Both the position numbers and the translations under genes were made by a program. DNA of 63,442 bases, filler included, from Reticulomyxa filosa (lineage: Eukaryota; Protista; Foraminifera), in NCBI GenBank assembly GCA_000512085.1. It is 18 parts of 18 records of this genome, joined end to end, with 100 filler letters (N's around TTAATTAATTAA, not from the genome) between each part and the next. Parts side by side here need not be neighbours in the genome. Positions count along the whole stretch, not along the records: positions 50,049 to 51,869 come from ASPP01019035.1; 17 more parts are not named here. One strand, 5' to 3'. Positions 1 through 63,442 of the stretch are shown here, piece by piece; the stretch's first letter is position 1; each line of letters opens with the position of its first letter. Under the pieces are notes generated by a model. The model had not been told where the DNA came from. It saw only the letters and a program-made list of their open reading frames with translations, and made no database searches.

Positions 1-1078
1 TTCCTAAATAATCGATGAATCAGCTACAAAAGTATTATTTGATCCGAATGTATCAATACGAAGTTATTGTTTTGAGTAAGTTATTGCATTTTCTTCACAA
101 TTTTTATTTACTTATGCTATATTTTATTTTCCAATTTGAAAATTATTCGTATTATTTAATGTTGAAATAAAACCAAACAATTGTAGTGATGACCTTTTTA
201 GGCCTGTAATTTCAAATAATTTAGTTTACACTGTTCTAAATACAAAAATATGATCCAGCAGTTACTGCATAATATCTTTTATTTGCCAACCGATCTTTTA
301 AAAAACAAAATACGAGAACGCACAACCAAACTTTGTTCGTTTGTAGGATATTCGATCTGGTCAAAAAAGAGACAACTGTTTGTAACTATTGAGGCCGAAA
401 CAATCTGAAAATCTGTCAAGACAATTCGTGAAGAACCGTCCTCCTCAGACTTTGCATTGCAATCAGGCAACCGCCATAATGTTAATCAGCCACTTACGCA
501 TAACAAACAAAAGGATATCTTGGATCGGATTGAAATGTTTAATATTTTTTTTCTTTTTCATTTACATATTGCGCGTGACATTATTGAAATTTTTTCTTAT
601 ATATTTGGATGATTTGTGAATGGTCTGGCATGTGTGCATTGATGTTTTTTCTCTTCTAAATAAAATAAAGCACAATTTAATAGTAGTTTCAAAAGTTGCA
701 AATGTCACACCCACCAAAACGCATTAAAGTTGCAATCTTTTGTAAAATATGCATCACTGCTTTGTTTTTATCTCAAGCAAAAAATGGCAATCCCAATCAA
801 GAAAAAAACGATGCAACCAGCAACTATAAGTAAATTTCGAAAAAGACAATGCCTATAAGTTTTTATTGTGCGTAATTTAGTTTCCGTGAAAAAATATTGG
901 TTACGGAAATAATTTGCGTAATTTAGTTTCCGATATTCAGTAAGCCACAATGTTGAACAGAATTGTCAAAGTATGAAAAAGTAACAAGACAACACATTTA
1001 CGAAAGAAACAGATCATTTAAGGTGAATCTTTATGAAAGATGACCACAACAGACAATTTTCTTTTGGGAGGTGTTTTT

Positions 1079-4000
1079 TTAATCTTCTTCCCAGTTGACA
1101 TTTTGTGCCACAAAATCAGTATCAATTGCATGACAATTTGATATTGCGTAAAGCAGTTTCTTTTTCATAACCTCTTTTGATGAGTATTTAGGTAGCTCGA
1201 GGGAAAAGAAACATGTATCTATATTAATTCAATTACCACCACCATGATTACGTATATTTTTTAAGACATGAAAAAAAGAAAGAAGATATGTTGAACACAG
1301 TGACATACGGCTGACGGGCAGGACATTGTCATCATTTCTCGGAGACATTTGAATTCCAAATTGTTCTTGGAAGTCTTCAGAACGGGTAGGAAGACGGCTT
1401 TGTCCCCAAACAAATCGCAAAAAGTTGCTTCGTTGTTGATGAGTGAATTCTTCCAATACATCCCAGAAATATTGAATATGTTTTTCGGTGACTTTTACGC
1501 CCGATTTGTACACAGTATTGGCTTTAAGTAATTCCAGATCAATTTCACGCTTACCACAGACCATTAATTCCAATTCTTGCCACGTGAATAGAGGTAGCAA
1601 TGCAATTGGGACAATAGTAGCCAATCCCCGTCGAATTGCATCTACTTGAGTGGTGAACTCATTTAAACGATAGCGTTCGAGCAACTGAACATATTCTTTT
1701 CGATTTTCCCACGTGACTTGAATCTTATCTCCATTGGTTTTTAACAACACTTGTCTACCATCAGACGAAGTGGTTGTAAACTGATATGGGAAATAATCGC
1801 TAAATGTCTGCGGTGTCACACCTTCTCTTTCAATATTGGACAGCTTATCTAAAATATCGAAGCATAGACTATCAATTTCTTTCAAATCTTCTCGTCCAAC
1901 TTGTTTTCCCACCAAAGGTTTCCACACTAAAGATGGCAAATCCAAGTTTAAGTAGTGCTTGCCTCGGATGGCAACTCCCATTAGCTTTCCTACGAACGTG
2001 TACATGGAAAGCTGCAAAGACGAAGTGCACGATGGATTGGGAACCCATTTTTCTTGGTTGTCTCCATATCCTCGAGAGTTTGGACATTTGATGAACAACA
2101 TCAAGTGATCGGATTGCAAATCACCAGAAATGGCACTCAGCGAATCTCTAAACAATCCACCGGCATCAGTACCGCCTTCGCCCTCATACACAATACTCCA
2201 AGGACGATGGCCTGTGGCGCATCGCAAATACACTGGTTTTACAAAGTTGAGCGTGCGATACACTTGACCAAAGATTGACTTTTTGGATGCCTCGGTGGCA
2301 CTTAGTGCGTTGGTCGCTGCTCGTTCACGTGCCCTTAGCGCACGAAGACGATTGATCACGACGCTTGTGCGATTATTGGAAGACGTTTGCTGCAAGACAT
2401 TTTGCCAAGGCTGTCGCTTCAAATCGCTGAAAATCAAAGATCTCAAACCGCACAATCTCGAGGCTAACGACCAGCTCAAGCCGACTTGGGTGAAGTCGAC
2501 CAATGGGAAAATGGTTTTCATCTTATGGTTCAAAATCTGCAACATAAAGTATCTTCGCTTCAACACTTGGATATCGATATCACTTAAAGCATCATATTTT
2601 TCCAACAATTTCTCGCCCAGATTCAATGAGTGAGCAACAATGTCTAATTGAGATAACTGACGCAACAAATTGCGTGCCTCTCTTTCATTTCCATTTTCAA
2701 TAGGGTTTCCATTGGCATCAAATCCACCAGCCCCGCCAACCATTTTCCACACGTCGCGTAAATCGATCATTCCAGTATCTTGGAAGCAGTTTTCAAACAG
2801 CGCAATGACATCATGATCCAAGTTTGTGCCACTGACACTGTTCCAGCGAATGGGGTCAAATTCGGGGACTTTGGACATTACGGCATTGCGGAAATATTGC
2901 AGTGACAGTCTGGACTTTGTTGCAGGATCGTGTTTGGATCGGAACTGTATGCTCGGCACCGGGGCTTTGGCCAACAGTTGCGCGTCAAGCCTGTATTTGT
3001 CAATGGATTTGTCGGACAAGCACCGCAAATAATATCGACAATCCAAGATCATTCCATTCACGCCAAGAGAGTGAACAACAGGTTGTGTGAATCCATTTTC
3101 CACGCCCGGACGACATTTGCCTAAGTATATAGGGTCGTTGTTATGTTTCAATGGCCCATTGGTACGTTGCTTTTGGACCAGTTTTCCATCCAAATACAAT
3201 TTCACGCCAACGGCATTGCCGGTCACTGCAACGTGTTTCCACGTCTTTGGTTTCAACTCCTCGCTTTCATGCGAAAGGGTAATGCGAGTATTCGCTTTGG
3301 TTATCACGTGCACTTGCAAATTATTTTTCTTGTTTCCGGCTGGAAAGCATATCCATGGAAGTAACGAATTACCGCTTCGATCGCCTTTCCTCAAAATACT
3401 GCGAACTTCCGTGCTGTCCGATCTTCGGTCCAAATACAGCCAAAACATAACTGTGAACTCGCTAATTTCACCAATGCCTCCGGTTGGACATGGCTTTGCA
3501 GGGGATGGGTCTTCACTTTCGGTTAGTTTCAAGGGTTTGTTATGAGGCACGATTGTGGAATGCGACTCGGACACTTGGACGTTCCTTGCCACTTCGCCCA
3601 AAAACATTGCCGGCAATCGATAGCCATCGTTTCGCGGCACTTTTTCCGGGCGTGATGTGTCTGCAGACAGTTCGCTATGCGGCTGCGATCGGACATTGTC
3701 ACTGGCGTGAATGGCCCGCGCGTGATTTTCCTCCAATGCCTGGTGCACTGCCAATGTCAGCGATGACATTTCCACGACGCGATCAAAGGTAGACTGCTCG
3801 GCGCATATGTAAATAGGGACATCCGATTTCAAGGTTATTTTTCTATTTTTTAGAACGTCTGTGCGAATATCGTCCAACACTGGGTCAAACACTTCTCGAC
3901 GAATTTCGTATTCAATTTTCAGTTCTTTTTCTGTGATGGGACGACTTGGGTCGGGATCATTGTCGAACAAATGTGGCAAAAATGTCGTCCATTGATTTCG

Positions 4001-4146
4001 CGGAGGCACTTTGAGTTACAAAAATCATTTTTTTTTTTTTTAAACTCTCCTGTCCAAAAAAAAAAAGTAGATAAGAAAGAGATAAAACATACGCATCAAA
4101 CGTGTTCCACCATAGTTTTTCACATGCTCTTGCATCTTGTGGGTAA
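1079..4146 (-). CDS. HECT E3 ubiquitin ligase with LamG/concanavalin-like domain (5'-truncated, spliced)
   Basis: HECT motifs YEGEGGTDAGGLFRD, FLRFVWGQSRLP are present. GT-AG intron 1308..1219 joins LPVS|HTCFFSLELPKYSS (catalytic Cys) to a TAA at 1079-1081. LamG-like FTVMFWLY...WKHVAVT...LYLDG lies upstream. Another intron at about 4009-4092. Confidence 0.93.
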
Positions 4147-4246
4147 NNNNNNNNNNNNNNNNNNNNNNNNNNNNNNNNNNNNNNNNNNNNTTAATTAATT
4201 AANNNNNNNNNNNNNNNNNNNNNNNNNNNNNNNNNNNNNNNNNNNN
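4147..4246. other. Artificial contig linker N44-TTAATTAATTAA-N44 (first of 17)
   Basis: The same 100-bp spacer with stops in all six frames recurs at 10758, 19591, 31468, 35329, 37917, 40095, 42814, 43914, 47834, 49949, 51870, 54421, 55748, 57914, 60041 and 62327. Confidence 0.98.
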
Positions 4247-4277
<31 letters not shown>

Positions 4278-5749
4278 AACAACAAAAACAGAAACAAACA
4301 ACTTTTTGAGGATCACTTGTGTCTGTGTAGGAGTTCCAGTAATCATATTACCAATACACCGCAAAACAGGGTGCTGTACGAATGGGGACGGGTGTTCCAA
4401 TAGATTGACCAGTTTGATTAAAACACCACTTTTTTGAATCAATTCGATTCGTTCCAAATCGGTTGAATCGCTTCTTACCCGATCTTCTTTGCCTTCGTTG
4501 CTCGAGTTGCCATTCTCTCCATTGTTGTTGTTATTGTTGTTGCTGTCGTCATCGTCGTCGTCATTGTCAGTCAAGTAGCTGAATGCCCACGACGCGTCTT
4601 GCAAAATGTCCCCATCGGTAGACATCAAGAAGGGCATAAGTGCAGGCAGACATTTTTCAATTACCACTCGCGGAGGTGCCGGCTTCCCGCGACAGTAGTT
4701 GCTTAATGCCCAGCACGCCGTGCGAAGCAGTGATAATTGCTTGCGGTTGGTCACATTATTCAAGCCTTCCAATCGAGGAATCAGTTTGTCCAATCCCCCT
4801 GCTGCCAATACCAAGTCACGGCATTTCGCGTTTTCCCCACTGATATTCCCTAGTGCCCACAATGATTGTTCAAAAATTTCCTCATTTTTTGTGGTTTCTA
4901 ACAACCGGACAAATGCTGGAATTCCATCTATTTGTTCATTTGTTTATTTGTTCGTTTCGTGTTGCAGTTTAATCCTCCCCTCACTTACGTGCACTGATTA
5001 ATTACAAAAAAAAAATTCAATAAAATTTGAATATACACGTACAAATAAACACATATGAATATCATTTTTTTTATTAAAAAAAAAAAAAAACTGAAGTCGT
5101 AAAGTCGAACTTCAAAAAAAAAAAAAAAAAAAGGGGGAAGGTAAAGGTACAAAAGGACAAATAGATGACTCTCAACTGTTCCTGATGACACATGCAGTCG
5201 CTTCGGTAGTCCCTGATACGATGTTCGTCAAAGCCCACGCGGCTTCGAGCTGGAGGGCTTCGAATTCACTTTTGGCACAAAACTCCACTAATCGAGGGAC
5301 TATTCCTGAATCGATGACCTTGTCAATTGGAGGTTTCTTGTCCACTGACAACAACTGTCTGATTCTTTTACAACACTCATAATTGGTTTTTTCGTGATTT
5401 TCGTGGCATCCTTTTACCAATTCACCCAATTGTTCCAACTTTTTTTTTTCAAAATGTAAAACGAACAAATTTTTTATTTTCTCTTGTCTTCTCTATTCAA
5501 TCCAAAAAAAAAAGGGAAAACAAAAAGTCTTACCAATTGCATTGAAAATTTGTCCAGTTGATGCAATTTTTCGGTCTCTTCATGGCCTTCGTGTGTCTGC
5601 AAGCTCACTCTTCTTTTTTTCAAAATTTGCGACCTCTGACGCTTTCTTAATAATAATCTTTCCTCTTCGCGCTCACGACGCCTTTCTTCTACATCTAAGC
5701 CTTTTTGAAACTCTCTTTGAACTGATGAGGATGCGTTTTCATTGAACAT
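4247..5749 (-). CDS. Importin subunit alpha (3'-truncated, spliced)
   Basis: IBB domain (FQKGLDVEERRRERE...LRKRQRSQILKKRR) followed by ARM repeats LQLEAAWALTNIVSG, EQSLWALGNISGE, TACWALSNYCRGKP, DASWAFSYLTD, PVLRCIGNMITG. Confidence 0.95.
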
Positions 5750-6987
5750 AATTAAAATTTAAGGATTAAAAAGTTTAAAAAATAACAAAAAGGACACTGG
5801 TCATTTGAAGCTCGAAACGTTGGGAAAAAAGAAGGTTGCGAGTTTCAAAGCTATAAAATTGCTATTTTCTAAATTTTCTATGCCACATTCTCGACACAAA
5901 AATCATAACAACGATAAAAAAGTACATAATGCAAATGTACCAGAAGGAAGAAGAATACAAGTAACTCTTCTTTCCAAAGGAAAAAACTGCTGACAGTATA
6001 ATAATAGATCACAATCGCTAATTGAAAAAATTTTGTATACTTGCCTTAATTTGAAATAGCCAAGTGAAAAAAAATAACAAACATAATTATACTTTGTTTA
6101 GATTTTTTAAATAAAATTTTTCATTACTTTTCCGTTTTCGACTTTTTGATATTATCAACACTTTTGATTAACTTTTGTTGATTTTATTAAATGTTTACAA
6201 AATATTCTGTTGTTGGTTTATTAATTAGTGACGTGTACGCGAAAGAAATTTGTGGGACTTACTACACGATTATTGAAACGTTATATAAATACAAAAATTT
6301 GTTTGCAGTACCTGATCAATATCCAATGAAATCTAATTATGAAAAATCACAAAAAGAACATGAATGTTCCAAAATGTGCAAAAACTATTTAGACGTTCAC
6401 TGTAAAATAAATAAAACAGATAAAAAGCTTGTTATTTTCCAAATTGAACTTTGTAATATTCTTCATTCAAAAAAATTAAATTATCTACGAATTTCTGTCA
6501 ATGAGCGAATTTTCTAGAAAATGCACAAAAACGAACCAAAATATGTAAAATAGAATAGTTCACAAAAGGGTGTGTAGTTCCATTTTATTTTTATTTTTAT
6601 CTGTCATGTTCTTTTTTTCTAACATGCTCCAAGTACTTACGCTATATTTATGGTCTATATTTAACAAAGCAAAAAATTATGGACTTGACACTTAAAATTT
6701 TAAGATTTTACTTGTTATATTTTTTAATTGATTAAACATTATGTATTGTTTAATAAGTGATTGTCAATGAAAAAGGACAATTAGTAAAAATGAGCGCATT
6801 GTTTGAAACAGCAAAGAAAAAATGTCAAAAAAAATTATGATATAATATTAATGCAATTGACAAAGAAAAGCTAAAATGTTGAATATTTGTTTTTAGTTGA
6901 GCTAATAAGTGACATTGTCGCGTATTTCAACTTTTTAAAAATCATTTTTGAGAATAAATCGAACAGCGTTAACTTAAAGAAAAAATT

Positions 6988-8447
6988 TTAAACAGAAAAG
7001 AGTTCAGTGATAGAAAATTGGTCACTATGGTCATAGTCTTGTTGTTCAAAAAAGACTTTTTTTAAAAAAAGGCCTTTGGCTGGGGCAGTAACCACTTGTC
7101 TTGTTCTTTTTTTTCCTTTCAAGATTTGTTCCAATTGTTCGACTTGTAATTTTTTCAAGCCCACTTCAACAATTGTCCCAACAATACTCCTGGCCATCTT
7201 ATACAAGAAGCGATTACCGATCATGGATATTGTCATATGTTTGGAATCATTTTCATTTATATGAAGGGATACCAATTTCATGCGTTTGACCGCTTTATTT
7301 TCTTCAAAGCGATATTGTTGCGTTAATGTTTTTGTCTCTCCATTTTTGGTATCCAGTACTGTGAACGCTAAAAAATTGTGTTCCCCGGTTAGCACTTTGC
7401 ACGCAGCCTGCATGTTTTGGATATCTTCCTCGTCAAATTTGTAATGTGGAATATTCCACATGTACAGAGCTCGAAAGGGCGGCAGACGAGAGGAGGAGTA
7501 AATGTGGTAAATGTATTGTTTTCCTAAGCAACTGAATCGACTGTGAAACGTTTGTGAAATGCACTCCACATTTGTGACAAGAATGTCATCCGGCAAAGAC
7601 TGGAACAGTTTCATTAGTCCGATGCAATTCGAAGACGCATCAAATGTGCTTTCGGGAACAACCACCGGTTTTTTACCCAACTCAATTTTTGTATTAAGTG
7701 GTAGATCAAAATGAAAGACCTATCCTCCCCCAATTTATTGATTATATGTTCAAACAAAAATAAAAATACGCCCTTTCCACATGCACATGGAAGGAATAAT
7801 AGACACTCTCCATTTATGCAAACAGACACGACAAACAAAGGAACAAACAACTAACTAAATACTTGGCCTTTGGCGTGAACGCCAGTATCAGTACGACCCG
7901 ATCCGACAACGACGATTCTTTTGTGGAAATAGGACTCCATTCTTTTTTCAATTTTGTCTTGCACCGTTTGCCCGTTGGGCTGGGACTGCCAGCCTTCGTA
8001 TCCAGTTCCATCATAGCTTACGATACACTTGTAACGGTGGGATTCTGGGGAGTCGAGTGGCTCTTCCTTTTCTTCCTTCGGGCTGTCTTTTATTGGACGC
8101 TTATTGCAGCCAAAGCGCGTGTGAACAAAGTGAACGTTAAAATAACACTTTGGGTTTTGACACTGCATATGCACCAGGGACTGATGGCAAGGCTCACACA
8201 GTTTCGGTAACATATGCTCTTGATCTGTTTGATCTCTTTTGTTTGGAAAATGTGCTGTCGCCAATAGCGTGGAATGTTGGTGATTTTGGATCAAGGCCTG
8301 CTCTTGCTTTGAAGCAAGGACACGGTCTTGGACTAAAGAGTCATTCAGCTCTGCTGGCCCAAACCAAGAGTAGGGAGTATGTGTTAAACAAGGAAATAAT
8401 GGGTTCCAACAAATGTCTGTCGTCATTGAATTTTTTACGGCGGACAT
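6988..8447 (-). CDS. TruA-family tRNA pseudouridine synthase
   Basis: Motifs VSYDGTGYEGWQ, GSGRTDTGVHAKGQ (catalytic Asp), GEHNFLAF, GNRFLYKMARSIVG, TAPAKGLFL. Intron 7862..7720 joins GQ|VFHFD. Confidence 0.93.
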
Positions 8448-8786
8448 GAAGTTGGTCTGTTGAAAAAAAAATTAATTTAAAGTCTGTTCCTAAGCGTGCT
8501 GAACAAAATAAAAATAAACTTGGAAACAAGTGAAATTTCTTTTGATTTTGTTTGTGAAATTTGCTTCTATTACAAAGTGTCTGTTTTTTTTTACACTAAC
8601 AGAATCCTCTTGAATTGACAGCAAATTTAACATACAGTGCAGTTAAAGTGAAAAAATCTAGCCGTTATGCTGAAGAATAAAAAAAAGAGCCAGGATTTGG
8701 CAAGAGAGCACTTCAAAGCACAACAATCGCACCACTTATACACACAAAAAAAAAAAAATCGACATAAAGGTGGGGGGAAAAATATG

Positions 8787-10757
8787 CTAATTTTTCTTGT
8801 TGGCCTGAGTCGGTCCAAATTCTTGTTTGAATTTGATTTTTTCCGTTCTCACTTCTGCTTTTTCTGCCATACCACCATCGTCGCCATCAGCTTCATCTGT
8901 ATTGAAATCATTGGTCTTGGGCCCTTGTAAATGTGTAAAAGGTTGTGCCAATGGATTGACAGCAACTTGGTCCAAGTCTTTACCAAATCCTTGTTCTTGT
9001 TCTGCAATGACAGCATCGATATCTTCATCAGCTTGTTTTACTTCTGCTTCTTTCATCTTGTGATTGACCCACCATCGGTAAGCCATGAATCCTGCCACGG
9101 CCAATACACAACCTAAACAAAACAAAACAAAGCAAAGTAAAGTAAAGTAAAAAGTATGAATTAAAATAATTTCAATTGTTAATTTTACTAAAGTAAAAAA
9201 AAAATTTACAAATGATGAAAACATACCAATGCCACCCAGGACGTACCACAACCAGCTCTGATAACTATTGTTCTTTGTGACAAGGTTGCTCTTGGTATTT
9301 CTTTGATCCGTATCTTGAATAATGACAAAGACGCTGCTGGGATAGCTTATAGAGCAGGAACGATTATCATTTTCTTGCGCGCCTGATCGACTCTGATTGT
9401 TAATGACAGTGCACGAGGTGAGATTAAGCAAAAAGACTTCGTAGGGTAAATCAGTGCTATATATTAGCAATCCTTGAGGTGGATTTTCATTTAAAATGTC
9501 AAGATACAAGTTTCCGGCACGATTTCCTGAACCTGATATAATTGCTTGTCCTGTCCAAGGTCCAATATCTTCTTTCGAGGGTCCCATTTCTCCGAGTTGA
9601 GTGGAATTTTCATGTTGTGAAGTGAACCAAGAATCATCTGGCAAAGTAATATTGATACTCTTGCTCGGATCCCCACCGGATATGCGTTGGTTGTACAAGT
9701 ACAAAGTTTCATTGAATCTCGCGCTTTTCGCAAACGTGCGATTGACAAAGTGGATTTCAAAGTTAACTCGCACGTCATAAATGTATGTGGCCTTGTTGCG
9801 TTTCAGCACAATGGAAGTGGGAGAGGACTGCTCTGGAGTCACGACAATCGGAATGTCTAATTCACAATCTCGGCCCCAAGACGTGCATCCACAACGCTCA
9901 GATTGTCTTGTGCTGTTGTTATTCGGCGTGGAAGAGTTGCTCGTCGATTCGCACATCAACACGTCCAAGTACGCATTCACTCCTCCATACGTGGGGGCTC
10001 GGGTTGGAGAGAAAGTTGGTGAGAATGTTGGGGCCGCAGTAGGGGCCGCGGTCACAACTTTTTTTTTTTTTTTTTTTTTTTACAAATGCCAAACATCATA
10101 TTATATAACTTTTCCATTAAAAATAAATAAATATTTAATAAATGCAAATGTATTACCGTTGCAGTCAATAGTTTTGCGGGCATAACCTTGGGAATCATAT
10201 TCGTCAAGGAATGTTGTTGTCAGAGAGATGCGACCACCAGTCACGTTATACGCTGGAGTCAGCGATGATATAACTCGAAACACAGTGAGACAAGTGTCGT
10301 TTTTGGTGGAATTGATACAGGACAAGGAACTTTGGGAGATTGCCGGAACAGGACGTTTTTGTGTTGAGTTGGTTGCCTTGTTGAAAAATGAGAAATAGTA
10401 CTCAATCTTGCTTGCGCGTGGCGTGTTAGGAGGATCAACACCAACTAAATGGAAATATCCTGAGCCATAACGGTTTCCAGATTCGAGCTTAAATTCGCAC
10501 CAAGTCATATTAATATCAGCAAACGTGGGCGACGGAGTGGGCGATCTTGTCGGCGGGACTGTCGGTGCCGATGTTGGGTGACCTGTTGGTCTTCGAGTGG
10601 GCATCTTCGTTGGTACAGGAGTTGGGGCCACTGTTGGGCTTGCCGTTGTCACATTGCAATGCACAAATGAACCATACACCGTTTTCGTGTTGTGCTCAAT
10701 CCACGTTGGACGCAAGCATGCGTGATCTTTTTGGAAGTCGTACCATACACCCAAAGG
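8787..10757 (-). CDS. Single-pass membrane glycoprotein with Pro/Thr (xxPT) stalk repeats (5'-truncated, spliced)
   Basis: Two blocks of TAAPT/TRSPT-type repeats, many N-x-S/T sequons, TM helix WLWYVLGGIG..CVLAVAGFMAYRWW and a short acidic tail. Introns at about 10156..10058 and about 9225..9113. Confidence 0.75.
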
Positions 10758-10857
10758 NNNNNNNNNNNNNNNNNNNNNNNNNNNNNNNNNNNNNNNNNNN
10801 NTTAATTAATTAANNNNNNNNNNNNNNNNNNNNNNNNNNNNNNNNNNNNNNNNNNNN

Positions 10858-13800
10858 TATAAATATATATAAATATATATAAATATATATATTTATATAT
10901 ACACATATATATAACTTATATAACATATAAAGAGGAAGCAAGCGAAAAGCGAAAGAAAGAAGCACCTCCATCGTCCCTTAGCCACTCTTGGTCTGGAAAA
11001 AAAGTGGCGAAAAACAAGTACAACAATACGTCAGTGATTGACTTGGGCTGTCCCAAAGAGCTGAACTTTAGCGGGTCCACGACGATGGAGTGTTGGGTGC
11101 GATTCCCCAACGCCGAGACTCGACAAGGCAACCAGCAACTGTTCCTCCACGGCGACGGCAACTATTCGACGTATTTCTACATCCAAGGCAAGGCCTGTAC
11201 GCGGGCTCGTCCACGATCAACGGCACGAGCAGTGGTTACACGACGACCCAAGCCGACTTGTCGCAATGGACTCACGTCGCAGCGACGTATGACACAAACG
11301 ATATGATTTGGCGCATTTATGTGAACGGCGGATTGGTGACGAACAACAGTTATCCAAGCAATCCCAACTGTATGCCACAGGCCAATGGCAAAAATTGGTT
11401 CATTGGTAGCATTTCGGGAAGACCCTTTTTTGGACAAGTGTGTGATATAAGAATTTGGAGTTGCACACGAACGGAAGAGCAGATCAAAAAAAACATGAAA
11501 GCGCGAGTGGAAGACGTGCTCGCACAAGAAAACTTGCGTGGCTTTTGGCCTTGTAACGACGGACTCGGTCTCGTTGTGAGAGACCTATCACCTTTTAACA
11601 ATTACGGCTTTATCAAAGACTGCGAATGGAAAAACGAGCCCCGACCTTTCCCTTTGCGCATTTCCAAAGACGAGACGGAGACATTGCAAGGGTTTAGTCC
11701 ATCGGTGACTCAGACAGCCACTTTTTACACCAATGGCGAGACTTTGGTCATTGCCCATCCGAGCTATTTGTTTTGGAATCGAACATACTATGGAGTGGCT
11801 CAGAAATTCTCATTGGACACAGGACTATTGCTCGACGAGCTAGAGTACGAAGACTTTGGAAATGTGGAGTCAGCCTGCTTCTCCAGCAATGGCAAACACA
11901 TGTGGCTTTTAGCCGGCAGTGTGGCCACCTCGTCGTCCACGTGTCATACCATGCAAGCTCCCACCACCATTAGTCAATGGAGAGCAAGTCGCATGCAGCA
12001 ACTAATCGAAGAGGCGCAGCAAATGACCCCCAAGAAACTGCTCAAGAAATATGCCTTGCCTGGCGTCGACGCGTTATCCGTTCGAAGCGAAAAGGAAAAC
12101 ACAATCAACCTGGCCACCATTGAGGAGACTTTGGACGCATTGCAAAACACAAGTGCAAGTGCAAGTGTGAGCGCAAGTGCAAGCGCAAGTGCAATATTCA
12201 ACAATTTGATATCAAGTGGGATCTCGTCCACGCCCAGTGGCACCGTGTTGCGAGATGAAGTGTCTGCGACATTGGCATTGGCTAACATAATCGTGAAACT
12301 GGACAACGACTGCGAGGCGTTGCGAACGGTAGACACATTGGAACATGTGCCCATGTCACTGTCGATTCCCTTTGGAGTCGACCTGACCACGCAAACTTTT
12401 GAGTCGTTGCTGGAGATTGCAGAACGATTGACAGAAGAGTTTTACGCAACAGAGTGGACGGAGCCAAAAGAAGTGACGCCCTCGAAGAAGGACTTGGTGT
12501 CGGAAGACTTTAGTCGAGACAATTTGGAGGAAGTGCGAATGCTGGCATTGCTAACCGTCCTTCGAGCGCTGCGAACGAACATTACACACTTGGTAACATG
12601 GAATGTGGACCCCACATCGTGCGGCTTCAACAAGCGCCAAACAGACGACTTGGGCTTAGAACTGGAGGAGTCATTGACCATTCGCGAACGCTATGTGAAA
12701 CTATTGAATCGCTTGGTGTTTGATCGACCCAGTCGAACGAGGCCGAAACTGCTGGAAGATGAAGTGCACACAGAGGTGGCCGAGTGCCTAAGCATTGGAC
12801 TGTCTGTGTTTTACATGGATCCCATTGATCGCGTCGGCATTTTGTTTGACCATGTCGAAGGATGCACCACCTCGCCCAATCCATTGCGTCTGTTGTTGGC
12901 CAGTCGATACTTTGACTCGCTCACCAAACCGCACAACCTGATTGGTTTGGTGCCGGCTCTTATTACCATTTACAAAAAAGGCAAAGATTCGCCCATGTTC
13001 CCGCGATGCTTCCTGTTGCATAGCGTGTTGCAATTGATCTTTGACGACGCCAAACTGGCAATGAAGAAGCAGTTGGAAGATGATACCATCATTACCACTA
13101 ACAATAACAATAACAATAACACGCCTGGTGAGGATTTGCGCACAACTGAAAAAAAGGCCAAGACTTGAGTAGTGCATTGTCCAAGTCTTCGGGCAAAGAC
13201 CTGATTCGGACATTGCGACAGTTTTTGGCGCGAATGGAGATATGCTTGTTCAATGGAGAAATGGGAAAGAATGAAAAGGACGTATACACCAAGTATGCAT
13301 TGCCATACGCATTTAAGCTGATAGATAATTGTTCGGAGTTGATCGAGTCTGTGAACAACAAAAAGGTGAAACTGGAGTTGCATGTGCAGGCGTCACTATT
13401 GAAAATCTTTGAGGAGCGAGTAGGCGAATTGCTGCCGCCGCTGATTAACGTGATGTGGGGAATGACAATCGATCCGAAATTGGCAAGCGATATTTTGCCG
13501 CGCATTCACCGTCTCTTGGTCGCTCTCAATACATTGATGCAAGACCTGCCCAACATTTTGGTGTCGGAGCGCGACTTTGTGGTTGGCAAATATGACCGCA
13601 TTGTGGTGGACCGTACAGTGGTTGCAGAAAGCATACACCCGGTGCAAAGAGGCACGAGCGAGAAGACGGTGTCGGTCCCGGGAGCTAAAGTATTGAAGCT
13701 AACCATTGATCCGCAGACATTTAATTCAAACGCCCCAGGAGCATCACTCACATTGTATCGTCGTCCGAATCAGCAAGACCCCATTGAAGGGGCCAACTTT

Positions 13801-16800
13801 GTGACCACTCCCAACAAGCCCTTATTTGTGAGTGGAGACACGGTGACGATCGGATACAACAGCGGTTATCAATCCAACGCGTGGGGATTCAAAGTGTCCG
13901 TGTCAGCGACCACAGAAGAGGTTCGCTATGAGTTGCCATGGGTATTGGACTTGGCCAAGAGCTGCGCGCTATTGGCAAGCAAATGCACAGGAGTGTATAT
14001 TGCCGCCCCTGCTCCCAACGACTTGGACTTGGATCGATCTACTTTGGACTGGCTGCAAAACGATCTGTTATCACAAGGCATTGAGTACGACGACAAGGCC
14101 GACGCTAAAGAACGTGCTGTTCTCAGCTACTTGCCCTTTGATCTGAGTCCCGTGCTAAAGCGCTATCGTGACAACAGCGACAAGCGCTTTGACGAGCGTG
14201 ACAGCAGCGGAAAGATGCCATCAATTACTTGCAAATCGCAAAAGACTTGGCCCCGTTGCTCGCTCGCATCCCCTATCAAAAGTTCCCTTTGCCCAGCACC
14301 GAAGTGGCTGTCTACGTAGACAATGCCGTGCTGCACGTATTCGCCGTGCTGCTCAAACACAATCTACTCACCAAGACGGCATTGAAGATGCTGTCCGATC
14401 ATAGCCATGCCATTGCGACGTCTACCAAAGTGGCCATCCCCGACAGCGTGCAGCGTGTCTGGAAAACGGCTCAAAAGCTGCGCGGATGGCTCGTGCAAAA
14501 GTTTCAGGCCGAGCTCAGCGCCAAGCAGGCCGAACTGACCCGTAAAATTCAAGAAAATGATGACGATGAAGAAGTGAACAAGGGCGAGGGCAAGGCGTCG
14601 GCGAGGAAAATACGGAGGAAAATGCGTCGCGTCCGCGGAGCCTCGTCCAGCCAAAGTGCAATGCCAGTAGGAGCAGGGCATAACGATGCCGAACACAAGA
14701 CAGAGTTGGAAGAGAAGAAGGAAGAACAAACGACACCCGGTCACGTGACGGGCATTCAAGGACGACAAACAGGAGCACCCAATGCAAAGGAAGTTCACCA
14801 AGATGAAAACGAAGACGAAGACGAAGACGAAGAGGCCAAACTACTAAGGAAAAAGTTGGAGGAAAAGAAGAAACAAGCAACCGGAATCGATGACCACGAC
14901 GAACACAATAAAAAGAAAAAAGGTGAACAAGATACGACAAAGGATCGCTCGAAAGAGGAAAAAGACAAGCAAGGGAAAGAAGAAGAAGAAGAAAAAAAGA
15001 TTGTGTACAACAACAATAATAATAATAATAATAATAATAAAAAGCAAGGAGATATCGATGAAAAGAACAGCGGGATAACAGACGACAACATTGTTGTAGA
15101 CAAAGTCAAACTTTACCAAGACATTTGCAAAGTGATTGAAACGCGGTGCGCATTTCTATTGAAAGTGCTGGCGGTACAACCCGAAGTATTAGACGACTTG
15201 CCCATGCCGTCATTAATGCGAAACAAATCATCGGACGCGCCGACAGAAAAGACATTACAGACAGCCACGGCCACTTTAATGGCATGGCACAGCACCAAGG
15301 AAGGTGTCGAATTGAAGTCGGCGAGCATGGAACAGCGCTACTTGATTGTGTGGAAACTAGTGCTCAAGTTTTTGGACACGGACAAGATTGAAACGGACAA
15401 ACTGATCGCCAAGATGGAAATGGATCGCATTCGCGCGCGCATGCGCGCCTTTGGACTGCGTGTACTGCGCATTTTTGTTGGAAGAGTGCGGCAGCCACTT
15501 TAGCATTGTCAAGCGAGAAATACTGCACTTTTTGATACCTTCGCTGCAAAAGACGCACGCTTTTTGCTTTGTCGGAGAAGCGCCGAGCATTTTTGGTGGT
15601 CTCGCGCCCATTGGCTATGGTCTGACGGACGACCTCCTCGACGCCACGAATTACCTGTATTCGCTATTGATCCAGTACTTGAAGGAGCCGATGAAGTCGG
15701 GCTCGCATTTGATTCAGGCCACTTTGTATGCGTTTGCGTTGGATTCGAGTCGCAGAGAGTTTGAACTAATGAATCGATTGGGTATTTTTGACGCGCTTAA
15801 AATTTTGTTGAATCATCAAACAGAATCGTCGCAAACATCAGAAAGCACTTCTTCTTCTTCTTCTTCGAAAGATGCAGTCGTCAAAGGCGATGATGATGCA
15901 AAGAACGCGGCAATCCAAGGCGCATACCAAACCTCGGCGTGGTCGCTTTTGGAAATGCTCGCATCCACTATAATGTCGATTCGACAAAGCCAAACCTCGT
16001 CGCAACAAAAGGCCGACATTCGAATGGACTCGTATTTGGAAAAGATCTACTCTATGGTCTTGGAGCAACTCGACAAAATCTCGCAGGTCGCGCCAGCCGA
16101 GCCGGGCCCTTGGATGCCGCAACTGCCGCCGACGCACGAGCTGAAGTTTGGTGGCGCCAAAGCCAAAGAAAAGGAGGACTCGTTGATTTCGCGCAAAGTG
16201 GCCACGGTATCACGCTTTGGCATTGCCAGCGGAGTTGGGGTTGGACTCGCCGAAGACGGAGTTGATGATGAAGAGCCACAAACGGATATTTTAGGAGGAG
16301 GAGGAGGAATAGGAATAGGAGTAGGAGTAGGAATAGGAATAGGAACAGGAGCAGGAGCAGGAATAGGAACTGGAATTGGTATTGGCATATCATCCACGGA
16401 ACAAGGCGCAACGACAGAAGAGTCGTTTCATGTGCGTGTATTGAATCTGGTGGAAGAGTTGTGCGAAACGCATTGGAATGTAAGTACTCAAGACGATGTC
16501 GATGACAATGACAATGACAATGAAAAAAAAAGCAAAGGAGAGTCGTCGACTTCATTGGAACTCCTCGGAACTACGTATTCTGCGTTGGATTTGTTTTCGC
16601 AAAAGAGAAGCTTGTCTGCATTGCTTCGTCTGTTGTGGAATGGGTCTCCTCGCACTCGAGTGGTGACTCTGCGCATCCTGCGACATGTGTTGTCGTCGCG
16701 AGCAGCGCCATCGTGGCAGTTTTTGGACGAATGTGACAACTGCAAACGCAAAGACATCAATCAATCAATGTTTATCCACCGACTTCTCAAAGACATTGGA

Positions 16801-19590
16801 TGCAGTTTGTGTGCCCCTGTGGTCGCCTGCTATTTTGATGGCAAGCATGACGCGTCCATGGTCCCAGCCAAACATCAACAGCTATGGGATTACTTTGTGG
16901 CACTGAAGTTGCCGCTGTTACATTCGACCGACTTTGTGTCGATATGCGCAGAAGAGATTATGACCTTGCGTTATCTGGTTCGAAAATCGCCGCAGTCGTG
17001 GCAGCCCATTATCGGCTCGTCGATCGAAAGGGCCCTGGCCTATTTGAGCAAGCACGGAAGCAAGACAGCCGACATTGGAGATGAGTTATTTGAATGCATT
17101 GGTGCATTGGCCTTGCTGGGCGGTTACGTGGACAACATTCGCGTCGGCAGTCGCGTGTACTACTCTCCCGAAGACTTGGTCGGCGTCGTCACAAGTCGCT
17201 CGATCGCCAAGAGTCGTCTCACGTTAATCCGCGAAGTGGAAGGCTCTGCCATTGACAAGGTGGCCATGCAAGAAGTGGTGGCCTTGGGTGACGAAGTGTT
17301 TGACGTGAGTATATTTGGCAAGTCGATCCAATGGTCCAATGTGATGCAAAACCTAGTCCACGTGTTGAAGCAGAAGCTGAATCTCGCCGACACGTTGGAA
17401 CATATCAAAGACAAGATCGACCTGTGGGACATGGTCAATTTCAAGATCCAAAGCTTGTGTGCGCAAACATTGAATGGAGTGTTACTGAATACCGACATGT
17501 TACAGTTGTTTGTGCGTCTATTCCAATCCAACGCAGCAAAGATTTTGACGGATATCGCCTTCACTCGCACTCACGAATCGTGCGAAGTGCCCACAGGCGT
17601 ATTATGCGATCGCTCGCACATTTTGATGAACGAGTGCTTTAAGCGAAGTCGAAAGTATGAACGCATCGAGGTGAGCGTTGAACACACCACCTCGCTGAGC
17701 GTCAAAGTGAAAAAGCCAACCTTGGAATTCTTTGCCGAGTTTTCGTGCTTGGGCAAGCATTTGGAAAAGCAACATCAAGGCGTGACTGGCCTGAGTGAGT
17801 CCACCAAAGGCACCGTCAAAGGCTTACTCAGCTACATCCAACTGAACGAAGAGCCGACCTTGGACAAGTGTCAAGGCAAAATTGTAATGATTGACACGTA
17901 CGGTAAGTTTAAGCCTCGACTGAGGAAAGTGAAAGAGTTGGGAGCCATTGCCGTCATTCTGGCATTGCACTCCAAATCGGTGATTTCGGAGGGCCTCCAA
18001 GTCAAAGCCGAGTCGGACAAGAAAAACAAAAAGACGAAAAAAGCAGCCATCACCACAGACGTCGTGGAACTCGCATCGCGAAGTGCAAACATGGATTTGA
18101 ACCCATGGCAATGCCAGCACCTGCGTTTAACAACAACTCCAACTGGAGTTGGGGTTCGACGAATCCCAATTTCCACGGCTTTGGCGGGATGGGCTTTGGA
18201 CAAAGTCAGGCAGTCCCGGCAATGCGAGGACGAGGGGTGATAATGCCGGAAGGAGGAACTGGATTTGGAGTGAGTGATGACATTAGCGAAATGGCACATG
18301 GGACGTCGCTGGACTTGGTGAGCAGCAAAAAAAAAGATGAAAAGACGGAAAAGAGCGACGCCGACGATATCGATGCCGTCAAAGGCTTGCTCGTTGTGGC
18401 AGTGCCGCAAAACGCAGGAGAGACCATGCGAATGCTATTGGGCGTGAAGGAAGTGAGCCATCCAAAAGCGTTGAATCGACAAATGATGATTCAAGAGTTG
18501 ATTGTAGTCAAAGGCCATGAACGAGGCTTGGCAGAACGGGCATTGAAAAAGGAAGGAAACACGACAGTAGAGGCGGCCGACGCGTGGATCCGAGCGAATC
18601 GAGAATGGCTGGTGCAAACAATCGAAGCGGAAGATGAAAAAGAAAAAGGACGAAAAGTAAAAGAAAAAGAGCGATCCAAAACAGTGTCGGCGGACCAATT
18701 GAAAATGGTGTCATTGGAAGAATTGGAGGATGATCAACTCTTTTCGGCCAACAAATGGAAGTTGGCGGAAAAATGGAAAGACTTTCAAGATGCCACTTTG
18801 CGCAATTTGACAACAGGATCGTCAAGTCAACCCGTCTCCTCTTCTGCTTTTGCGTCCTTCCCATCGTATGATTTTAGTTGGGGAGGAGGAGGAGGAGGAG
18901 GAGGAGGTGGTAGTATGCCGTCGGGCATATCGGACTACCACACGCACGTGGAGGAGTATGATCACAGCGCCGAACCCAATGCCGCGACCAAAGAGTGGTA
19001 CAATCGCGTCGCGTATCAAACCACACACGATCTATTGTTCCACGTGATAGTCACGGAACATGCATTGCGCGTGCACGTAATGCGACGTACCTTATTGTCG
19101 CTGTTCACGCAGATCTCTTTGCACAACATTGTGACGCCCAAAGAGTTTGAGCAAATCCTGCACATTTGCTTGGCATTACGTCCACATCCCGCGGCGGAGT
19201 TGGATCCAGTCAACAGCATGAAGGCGACCGATATCACAGGAAGACTGGTGCGCTGTCTGCGAGACGAACAGACCAAGTCTGATCGAGAAAAGTACTACTT
19301 GCACACCCTAATGAGCTGCTCGCAGTCCATTTTGCGAAACCTGTGTGCGAATCAGCAACTGTTCCGAAAAGGGTCAGGCCGTCGTGATGGTGGCGGTAGC
19401 AGTAATAGTAGTAGTAGTAGTAGTAGTAGTAGCAGTAGCAGCAGTAGCAGCAGTAGTAGCACAGGAGGCATTGGTGGTAATGCCATCAGTAACATTGGCA
19501 GTGGCTTGAGCAGCAGTATTAGCAGTAGCTTTGGAGGAGGATTTGGAATGGGAGCAATTGGAGGAATGGGAGCAATTGGGGGAATGGGAG
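10858..19590 (+). CDS. Giant (>2800 aa) protein with LamG, CUB-like and UBA-like domains, probably a HECT/HERC-type E3 fragment; split by 5 apparent sequencing frameshifts
   Basis: ORFs 11004, 11090, 13165, 14229, 15451 and 18105 abut at single-base indels in homopolymers. Contains LamG (TMECWVR...WTHVAATYD...IYVNG...DIRIW), CUB-like ESIHP...VSVPGAKVL...WGFKV and UBA-like KGHERGLAERAL...AADAWI. Confidence 0.7.
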
Positions 19591-19690
19591 NNNNNNNNNN
19601 NNNNNNNNNNNNNNNNNNNNNNNNNNNNNNNNNNTTAATTAATTAANNNNNNNNNNNNNNNNNNNNNNNNNNNNNNNNNNNNNNNNNNNN

Positions 19691-20590
19691 TCTGCTTCTT
19701 TCTGCTTCTTTCTGCTTCTACTTCTTTTCTTTCTCTTTCTTCTTCTTCTTTCTCTTTTTCTTCTTCTTCTTCTTTCGCTTCTTCTGTGGCCTCCTCAACT
19801 GACTTAGGAGGTTTCATATCATGGCCTTCACCAAGAAGTACAGGATGGATGGATGGATTTGCTCCACTCCATGCAAATATCACATTTCGAGTGTATTCGT
19901 TCATTTCGTCGTCCTAAAAAAAAAAAGCGTACACAATACAAGATTATCATTTCAAAAAAAAAGTGTTCCGAATTTTCATAAGTCTTTTAATTTGCCGGCC
20001 TTAGTTTACATTACAGCATTTGTGAATTGCCTTAAAAAAAGGACAGTGGCTTTTTTCGCAATTTCGGACAAAGTACATGTTTTTATAAGAGAGCAAACAA
20101 AAAGAACACTTCCGGAACGTGATCCAGAACAACACTTGAAAATTTTATTTGAAGGAATAAACAAAAAAAAAGTAAACCGGCTCATATTTTATTTTTGTAT
20201 TTTCACTAAACTGCTCGGCATGCCAACATCATATCTCTTGGTCGAATTCGACGTCGCTATTTATTTTTGTAAATTTTTTTTGACAAAGAAAAAACCGAGG
20301 GGCAGAAACTTTCACACCGTTGCTTCTTTTGCTTTGACTGTTGACAATTCCGCCAGTTCTGCAACAAGGTACTGTTTGTTTTTTTATTGAAAAGTCTTAC
20401 AAAGGTAACAATAATGCCCCAAATAAAAAATGCACAAAACTTCAACAGCAGCGGCAAGGTATACCGCCGCGGCGGTAGTCACTCGAGGGGCCACTTTTTC
20501 TTTTCTCATTTTGTGGGTCAGTCGTGCCACACTGAATGTAAGGCCTGCTCGTTTGGTTTTAGACATTCGAGACGGTTTTTTGCTTTCCAT
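19691..20590 (-). CDS. Divergent histone H2A variant with charged C-terminal extension (3'-truncated)
   Basis: Exons 20590-20441, 20371-20318, 20256-20212, 19913-<19691 (phase-0 GT-AG introns) give KRAGLTFSVARL...AAVYLAAAVE|YLVAELAEL...|RRRIRPRDMMLACRA|DDEMNEYTRNVIFAWSGANPSIHPVLL, collinear with H2A. Confidence 0.88.
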
Positions 20591-20838
20591 TTCAATTTTC
20601 TATTTGGATTTCAAGGTATTCACAAAAATATCCCTCGTTCACCACAAATTTCAAACTTTTTCAGAACAAAAATTATGAATACTCAATAAAAGGAAATCCG
20701 AATTTTTTTTACCTACAGCTACTCTTAAAAGTTGCTAGGTCACATATTTAGTATTGTTGGTATGCAGCGTATCTAAACGTATGTAATACTTCGATAAGTG
20801 TGTTAGGACCTTTTAGAGTGAAAGAGTGCATCTGCGTC

Positions 20839-22712
20839 ATGTCTCTCGGTTGGCTGTCAGAACCAGGACTTTTGCCTTCTGAAAGCAAGGAAATCTTCCT
20901 TGATCGCAATGCTGTTTTGTGCTAGTCATCTTATTTCTTCACATGAATCCTGATTTGAACGCAACGCCGGTTGAAAAAAACAAACACTAACAGCAAACCG
21001 AGCTCGACGAAGCGCTCTATCACAAAGAACAAGAGGCTAGAAGGCATGGTGTTATTATTTCCACCAGCCGTGCCAGCATGACCTCGTTACGAAACGATCA
21101 AAGGCGCTTCATGGAAAACCAGCGACTCGCCTGTCGAGAAGAATTGATCCGGCAAGAAAGGGAGCGGTTGAACGCTCTCAAATTGCAAAAAAAAGTTCAA
21201 AGATATGAAAAACTTAGTTTCGTTCACGTCTCCCTTTTTTTTTTTTTTTTTCTCCCCTCCTTCCTCTTGCTCATCACAAAACTATTTAAATATGCAAACA
21301 GTGAAAGGTGAATCCTCTTTGGTCGATTCCGAGTGCCTGTATGTTGTTCTCTTTTTTTTTTTTAAAAAAAATAAATAAATACAAAATACGTATACACATA
21401 ATGTTTTGTGTATGTATGGTATAATGACAATTTCAGGGTCGACTTTGAAGCGAAAGGACTGAACGTGAAAAGCCACGATGACGCCAAAAAGAAAACGAAG
21501 CGAGAGGTCGAAAAAGAAGAAGAAATGGAGGAAATCCAATTGGAACGAATGGTCCAAGCGAAGCTGCGCGAGTTTGAAGCGGAAATGAAACGCAAAGAAC
21601 AAGAGTTTGAAATGCAAAAGAACCTGTCTTTCGAAGAGCGAAGGGCAAGACGCTTGCGCAAGCGTCGCGCAATGGTGCAAGACGAGCTCAAACAATGTGC
21701 GGAACTGCGGCGAAAGATTCACAACAAGGAGCCCTTGTTTCGACTGCCATCCACTGCCGAACCGCTCAAAAAAGTCAACCCCACGCAATCGTCAGAGGGA
21801 AAAGAGCCTATTTTGACTTTTAAGACCTTGCCTGTTGTCATGTCCGTTGATGACATGCGTGGCCCGGGAATCGTTCCTTCGGACGTTCCTGTCGTCAACA
21901 CTTTGACTGATATCAAACAGCAGAATCAAAGTGTTATGGATGTTGATGTTGAACGTCAAGACCAACAAGAGTCACTTCATCAAAGTACATTTATATATAC
22001 ATATGTATATGTGTATATTCATTCTTTTTTTTTTTTTTTTTCTCCAAATAAATTAAAATATACTTATATAAAATAAATCAAAGAAACTGAAATTGAAGAG
22101 GATGATGGAATCATACCTTCAGCTAATAAGCGCATCAAGAAAGTAATACCAAGCGACACACGCCATGGCTATGCTGCTGTTCCACCACCCGCGTCACTTC
22201 TTAATAATGTGATCATACGGAAAGATACGGATAGATCGACGAACAAGGAGAAGGAGTGTAAAGAGGTGACAGAGGTGCAAGGCAAAGACAAGGCACCAGC
22301 ACAAGAAGTCAAGTTTGAAAATCCTGCAAAGGAAGCACAAGAGTTGCTGGAGAGTGTGTGGCAAGAGATGAATTCAGCAGTACAGAGTAGCGCTTCCGCG
22401 CAAACACATATGCCGGTCGCTCCGCCATACAATCCATACATATTCACTGGCACACCCGGCCATGACCCTAACTACTTACATTCACTCCCAGGAGGAATTC
22501 AACTGTCATATGTTCCATCTTTTTATGGATATGGTAATTATCCTCAATATCCGTGGCAGCCACACGGACAAGTCATGTATGCTCATCCACAACAAGGTCA
22601 TTTGTCTATGCATAATCCAAACCTTAGCAGTGCTACAGTAGCAGAAGAAAATCTACAGCCACAAAATATTCAACCACCTCATGAAAGTAATGTCTATCAA
22701 CAAAGCCATTGA
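20839..22712 (+). CDS. CCDC174-like coiled-coil protein (spliced)
   Basis: MSLGWLSEPGLLP...|QTELDEALYHKEQEARR (intron 20914..20993), LQKKVQRYEKL and VDFEAKG resemble the N-terminus of the CCDC174 family as recalled. C-terminus is Pro/Tyr/Gln-rich. Confidence 0.6.
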
Positions 22713-23499
22713 AATGTTCAATTTACTTCACATCGCATTAAAATCAAACAACTTTTTCAAAATTTATAGCACAAAATTAACTTTAAATTTATAAAAGTTT
22801 TCAAGTAACAAAATCAATATAGTAAAAACACTTTTCATTATTAACATTTTTTGCACTCATTAGTTGTGGACAACAGCATTGTTATTCTTCAAAGACTATT
22901 ATCAATAAAATTCATAACACTTTGGTTCAATAAAATATTAAGCTATGTATAAATGTATTTAATACAAAATAACGATTATATTGTATTATATTGTATTTGT
23001 TCTATTCAGTATATATTATTGGCACAATAAATGCCTTCAATTTAAGTGCGGCAATTTCAAAATGAGTGATGTACATCTAGCACTTAAAGATGCACGTTTC
23101 CGAGTACGAAAAACTATACACAAAATATAACTCCACAAAAAAAATTATCATATACTTCAATTTTTCGCTACATGCTGAAAATTAACAAAATTAATTTTTG
23201 ATACTTTCAAACACTTTTCAAATTTTCAGGACTTGAAGATATTATTTAAACCAAAAATTTGAAGTGTTTGCAAGAAAAAAAGATTGAAAGCGTAACAATG
23301 TAAAGGAGTTTATCCATCACAAAAATTGAGTGGAAATGAATTTCACTGACTAGATCGAAAATGGGTTTCCATGGTTCAGCCAGTCACAGCGAAAAAAAAA
23401 CAACATGTACACCAATAAAATTTTCAAAGAACCACCTGGACTTAAACCATCACACGTTAGGACATTTACTTTCAAAAGTAAAGCTTTGTGACTGTTCAC

Positions 23500-24012
23500 A
23501 GTATCTTGTAAGTTTTTCAATCAAACATTCCCATTTTCAGGTCCTCTCTCGATTTTTTTTCCATTTTCTGATCCTGCAGGTTCATTGACGCTCGAGGGGT
23601 TATAGTTATGATGTGGCGTTAGCAAATTGCGACAACAAGGCACTATATGCATTAGTGTGTCCAAGGGTCAAACAAATCATGCATGCATTTTGAAAAAAAG
23701 AATAATGCGATACTATTATTATTTTTGACTATTCGTCTTACACGTGTCACTATTTTGACGGTAAAAGATATTACAAAGACAAAAATCAAAACTGCATCTG
23801 TTTAGACGGTCTCCTGTTTTGGTAAGTCGGGGAAGAATGAATGCGCAAGTCAATAAAAAACATATGCTCAGCATAAACAATGAAAACGATATGATTAAAA
23901 GTGTGATCAGCAAAAATACTGGGTTTCCGAACTGGGCCGCAATTGACTCATCTCCAAGGTTTGTTTGCACATGAAATGTCTGTTGATAGTATACTCCTTC
24001 TACACCTGACAT
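23500..24012 (-). CDS. Possible small membrane protein (hypothetical)
   Basis: ATG-initiated ORF with a long hydrophobic segment, divergent from the eIF3j-like gene. The 3' exon is uncertain. Confidence 0.3.
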
Positions 24013-24263
24013 GTATTGATATTTTTAAGCTTGCCTTTTTATGATTTCGTCGAAGATATTCGGAAAAAAGCTTGCGATCCCTTTTGGAACTCTAACTCAG
24101 TTTTTCTCGGTTCTATTTTGCAAAAGCAACTTCACAGTCGAAACTAATCGTATTGTCCTTGAACAAAAATAAGCTGTTTTTTATACTACCACTCGGACAA
24201 GGAAACTTGAAGTCAACAGTTAGAAAAAGAAAGGAGTAAAAAAATTTCGTTGAATAGCAAAAT

Positions 24264-25256
24264 ATGGTATGATTTGTTATTATCTTTTTTTCTCTCACCA
24301 ATTTAATTTTGAATCTACAAAACTAGTCCGACGACAATTGGGACGATGCATCTGACGAAGATACCACGTCAAAAGCCAAGAGCAAAAAAAAATCAAGCAA
24401 ATTTGATGATGAGTCAAGTTCAGATAACGGAGAAGCCGACAAAGGAACGGAAGAGATCAGCAACCCCAAAAAACCTCCTTTAAAAGAGCCAGCCAAAGAT
24501 GTCGCATCAAAAAAACTGGTAGAAACCACCAAAGATGCCACATCAAGACAAGTGGCAGAACCAGCCAAAAACATCGCACCAAAAAAAGTGGCAGAACCAG
24601 CCGAGGCCAAGCAAGAGGCCCCTCAACCGGCTCGTCCTGTATCTCAAGCGCAGGTGCGTATAGAAAATTATGTTTGACCGCAATCTATCTCAACGTACAA
24701 GCGCACGAGTGTGTTTTTTTTAATAAAAAAGACAAAAACTGTGAAGGACGACAGACCAATGCTTTCAGGAGCCGTGAAATTAACTCAGTTTCCATTGGGA
24801 AGTGGTGATGACTGCAAAAATTTGGCAACTCAATTGTCTACTATGGTCTTGGACAAATTTTACAATGAAGACATCAATCGCAATGATCTGTTTGTTTTGT
24901 TGAACACTTTACTACCTGGTATAATGGACGAACTAGATCTTGTAGATTGCCAACAAATATCTTCCAAAGTAGACTCGATTCTTAAGAAAAAACAACAGGG
25001 CATGAAAAGAGGAAAAAAAAGTTGAGTTCAATAATTCCTTTTTTTTGCCTCTCTCCACTCCTTAGTAGTGTCATCACTTTTTTTAAACAAATTATGTGCG
25101 ATAATAGAACAAAATACCAAACCACAATTGGGCAAGAAATTTCAAGGAAAAGATGCAAAAAAAACTGTGGACTCAACAGAAAAAAAGAAACAGCCCACAG
25201 GGAATGAAAGAAATGAAGGGGACTATGACTCGGATGATTTTGAACTTTTTGACTAA
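24264..25256 (+). CDS. eIF3 subunit J (Hcr1)-like (spliced)
   Basis: ATG then intron 24267..24326 gives MSDDNWDDASDED (acidic Trp motif). Followed by a helical core (CKNLATQL...LLNTLL...CQQISSKV), a Lys-rich segment and an acidic-aromatic end DYDSDDFELFD*. Confidence 0.6.
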
Positions 25257-25783
25257 ATCAACACACATCTATACTTTGTTCTCAGGCTTAATTATTTATT
25301 CCACCATCGCTTGAGGATTATTGCAAATTTATCAACGAATTTGAAGATTTGATTTGCTCCATTCTTTTTTATAGCATCGTTTTTACATGTTCAACATTTT
25401 TCAACGAAAACTTTCAATGCTTAGTATTATATATAGTACCAATTTCAAAATTTTTTTGCTTGAAAGCTATCTTTTCTAAAAAAACTTTTATGTTAGTTAT
25501 CATATAAAAAAACGGAGAATAAATTCAAAAACAAAAAAAAGAATTAAATTTTCTTTTCTCCCTTTATTTTTTTAAAAAAATTTTTTAGGCTTTTTTTTGT
25601 TTTAAAGTAATTTGCGCGAATTATTACGAATAATGTATTTCACATTTTGTTATGTTAAGTATCAATGGCAGTCGTTTTTTTCCTTCCAGTTTTAAAGCAG
25701 CAAACAAAAGAAAAAAAGAAAACATTCATTCATTCAAATTATGAAAGATGAACAATATGATGAGTTTATAAAAAGAATTAAAA

Positions 25784-28700
25784 TTAATCAGACATCAATG
25801 GAGAATATCTTGCTGCATCACTTATTATTTGATCACTACTGCTGACATTACTGTCGTCTGCACTCTCTCCGCTGCTTAATTCCGAGCTTTCGCTGGGTTC
25901 TGTAACTTCAACGTCTTCAATTGTTGGATGGGTTGCAGAATGGGAAGGATCGCTTGTACTGGCACTACTGCTATAGTCAACGGCACTGCTGCCATCTTGC
26001 CAGGTAGGTGAGTATTGAGGAGAAGCAGGTGTTGTTTGCGGACTTGTTTGTGGTGAGCTTCGAGGACTAGTTGGAGAACTCGGAGAAGTTGGGCTCGTGG
26101 GGCTTGTTGGACTTGTGGGTGAGGTGGGACTCGATGGTGAAGTAGGACTTGATGGAGAAGATGGACTGGTTGGTGAATTTGGACTGACATTGGGAGAGTA
26201 ATATGGACTTGTTGGAGAATACTGTGGAGAGGTTGCTCCGTAAGCAGGAGAAGTAGGACTATATGTTGGTGAAGTTGGACTGTAATTCGGACTAGTTGGC
26301 GAGTATGTAGGGGAGGTAGGACTGTAGTTGGGTGAAGTTGGAGAATAGGTGGGACTTGTGGGACTGTACGTAGGCGACGTCGGGCTGTACGTAGGTGAGG
26401 TTGGACTGTACGTAGGTGATGTAGGAGAATAAGTAGGTGAAGTCGGACTATAAGTTGGGGAATAGGACTATATGTCGGAACGTTGGAGAATGTTGGGACT
26501 TGTCGGACTGTACGTTGGAGAAGTCGGACTATATGTCGGTGACGTTGGACTGTATGTCGGACTTGTAGGACTATAAGTCGGCGAAGTGGGCGAATAGGTG
26601 GGCGACGTCGGACTGTACGTTGGACTGGTTGGACTATAAGTAGGAGAAGTGGGACTATAGTTAGGACTGGTTGGCGAATAGTTTGGACTCGTGGTGTTGC
26701 CCCGGAATGAAGAATAACTTGGACTGTGACGAGAAGTGTTGAAATAACTGCTACTTTCACTATGGTCACTACTGTAGTCGACAGAGGAACGATCACTGCC
26801 CAAGCTTTGCAACGGTGACGAGTTTCCACCAACAAGAGGAGAAAATTCTCCAGGCGTGTTGATGCCAGGACTCATGGCATTATATTTCAGGCCGTCAATC
26901 GAAGGGGTATTCAGTTGTTGATATTCGGGTGTGAAATAGGAGGGGCTCATGTCTGCAGTAAATTGGTCTTGCAAGCCAAAGAACGGATCTTGAGCAGAGC
27001 TGTCCGTATATTCGACGGCATATTTTTCGAGCATTTCATGGTCCAATATTAAATCAAAAGAGCCTGTTCCCATCGGGATCATTTGGCCCAGCATTATATT
27101 CTCTGAGCACCCCTGTGTTTCAAACACACCAAGCGATCAATATTCGAAACCAATTGTTTATATAAAATAAATCAATTAAATATATACGTATATAAACATA
27201 TGTATGTATATACATATATATATTAACGAATAGATTGTCTGCCATAGCAAAATGAGCAGCTTCATACAAAATCTCAACCGTCTCCTCAAACGAACATCGC
27301 ATTAATGGGCCTGTGTCTCTGCGATTAATACCGTGACGAGTGATCGACATCAAAGCTCCGGCGTAGGTCATTGTGTCAACCAAAACAGCCAAGTGTCTAT
27401 AATTGACATAGATGCCGTAAAACTCAATGACAGTTCGAATTTCGGCCAGCAGAGAGGCTCTAGCGGCTTCCACTCCCAAGACCTGGAACATGTCGACGAC
27501 GTGGTTGCTACGTGTGCGCGTTGCGTCCACCTCATCTACGGCCATGACTTCGAGCAATTGCGAGCCTTCGGTATCCAACACCCACTCTTTTTCACTACCA
27601 CGCTTGCTCCATTGTCCAGTATTGTTGTCCCAAAACCCTTTGTCTTGTTGTCGCATAAACACCTTTGTGATGCCCTTCACTCCTCGCAACTCGATATCAG
27701 CAAAAAGATTTTCCTCGAGTTTTCGCAAAAACGTATCTTCTCCTTCCATTAGTTCGTCCTCTTCTTTGGCGCCACCATCGTCAGCACCGCCTCCCATTCC
27801 CGTCCCAGTGCTGGTCAAGCTGTTCATTAATCGTATCTGAAGGATGAGCTTTTCGGCATTGTCATTGCTTGCCAGACAGCGAACTTCTTTTTTGAACCTC
27901 GTTTCAATGGCCTTTTGGATTTCCGCATTTCGAATTTTTTTGTCTTCTTTGGTCATTCGATCCAATTCCAGTCGCAGCATCCACGGTGAGCAGTTTTCTA
28001 AAAACTCGGTAGTGTCGTCATCGGGGAAATCAAAAAAGTACTGCAAAAACTCTCGGTCTTCCTCGACCACACATTCTCGCGGATCGGGATCGTAATAGAT
28101 CTGCGATTTGGCCACAATATCTCTCAACGTGCAATGTTCCAACTTGACCAAAATATCTCTCGTCTTGTTCAAGTCGCACGCGACGTCGGGTCGCAAGTAC
28201 ACAGTCAGCGAAGGGGTCTTCACCGTTTGTGCGACGTTGATCAACTCGGCCAATCGAGGCACTCCCAACGTCACGTTTTTCGAAGATACACCGGCGTAGT
28301 GGAACGTGTTCAATGTCATTTGTGTGACCACCTCGCCAATGGACTGTGCTGCAATAGTGCCAACTCCTTCTCCGGGATGAGCAATGGCCGCTTCAAACTT
28401 TGAGCGAATTTCTCCAATCACGTAAGAAAAGGCGGCACGAGGTAGGCGATATTCATTGCATACACGCTTGCTGGCTAGCAATCCTCGAATTAGCATTTTA
28501 AATAGTAACGTAGCATTTTCTTGTGCTTCGGCACGAATTGGGTCAGTGATATGATCTCTTCCCCCTCCTCCTGCTCCTGCTCCTGCTCCTGCTTCCGATC
28601 CATTCATTCCAATTCCACTTCCTGTTTTTGTAACTCCATTTCCCAACTTGTCATCGGCACTGGCTCCACCTTCCTCCACAGGGATGGGAGGCAATACCAC

Positions 28701-31467
28701 AATGGCGTCACACAACTCATTAACCATCTGTACAATTTCGACTGGATGCAATTCGCTATACTCTTTTCCTTCAATCACTCCAAACTGCTTTTGTGCGTTC
28801 CAGATCAAGCGCTGAATGTTGACTGGGAGATACAAGTTGATGTGGTTCTCCGAACTTTGATCAAACAAAAAGAAGATTTGGTCTCGGAACACTCTTCGAT
28901 CTTCTTTCAAGCGTTCCAACTCTTGCTGCAATGCAATATTTTTCATTGCATTTCGGGTAATGTCCTCTTTCATATGTGGGGCCAAAAACAAATCTCCGGT
29001 CTCTTGTCCTCGCAATAAATCAAATTCATACATTTGCTTAAACTTTTCGTCGGATATCAACATATGCGGCATGGATTGACTTTCGATATGGACGGCGTCC
29101 AGTCCATCTTCGCCGTACAGAAATTGGATGACATCTCCCAACGAATTCCTCACGGTACGGTCGTAACAGACCATTACATCTTCCATTGCCTTGATCAGCC
29201 TTCGTTGGATATATCCAGTCGACGCCGTTTTCACGGCCGTGTCGACCAACCCTTCTCGACCACCCATGGCATGGAAAAACATCTCCTCCGGAGTCAAGCC
29301 TTGCAAATAACTGTTTGCCACAAAGCCTCTCGCTTCTGGACCCAAGTCACCCTTGTTGAAATGAGGCAGGGTTCGATTGGTGAAGCCGTTGGGGATACGT
29401 CGACCTTGCACGTTTTGTTGGCCCACACAGGCAATGATTTGGGACAAGTTGATAGCCGTACCTTTGCTTCCTGCGTCTGCCATTAGCTTCACATTGTTCA
29501 ATTTGTTCAATGCATTGCGCACCGCTTTCCCGGCTTCGTCCATGGCCTTGTTCAGCAAGTCATTCACTTTCCCTTCAAATGTTTGGTTCATCGTCGACCC
29601 GGGCTGTCGTTGCAGCTGGCCACTGCGAGCGCTGCGAATCGTCTGCGACACGTCCGACTTGGCCTTTTCAATTGTCCTTTGGATCGTCGTAAGTGTTGCC
29701 TCACTGGCAATGGTATCTCCAACACCAACCGAGGAAGAATGGATCTGAATGATGTTTTTAATGTTATGTATTGGGACATATTATATATGTATATATTGTA
29801 TTATATAAATAAACACTCCAAATATTTTTTAATTAACCAATAAAAAGGCGCAAATGAGCTTATTCAAAGCGTTAATGAATTGTTTGGTGACTTCGGGGCC
29901 TTTTTCGTTCCAGATGATGTGTATCAAGGACCCTTGCGAAGTGCCGACGGATCGTTTGTCAATAATGCCACAAAGCAATTCGCCTTGTTCGACGCGAACA
30001 AGCGAGTCGGACGGCGACATGACTGTTTCCTTTTCGTTGTCAGGTTTGCACTGCGAGGTTCGCAAGAAGTTGACTTCGGGCAGGATGATGGAGACCAGCT
30101 GTTTGCCGGTCCAAAGGGGTTTGGGTTTCAAGATGGCGGGGACAGGGATGGTGCCATCCCAGCGTTCGTCCAGCCACATGAGCAAGTTGTAGACCTCGTG
30201 TCGTTCCAAAAAGGTGTCTCTATTGGTGAACTTCATGACACCGAGCAGGACGTCTTGGACAATGCCCATGACGGGACGATTGCTCTGGGGCGACACGATT
30301 TGGAGTGGGACCAGACACAAATGCAGCAGTTCGGCTCTGGCAGGTTCGCTTTGAGGTACGTGTAAGTTCATTTCATCACCGTCAAAGTCGGCATTGTACG
30401 GAGTGGTGACACTGAGATTCAAGCGGAAGGTGGACCAAGGCAGTACTTTTACCTTGTGTGCCATCATCGACATTTTATGCAGCGAGGGCTGTCGATTGAA
30501 CAAGACCACGTCTCCATTTTGAATATGTCGTTCGACGACGTACCCTGGTTCCAAGTTCATGTCGCTGGTTCGCCCGACAAATCGCAAGTCAATTTGCTTG
30601 CCATCGTCGCGGATGATGGTTTTGGCGCCGGGATACTCGGTGCCGTTTTCGACCAGCTCTCTCATCTTGTGTAGATTGTACTTGGTCACGCGCTCGGGAT
30701 ACGTGAGTAAACACGCAATGCTGCGAGGCACCCCGACCTCATCAATGCTCAGATTAGGGTCCCCGCCAATGACTGTTCGCGCGCTAAAGTCGCAACGCTT
30801 GCCCATCAAATTGCCACGCACTCGACCCGCCTTTCCGACTAGTCGCTGTCGGAACGACTTAATCGGCTTGCCCGACTTCTGCTTCGCCACTGGCTGTCCT
30901 GACACCTCGTTGTCAATCATTGTCGTCACGTGGAACTGCAACAGGTCCACCAGGTCTTCCAATACGTGCTCGGGCACTCCACGAGCTTCTTGTCGGTTCA
31001 ACTGGTCGTTCACTTTCAATATATCGTACAACTTGTGCGTTATGTCGTCCTGTGATGGCCTTATCCCGTCCATCAACACAAACGGACGCACCGCTGGTGG
31101 ACACACTGGCAACACTTGGATTATCAACCAATCCACGCGACAATACGTCGGGTGGAATCCCAAAATTTGACAGTCTTCGTCGCTTATGCGCGACAATATG
31201 TCCAAACATTGCTGCGCTGAAAACTTTTGTCGCTTGTCTTCTCCTTGGTCCTTCGCTTCCGGGTATTCCATTTCGATTCCTACGCCTTTCGCTTTGCGAT
31301 ATTTGGGCTGAACCGATCCACATCCGTTCACTAAGGTCCCATTTTCTTCACCTTCTCTTTTCTTTCCATTTCACATATTACATACAACATATTTTATACA
31401 CAATTTTTTTTTTTTTTTTTTTTTTTACAAAGTTCTTTGTTGTTGCGATATTGCGCGTCTTTTTTGT
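25784..31467 (-). CDS. RPB1: RNA polymerase II largest subunit (5'-truncated, spliced)
   Basis: [34 protein letters not shown], bridge helix [35 protein letters not shown] and a heptad CTD. Introns near 29837..29746 and 27227..27113. Stop at 25784-25786. Confidence 0.98.
26190..26690 (-). repeat. RPB1 CTD heptad repeats (about 24, mostly YSPTSPT)
   Basis: 21-nt periodic coding repeat. Two units near 26455-26495 are disrupted by small indels. Confidence 0.93.
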
Positions 31468-31659
31468 NNNNNNNNNNNNNNNNNNNNNNNNNNNNNNNNN
31501 NNNNNNNNNNNTTAATTAATTAANNNNNNNNNNNNNNNNNNNNNNNNNNNNNNNNNNNNNNNNNNNNTATATATATATCCATAAATATTGTCCATTCTCT
31601 TCTTCTCCTCCTCTCACTCCCTTCCACTTCCTTCCTCCTGTTCCAAAAGGCTGGTAAGA

Positions 31660-33699
31660 CTAATCCAAATGCGGTGCAAGATGAAAAACGGAACGTGAAG
31701 GCCTCGACTCATTCCCACAAACGTCAGCCGTAGCAGTGACCGTTTTTCTTCTCTTTGCACTTGGCAATAAATGCGAATGCGCGTTTGGGTCGGGAGAGAA
31801 ATGACAGGACGGAATATATAAAGACGGCATTGGCGAAGCGATGGCACGGCTGTCGTGAGACATATTGGACGCGACGGAGACAGCGGCTGGAGAAGGGAGG
31901 GGTGGAGCCGACACTGACGAGGACGACAAGGTGGGCGTGAGAGTAAGGCCGAACACTGTGGAGGCCGATGACCAATCACGGTGAAAAGGCGACGATATCG
32001 ACGCGAATGCACGCTTTTGCGGACCTACTTTGCGAGTGCCAACGAGGGATCCATCCCGCTTGCTTTTGGACAAGCTCGCGGATCCATAAGGCGTCGAACA
32101 TATGTCTTTCAACACAAGACCCAACAGCTCGTTCTTCCTTTTTGACATTGCATTGGCCTTTTTTTTATTATCTCTTTGTAGCACGTGTGCATTCGGTTTG
32201 TCATCATCATTGTCGTCGTGCCATCGTCGAACTTGTTTTATTGCTTGACTTGCAGTGTCTGCTTTTTTTAGTAATTGCATTTGCTTGCCTTTATTGCCAC
32301 GTTTGTCTTTGTCTTTATTTTTGTCTTTGTTTCCATCTTTTTCTTTGTCCTTATTTTTGTGTTGAATTTTCTTTTTCTTTTTTGCGTCCGTTTTGTCGCT
32401 ATTACGCAATTGCGATTGATTTTGTCCCTGTTGTTGCCGTTGCTGTTGCTCTTGTTGTTGTTCTTGTTGTTGTTGCTCTTGTTGTTGCCCTTGTTGCTGC
32501 TCTTGTTGCTCTTGTTGTTGCTGCCCCGCCGAATCAATGGGCCAAGCACATGTGTAGTTTTCTTCGCATAAAAAATAAGGCAGCCATTCTTTCGGATGTG
32601 TCAATGGATACTGGCACTATAATCACATACACATATATACATATTTCTTTTTTTTTTTTTTTTTTGGTAATAAAAAAACAAGAAATACGACGTAAAATTA
32701 AACAAAACTGCAGGAAAACGACAGCAAATGAGAATCCCTTCGACGGCATTGAGCGGAGTTGTCGGCGTTGCACAATCGCCTCCGACACAAGAGCGGACTT
32801 TGTTTCGAAGACGAAGAAATCGCAATTGGCTGGGCTCTTCCTCCTCCTCCTCCTCCTGGTCGAGTGGGCAGACGGGACAGGACGTTTGGATCCCATTCAA
32901 CTTTGATTCTTCGGGAAATGTCCATCGTGCTAGCGATTGCTGCGGATGTTGCAGCAGCTGTTCGAAACGAGATTGAAAAATGGTCGCCACACCCTCGCAA
33001 ATTGTCAGTTGTCTTTCGTCGCTTGGATCACACATTAACTGCGACAAGCCAAAACTTCGTTGTTCCGAATATTTCTTCTTTTCTATCTTTTTTTTTTGTT
33101 CCGAGGAACATATTCAGAACCCGACCAATTTTTTTTATTTTTTTTTAAAGGTGGATTGTGTGTTATGTATGTGGCCCTTCCCCCTCCTCTTCAAAAAAAA
33201 AAAAAAAAAAGATAAAGATAAAATACCTCAACGCAAAAATGCTATCACGAAATGTTTGTGCAATAGTCAATCGCTGTGTGTAATTCAATTGCAAGTCTTT
33301 AATTGGCAATGAGTCCACCCACTGTTTTGATTCATCGGACAAATCACACGTTAGCGCGTTGTAGATAATGCGTAAAAGGGTGAGCAGGGTCAACTGGCCC
33401 ACTTTGAATTGCTCAAATACCTTACGCGAAACGTGTTGTAACATTTTATCATAATTCGACGGAGGCAATTCATTTTTCATCAACTCCGGAGGAATTGTCC
33501 CCAAACACGTGCTGTAATCTATTGCGCACAACGACCCCCAACCTTTCGTGTCCTTGTCAGTAAACTCCAAACGAGGTGATGTCGTGCTGATATGTAATAT
33601 TTCTTCCTCCTCCTTCTCTTCCTTCTTCTCCTCATTATTATTATCATTTATATCCCTCACATTCGAAGCAATGTCGGTTTCTGACATAGCTTGACTCAT
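31660..33699 (-). CDS. Hypothetical protein with C4 zinc-ribbon-like motif and Q/K-rich low-complexity tail (spliced)
   Basis: Three ORF blocks separated by AT/homopolymer introns. CPVC...CCRFPA|CQYPL forms after splicing. Confidence 0.6.
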
Positions 33700-34038
33700 T
33701 GACAACAAAGAGAAGATTTTTTTGGAAGAAAAAACTTATGCAGCTTTCAAACAACCCGTTCGTTTCTTCTAAAGATAAGGCGTTACTAGAGCCTAAACAC
33801 TTTAAAAATACTACAAGTAGACAAAAAATGTCATTGAAAGGTTATGTTTAAATTGTAATTAACTCATTGCTGGATCGACGTCATTACTTAAACAAAGTAT
33901 AAAGGTTTTTGAGCGATACACTAAACGTAATGTGCTATCACACCAATTTTTTCAAATGTTTGTGTGGCATACTGAAAGAGACAAGCCGTTGCAACAGACA
34001 AACAAAGACAACAAAAAAGGAACTTCGAATCTCTTGAC

Positions 34039-35328
34039 ATGTTCAATATTCCCCCCAAAGTGGATCCGAATGAAGTACCCAGTTGGATCTTACAGCTGAA
34101 ATCTGGGTTAGAAGAGCGAGATAATAGAGAAAAAAGTCCTTTTTTAGAACTTTCACAACATTACCGTTCAATATTGGAAGAAAATGTGGCCCTGAACGCA
34201 CGTGTCAGCGAGTTGTCACAAGCGCTGGTGAAAATGAAACAGGAACAATGGTATATTTGTATCTGTTCTTTTTCCTCCACTTTGAGCTTTTTTTTTTTTT
34301 TTAAAGATGTAAAGGGATATTCATACAATAGATAGAGAAGAAAAAAAATTGAGTAACACATAAAAACCCTTCAATAACATAAAATGTGTCTATAAGCATG
34401 TACATGCTTGTATGTGCAAATGCATGTATACATATGTGTTATACGTGCATATGGACAACTTTGTAGATAAAAACATGTACGTATACAAACGCATAAGAAA
34501 GAAAATTCTATGTTATATAAAATACATCAGGGAATGATGAGCAAATAATAATAATAAATAAAAAAAATAAAAAAAAAAAGGCACAAACGCACACAATATA
34601 CTGGTGGTCCCGAATCTGCGGACGAGAAGAGATCTGATGAGCTGTTAGGATCGAATGGCAAAAGCGTGCCGTTGGAAGAACACAGAGAGATAGTAGACGC
34701 GCTAAAAAAGGAATTGATGGATGTATATCGACTGAAGCGAGAGGACGAAGAAGCACTCTCACGCTTGAAAAAGCAAAGCGCAGAAAGTGAGCAGCTGCTA
34801 TTAAACAAGCGAGACATGCTCGACCAATTGTCGAAGCAATACCAGCAATTAGTCGATGAAAACACATCCCTGAATATTGGTTTGTTTTGTTGAATAACAA
34901 TCAAAACCCCCCCCCCCTCCCATATACATATATGTATGGGTGTATATACGTAAGCATATGTATACGTATATAATGCGCACAATGAGAGTATACGTAATCA
35001 TCACAATAGTAATTAAAGGAAGCAGAGATGCAAATGAGGAGAGTGGACGTTGTGTTTGTTGTTTGTAAATGAAACAATGGAATAGAAAAGTCGAAGCTGA
35101 ACAGTTGCTTGATTGTAATGCAATCGGAAAATGTGGCGTTGCGACAAGCACACGACGGGTCGGTGAATGAAGTGGATCGTTTGAAGCGAGAGAATACTCA
35201 CCTGACCGCTGCGATAATAAAAATAAAGGAAGGGCAAATGAATCAAATGGATGAATGGCGAAAAGAGTTTGAACGTTCCACGATTAATAATAACAATAAC
35301 AATAATAATAATAATAATAATAATAATA
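34039..35328 (+). CDS. ATG16: Autophagy protein ATG16-like (3'-truncated, spliced)
   Basis: ATG5-binding helix WILQLKSGLEERDNREKSPF..L..Y. Coiled coil LKKELMDVYRLK and RLKRENTHLTAAIIKIKEGQMNQMDE matches the ATG16 domain pattern. Confidence 0.75.
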
Positions 35329-35428
35329 NNNNNNNNNNNNNNNNNNNNNNNNNNNNNNNNNNNNNNNNNNNNTTAATTAATTAANNNNNNNNNNNNNNNN
35401 NNNNNNNNNNNNNNNNNNNNNNNNNNNN

Positions 35429-35509
35429 GATATAACAACAATAGCTATTTCTCCAAATGGTAATACATTCTTAGTTTCTTCTGGCAATAGAATTGAAATT
35501 TGGGAATGA
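35429..35509 (+). CDS. C-terminal end of a WD40-repeat protein
   Basis: DITTIAISPNGNTFLVSSGNRIEIWE* at the contig start. Confidence 0.65.
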   Translation, partial: DITTIAISPNGNTFLVSSGNRIEIWE

Positions 35510-35799
35510 TTGATGTGTTGTTGATATTTCTTTTTAACAAATAAAAAAAAATTTATCTCGTCCAAAAGTTTACGAAAATTTCATTTCAAACGATTTGTTC
35601 AAGTTAAATTTAAAAAAAATTTAAAAGAGAGAAGACAATGAAGGAATTACTTCACAATAAAACACATTTGTATCAAAATAAAATTGAGTCTATTTTTTAT
35701 CAATTTGTTTGATATTTGTTGATAAGTTCATTATATTCAACATTCAATTGTTTCGGAAGTATTTTCATTAATTCTGTATGACTGGGAATTTTAATGTGT

Positions 35800-37916
35800 T
35801 TCTGCCTTTCACTTTGTTTGCACTTACACCATCATGTTCTCATTGTTACTCTTTTCTTCATTGATGGCCGCATTGTAATTTCTCTTGTATTCCTGGTCTC
35901 TAAACCATTCATAAATTACACTACCCAAACGAATTCGATATCCCACATTGTGACTTCGTAAATAGGAATTTTGTGTATCCATTTGAATTGGACGATGCGG
36001 TCAATTTTTTACAATTGATAATAGATGACAATTTATTATTATCACTACAATACAAATGTGTCATACTCTCATTGCTTTCACTATTTCTTAACTTAGTCGC
36101 ATTTTTAATATATTCTTTCAGCCATTCTTTGTTCTTATCAATACTTGAATCACCTAGTTTGAAATAAGCAACTAAATAGAGTTAAATCCATACTCGTTCT
36201 TTGGATGAATTGTATTTAAAGATTGGCGTAATTGTGTTACAATAACATTCAATCAATTTTCAAAAGACAGATTATTTATTCAATTGCTTTGTTTGGTTCT
36301 AATCGTCTTTGATCAACACAAGTATGCACTCATTATTTTCTTGACTTACATCTCGCCTTGGAAAAGTTCGCCAATTTGTTTGATGGAGATTGGATAGGGG
36401 AACAATATCGATCCATCTACAATATTGAGAGTACAATATCTTCATTTGTCTTTCACATTGAAATATTTTCCACCAAATCAACACGAAAAGTCATAACAAC
36501 TGCATTTTGGAAATGTTTCCATGTGTCTTTGGCATGTCGATATAGGTGGATCACATACAACACAGGCATAAATACATAAAAAAGGTGGCGACGGACATTT
36601 GATCAAATTAGGCGCATTGATGAATTGGAGTACGTTGAATGAAAGTAGTGCGTGCTAATCCAAGTGTTGCTGTGTGATTGCAAGCACATGATGATTCATT
36701 ATCACTGGTTTCTTTTTATAAACATCATCCATAATCATTCATAGTTTTGATAAAACGAATATCAAAACTTTTAAGGGATTATTGTGTCGACTCTCTTTCA
36801 TTCACATCTTCTCCTTGCTTTTCTTGATGTGTTTATATTTCTTGCACTATCCATTATCAGTGTCATATTTTTTAAAATAATCCACTAATACTATTGATTC
36901 TTTCTTTTTTTTTCCATTCCCTTAATCTACTCTTCTTCTTGTCCTTCTTCCTCTTCCTCTTTTTGCATTCCAAACCTAAGGCAAATCACTCTACAATAAA
37001 ATGATCCATGTCTACATTGTTTTGGTTAAGACACATCACAAAAGCTGAAAATATGACAAAAGTAACATATACCTTCAAATAAATCTGCCTTTCCTTCGCG
37101 TTTGATTGATACTTGTCATTTTGAATGCCTTGTTTTTGTTGTTCTGATGTTGATAATATACATTCTCTGTTTTGAATTCGAATAATGGCATAATTGCATG
37201 CCACGAGAGAATTCTCCACAGAATATGCATTTGCTTGAATATTCCATATATTCTTTGCTTCTCGCATTAATATTTATTACAGCTCTAATTAATTTCACTT
37301 TCTTTGATTGTATGTATAATATTGATTGATTGTGAACTTACATAACAATCCACTTTGAGCTATATTGTGAGAGATCAAGAAAACTTCAAGTTGAATAACA
37401 ATACTTCATTCCACTGGTTGATTGTATTCATATTGTTTTGTTATTTTTGATAATACATTGTTGATAATATCTACGCTTTCACTTGAACAACATTTTTTGT
37501 TGTTTCAAATCTGTATCCACATGATAATTCATCAATTGGAGATTATCGAAGAAAGACAAATGTATTTACTTGTTCCAAATTCACTTCGGCTGATTAATCT
37601 TTTTCTTCTTTTGATTGCGAGATTTGAATGTGTGTGCTTGGTCTTGTACTGTTCCAAAATTAAAAAATTTTCATACTTATTCATCTCTATTCGACAAAAG
37701 AATCTCCAAATGAATTTTCAATATTAATGGACTTGACATTTCGACCAGAATTCCAATACAATAAATTATTTTTAATCAATATTTCTTTTAATTATGTTTG
37801 ATTTACTCACAATAAGAATGTTGCACCTTCTTAAAATAATTTTTTATAATTCTTTTCGTCAACAATTTTGATCAACACCATCTTTATCAATTAATTTATC
37901 TTTGACATAATCAATT
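35800..37916 (-). pseudogene. Degenerate AT-rich coding-like remnant of a multicopy family
   Basis: Short stop-interrupted frames. A ~47-bp segment recurs, diverged, at 63395-63442. Confidence 0.3.
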
Positions 37917-38016
37917 NNNNNNNNNNNNNNNNNNNNNNNNNNNNNNNNNNNNNNNNNNNNTTAATTAATTAANNNNNNNNNNNNNNNNNNNNNNNNNNNN
38001 NNNNNNNNNNNNNNNN

Positions 38017-38852
38017 AAAAAAATTAGGTCTGAATGTTTGATTTTTCATTGAGAAAATCAACTATCATCACAAGCTATGTTTTAGGCGTTCAGTTTTCTT
38101 TGCAACCTACTGTACTTACAACTTTCCTCTATCTGATTGTCAAAGATTAATGAAAGGGCTTGGGGAATATGATGTCCCTGAGATTTATTGGATCAAAGGA
38201 CATTCAGCATTCCTGGAAATGAAAGAGCAGACATTGTTGCAAAAAGAACCAGATTCCAAGCAGAATTTGATCAACCTGAGTTATTTATGAAACCAGATCG
38301 AACAGCTACATTCCTGAATTTCCACGGATTAAATCTATTTTTCACTGAAGAATAGAATCGTCATTGTACAATGAAGGCAATGAAATAGAACCACACAAGC
38401 ATCACAAGCAGTATTTACTTAATCTGATTGAAGCTCAATCATTTGAAAAGATTATTTTGCATCGATTGGATGTGCATGAGCGAAGATATGTTTGCTTATT
38501 TCAAATTCAAGACATCGAACCTGATAAGTTTGGTTATTGTAGACAAGTTATTATATACTGAAACAAGAATCAAAGTTTTCAAGGAACTTACAAAGTTCAT
38601 TGTAGCAACTGGAAAGCAAATTTAAGTTTAACTTAAAACTTTAAAAATTTTGCATCCTTTACTTTGTGTTTTGTGGACGATAGTAGTTTTTTATTTATGT
38701 TTTTTCTTTTAGTTTGGTCCATGTGCTTTAACTTGCTTTTGTTTGTACTTTCGGGGAATAGGAGTTAGGGCAAATAATAGTGATGAGTAAATGACGAAGC
38801 AAGGATTAGCCGGACACCTTCACGCCCTCCCGGTGCAAAAGCTTAAAAAAAA
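38017..38852 (+). mobile_element. 3' end of a degenerate non-LTR retrotransposon (RNase H-bearing)
   Basis: EIYWIKGHS/IPGNERADIVAK RNase H motif (frameshifted) at about 38180-38245. Terminal VFKELTKFIVATGKQI*, T-rich 3' UTR, and an A-run at about 38845. Confidence 0.75.
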
Positions 38853-39107
38853 ATGTATTAAAATAGGATTTTTCCAGTTCAATTACTTTAAATTTTGTTG
38901 CGTTATTTTGTTAGAGTTTTGTAAACAAAAAGTTCACGCGCTTCAGAAAAAAGTAACAATAAAAGTTCAAAAGCGCTTGACTTTTCACCTGACGATAAAT
39001 GCACTCCGAAAGGGTCTCTCAGTATATGTGAATTAATTTGTCACAGCGTGTAGTTTTTTTTCTCTTGCTCCGGGTAAAGTCAATAATCCCAACTTGCAGA
39101 TTGAACC

Positions 39108-39773
39108 ATGTTATATTCAATATTGTTCGCTGTATGGTGTTTGAATAATGTGGTAGCATTGGATCTTCCAAGTTTATTTGAAGGTTCATGGATACTGCAG
39201 GAATGTCTAGTAGAGTACGAAGTCGACAAGGATTCGTTTGATCAAATGTGCGACAGTTCGATAGTGCATCAGTGGGTATTGGAAAAGGACGCGAATGGGG
39301 ATCAACGAAATTTGTTAGGCAAATGGTATCAAAATGAAACATCAATGAATACGACAGTGGACGAACAGTATATGAAAGTAGAATGGAAAACCAATTTGAA
39401 TGGAGAAATAAGTCTTGGGCCATCGATGTATGATTTACAAGTAGTGCTATCATTTGATTTGATCGAAATGACGAATGGATATTTCACGGCTTTTGGACGT
39501 TGGTCTGAAAATTCAAAAAAACCAGAAGGACAAACATATCAATTGATCATAAGCGAAATTCCAAACGGGGTCAGCTTGTCTTTGAGCGTCTTCAATGCCG
39601 AACGAAACAAGATTGCCATTTGGAGTGGAAAAAATCAAAAAATCGTTGAAAAAAGTTTCCTTGGTAAATATGGTGTTACCATCATGCTTACTGCTTTGCT
39701 TATCTTCAATATGTGGGCGCGTAATATGTCTGGTTCGCAAGAGACAGCACCACCTCCCAAGGAAAAGAAATAA
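39108..39773 (+). CDS. Intronless type-I membrane protein (signal peptide plus C-terminal TM)
   Basis: 221-aa ORF with a hydrophobic N-terminus and EKSFLGKYG followed by a TM helix (loosely like the EMC10 C-terminus). Confidence 0.7.
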   Translation: MLYSILFAVWCLNNVVALDLPSLFEGSWILQECLVEYEVDKDSFDQMCDSSIVHQWVLEKDANGDQRNLLGKWYQNETSMNTTVDEQYMKVEWKTNLNGEISLGPSMYDLQVVLSFDLIEMTNGYFTAFGRWSENSKKPEGQTYQLIISEIPNGVSLSLSVFNAERNKIAIWSGKNQKIVEKSFLGKYGVTIMLTALLIFNMWARNMSGSQETAPPPKEKK

Positions 39774-40194
39774 TTTTTTTTTTTTTTTTTTTTTGAATAA
39801 CCAAAAAATACAACGTTTTTGATGGATCGATGTTCTTTAGCTCATATCGATGCAGAACTTTTTTAAAATCTCCTTTTCTGTCCAAAGTTCAGATACTACA
39901 TAAATGCCTGATCCTAGATTCTCTTAGCATTTGACTGGCATTGCATTTTGGTTTTTTTTTTTTTTTTTTACATTGTTGAATTAAAATGAGTTGGTTTGAT
40001 GGGGTTTTATTAGTTTTCCCTTCAAACGAGCAAAAATATTTTTTCTTAATGCTGGTACCTCCTTTCTCTATAATTTGTGCATTAACTTCATTTANNNNNN
40101 NNNNNNNNNNNNNNNNNNNNNNNNNNNNNNNNNNNNNNTTAATTAATTAANNNNNNNNNNNNNNNNNNNNNNNNNNNNNNNNNNNNNNNNNNNN

Positions 40195-40230
<36 letters not shown>

Positions 40231-40706
40231 ACTTTACCAGATGAGAACGTTTCCGGAAAAGTATTCGAATTGACTCTAAGAAGAATAAATAGGCTGTCCA
40301 AGCACAACTTACTATTGAAAAGTATACACTTGCACGCAACGCCAATACCAAATTTTTATTAAATGCTACATTTTTTTTTTTTGTTTGTTTTGAAAAAAAA
40401 AAAAAAAAATGAAAAGTGTGGAATGCATTGCAAGGGAGAAGAAGGAAGGAGAAAACAAATATAGTTTGTTTTCCCGACAAAACGATGACGATAATGGGCT
40501 GTCAAAAGCCATTGATTGATAGTTACAAAGAAGCTGTACAACACGTTGAACAGTCGATTGTTTGTTTGGGGTTGCTCGGTCACGTCTGACACGCATACTT
40601 GCTGCATATGCAACAAAAACACCACTGAAAGTATTGATGCGCCACTAAAATAAATCCCAGGAGATACATCTGGATCTATCATGCCAGAATGCAAGTCGCT
40701 TGCCAT
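40195..40706 (-). CDS. N-terminus of a hypothetical multi-pass membrane protein (spliced, truncated)
   Basis: ATG-initiated exon with hydrophobic segments, a T/A-tract intron and a second hydrophobic exon. Confidence 0.45.
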
Positions 40707-42770
40707 TCTTCTTTTCCTCCTTCTGTTGTCAGCTTCGTCCCCTTTTAACGTGTCACAAGAAGAAACGTTCGTTTTGTCACACGCTTTTGAAAACGCTTTA
40801 GTTGGTATGTTTTATTGTGCACATGTTCAGCTGCAAGGAAAACGTCAAAAGATTAATGTAATTTTTTTTTAGAAAAAAAAGTGTTTCATAAGTGCTTTTA
40901 AATAAAATTACATTTTTGTTTATTCAATTATGAATTTTTTAGAGCTATTGCTATTTATTGAATTTGTATGGAGTCCACAATCATTCAAGTCAACAAAATG
41001 AACAGCACAAACAGTAAAGCAAAAGTATAAATCTTTCGTTAATACTCATTATGTATTACTAGACCAAGCAAGTTAATATATTATGAAAAATGATTGATAC
41101 CTTACTCGAATAAACTTTTTGTGTTGATCAAACAATCGATAAAACGACGAAACATTAACTAGAATGCATCTGGTTTTAATTATGTGACAAGCTTTATATT
41201 TCAAGATTTTTGAAATGCTGATTTATATGATTGAACAGCGCAAGCATTTTAGATCATTCAAAAAATCGTTGCTAAAATTTAAGCAAAAACGTGCAAAAAT
41301 TTATAATAACGTTTTTAATTTTTTCGAAAACGCTGATAATGGAAACGAAGTTTCCAAAAACGTTTTTGAAAAAGAAATTATTTGTCGTCAAATGTAATTT
41401 TGCATAGGAAAAATATATGACTGTCACATGTAACGTATGACAACGTTTCTAAAAAATATTTTCATAAAGAGCCAAATGAACTGTTGGTTTCCCCCAGCTG
41501 AAAAATTTGACAATAAATAATGTAAAAACAGCACTAGACTTATTATTGAACAGTCTTAGCTTCAAATGAAAAAACGAAAAATTTAAAATAAACTTGTCAA
41601 TTTCATCAAAATTTATTTAAATTTTTAATTTAAATTTTATTTATAAAATGTTGCACTGTTCTCACACTTTTTATTTCAAAATGTTGATATTTTTTATCCT
41701 TAAAAACACTAATTTCATGTGCTATTCAGTTTTTTTCTTGTACAACCACATAAATAAAAAAAATTTAATAATAACACGCTCAATTAAAAAAAAGTTAAAA
41801 GTTTCTAACGGAATAAATCACGATTTGTAGATTTTTAAACAAAAACGAAAGCTTTTCATCAATATTGTCTTTTCATCGAGAAATCAAAACTCTGCAGAAG
41901 ACGACAATTTTATTTTCGGCACACGAGAGGGAGCTCGCTGCAAAAGACTTTTGAGGGAAGAGAAAATTATAATTTTTTTTTTGAAAATCGATTCATTTAC
42001 ATTCATTTAACCCGACACAAGTAAATCCAAACTAAAGACTTTGGTTCTAAATTCGCTTTGTTCAAAAAATACGAATGACAAGCAAGAGTACAGCAGTAGT
42101 GCGGTCAGAAAAAGCGTCGACCGTGAGTAAGTCTTTGACAACAACAGGAGGAGGAAACACACGATACCAGGCGACAGATTACAGAGATGCAATAGAATAT
42201 TATTCACAAGCCAGTTTTTATTGATTTATTTGTTTGTTTGTGTATTTGTGTGTATGGTGATGCACATGTGCACATATTTGTATACGTGTGTACGAAGAAA
42301 AGGGAGAAAAATTGTTAATCTTGTGTAATATGTATTATGTGCATGTACATACACATATATGTATATATATATGTATATATGCATATGTATGTGTCGCTGG
42401 ATGGGTCTTTCTAATGGGTTTATAAATGGCAATGATTCGTATAAATGTATATTATACATATATACATATATACATATATATATACATATATATATATATG
42501 TATATATCCGTTCTCGAAATGAAGACTTGCACGACCAAATCCCTGGTAGGTAATTTTTCCATTTGAAAAGCAGTTTGAATCTTTTGTTTGTGTTTCGCCA
42601 ACGAAGCAACGCAAACACGGCACGACAAACATAACATAAACAAGAGTATTACACAAATCGAGCCGCGGCGTATATGATATTGCATCAATACGAAAAAGCA
42701 TTGAAAGATTGTCATTGCGCTTTGAATTTGGACACACAATTCCGAAAAGTTAATTTAATCTTGCAAATGA

Positions 42771-42813
<43 letters not shown>

Positions 42814-43416
42814 NNNNNNNNNNNNNNNNNNNNNNNNNNNNNNNNNNNNNNNNNNNNTTAATTAATTAANNNNNNNNNNNNNNNNNNNNNNNNNNNNNNN
42901 NNNNNNNNNNNNNCATCCCAATAAACGGCTGTTTTACTGATACACCAAAGTCTAGATACAATACAATAATGGATTTATGTGACTTTTCTGTGTTTTTTTC
43001 TTTTCTTCTGCTTTTGCTTTTGCTTTTGGAAAACAAAGCCAAACAAATTGATTTTAGATCGATCAAGTCACAACAACACACTGAAAAAGATACAGATTAT
43101 AGTTCATTTTTTTTATGAATTCAATTGGGGGAAAAAGAAAAGGGCCTACATTATATTTTTTTTTCTCATAGAATTTTTTTATACCAAAAAAAATCAGTCT
43201 GCAAAAGAATCAAACCATCAATTGTAAACAGTAAATTGAAACAAAAACTGTGCATTGATATCTTCAAAAGCAGTTGAAAGTCTTCGATGAAAATTAATAC
43301 TAAAAAATATTTTTAATTACTTACGATCGGTTTTAGGGGACGTTTTTTTGCCAACGTTCCTTTCCAAGAAAAAGGAGGAAAAGATAATTTCATTTAAATA
43401 ATCACTTAAAAGAGAA

Positions 43417-43913
43417 ATGTCTTCAGTTGAAGCTTTGGTGACAATTGGAGCAAGAGAAGATAAAATTAGCTTGATCTGTTCAACTCTTGAAACGTTGAAA
43501 AGACAAATAATCGAAACGAGTAAAGAGACCGAACAAGGAAAGGAATTGACAAAAATAACTGACTGTAATGGTTCTGAGATTGAGACAGATCAACACTTTC
43601 AAAACGTCGTTCAACGCCTTCATCCACTCCATTTATATGCATATTTCCAGCCAAGTATTTCTTTATTTTCTATCGATTGCATCAGTTAAGTTAAGTAAGC
43701 AGATAAACAGACAACATCACAAAAAAAAGAAAGGCAATCCTATCAAGTGAAATGCCCATTAGTATTATTAGCCGGAGCAATGAAATACGAACAACGGCCA
43801 TACTTAGAATGTATAAAACAAGACTTGGATTTATTCCAAAACTTATTCGAAAACAAATTTGGTTACCGATTGTTCAGCACTTATAATTCGCAACATCCAA
43901 ATACTGAATCACT
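43417..43913 (+). CDS. PB1-like domain plus caspase-like (peptidase C14-type) domain start (truncated)
   Basis: Beta-grasp-like N-terminus with acidic ITDCNGSEIETD, then PLVLLAGAMKYEQRPYLECIKQDLDLFQNLFENKFGY, resembling strand 1/helix 1 of caspase-hemoglobinase folds. Confidence 0.55.
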
Positions 43914-44155
43914 NNNNNNNNNNNNNNNNNNNNNNNNNNNNNNNNNNNNNNNNNNNNTTAATTAATTAANNNNNNNNNNNNNNNNNNNNNNNNNNNNNNN
44001 NNNNNNNNNNNNNGATAGTTCAAAATACAATCCTAATTTTTTTTATCTTTGAATTGAAGAAACCTTAAAGAGGGAGGCAACATCCCGATTTCTGACAAGC
44101 AAACACACAATAACAATAAACTACAATTTGGAGCCAGTAGTTTGACTAATTTTTC

Positions 44156-46105
44156 TCACATCAGTTGTTGAATCGGAGCAATAACACATTGTTTGCTTGG
44201 TGATGAGCAAGTAAATGCTAGAATACCCTTAACTATACATTTGTAGCAAAAAGAACTCAAGTTTATACAATAAGCACAAATCAACACTCACTTATATTTT
44301 ACCTTTTGCAACTGTTAGACAAGCCATGCAAAAATAATAACAGCAACCCTTGCACTTTATGAACTTACATCCAGACTCGTGTTCCGCAAACTATTTCAAT
44401 TTATAACACAATTCTGTTTACATAGTCCAAAAAGAGTGGCATCTTACGTATGTCTTCTTAATAAAGCACGGGAGGGACAGCAATAAAAAAAAAAAAAAAG
44501 GAAATACCATAAGACAACGCGGACAGGCTCTAATGTTCGGAATTTGTACGTTCGGGCTATAGGATGTTTCTTTTAGTTTACAACTATCTAAAATAACTTG
44601 AATTTCCAACACAGGACAATTTGGATTTCCGCAAATTTGTAACCCGCTGCTTTTCCAAAGGTGTTCACAGGCCCAACAAAAATTTGCACCACATGACGAG
44701 CAAGCCGCCCTACATACCACAGCATACAACACACTAGTAGTATATAATATCAAGAAAATTGAATAAACAAAAATAAATGACTTCTTTTTTTTTTTTTTTT
44801 TTTTGACCTGAAAATGTTGAGAGACTCACTTGGCTCTCCCAAGCATTTGCAAGTAGGACACTTTTTGATTCCATTTCTTTTCATTGATCGATCTGCAATT
44901 ATCTGCTGATACCTTAAATTTTCAGAGAGGCTCAAATCGGCTACCTCGGCAACTAGATCCCAATTCCATTCTCTTGCACATTTGGGATCAGGGCAACAAA
45001 TACTGGTTGTGGTCAAATCCTTGCCCAATCTCCATTTGATGTATTCGTACATTGTATGTGCTCCTATTGCGTGTCCACAAGGCATTTGAGCCCGTGGGAT
45101 GAACATGTCGTCATCGAGGGTTATGACATCTGGTTTAGTTGACAGTTTGATTTGTGGATACTTTTTTGGATTAAGCTGACGAATTCTCTGCTCGTCTTCT
45201 TTTTCAATGTTCTCTTTTGCAATATCTTCTTTTGCAAAATCCTCTTTTGGAATTTTTTTTTCTGCAATGTATTCGTTTCTTACATATTTTGTTTCTATAT
45301 CTTCTTTTTTGGTGTCATCTTCAACCCACAAAACACCGAGTTACCTCAAAATCCAGCACAAAAAAAAAAAATACAAACACAAACGAGAAAAAGTACTGCC
45401 TCCACCGTTCGTCTTCATTGTGCAATAAAACGTTGTAGATTTAATAATGTTGTACTGTCCCAAAGTTTTCTATAATTCATTCCACATTTATCAACACACT
45501 CGAAACAAAAAACTTAGACAAGTAAGCCAAAAAAAAAGGAAAATACGTAACGTTGGGTTCTGTCAAAGGCTTTCCGCCTCCTAGCAATGTATACGTATGA
45601 TTCTCCAAACCCAACACATCGTTTATTGTGTTCCTTATTTGTTTCACAGTCATTGTTTTTTTGACCTTTATTCGTTTGCTTATTCTGCCATTTGCCACGC
45701 TGCATACAAACTCATCGTTAGTTGGTGGAATGGGACAATTTCGATAATTTTGTTCTAAGTTATTTTGTACGCGTGATGAGTATTTCTCACAATAAGCATT
45801 GAAGATCTGAGCGGCCGCAACTTTGGGAATCTCAAGGTCTTCTAGATCTTTTTTAACCGTTATGGAGCTGACAAATGTCCTGCCATCGACTTTATTTTTC
45901 TTTAGTGCGTCCATCACTTTCTCTTGAAACGTTTCTGCAACTTGAGTCTTTGCCCAAGCTTTTTTTTTTTTGAGCTTCAAGGATGGAGTGTTTCACAAAA
46001 AAATAATGGAGAGTTAATAATACCAACAACTTCTTCAACTGTCCACTGTTCCATGGCACTTTCGGAAAATAATTGAACAACTTCTTCAACTGTCCACTGT
46101 TCCAT
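44156..46105 (-). CDS. SAM - ubiquitin-like - RBR (RING-IBR-RING) E3 ligase (spliced)
   Basis: SAM: EQWTVEEVVAWAKT...NKVDGRTF. Ubl: GKPLTEPN|KTLGQYNIIKSTTFYCTMKTNGG. RING1: PCGH...CCPDPKC. IBR: CPTC...CSSCGANFCWAC. RING2: ACPRC..EHESGCKFIKCKGCCYYFCMAC. TGA at 44156. The Ubl-linker junction near 45340 is not cleanly resolved. Confidence 0.88.
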
Positions 46106-46132
46106 GGCACTTTTGGAAAATAATTGAACAAC
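46025..46132. repeat. 51-bp tandem duplication (2.1 copies) spanning the RBR start codon
   Basis: Units start at 46025 and 46076 and differ at one base. Confidence 0.95.
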
Positions 46133-46876
46133 GTTTAGAATAAAAAAACGACAGCAAAACTGGAACAAACAAACTTTTTTTTTTTACTGAGATTCCCTCT
46201 TGCACCCTACTGCGTTTAAGACTGTAATATTTTTAAAATCTTTTTTTAAGCAATTTAATGCAAAGCAACGCAAGTCGACAGTATTTCGAGAGTGTAGATG
46301 CAATTTTTTATCAGTCACAAAAAACCTACAAAGGCTAACTGAAGAGGTATGTTAAGAGGTATGTTAATGGCATGTCATTTATTAGTATGTTAGCACTTAG
46401 CATGACGATATTGCAAACAAAGAAGGACAAGGTACTTATGAAAAAGAATTTTTTGACGAGGGAGTTTCCACTCTGTTGTGGTTGTGTTTGGTCGTCAATT
46501 GTTTTTATTGCAGTCTATATGTTGCTTAAGGAAATGAACACGCCAAAGTATGGTGCAACGAACATAGCAGGTGTAATTCTTTTTGAGTTTATTTATGTGT
46601 TATCTACGAGTGCTTTTTGTACTTACTTTCGAATTGTATTCCTCTATACTGGAAATGGCACTTACTCCTTTAAAAAAAATCAGACTTGCCTTGCGATGTA
46701 ACAAATTCAAACCAAGCTGTACAAATATGTAATCAGTCATATAATGGGAGTGCGGCATATGGTGAACAGAGTAAAAATACAACAAGTGTGTAATGCTTTT
46801 TTTAAAAATAAACAGTACATAAGAATTGAAATATGTGATATTATCTGATATCTAAAAAAAAAAAGACGTATCTGAT

Positions 46877-47833
46877 ATGTCGCAGTCAGATGACGAATAT
46901 CACAAGGAACATCAATTTTGCACTAATTTTTGCAATGTCGCTGTTGAGGAATGGGGACGAAAAGAAATAAGTGGTTTGTAAAAAAAGGCTTATTTTTTAT
47001 TGTACCAGTTGGACGGAAACAAAAAAATTTTTTTTTACAGAGTGGGGAAAAACGCTGACACCAATAGCTCAGAAAGAGATAGAGCGTTGGTTGCAAAATG
47101 AAAATTTCATGTTTAGTGGCAAAACAATATTGCAATGGGATACCAGTACTTGGCAATTTAAAGTGAAAAATGGAGTTGCTCGGACTCAAATCCGGGAGGG
47201 TTGGGAAGAACTTAAAAAAAAGCAACACAAGGCCAAATGCAGCCATAAAAAAGATGAAGCTGCGATCATGAGCGAGCATGGACAACATCTTACTCAAGGA
47301 CAATCCTGTAAGTATACGTATTTTTTTTTTTTATAATTCTAGAAATAGGTACTTTGTGTCCGTATAATTAGTTTTTTGAAAAAATGCAATCACAATAGCA
47401 ATGGAAATGGAGGGATTAAAAAAAGGACGTAAATGTTACAATGAAGCATCCAATCCTTTGCAAAATTTAGATCTATTTCGGGGAATAGTCGGCTTCAAAA
47501 ATTTGGGTAACACATGCTATTTGAACGCTGCTATTCAAGTTATCTTGTCTGCATCTCAAACACACCTTTGAATAAATTTTTTTTTTTTTTCTATCCTCCA
47601 ACTTTTCCCTCTTGAATTCCAAAAGTGTTTACTGCAAGTACGACCACTAATGAAAATGGAATGGAGTTCACAACCTGAAGAGAACACCTTTGGCAAAGAG
47701 TGGATACAGTTGATGAATGAAGTGCATAAAGAAAATTATATTGGAAAGCGCACTCTCAGCGTTCAATGCTTGCGACCATTTCTTGGAGCCATCGACTCAA
47801 GGTTATTCCTTTTTTTTTTTTTTTTTTTTTTTT
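46877..47833 (+). CDS. SAM-like domain plus ubiquitin-specific protease (USP/C19), 3'-truncated, spliced
   Basis: Cys box GIVGFKNLGNTCYLNAAIQ|CL at about 47480-47630. N-terminal VEEWGRKEISEWGKTL...FSGKTILQW...GVARTQI fits the SAM pattern (intron about 46974..47040). Confidence 0.85.
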
Positions 47834-48824
47834 NNNNNNNNNNNNNNNNNNNNNNNNNNNNNNNNNNNNNNNNNNNNTTAATTAATTAANNNNNNNNNNN
47901 NNNNNNNNNNNNNNNNNNNNNNNNNNNNNNNNNACAAGGGCGACGATAGCGAATGAATTTGGTATTTAGAAAATATCTATTGTATGGCCGCATTGGAACA
48001 TTGGAAAAAAAAATTCTCCCATTTCAATCACCGACGATCTGGATGTTTGCGCTGTCCGAATACAAAAGGCAAGTTTGTCAACAAGAAAGAAAAAAAAACG
48101 CGTGATAATATCGCGCAAAATGGAAACGATACCGATATTGCCGTATCTCAACAGTAGCAGTGACTGGGTTGGTAGAAGAAATGGAAGACAAACAAGAAGA
48201 GAACGCAGAAGTTTGTAAAAAATAAATAATCACACTGGCAGTCAAGTGAGCCGCTATCAAATGAACCTCTCCTTCTGATATCGTGGCTCAGTTTGGTGGG
48301 ATGAATCTTGCGAAACTCCAGGCCAATATCACCAGCAAACAAGGATAGTAAGATATGAGGGGATGACTACGATGAATAGAAAGAAGATTTCAAGGATACC
48401 GCATTGGATTTGTTTTAAAAGAAAAAAAACAGTCCGTCTACTTACTTTAGTTATTAAATGGCTCTTCACAATCGCAAGTGGCGGCTTTGCGCACTCTTAT
48501 GTAATTTTACATGGCGCCCCCCCCCTCCCCCCCCAATGGAAGCTTCTTGCCTGGTGTGCTCCAGTGATATTTATGATTGCAACGAGGAAACACAGTCAAT
48601 GTCCTCTTTTACTAATTTGTGAATTGTTCCAACACATAGGACTGGTATTGCGCGCGTCAGTATTTGGGTACCATGCTGTATTCTACGATTTGATTTGCAG
48701 TGTGAGGAAGAACTAATGCTGTTGCGCATTTGTTATAAAAAATAACAACGTCGTGTCAGTCGATGATTGTGTCGATGATTCAAAATTCACTCCATTCTTT
48801 ATCAAATCAATAAAAAAGTTTGGG

Positions 48825-49797
48825 TATTGGCAGTGTGTTGGTGGCGCTGGGCCCTGCTGGATGGATGCGTGGACAACATTTATATCAGCAGTCGAACCAC
48901 CTCTTCCACTCTCTCATCTCAAAAACGTAGTTGCTGTGGATAGCACGAGTTGTTCGGTTACCAAAAGCCGAATCACTCAGATTCGAAAAGTGGAGGTTGT
49001 ACCATTGACAGAATCACCACTCAAAAAATGATAGCTCTAGGGGACGAGCTTTTCAATTATATCAATTTCCTCCAAGTCCGTCAGCCGTCCTAAAATAACG
49101 GAATAATTGACGAGAACAGTAGTCATTGAAATAGAAGCGCGCATTCGCAAGACCTAGTTGCTGTTATTTGGTTGATCGTTTGTGCGCCTGTCCCTTTCCA
49201 GTTACCTGACGATATAATCGTGCTTCGGTCCATTGCTTGAAAAAGTTTTATATATATACATTTTTTTTTTATATATGTACATATTCAATAACAACAGCAA
49301 CACGACATCTTTATACGTATATGATAATTTTTTTTTATATGTATGTGATGATATGTGTTGCTTGAAATTTTTGATTAGACATTTAAAGAAATGCAAATGG
49401 ACACATTTTGCTATTTACATTGTATATTGGCAATGTGTTGATGACGCTGGGCTCTGCTGAGTAGATACGTGAACATATTTAATGTTAGCAGTGGAGCCCT
49501 CCTTTTTACATGGTCTTGGTTGGTCATTTATGTGCACCTATTCCAAGTTCCTGTTACCTGTCGTTATAATCGTGTTTTGGGTCCATTGTTCGAAAAAGTT
49601 TTTTATATGTACTTTTTTTTTTATATATGTACATATTCAATACTATTAGCAACACAATATTTTTATACGTATATTGATTATTTACTTGTATGTATGTGAT
49701 ATGTGTTGCTTGAAATATTTTAACAGATATTCCAAGGTATATCAACAAAGTTTTGGAATGCGGATGGACACGTTTTTGCTGTATATATTGTCATTGG
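48825..49797. repeat. Diverged tandem segmental duplication (about 350-bp period)
   Basis: 49201-49430 aligns by eye with 49553-49797, and 48825-48899 with 49424-49498. Confidence 0.8.
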
Positions 49798-50110
49798 TGC
49801 TGCAGCGAGTTTCCAGCGTAATGACAACAGTAACAGCAACGGCAGCAGTAGAAATATCGATTGTTGCAATAAATGAAAATAAAACTGGCAACCTCATGAT
49901 CGACTTGTTGCTGCTGAAAACTCAATTTGTCGTCGAGTCATGAAAGTCNNNNNNNNNNNNNNNNNNNNNNNNNNNNNNNNNNNNNNNNNNNNTTAATTAA
50001 TTAANNNNNNNNNNNNNNNNNNNNNNNNNNNNNNNNNNNNNNNNNNNNTCCTTTTTTTTTTTTAATTGTCGTTAATATGATGATATGTTTTATATTGTTG
50101 AATAATTAGA

Positions 50111-50729
50111 CTAATGGAACCACCAAACCAGATTTGACATTAACATCCGTAACCAACTTAACTCATTTTGGATACAAGCTTTTTGCATTGGATGTAAACA
50201 ACGATGGATTTCAGGATCTTGTTATTGGTAATCCAATGTCTTGTCAACAATGGCTAACCGAACAAGAAAAGGATGCGAATGAATTGCAATGTCGACAATG
50301 TGGTAATACGGTGGTGTTCTTAAGTGCAAAGAAATGGTCAAATGTATCGTGGGAACGACAACATCCAATTGTATATGTAAACGAATCTGATGCTATTCTT
50401 ACAAATAATATTGAATTTGAATGGTTTGGTTATCATATTGATATGAATGGGGATAATACCTTATTTATCAGTGCCCCTGGAGCCAGAAATCAACTTTTAA
50501 ATACCACTGGATGCATATATGTTTATGATATTCGTTGTAGTAATAGCAACAATAATTGCACATTTACACTTATTTATAAAATTAATGGTGAACAAAATAT
50601 TGCAAATAGTGATTTTGGATATTTTTTTGCTTTTGGAAATCCCTATGTGGTACAAAACACTGATGCTCATTACAAAGACATTTTAGCGATTGCATCTCCT
50701 AGTGAAACTTTTCATCTTATTAATAGGTG

Positions 50730-50762
<33 letters not shown>

Positions 50763-51343
50763 ATTCTTCTTCAAAATATATATAACAATGCTAACAACAA
50801 ATAATTAGAAGTCACGACATTGATATTAAATCTTTAAATGAAAAAGCTCATGGAGGTGTGGTGAGATTTTTTAATGTCACCAAAATGCTTTCTATGAATG
50901 AAAAATATGCTAATGAATCATTATTGTTGACTTTGGTATGTGATCAAGAATATGCTAGACTTGGTTATTTCACACTATTTAAAGATATCAATGGTGATGC
51001 AATTGATGATATAATCTTGAGTGCTCCCTATTATGTAAATGGTAAATATGATGCAGACAACTATAATATAACATCTGCAAATTTCACTCGAGAAAGTGGA
51101 AGTGTATTTACTTGGTATGGAGGTATGAAAGGTATTTTCCGTAGAGAAGAAAATGATCGTGATAAAGTAGTTTATGATGTTTATAATACTAGTGATTTAA
51201 TGTTTGTTGGAGATATTGATAAATCTTCTAGGCTTGGATTTAAGATTGCTATAAACACAAATAATGTTATGGTGTTTAGTGCTCATCGTGCAACTGTTGA
51301 TGGAAAAGAAATGGCTGGTAAAGTATTTGTTGAACAACTTTAA
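50111..51343 (+). CDS. FG-GAP/integrin-alpha propeller repeats, GPI-phospholipase D (GPLD1)-like C-terminus
   Basis: HFGYKL..LDVNNDGFQDLVIGNP, WFGY..LFISAPG, RLGY..DINGDAIDDIILSAPY, ESGSVF, EMAGKVFV*. One intron at about 50727-50808. Confidence 0.8.
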
Positions 51344-51511
51344 TTCTTCATAAATTGAATATTTGTTTCTTTAAATTTTTGATATAAAAGATTTTTTTTT
51401 TTTGAATTATATAAGTTCTTTCACAAAATAAGTTTTTCAATAAATATTACTCAAGAAATCATTAATTCATTTCGCAAATATAATTATTTTTTATAATAAA
51501 AAAAAATTTAA

Positions 51512-51719
51512 TGTTGCCACCGGGATTCGAACCCGGACAATATCCCTTTCCTGACTTTGACCGGTCAGCCGTTATCCTTAACACTTCACCGTATGTTCAT
51601 CTAACTCGCAGTCCAGTCCAGTAAAGGACCAGTTCTGACACTCTAGCATATTACACACATGCGTCCTGTTAAGTGAGAACCACAACGCGGATATTCAACC
51701 TGAAATTTGTTTTAGCAAC
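51512..51719 (-). ncRNA. 208-nt tRNA-like structured RNA with a 143-nt insert replacing the anticodon loop
   Basis: Acceptor stem GTTGCTA/TGGCAAC plus discriminator A. Perfect T-arm CCGGG-TTCGAAT-CCCGG (B box). Helix AATATCC/GGATATT at the anticodon-stem position. Downstream T-run. Higher GC than the AT-rich flanks. Confidence 0.7.
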
Positions 51720-53499
51720 TTTTTTTTGATAAATATATATATTCAAACTTATATATATACTCAAAAATATTGTTCATATATTACACTTCTTATTATTTTT
51801 TATTATTTTTCATTGAAAATAAAAAATATCAATCAATTATACTTCTACTTCTATTCAATGCAAAAAAAANNNNNNNNNNNNNNNNNNNNNNNNNNNNNNN
51901 NNNNNNNNNNNNNTTAATTAATTAANNNNNNNNNNNNNNNNNNNNNNNNNNNNNNNNNNNNNNNNNNNNTTTTTTTTTTTTTTTTGAAGTGTGGCCTTAT
52001 TACTCAAAAAAAATATGAGTTGTGGTCGAAAGTTCAATTAAGTAGGGATACAAATAAAAAGTTACAAATTTTTATATTTTTTTTAGTGTTAGAATAATGG
52101 TGTTTTGCATATCTGTTAATGCTTTCTTTTTTGTTGTTGTTTTTGTCTTTCATGATAACTATTTCGCTTCTTCCCGTTTCATGAACCTGTCTATTGTTCA
52201 TTTGAAAAAGTAAATAACCAATAGAGTGACTTTCATTGAATTTTTTGAAATTCGGAAAAAGTAAATTGTTATTGTTGCTGGTGTTGTTTCTGAGCGTATT
52301 ACAAAAAAGATCAAGAAATATGTCGACTATATCAAATAAAGGACAACAACAATAACAACGATTGTAATAATAAACAGAAAATTAAAAAGGGATACTCGAT
52401 ATTCGATAATACATTGTTGCAGTCGTCGATCGTGAGGTCGTAATCGAAGACATACGACAGAGCTTGAATTTAGCTCAATTCAGGACACCCGAATTTTAAA
52501 CATTACACATTCCATTTGATTCTGCTCGTAATTGTTCAACTGAACAACATGTTATGAGATCTTTATGTTTGACTTCATCATCTCTATCGCATGCTCTTCT
52601 TTCCTTGTCAACTTCATATCGTATGTGCTCCTTCTCTTCTCTGCTTTTTTCTTGTCCATTTTTAGCTCTTCCTTTTTGTGCAAAGAGCTCTCTTCTGAAA
52701 TTTTCTCTTCCTTCATGTTTTGAGTTAAAGTTAAAAAACTAACAGATCTTGTTGCCGATCTTTAAGTGCTTATCTTGCAAGGGGGCTCTCTATTTTTTTT
52801 AAACATTACAATAGTCAGACAATTTTTGAAAAACTGAACACAAATTCTAAGTACTCTGAAATAAGTTATTCACATTATCATACTAAATTGTTCTTGTATT
52901 GAACAAGTAAATGCTCCGCAATATAAAAAAAACCAACATTGATGAACAAAAGAAACAAACTTTTTTTAAAGCAAAATACGTAACCAAATGAAAAAGCAAA
53001 AATACAATATTATCATTGAAATTCCTGATCATTATAATTTGACCAATAATGAAATAAAAACTTTTTCAGTTAACTGTATTTACTTATTTAAAAGGATTTT
53101 TTTTGCTGTGTTTTCAAAAAAAAAAAACTAACAAAAAAAAATTGTACAGTCCAAAAAAAATGAACATCATCATGTTCTATTTTGACAAAGCTATTCAAGC
53201 AGAAGCTCGAACCAATGGCTAGATCTTCTCATGAATCTTCTGTGTCAGTTACAAAGTCAACTATTTACTGTTTTAGTACGCAAAAACGCAAAAACAAACA
53301 CAAAACTACACACATTTGTTCAATAAAATTTTTTTGAAAAAATCAATACAACAAATTACATCAGCATTCTTCATTAAAACACAAATGTCATTGATCAAAA
53401 CGTACTAGCATATTTTTGAATAAAAATTATTTTTTGTTGAATAACTAATTGTTTAATGAATTAAAAAATCACAAAATTATATTATATATACTAATTGGA

Positions 53500-53982
53500 G
53501 CCAGCAGCGGGTTTGGCGCAATATCAATATATGTTCACCAAAAAATTCGCAAAACTCAAAAAAAGTTTCAGTTTTGGATTGTCCCTCCGTGACAGAAGTT
53601 GGAAACTTATATGTGATATATGATGGTCTAACATATGATCAATACGAAACAGATTTAATCAAAAAGTGCATACCTGAGATCGCACATAAACTATTTTTAA
53701 ATACATATTGTATCTTTCAACAATGCAATTCCACTATTCATAAAAGTGACTCGACCGCTAATATCTGGGCGGTCATTTTAACATCATGTAACGTCATGAT
53801 ATGTCAACAGATTTGAATTAAATTAAAAACTTATTTGCTGATATAAGTCTGTGTTTGTCTCAAAAAAGTCTAAATGACGAAGATGATCTATTTCAAGCTA
53901 TAAAAGTAGAATTGTCAAACTTAAATATTATACTTGTAAGATATCGTGCAATTAATGCCAAAGAGATGCAAGTAAGTTATAA
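53500..53982 (+). mobile_element. Degenerate Tc1/mariner (DDE_3) transposase relic
   Basis: KVSVLDCPSVTEVGNL (cf. VMVWGCFS..GVG.L), IFQQCNSTIHKS (cf. FQQDNAP.H.S), MSTDLN*IKNLF at 53801 (cf. SPDLNPIENLW) and RAINAKEMQVSY (cf. AVI.AKG..TKY), in order, with stops and frameshifts. Confidence 0.7.
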
Positions 53983-54520
53983 AACAAAAAGGATGGCCAA
54001 CAAAATATTAAAAAAATTATTGTGTAAATATGCAAAAAGAAAAATGTACAAGTAGAAACCAATATATAGTAAATTAATGAAAAAATTATTCACCAACTTC
54101 AAAAACATCATCAAAAAAAAAAAGTCAAGTATAAAAAAACAAAACAAAAAACAAAATTCCAACAAGCTATGATACGATAATCAACTAAATCGACACACAA
54201 AAGCATCCAAAGCAAACTAAAACTACATTAGTCTTCAATTTATGTTGTTATTATGTCAGTATGTGAATCAGATAAAAAAACTGTTGCATTCAATGAAAAA
54301 AACAAACAATGATTAAAATTTTATTCTCAAGAAAGTTGTTAATTTTCATTTACTAAAACTGTACTAGATAACAATAAAATCAAAAGAAAATATCATTGAA
54401 ATATAGTCGTTTCGGCAAGGNNNNNNNNNNNNNNNNNNNNNNNNNNNNNNNNNNNNNNNNNNNNTTAATTAATTAANNNNNNNNNNNNNNNNNNNNNNNN
54501 NNNNNNNNNNNNNNNNNNNN

Positions 54521-55747
54521 CAATTATGATGTCTAAATTGTATTTGATCATAACTGAATGTAACATTACATGATTTACTACAATACAATAAAATTGCACA
54601 AATATTCCATAATTGAAGTGGATATCCCATTTGTTTATGAATATCATCATGATACAATATCTTCAATTCATTTAATATTGTAAATATTTTATGATTTAAT
54701 ATCAATTTACCATTTTCATCCTTTTCATTAAAATTAATTGCTTGTTTAATATTATCACATAATTCCTTTTCCTCTTTTTCATTATTTTTATACTGAAATG
54801 TGATTAAATCATATAAATAGCCATTTTTTGTTATTTCATGGAACAGTTTCTGCAATTCATTGTTTTTTGTCAATTTCACATTTACTGTATCTTGCATAAT
54901 TTTAAGTTTGTGCAAATCACATTCATACAATAATGGATTGAATTTAGTTTTTTGATTTAATGAAATGAATTCATCTTGAAATGGAACACTTTTTGGTAAG
55001 TGATTTCTTTCAATACCAATTGTGCGTTTGTAGGGCACCATGAATCCATATTGTATTTCCCAATGTACTTGAATAATTGGGTAATGAGGAAGATATTTGT
55101 AAATATTATGTAATAATACATCCGAGTCATTCATTTTTGATATTTTTGATGGTATTGCTGGCATACATTTGTCAAATTTACAGTCAAAAAATATTAATTC
55201 ATCTGTACCAGGCATAAAATGACTTCTCACTTGTAAATTATGTTGTACATGCTGTATTCCTTGTTTGAAAGTGATTGAATATGGATTCAATGGCTCTTTG
55301 TGTGTTATATCATCATTAGATTTCCAAGTGACATGAAAAGAGTTAAAATCCTGTGTGTTTGAAATGTAAGCGTAACAATTTAACAATTCAACAATTAACA
55401 AATAATTGAAATTGATAAAGATATTTGTATGCTTTTGCTTTCATTAACTGATACACAATTTGATAAATCATCTCTATCACCTTGATAAATTGTGCGGAAG
55501 TGCCAAGTATGATTGAGAATGAGACAAACCCATTTAGTATGTGTTTCATTAATGTCAATGTGATTATACCATTGAATACTCACATTGAATTCCAATGAAG
55601 ATTTGTTTGGATTTCCAAATTGTAATGATTTTATTTGTAATTTATTTTGATCAAATAACATTATTGTTCGATGTTCATAATCAAATACACATTCATAATC
55701 TTTCCATTTTCCATTCCATAACATACACACTTTGTCTTTAATCCAAT
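54521..55747 (-). CDS. Fragment of a lineage-specific family protein, possibly leading into an ADP-ribosyltransferase-like domain
   Basis: Two long ORFs joined by a probable intron at about 55350-55450. Ends at HKQMGYPLQLWNICAILLYCSKSCN at the contig edge. Confidence 0.55.
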
Positions 55748-55847
55748 NNNNNNNNNNNNNNNNNNNNNNNNNNNNNNNNNNNNNNNNNNNNTTAATTAAT
55801 TAANNNNNNNNNNNNNNNNNNNNNNNNNNNNNNNNNNNNNNNNNNNN

Positions 55848-56487
55848 AAAAAAAAAAAAAAAAGTTCGAATATTGGGTACCGGAATGAAAGGGGTTGCCA
55901 AGTCAAGCACATAATCCAAAAAACCTAAAACACCATCTCTGTCAATTATGTATTGCTCTTCTGGAGATAAAAATGGGATGTAAGCGTTAATTGATTCGTA
56001 TAACCATTCCAATGTTGCGTTGCTCAAATTCGCAATTTGTGATGCCATCAACTGGCCATATGCATAACCCATGTCGTATGGAGACCTATTTTGTTCACAA
56101 TACTTCGCTTTAGAGTATGTGATGAATATTTGCCTTTTTTTTTTTTTTTTTGATTTACATGCATTCGCTCTCATTCATTTCTTTTTTTTAACGTACCCAT
56201 ACAAATGGACAATCCACACTTTCGGCGCAATGCGACCATTTCCGTCAATGTAATATAGTTTTCCATTTGCCACTTGGGACACAAAGACTGAATTAAACAC
56301 ACCAACATTCACACAAATTACAAGGTACACAACGTTCTTGCTCATTTACTTCATTACCAGGCTCCTGAGTTACAAGATCCAAGTTGTTTGGAACGCCTGT
56401 ACAACTTGTATTGGAATAATTTGCTGAGGGATTCGATAGTGCCAAGGAGATTGTTGCTCCAAATAACAAAATATTTGTTAAAATCAT
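55848..56487 (-). CDS. Secreted Ntn-hydrolase, dcd1/acid-ceramidase-like (peptidase C45-like), N-terminal part
   Basis: Signal peptide, then spliced VANGKLY...IVHLYG|SPYDMGYAYGQLM...LDLATPFIP. Confidence 0.7.
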
Positions 56488-57162
56488 GGCAAGTTTAGGC
56501 GCGGATCCTAACAAAGTTTATTTTGTTTACTGCAAAAACCAACATGGTTACAAAATATACTTGCAAAATACCACGTAACAAAAAGTGGCTTATTTGCAAA
56601 TAACATGCCACACTGGCTTCAATCACTTCTCTTTCTTTTAAAAACTATTGAATATATATCAAAATTCGGACATTTGGCAATTAATATCACAGCAAACGTA
56701 GATATTGTGATTTGAATTATTAGTTATAGTTATCAAACATTAAATTTGTATTATTAAAAAAATTAAATTAATGCAGGAGAAAAAAATAATAAAAGAAATG
56801 AAAAGCAAAAAGCCTATTCAAAGATAAAATCCATAATATTCATAAATTATCATTTTTGTGTTTCATGCTTTTGCTACTGCCTTATATTCACTGGTTTCAA
56901 CTAAAATTACATTAAATAATATCGGGTCATGTAATTTCCAAATTAAAGTTTCTAATTTGAAGCTTCTTTGTTGCATATTGTAAAATCTTTTTTTTTTAAT
57001 TGCGTTGGCAATAACTTGTAGTATTATATGTTTTCATTGTGTATTGTTCCTTGCCGTATTCCGATTATCAAGGGAAAATATTTAACATTTTATAATTACC
57101 AATAAAAAAAAACGACAAAAACGCAAAGGGCTTCTTCCACCTTCATCATAAAAAAAGGAATT

Positions 57163-57913
57163 ATGCTGCGTTATCTGTATTACGCACACTTTGATAATAA
57201 AGTTGGGCCTCAAATGCCAATAAGTGTACCAAGGCCATTTTTAGACCGAGTGGAATTCGAAAGCATAGCGGATTATATAATTCCACGACCGTCACTAAGT
57301 CACAAAATGATGGAATTAAATTTGCAACTTGGAGCAACCGAGGTAAAACAGAAAGCAGAGAATGGGATAATGAAGGTGCTGAACTACCCAATTAGAATAG
57401 AAAGTGCGAAATATGAGCGGCAAACATTTACGTTTGCATTTGGTTTTGTGATATTTTTGCCGAATGTGAACCAGCAGAATCACAACTATTATTTGGAGAT
57501 GTATAAGGACACATTGCGACAATTGTGTTTTTTTTTCAACGCAATGGAGAACGAAATAGGTTATTTATCAAAGCAAAACTTGAATATTAGGACATTGGAT
57601 TTGCTGATGTTGCAGCGACGACAACAACAGCAGCCCCAGCAACAGTTTCTGAGAAAGCAATCCTTTAGCCTTTCCAAAAGTAGTGAAGACACGATCACAT
57701 TGAGGGAAGTACTTATCCAAATTTTTGACCAATTGGCATTAGATGGGGAATGCAGTGTACGTATAAACGATTATCGTCGGATCACATTAAAATTGGATCG
57801 TATCAAATGCACACATAATTATCTCATTAGCACAAATGACTTTTTGAATGGCAATAATGACATTCGTGGAGACATGGTCCCTATTTTGATCCATGATGTA
57901 TGCAGCAGCAGCA
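57163..57913 (+). CDS. NPRL2: GATOR1 subunit NPRL2/Npr2 (3'-truncated)
   Basis: LYYAHFDNKVGPQM..SVP, FESIADYIIPRPSL, YPIRIESAKYERQTFTFAFGFV, MENEIGYLS, GECSVRIND...ITLKL. Confidence 0.9.
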
Positions 57914-58599
57914 NNNNNNNNNNNNNNNNNNNNNNNNNNNNNNNNNNNNNNNNNNNNTTAATTAATTAANNNNNNNNNNNNNNNNNNNNNNNNNNNNNNN
58001 NNNNNNNNNNNNNTTGTTTATTCAATCTTTACTGCAATTCTTAATAAAAATTGCTTTGATTTATAAAAAAAAAATTTGCAAACTTATTCGATTAAAACTG
58101 TGCTAACATACGTTATGTCAATCAAATTCCTTATAAATTTCTTCTTTTTAAGAAAATAAGTTTTTGTTTGCGTAATTTAAACTTCGAAAGTATGTTATCG
58201 ATTCAACGCCTCACAAAAAATAAGATTTGATCCATTTTATTATAATAAATAAAAGTTAAAGTTAAAGAAAATTTGTTTCATTATTGGAGGGAAAAAATGA
58301 AAGATGAAACTAACCCCAATTACAAAATAATAATACATCTCATTAGAAAGATCAAATACTTTTTTTTAGCCAATCTTCCAATATCCCACCTTCCAGTTCA
58401 GTGTTATGATTATCAAAATGTTGCAAATTCTGTGTCCAAAGCACTTATTATTTCCAGTTCTTCTTGAAATATATATTCTTTTTTAAAATAAATTTATCTG
58501 TTGTTTTCTTTGGAAAAAAAAATTAAAGATTGGAGTGAACGTCCTTATGTTCAAAAAAAAAAATTTAGTATCATTTTTTTCAATATTATATCGGCACAT

Positions 58600-59547
58600 T
58601 GAACTAAACATACATATTGGTGAGAGGTATGTCTTCTCGAATAGGTTTGCGTCAGGCCAAGAAAATGCGCGAAATTCCTCTGCAAATGGCGTATTTGGAA
58701 CCTTGTATACTGTCAAGCGAACAATAAAGATTTCATCACATTTGTGTGTTCTACTATTGATTATTACATATACATCTATATGTATTAAAGAAAAAAGGCA
58801 ACAACAATAATATATAAAGACGTCGATCGCAATGCTGTCAGTCAATCCAAGATCCGTCGTATTTGCTGAGTTCATTTCAAATTGTGTCAGCGTGGCAGTC
58901 ATCGGGCCTGCTTCACATGAAAGAATTGCACGAGACGCTGCGCAAGTTGCGTTGGAAAGCAGAGACATATCCCCAGCTGCGAGACACTGAGCATTTGGAA
59001 GCGAAGATGATACATTTGCTTCTTTTCCAGTGGTGTCATTATCACTTGTGGTTTGTCAAAAAAATTCCTTTCACTGATTATGCCTTCAATCCTCTTTATA
59101 TATATGTATATATGTAGTGTATGTAGGTATATGTGTGCATGCACGTAGGATATATCAGAGCGAAGGGTTGAATATTCCTTGGTATGTGCACGTGCACTTG
59201 TTTTTGCGAACATGTTATTTAGTGCCAATGGACGTGAAAATCACTAGTCATGACTTTGTGAAATATAATTGAAATCTGCTTCAATACGCTTCCTTTGAAG
59301 TTTCTTTTATTATTTAAAATTTATATAACCATATATATAGCATGCAAAATTTTAATTGATTAAAAAATATAAAATGCAAAAAGCAGATGAAGCAATGGAG
59401 CACCGAAGACGTTACGATATGGCTGGTGTCAATGGTACTGAAGCGATACGTACGCACGTTTCTCAAACATTGAGTCGATGGCTAGCTGCTGATGTCCGAC
59501 GACAAGCACTGGCTCCAGAAATTGATAAAACATCACCAGAAGATTAA
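58600..59547 (+). CDS. Hypothetical spliced protein
   Basis: Exon-like, less AT-rich blocks (about 58620-58743, 58820-59050, 59149-59270, 59385-59547) separated by AT/(TA)n introns. No recognisable motif. Confidence 0.35.
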
Positions 59548-60140
59548 AAAACACAAAAAGTCAATTACACTTTTTGCATAATCTGAATCTTGATTTTTCG
59601 AAATGTCAGTTATTTATGGTTTTATAAATAAAGTATAGAATAAAATCAATCCAATTATTCAGTTAATTTGTATTTCAAAATGATCAAATTTGTTATCATT
59701 TGTTTCAAACCAGTGACTTTTGAAAAAACTTCAAATCCAATGTGTGCAACAAAAAGTGAATTGAAATTTTTTTTAGGTAATGTATTCAGAAACACTATTA
59801 GCAACAATGATAGTTCATATTTACTTTTCCTGAGTTTAAAAATTACAAAGCGTTGCAGCATCGAAATCAGGACATTATATTTTCACTGCTTATGATAATG
59901 GGCATGTTTATATGTGTGTAGCACATTGTGAGGAAACAAATTTGTATTTGCCCACACGATAGTCATGTTTCATGTTTGAGCGTATCGGATAATGGATATG
60001 CATTGGCGACTGGCTTGGGATTTCAATTTGCTGTTTTTTTNNNNNNNNNNNNNNNNNNNNNNNNNNNNNNNNNNNNNNNNNNNNTTAATTAATTAANNNN
60101 NNNNNNNNNNNNNNNNNNNNNNNNNNNNNNNNNNNNNNNN

Positions 60141-60491
60141 CAAAATCAAAATCAAAATCAAATGCAAAAACAACATGAAATGGAAAAGGAAATACGAGAC
60201 ACTGTGGAGCGCATCGTCGAGGCCTACGACAACCAGTTGTACCTGTATGACAACGACCAGTGGGACTCGATCCACGAAATGATCCACCATCGATGCAAGC
60301 AATGGGACCTGCATGTTACCTGGATTGTCTTGCAGTCCATGTTGAACGAGCCACGTCCTCATAGAGATGAACATAACAAAGATAATAACGGTAATGATGA
60401 TGATGATGATGATGATGATGATAATAATGATGATGATGATGATGAAAAACTGTTTGTCAATCGTTCTGATCAGTACATTGGTCACAATAAC

Positions 60492-60523
<32 letters not shown>

Positions 60524-60830
60524 TGAAGAAGAAGAAGAAGGAGGGAAATATGAGTGGGTCCACAATGACGACGATGAATACGAGGACATAGACAAAAGCA
60601 AGCCCCACAAGTTCCAAAAACGCGAAAAGGGGAGAGACAAGGAAGCCTTGGAGTGTGTTGCGTTTGAGCTGTTAGGAGTGATGTATTCGCTGAGCAAGAA
60701 CGTGAAGAAGGCCAACTACTACTTTGAACAGTCGTTTGCAAAGAACGACAAGTACGTGCAAACCTAGCATGATTGGGGAGTACTTTGTATTTTATTGAAA
60801 TGCTTGGGAAAAGTAGTAAAGTCAACTCCC

Positions 60831-60882
<52 letters not shown>

Positions 60883-61543
60883 TGAATCAAAATCCAAGTC
60901 TTTGTCTATGATGACGCTAACACGCAAACAGTACTTTGAACATGCCATCGACCTGTACAAACAATGCCTAAAGTGGAACAAGAAATACTCGTACGTGTAC
61001 AACCACTACGGCAATATCTACGAGGACGAAGGGATGCTGAAAGAGGCATGCGACTTGTACCAGGTCGCCGTGCAGCTGCGCAACGACGTGTCGTCGTTCC
61101 ACTTGGACTTGGCCAACACCTTGGACGACTTGCAAAACTATCCTCTGGCCGAAATCCACTACTTGAAAGCCATCGAACTCGACTCGAACAAACAGGCCGT
61201 CTACTACTGGAACTACGGAATCTTCCTGGAACACCAACGACGCTACTCCGCCGCTTGCAACGCCTATCAGATCGCCATCGAACTCAATCCACTCTGTGTC
61301 GACGCCTACTTCAACCTCGGCCAAATGCTCGAAACGAGAGGCCGCGAAGAACGCGACGCAAAATACTTGCGGCAATCGCTCGAGTATTTTCAACACGTCA
61401 TCCAACTCACGTCCTCTTCCGCTGTCAAGAAAGAAAAAAAGACAAACAGGAAAAGGAAAAGAGTAAAAAAGGCAAGGAAAAAGATGTTGTAGATGCTGAG
61501 GATGAAAAAGAAAAGGATGAAAATCATCCTGATGACGACGATC

Positions 61544-61575
<32 letters not shown>

Positions 61576-62326
61576 GATAATGATGATGATGATAATGATG
61601 AGTCGTCCATGAATATCTATGGCACTGCTCTCTACAAGTCTGCAACCATCTATGAAACTATGGGCGCACATATCGAAGCTGAACATTGCTACCAACTCTG
61701 TCTGCAACGCTTCCCTCAACGACGACAACTCTACGTTCGCTTAGCCACTTTGCTCGATCGCTTGGGAAAAAGCGTCGATTGCAACTGTATTTTTCAAAAG
61801 GGATTACAAACTATTCAAGACCCCACTGGTCTTATATATATACATATACATATATATATATGTATATAATATATATGTATTTGTATACGTGTTATCATCA
61901 TTATGTGTGCTCACTATTTGATACAGCTTTGTTTGATATTATTGACAACACAAACAGAACACCAAAAGTTGACTGACGAGTACGTACGATGGCTCAAGGT
62001 ATTTAACGAACGCGAAAAAAAAAAACAAAAACCACCCAAAGATACACGCAGTCCAAGCTCCAATTCCGATTCCTCTTTTCGTGGTGTTAAAGCCTATGGC
62101 AATGATGCCACTCTTCTTTCGCCTGTCATTTTGTCCAAAAACAGTGCTTCCACTCCGATTCGACCTATACCCAAATTGGATCTTGTTTATTCTAATGGTT
62201 CTTATTTTTTTTTTTTCTTCATTGGCCCTTCTGTCACATTATTATATCAATCTTTTTTTTTTTCTTCCTCTCCCCCTCTTTCTTTTTTTTTTTTGTTATA
62301 AAAAACTTACTAACGTATACGTTGCT
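60141..62326 (+). CDS. TPR-repeat protein with poly-D/poly-Q tracts (fragment; apparent sequencing errors near 60765 and 61450)
   Basis: TPRs YSYVYNHYGNIY..EGMLKEACDLYQVAV, FHLDLANTL..AEIHYLKAIEL, YWNYGIFL..YQIAIELNP..DAYFNLG. Confidence 0.85.
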
Positions 62327-63442
62327 NNNNNNNNNNNNNNNNNNNNNNNNNNNNNNNNNNNNNNNNNNNNTTAATTAATTAANNNNNNNNNNNNNNNNNN
62401 NNNNNNNNNNNNNNNNNNNNNNNNNNATTAGCAAATGCAATGAAAACGGTCATAGAAATGTAGTGAACAATTTTAATGATGATAACAAACAAAAAATTGA
62501 TCCATTCAAGAGATTTAGATAAAATGTCATTGCCATTGAAATCGTTGCTTGCAAACACAAGCAAAATAATCTTCCATTTTTGTTCAATGCAAACTCCAAA
62601 AGAGACTTTGGAGTACTTGCTATCTCAATGTTGAAACAAACAAACAAAAAAAACACATTAATGCAAACATACAAATGCACATACATCTATAATAAATGAA
62701 CACTTCCAATTGAAAAAAGTGATCAAAATCATCTATCTCAATGACTGACTGAAATTTGAAATAATTGATTTATTTCAAACATAAATTTAAACAAACAATC
62801 GGATCTCAAAAATCAATAAAATGTTATTTATTGTATTATTTGTCAATCATTTTCATTATTTACTTTTTATAAAATTTTCAGAATCTGGATTATCCATTTT
62901 TTATCATTGCATTCTTCATATCCAATTTTTGTAAACAATATTTCACTTACAAAATATGCGATCGAAAGAGTCTTTGTCAGCCAATACAAAAAGCGAAGGA
63001 GAAATAAAAGGTGAGTTGATAAAACAGTGGTTCCAAGACTAGACCATGACATCGACGTTATCTCAAGTGCTAATACGACAATGGCGACGAAACGGAGCCA
63101 ATAGTAATGGAAATCGTTTGGAAGGCAGTATTCGTTGCCATGTTTTTATGTGCATACAATGTAATAATTTTGTCTTGTTTAGTGTTGAAATGTCGCTCTG
63201 TGAATACGGATAAAGGCAAGGTAACCAACATTACTTCGAAGCAAAATAATGGGTCGTATTTGTATGTACGGTGGCAGTTGTTCATGTATTTTGTGAGATG
63301 GAGTGACTCTTGGAAATACAACTATCATCTATTAGCTATTACTGCAAGGATGAAGCGTGTATTGAGAGCTTGCACATATTGTGAAAATGATAGCTATTAT
63401 TTTCTTGGCTTACATGCCGTCTTGGAAAAGATTTGCCAATTT

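Follow-up and report, generated by a model that had tools for sequence, protein, structure and literature searches.

The locus and its features

The window, by which we mean the whole stretch of DNA that was analysed (63,442 nt, filler included), holds at positions 50049-51869 the entire 1821-bp contig ASPP01019035.1 of assembly GCA_000512085.1, which belongs to Reticulomyxa filosa, a freshwater foraminifer (PMC7744380). An FG-GAP repeat gene is represented on the plus strand of this contig by its 3' part, and the minus strand carries a 208-nt element (51719-51512), which is convergent with the FG-GAP gene and lies 168 nt beyond its stop codon. The element is known from this single locus on a 1821-bp contig in a fragmented draft assembly. 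Because the adjacent FG-GAP gene has a GT-AG intron, the setting of the locus is nuclear and eukaryotic. The features are listed below by window position, with the two TATA-like runs and the A8 run read directly from the sequence; the element itself is numbered from 1 to 208 along the minus strand.

50110-51343, plus strand: 3' part of the FG-GAP repeat gene (gene model P0001, 383 aa), truncated where the contig ends
50110-50726, plus strand: exon 1 of the FG-GAP gene
50727-50808, plus strand: intron of the FG-GAP gene, GT-AG, 82 nt, 13.3% GC
50809-51343, plus strand: exon 2 of the FG-GAP gene
51748-51759, minus strand: TATA-like run TATATATATAAG, about -40 to -29 relative to the start of the element
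51730-51741, minus strand: second TATA-like run TATATATATTTA, about -22 to -11
51720-51727, minus strand: A8 run after the TATATATATTTA run, abutting the first base of the element
51713-51719, minus strand: acceptor-like stem, 5' strand GTTGCTA (pairing probability 0.82-1.0)
51694-51712, minus strand: 19 nt at the place of tRNA positions 8-26 (element 8-26)
51689-51693, minus strand: anticodon-stem-like helix, 5' strand TATCC, extendable to AATATCC
51546-51688, minus strand: G+U-rich insert of 143 nt, 46.9% GC, in place of the 7-nt anticodon loop
51613-51632, minus strand: predicted apical hairpin of the rod within the insert, CUGGUCC / UUUACU / GGACUGG (p 0.88-1.0)
51541-51545, minus strand: anticodon-stem-like helix, 3' strand GGATA
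51537-51540, minus strand: variable-loop equivalent TTGT, 4 nt
51520-51536, minus strand: T-arm CCGGG / TTCGAAT / CCCGG (p 0.98-1.0)
51523-51533, minus strand: B box GGTTCGAATCC, exact, within the T-arm
51512-51519, minus strand: acceptor-like stem, 3' strand TGGCAAC, plus the discriminator A at 51512
51498-51506, minus strand: T9 run, Pol III terminator-like, after TTAAA and 5 nt past the discriminator

The protein encoded by the FG-GAP gene has, among 1.84 billion representative proteins, a sole close relative, P0003 from Logan run ERR11733786, with which it shares 40% identity; the 1.5-kb contig encoding this nearest relative was found to contain no B box. The intron of the FG-GAP gene holds an unbroken run of about 30 T (50730-50759). 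A weak C/D-box snoRNA-like match with an AUGAUGA box was also noticed on the plus strand at 50072-50137, just upstream of and overlapping the first exon on the contig; it reaches 26 bits with the Rfam family snoR10, whose gathering score is 65 (E 0.81), and is probably spurious.

The original prediction had described the element as a tRNA-shaped unit of the Pol III type in which a structured domain replaces the anticodon loop, and direct reading found in the sequence everything that it had listed of this architecture: the stems and their coordinates, the 19-nt spacing, the 143-nt loop, the 4-nt variable loop, the T-arm and the T-run. The terminal stem (51719-51713/51519-51513) forms 7 of 7 pairs, including one U6.G67. 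With this 7-bp acceptor stem, a 5-bp T-arm bearing a T-loop, and a discriminator base, the element presents several features of a tRNA, and the 5-bp TATCC/GGATA stem, extendable to 7 bp, encloses the 143 nt. In the 19-nt region a degenerate D-arm is possible (CAA / ATTTCAGG / TTG), the GG of which could meet the T-loop; here A8 stands instead of U8, the 3-bp stem contains an A.A mismatch and the GG directly adjoins the stem. The A box is poor, about half of its positions matching TRGCNNAGTGG, and it lies about 170 nt from the B box, while acceptor position 3-70 is U3-A70 instead of G3:U70. The absence of U8, the poor A box and the absence of G3:U70 had each been claimed from the sequence, and each is there.

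The features of a type-2 Pol III gene are likewise present, namely the B box GGTTCGANTCC, a downstream T-run and no internal T4 (direct reading found no run of four or more T inside the element), and together with the terminal 7-bp stem they uphold the description of a tRNA-shaped Pol III-type unit. Judged from its sequence, the TATATATATAAG run is a possible upstream Pol III promoter element, and the TATA-like runs could compensate for the poor A box; since the spacer has only 14% GC, both the TATA-like runs and the T-runs are weak arguments. The B box and the stable fold are confined to the minus strand. It may be noted that, owing to the A8 run at 51720-51727, the opposite strand of the element also ends in a T8 run.

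Within the insert, the heptamer GUUGUGG (51680-51686, minus strand) resembles the 5' acceptor strand GUUGCUA (51713-51719), and it could pair with the same 3' acceptor strand through one mismatch and two G.U pairs. This likeness may point to an alternative pairing or to an old duplication inside the element; no significant direct repeat was found.

Composition and predicted folding

Even with one mismatch allowed, the window contains no B-box match other than this one, against an expectation of 0.04. When the T-arm was held fixed and the 313 nt upstream were shuffled, a 7-bp acceptor partner with at most one G.U pair appeared in 3.8% of the shuffles, and the complete cloverleaf frame (acceptor, 17-21 nt, 5-bp stem and 4-5 nt variable loop) appeared in 0.11% of them. 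The element is moreover a sharply bounded GC island, with 32% GC in its 5' part, 46.9% in the insert and 56% in its 3' part, in surroundings where the spacers have 13-14%, the FG-GAP intron 13.3% and the exons 31-33%, and the boundaries of this island coincide with the ends of the stems. Composition is the main argument for constraint, as the insert at 47% GC stands against non-coding surroundings of about 13% and lies above the exons too, while a neutral tRNA intron or a decaying insert in the R. filosa genome is expected to be AT-rich. A second argument comes from the distribution of the departures from a tRNA, which are confined to the D region and the loop, the stems being perfect (7/7, 5/5 and 5-7 bp); uniform decay would not give perfect stems with only the D region and the loop deviating.

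The minus strand is predicted to fold with -65.7 kcal/mol (z -2.41), as against -42.7 kcal/mol (z -0.65) for the plus strand. Many helices of the minus-strand fold use G.U pairs, and neither a DNA-level inverted repeat nor a terminal inverted repeat was found, so that the structure is specific to RNA of the tRNA-sense strand. A MITE or palindrome insertion was considered and rejected on the same two observations, the G.U-dependence of the rod and the lack of a DNA-level inverted repeat. Taken alone, the insert shows no significant gain in stability over shuffles of its own composition (z -1.27).

For the insert the predicted ensemble favours one long irregular rod (element 37-152), whose helices 47-53/137-143, 61-67/124-130 and 88-94/101-107 have pairing probabilities of 0.78-1.0, most of them at or near 1.0. 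The original prediction had seen several possible hairpins in this loop. The apical one, GGTCC/GGAC, is retained at the tip of the rod, whereas GCGT/ACGC, GCATGT/ATATGC, GTTA/TAAC and CTGAC/GTCAG have pairing probabilities of about zero, and the picture of a multi-hairpin insert has to be given up for that of a single rod. In the minimum free energy (MFE) structure element 10-18, in the D-like region, pairs with 174-183 at 51546-51537 (p 0.7-0.9), which displaces the cloverleaf junction. The cloverleaf junction itself (D stem plus TATCC/GGATA) has a probability of about 0.04, at an energy 3.4 kcal/mol higher than that of the MFE structure, and the D stem alone has a probability of about 0.01. 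A gap of this size could be bridged by tRNA-type tertiary contacts, since the D-like GG faces a consensus T-loop, and either junction may form. The folding tools used are unable to predict pseudoknots, and none is predicted here.

Tests against tRNA genes and known RNA families

ARAGORN, run with and without introns, reported 0 tRNA or tmRNA genes. When an intron-bearing tRNA was sought with introns allowed and thresholds lowered, only spurious long-range calls were obtained, and this candidate was dropped. The Rfam tRNA model scored 13.1 bits against its gathering score of 29, with the T-arm alone aligned. We also removed single stretches of 100-149 nt at every position, and not one of the 3475 resulting constructs was called a tRNA at the default threshold of ARAGORN; at or below 95% of that threshold only malformed models appeared, with anticodon loops of 6 or 8 nt and poor arms. 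In eukaryotic tRNA genes the intron is placed between N37 and N38 and can be as long as 133 nt (PMC10275265). The intron implied here by a 37/38 splice would be about 136 nt, just past that longest known example (PMC10275265), and its removal would leave the loop GCGUUGG, with C33 and not U33 and with G32/G38, the product having the anticodon GUU, G37 and the discriminator A73. The other prefix and suffix combinations of the loop are, by reading, also without U33. Strict bulge-helix-bulge motifs are no more frequent than chance predicts (2 found, against 1.45 expected in shuffles), and neither of the two lies at the 37/38 frame or yields a tRNA. The claim that the element is not an ordinary intron-bearing tRNA thus stood up to the ARAGORN search and to the deletion series, and we conclude that it is not a decoding tRNA.

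One sub-threshold construct deserves mention. Deletion of about 125 nt after nt 7-10 brings together a D-arm GUUA/AGGA/UAAC and the hairpin CUGAC/CGGUCAAA/GUCAG containing UCA, which ARAGORN labelled 'Asp|SeC?' at 95% of its threshold. We rejected this model on account of its loop of 6 or 8 nt, its lack of U33 and its energy, 20 kcal/mol higher than that of the MFE structure. The hairpin (51550-51567, minus strand) has a loop like the anticodon loop of tRNA-Sec (C-N-UCA-AA) with one extra G, a likeness which is probably a coincidence.

The Rfam scan which the original prediction had proposed returned no known family. With Rfam 15 and E values up to 10, applied to the contig and to the element alone, only the T-arm aligned, and no tmRNA, vault, Y, SRP, RNase P/MRP, snRNA or telomerase family was matched; the mascRNA model, with its gathering score of 42.5, reached 17 bits, and that on the T-arm alone. 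Likenesses to SRP RNA, U5, RNase P, a C/D snoRNA and a telomerase template that had been seen by eye were dropped for want of support from any model; in the case of SRP RNA, the AGCA motif of helix 8 is absent and the tip of the rod is a plain loop of 6 nt. Searches for homologues of the element in metagenome contigs, prokaryote genomes, viral contigs and plasmids found none, the phage search gave only T-arm matches to phage tRNAs, and protein searches with the ORFs crossing the element, which would detect copies miscalled as genes, found nothing.

A proposed tRNA-derived gene and its rivals

We tentatively favour, at somewhat less than even confidence, the reading that the element is a tRNA-derived nuclear gene of the Pol III type in R. 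filosa, the tRNA-like half of which would serve as promoter and end-processing signal. Its product, whose transcription, processing and function we infer, would probably be not a decoding tRNA but a structured non-coding RNA about 208 nt long. The intact minihelix of acceptor stem and T-arm (7 + 5 bp, with a consensus T-loop and the discriminator A) would supply the internal B-box promoter and, by analogy with known tRNA-like RNAs, might let RNase P and RNase Z cut the transcript, the CCA-adding enzyme extend it and T-loop modification take place, while the GC-rich rod of about 143 nt in place of the anticodon loop could act as functional cargo, such as a protein-binding arm. A precedent for RNase P and CCA processing exists in the tRNA-like module of YrlA: Mycobacterium smegmatis YrlA, with a 7-bp acceptor stem, is cleaved by RNase P and acquires a CCA (PMC4201824). 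Eukaryotic tRNA-like structures also act as signals for RNase P and RNase Z processing in mascRNA and MEN-beta, although these have a short anticodon-like stem and form the 3'-terminal part of Pol II lncRNAs. If the element is expressed and conserved, it would represent a new reuse of the tRNA processing and recognition machinery, and the first lineage-specific non-coding RNA for the almost unexplored RNA biology of foraminifera.

The serious rival to a functional tRNA-derived gene, doubtful as we consider it, is a relic: a tRNA gene, already dead or dying, in which an insertion broke up the anticodon loop, or a copy of a tRNA-related repeat or SINE-like family, with no function of its own, in which case the element would be ordinary. 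A SINE progenitor was one of the alternatives named in the original prediction. The genome of R. filosa has a repeat content of 30.5% and its assembly is very fragmented (PMC13746701); moreover, the D region and the A box are degenerate, no valid anticodon loop is left and the insert folds no better than shuffles, all of which speak for a relic. The perfect acceptor stem, T-arm, T-loop and enclosing stem, however, argue against general decay; against a relic also stand the 47% GC of the insert in a setting of 13% GC and the absence of an A-rich tail and of a DNA-level terminal inverted repeat, and deletion of the insert does not restore a tRNA. With the element tRNA-derived SINEs share a tRNA-related Pol III unit joined to extra unrelated sequence, but a SINE begins with its head, carrying the A and B boxes in the first ~75 nt, and continues into a body and an A-rich or repeat tail. 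In the element, by contrast, the extra sequence is held between two tRNA halves, the B box is found at the 3' end, and a T-run closes the unit.

A more specific form of the favoured reading, which we regard as unlikely, is a eukaryotic nuclear tRNA mimic with a tmRNA-like topology, its ends made by RNase P and RNase Z and completed with CCA, which is possibly charged or bound by tRNA-handling proteins and carries a functional rod of about 143 nt. In topology the tRNA-like domain of tmRNA is indeed the closest of the known systems. The tmRNAs of bacteria and some organelles share with the element an acceptor stem formed from both ends and set on a T-arm, a degenerate D region, and a long helix with a large domain at the site of the anticodon stem, and the helix 10-18/174-183 of the MFE structure, which begins 2 nt past the acceptor strand, especially recalls a tmRNA. 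The differences are that the element is nuclear and eukaryotic, that it has U3-A70 and not G3:U70, that ARAGORN at its default threshold found neither a tag reading frame nor a tmRNA, and that the Rfam tmRNA models gave no match; the original prediction had said that this was no standard tmRNA, and we agree. A tRNA mimic built into a larger non-coding RNA would be a variant of something known, as tRNA-like modules occur within larger RNAs in bacteria (tmRNA, YrlA), in viruses and in a few Pol II lncRNAs. To our knowledge, no nuclear Pol III gene has been described in which two tRNA halves enclose a large structured domain. If a tRNA mimic of tmRNA-like topology is what the locus encodes, Pol III RNAs would gain a new class, of which a foraminifer has so far given the only example.

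We consider it quite improbable that the element is a true tRNA gene with an intron of about 136 nt, or a tRNA scaffold from which the tRNA splicing endonuclease and ligase would release a stable, possibly circular, intron RNA. Intron-containing eukaryotic tRNA genes have the same gene layout with the insert at the anticodon loop, the cloverleaf spacing is present, and with the known 37/38 site and 133-nt maximum (PMC10275265) the size falls barely past the range; the high GC of the insert would suit a functional intron product. Against this stand the degenerate D-arm and the fact that no tested splice gives a 7-nt loop with U33, the 37/38 product having C33, G32/G38 and the anticodon GUU beside G37 and A73. 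The ARAGORN intron mode was empty, none of the 3475 deletions gave a tRNA at the default threshold, the best of the malformed sub-threshold models lay 20 kcal/mol above the MFE when refolded, and the bulge-helix-bulge motifs occur at the chance rate and yield no tRNA. The GC-rich insert is, in addition, unlike the AT-rich non-coding surroundings.

An RNA subunit of a known kind of RNP with a lineage-specific sequence, most plausibly vault-RNA-like (or Ro/Y-like), is in our view very improbable; a vault/Y-like RNA was also among the alternatives of the original prediction. The sequences of vault RNAs are poorly conserved between lineages, and 208 nt exceeds their typical length. Like tRNA genes, vault RNA genes rely on box A and box B (PMC7904556); they are Pol III genes with tRNA-type internal boxes, a terminal stem, a variable centre and a B box near the 3' end (PMC7904556), and the terminal stem, central variable rod, B-box hairpin and T-run of the element resemble theirs. 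The element differs in its exact tRNA geometry, its poor A box and its length; a T stem stacked on a 7-bp stem, a discriminator and a 4-nt variable loop are not features of vault or Y RNAs, and at E values up to 10 neither the Rfam Vault nor the Y_RNA model matched. In YrlA and those bacterial Y RNAs that have a tRNA-like module, this module (T-arm, D-like loop and acceptor-like stem) likewise sits within a larger non-coding RNA (PMC4201824). YrlA is, however, bacterial, and its ends form the Ro60-binding stem with the tRNA-like part internal, whereas the ends of the element form the acceptor stem, its extra domain is internal and it has no Rfam match. YrlA and vault RNAs are the closest in concept, and the element is assigned to none of tmRNA, YrlA or vault RNA because the defining features of each that were tested fail.

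A chance resemblance or an assembly artefact, which a short contig from a draft assembly with one copy seen might suggest, is hardly credible when the B box was expected 0.04 times in the window, the full frame arose in 0.11% of shuffles and the edges of the GC island fall at the stem ends.
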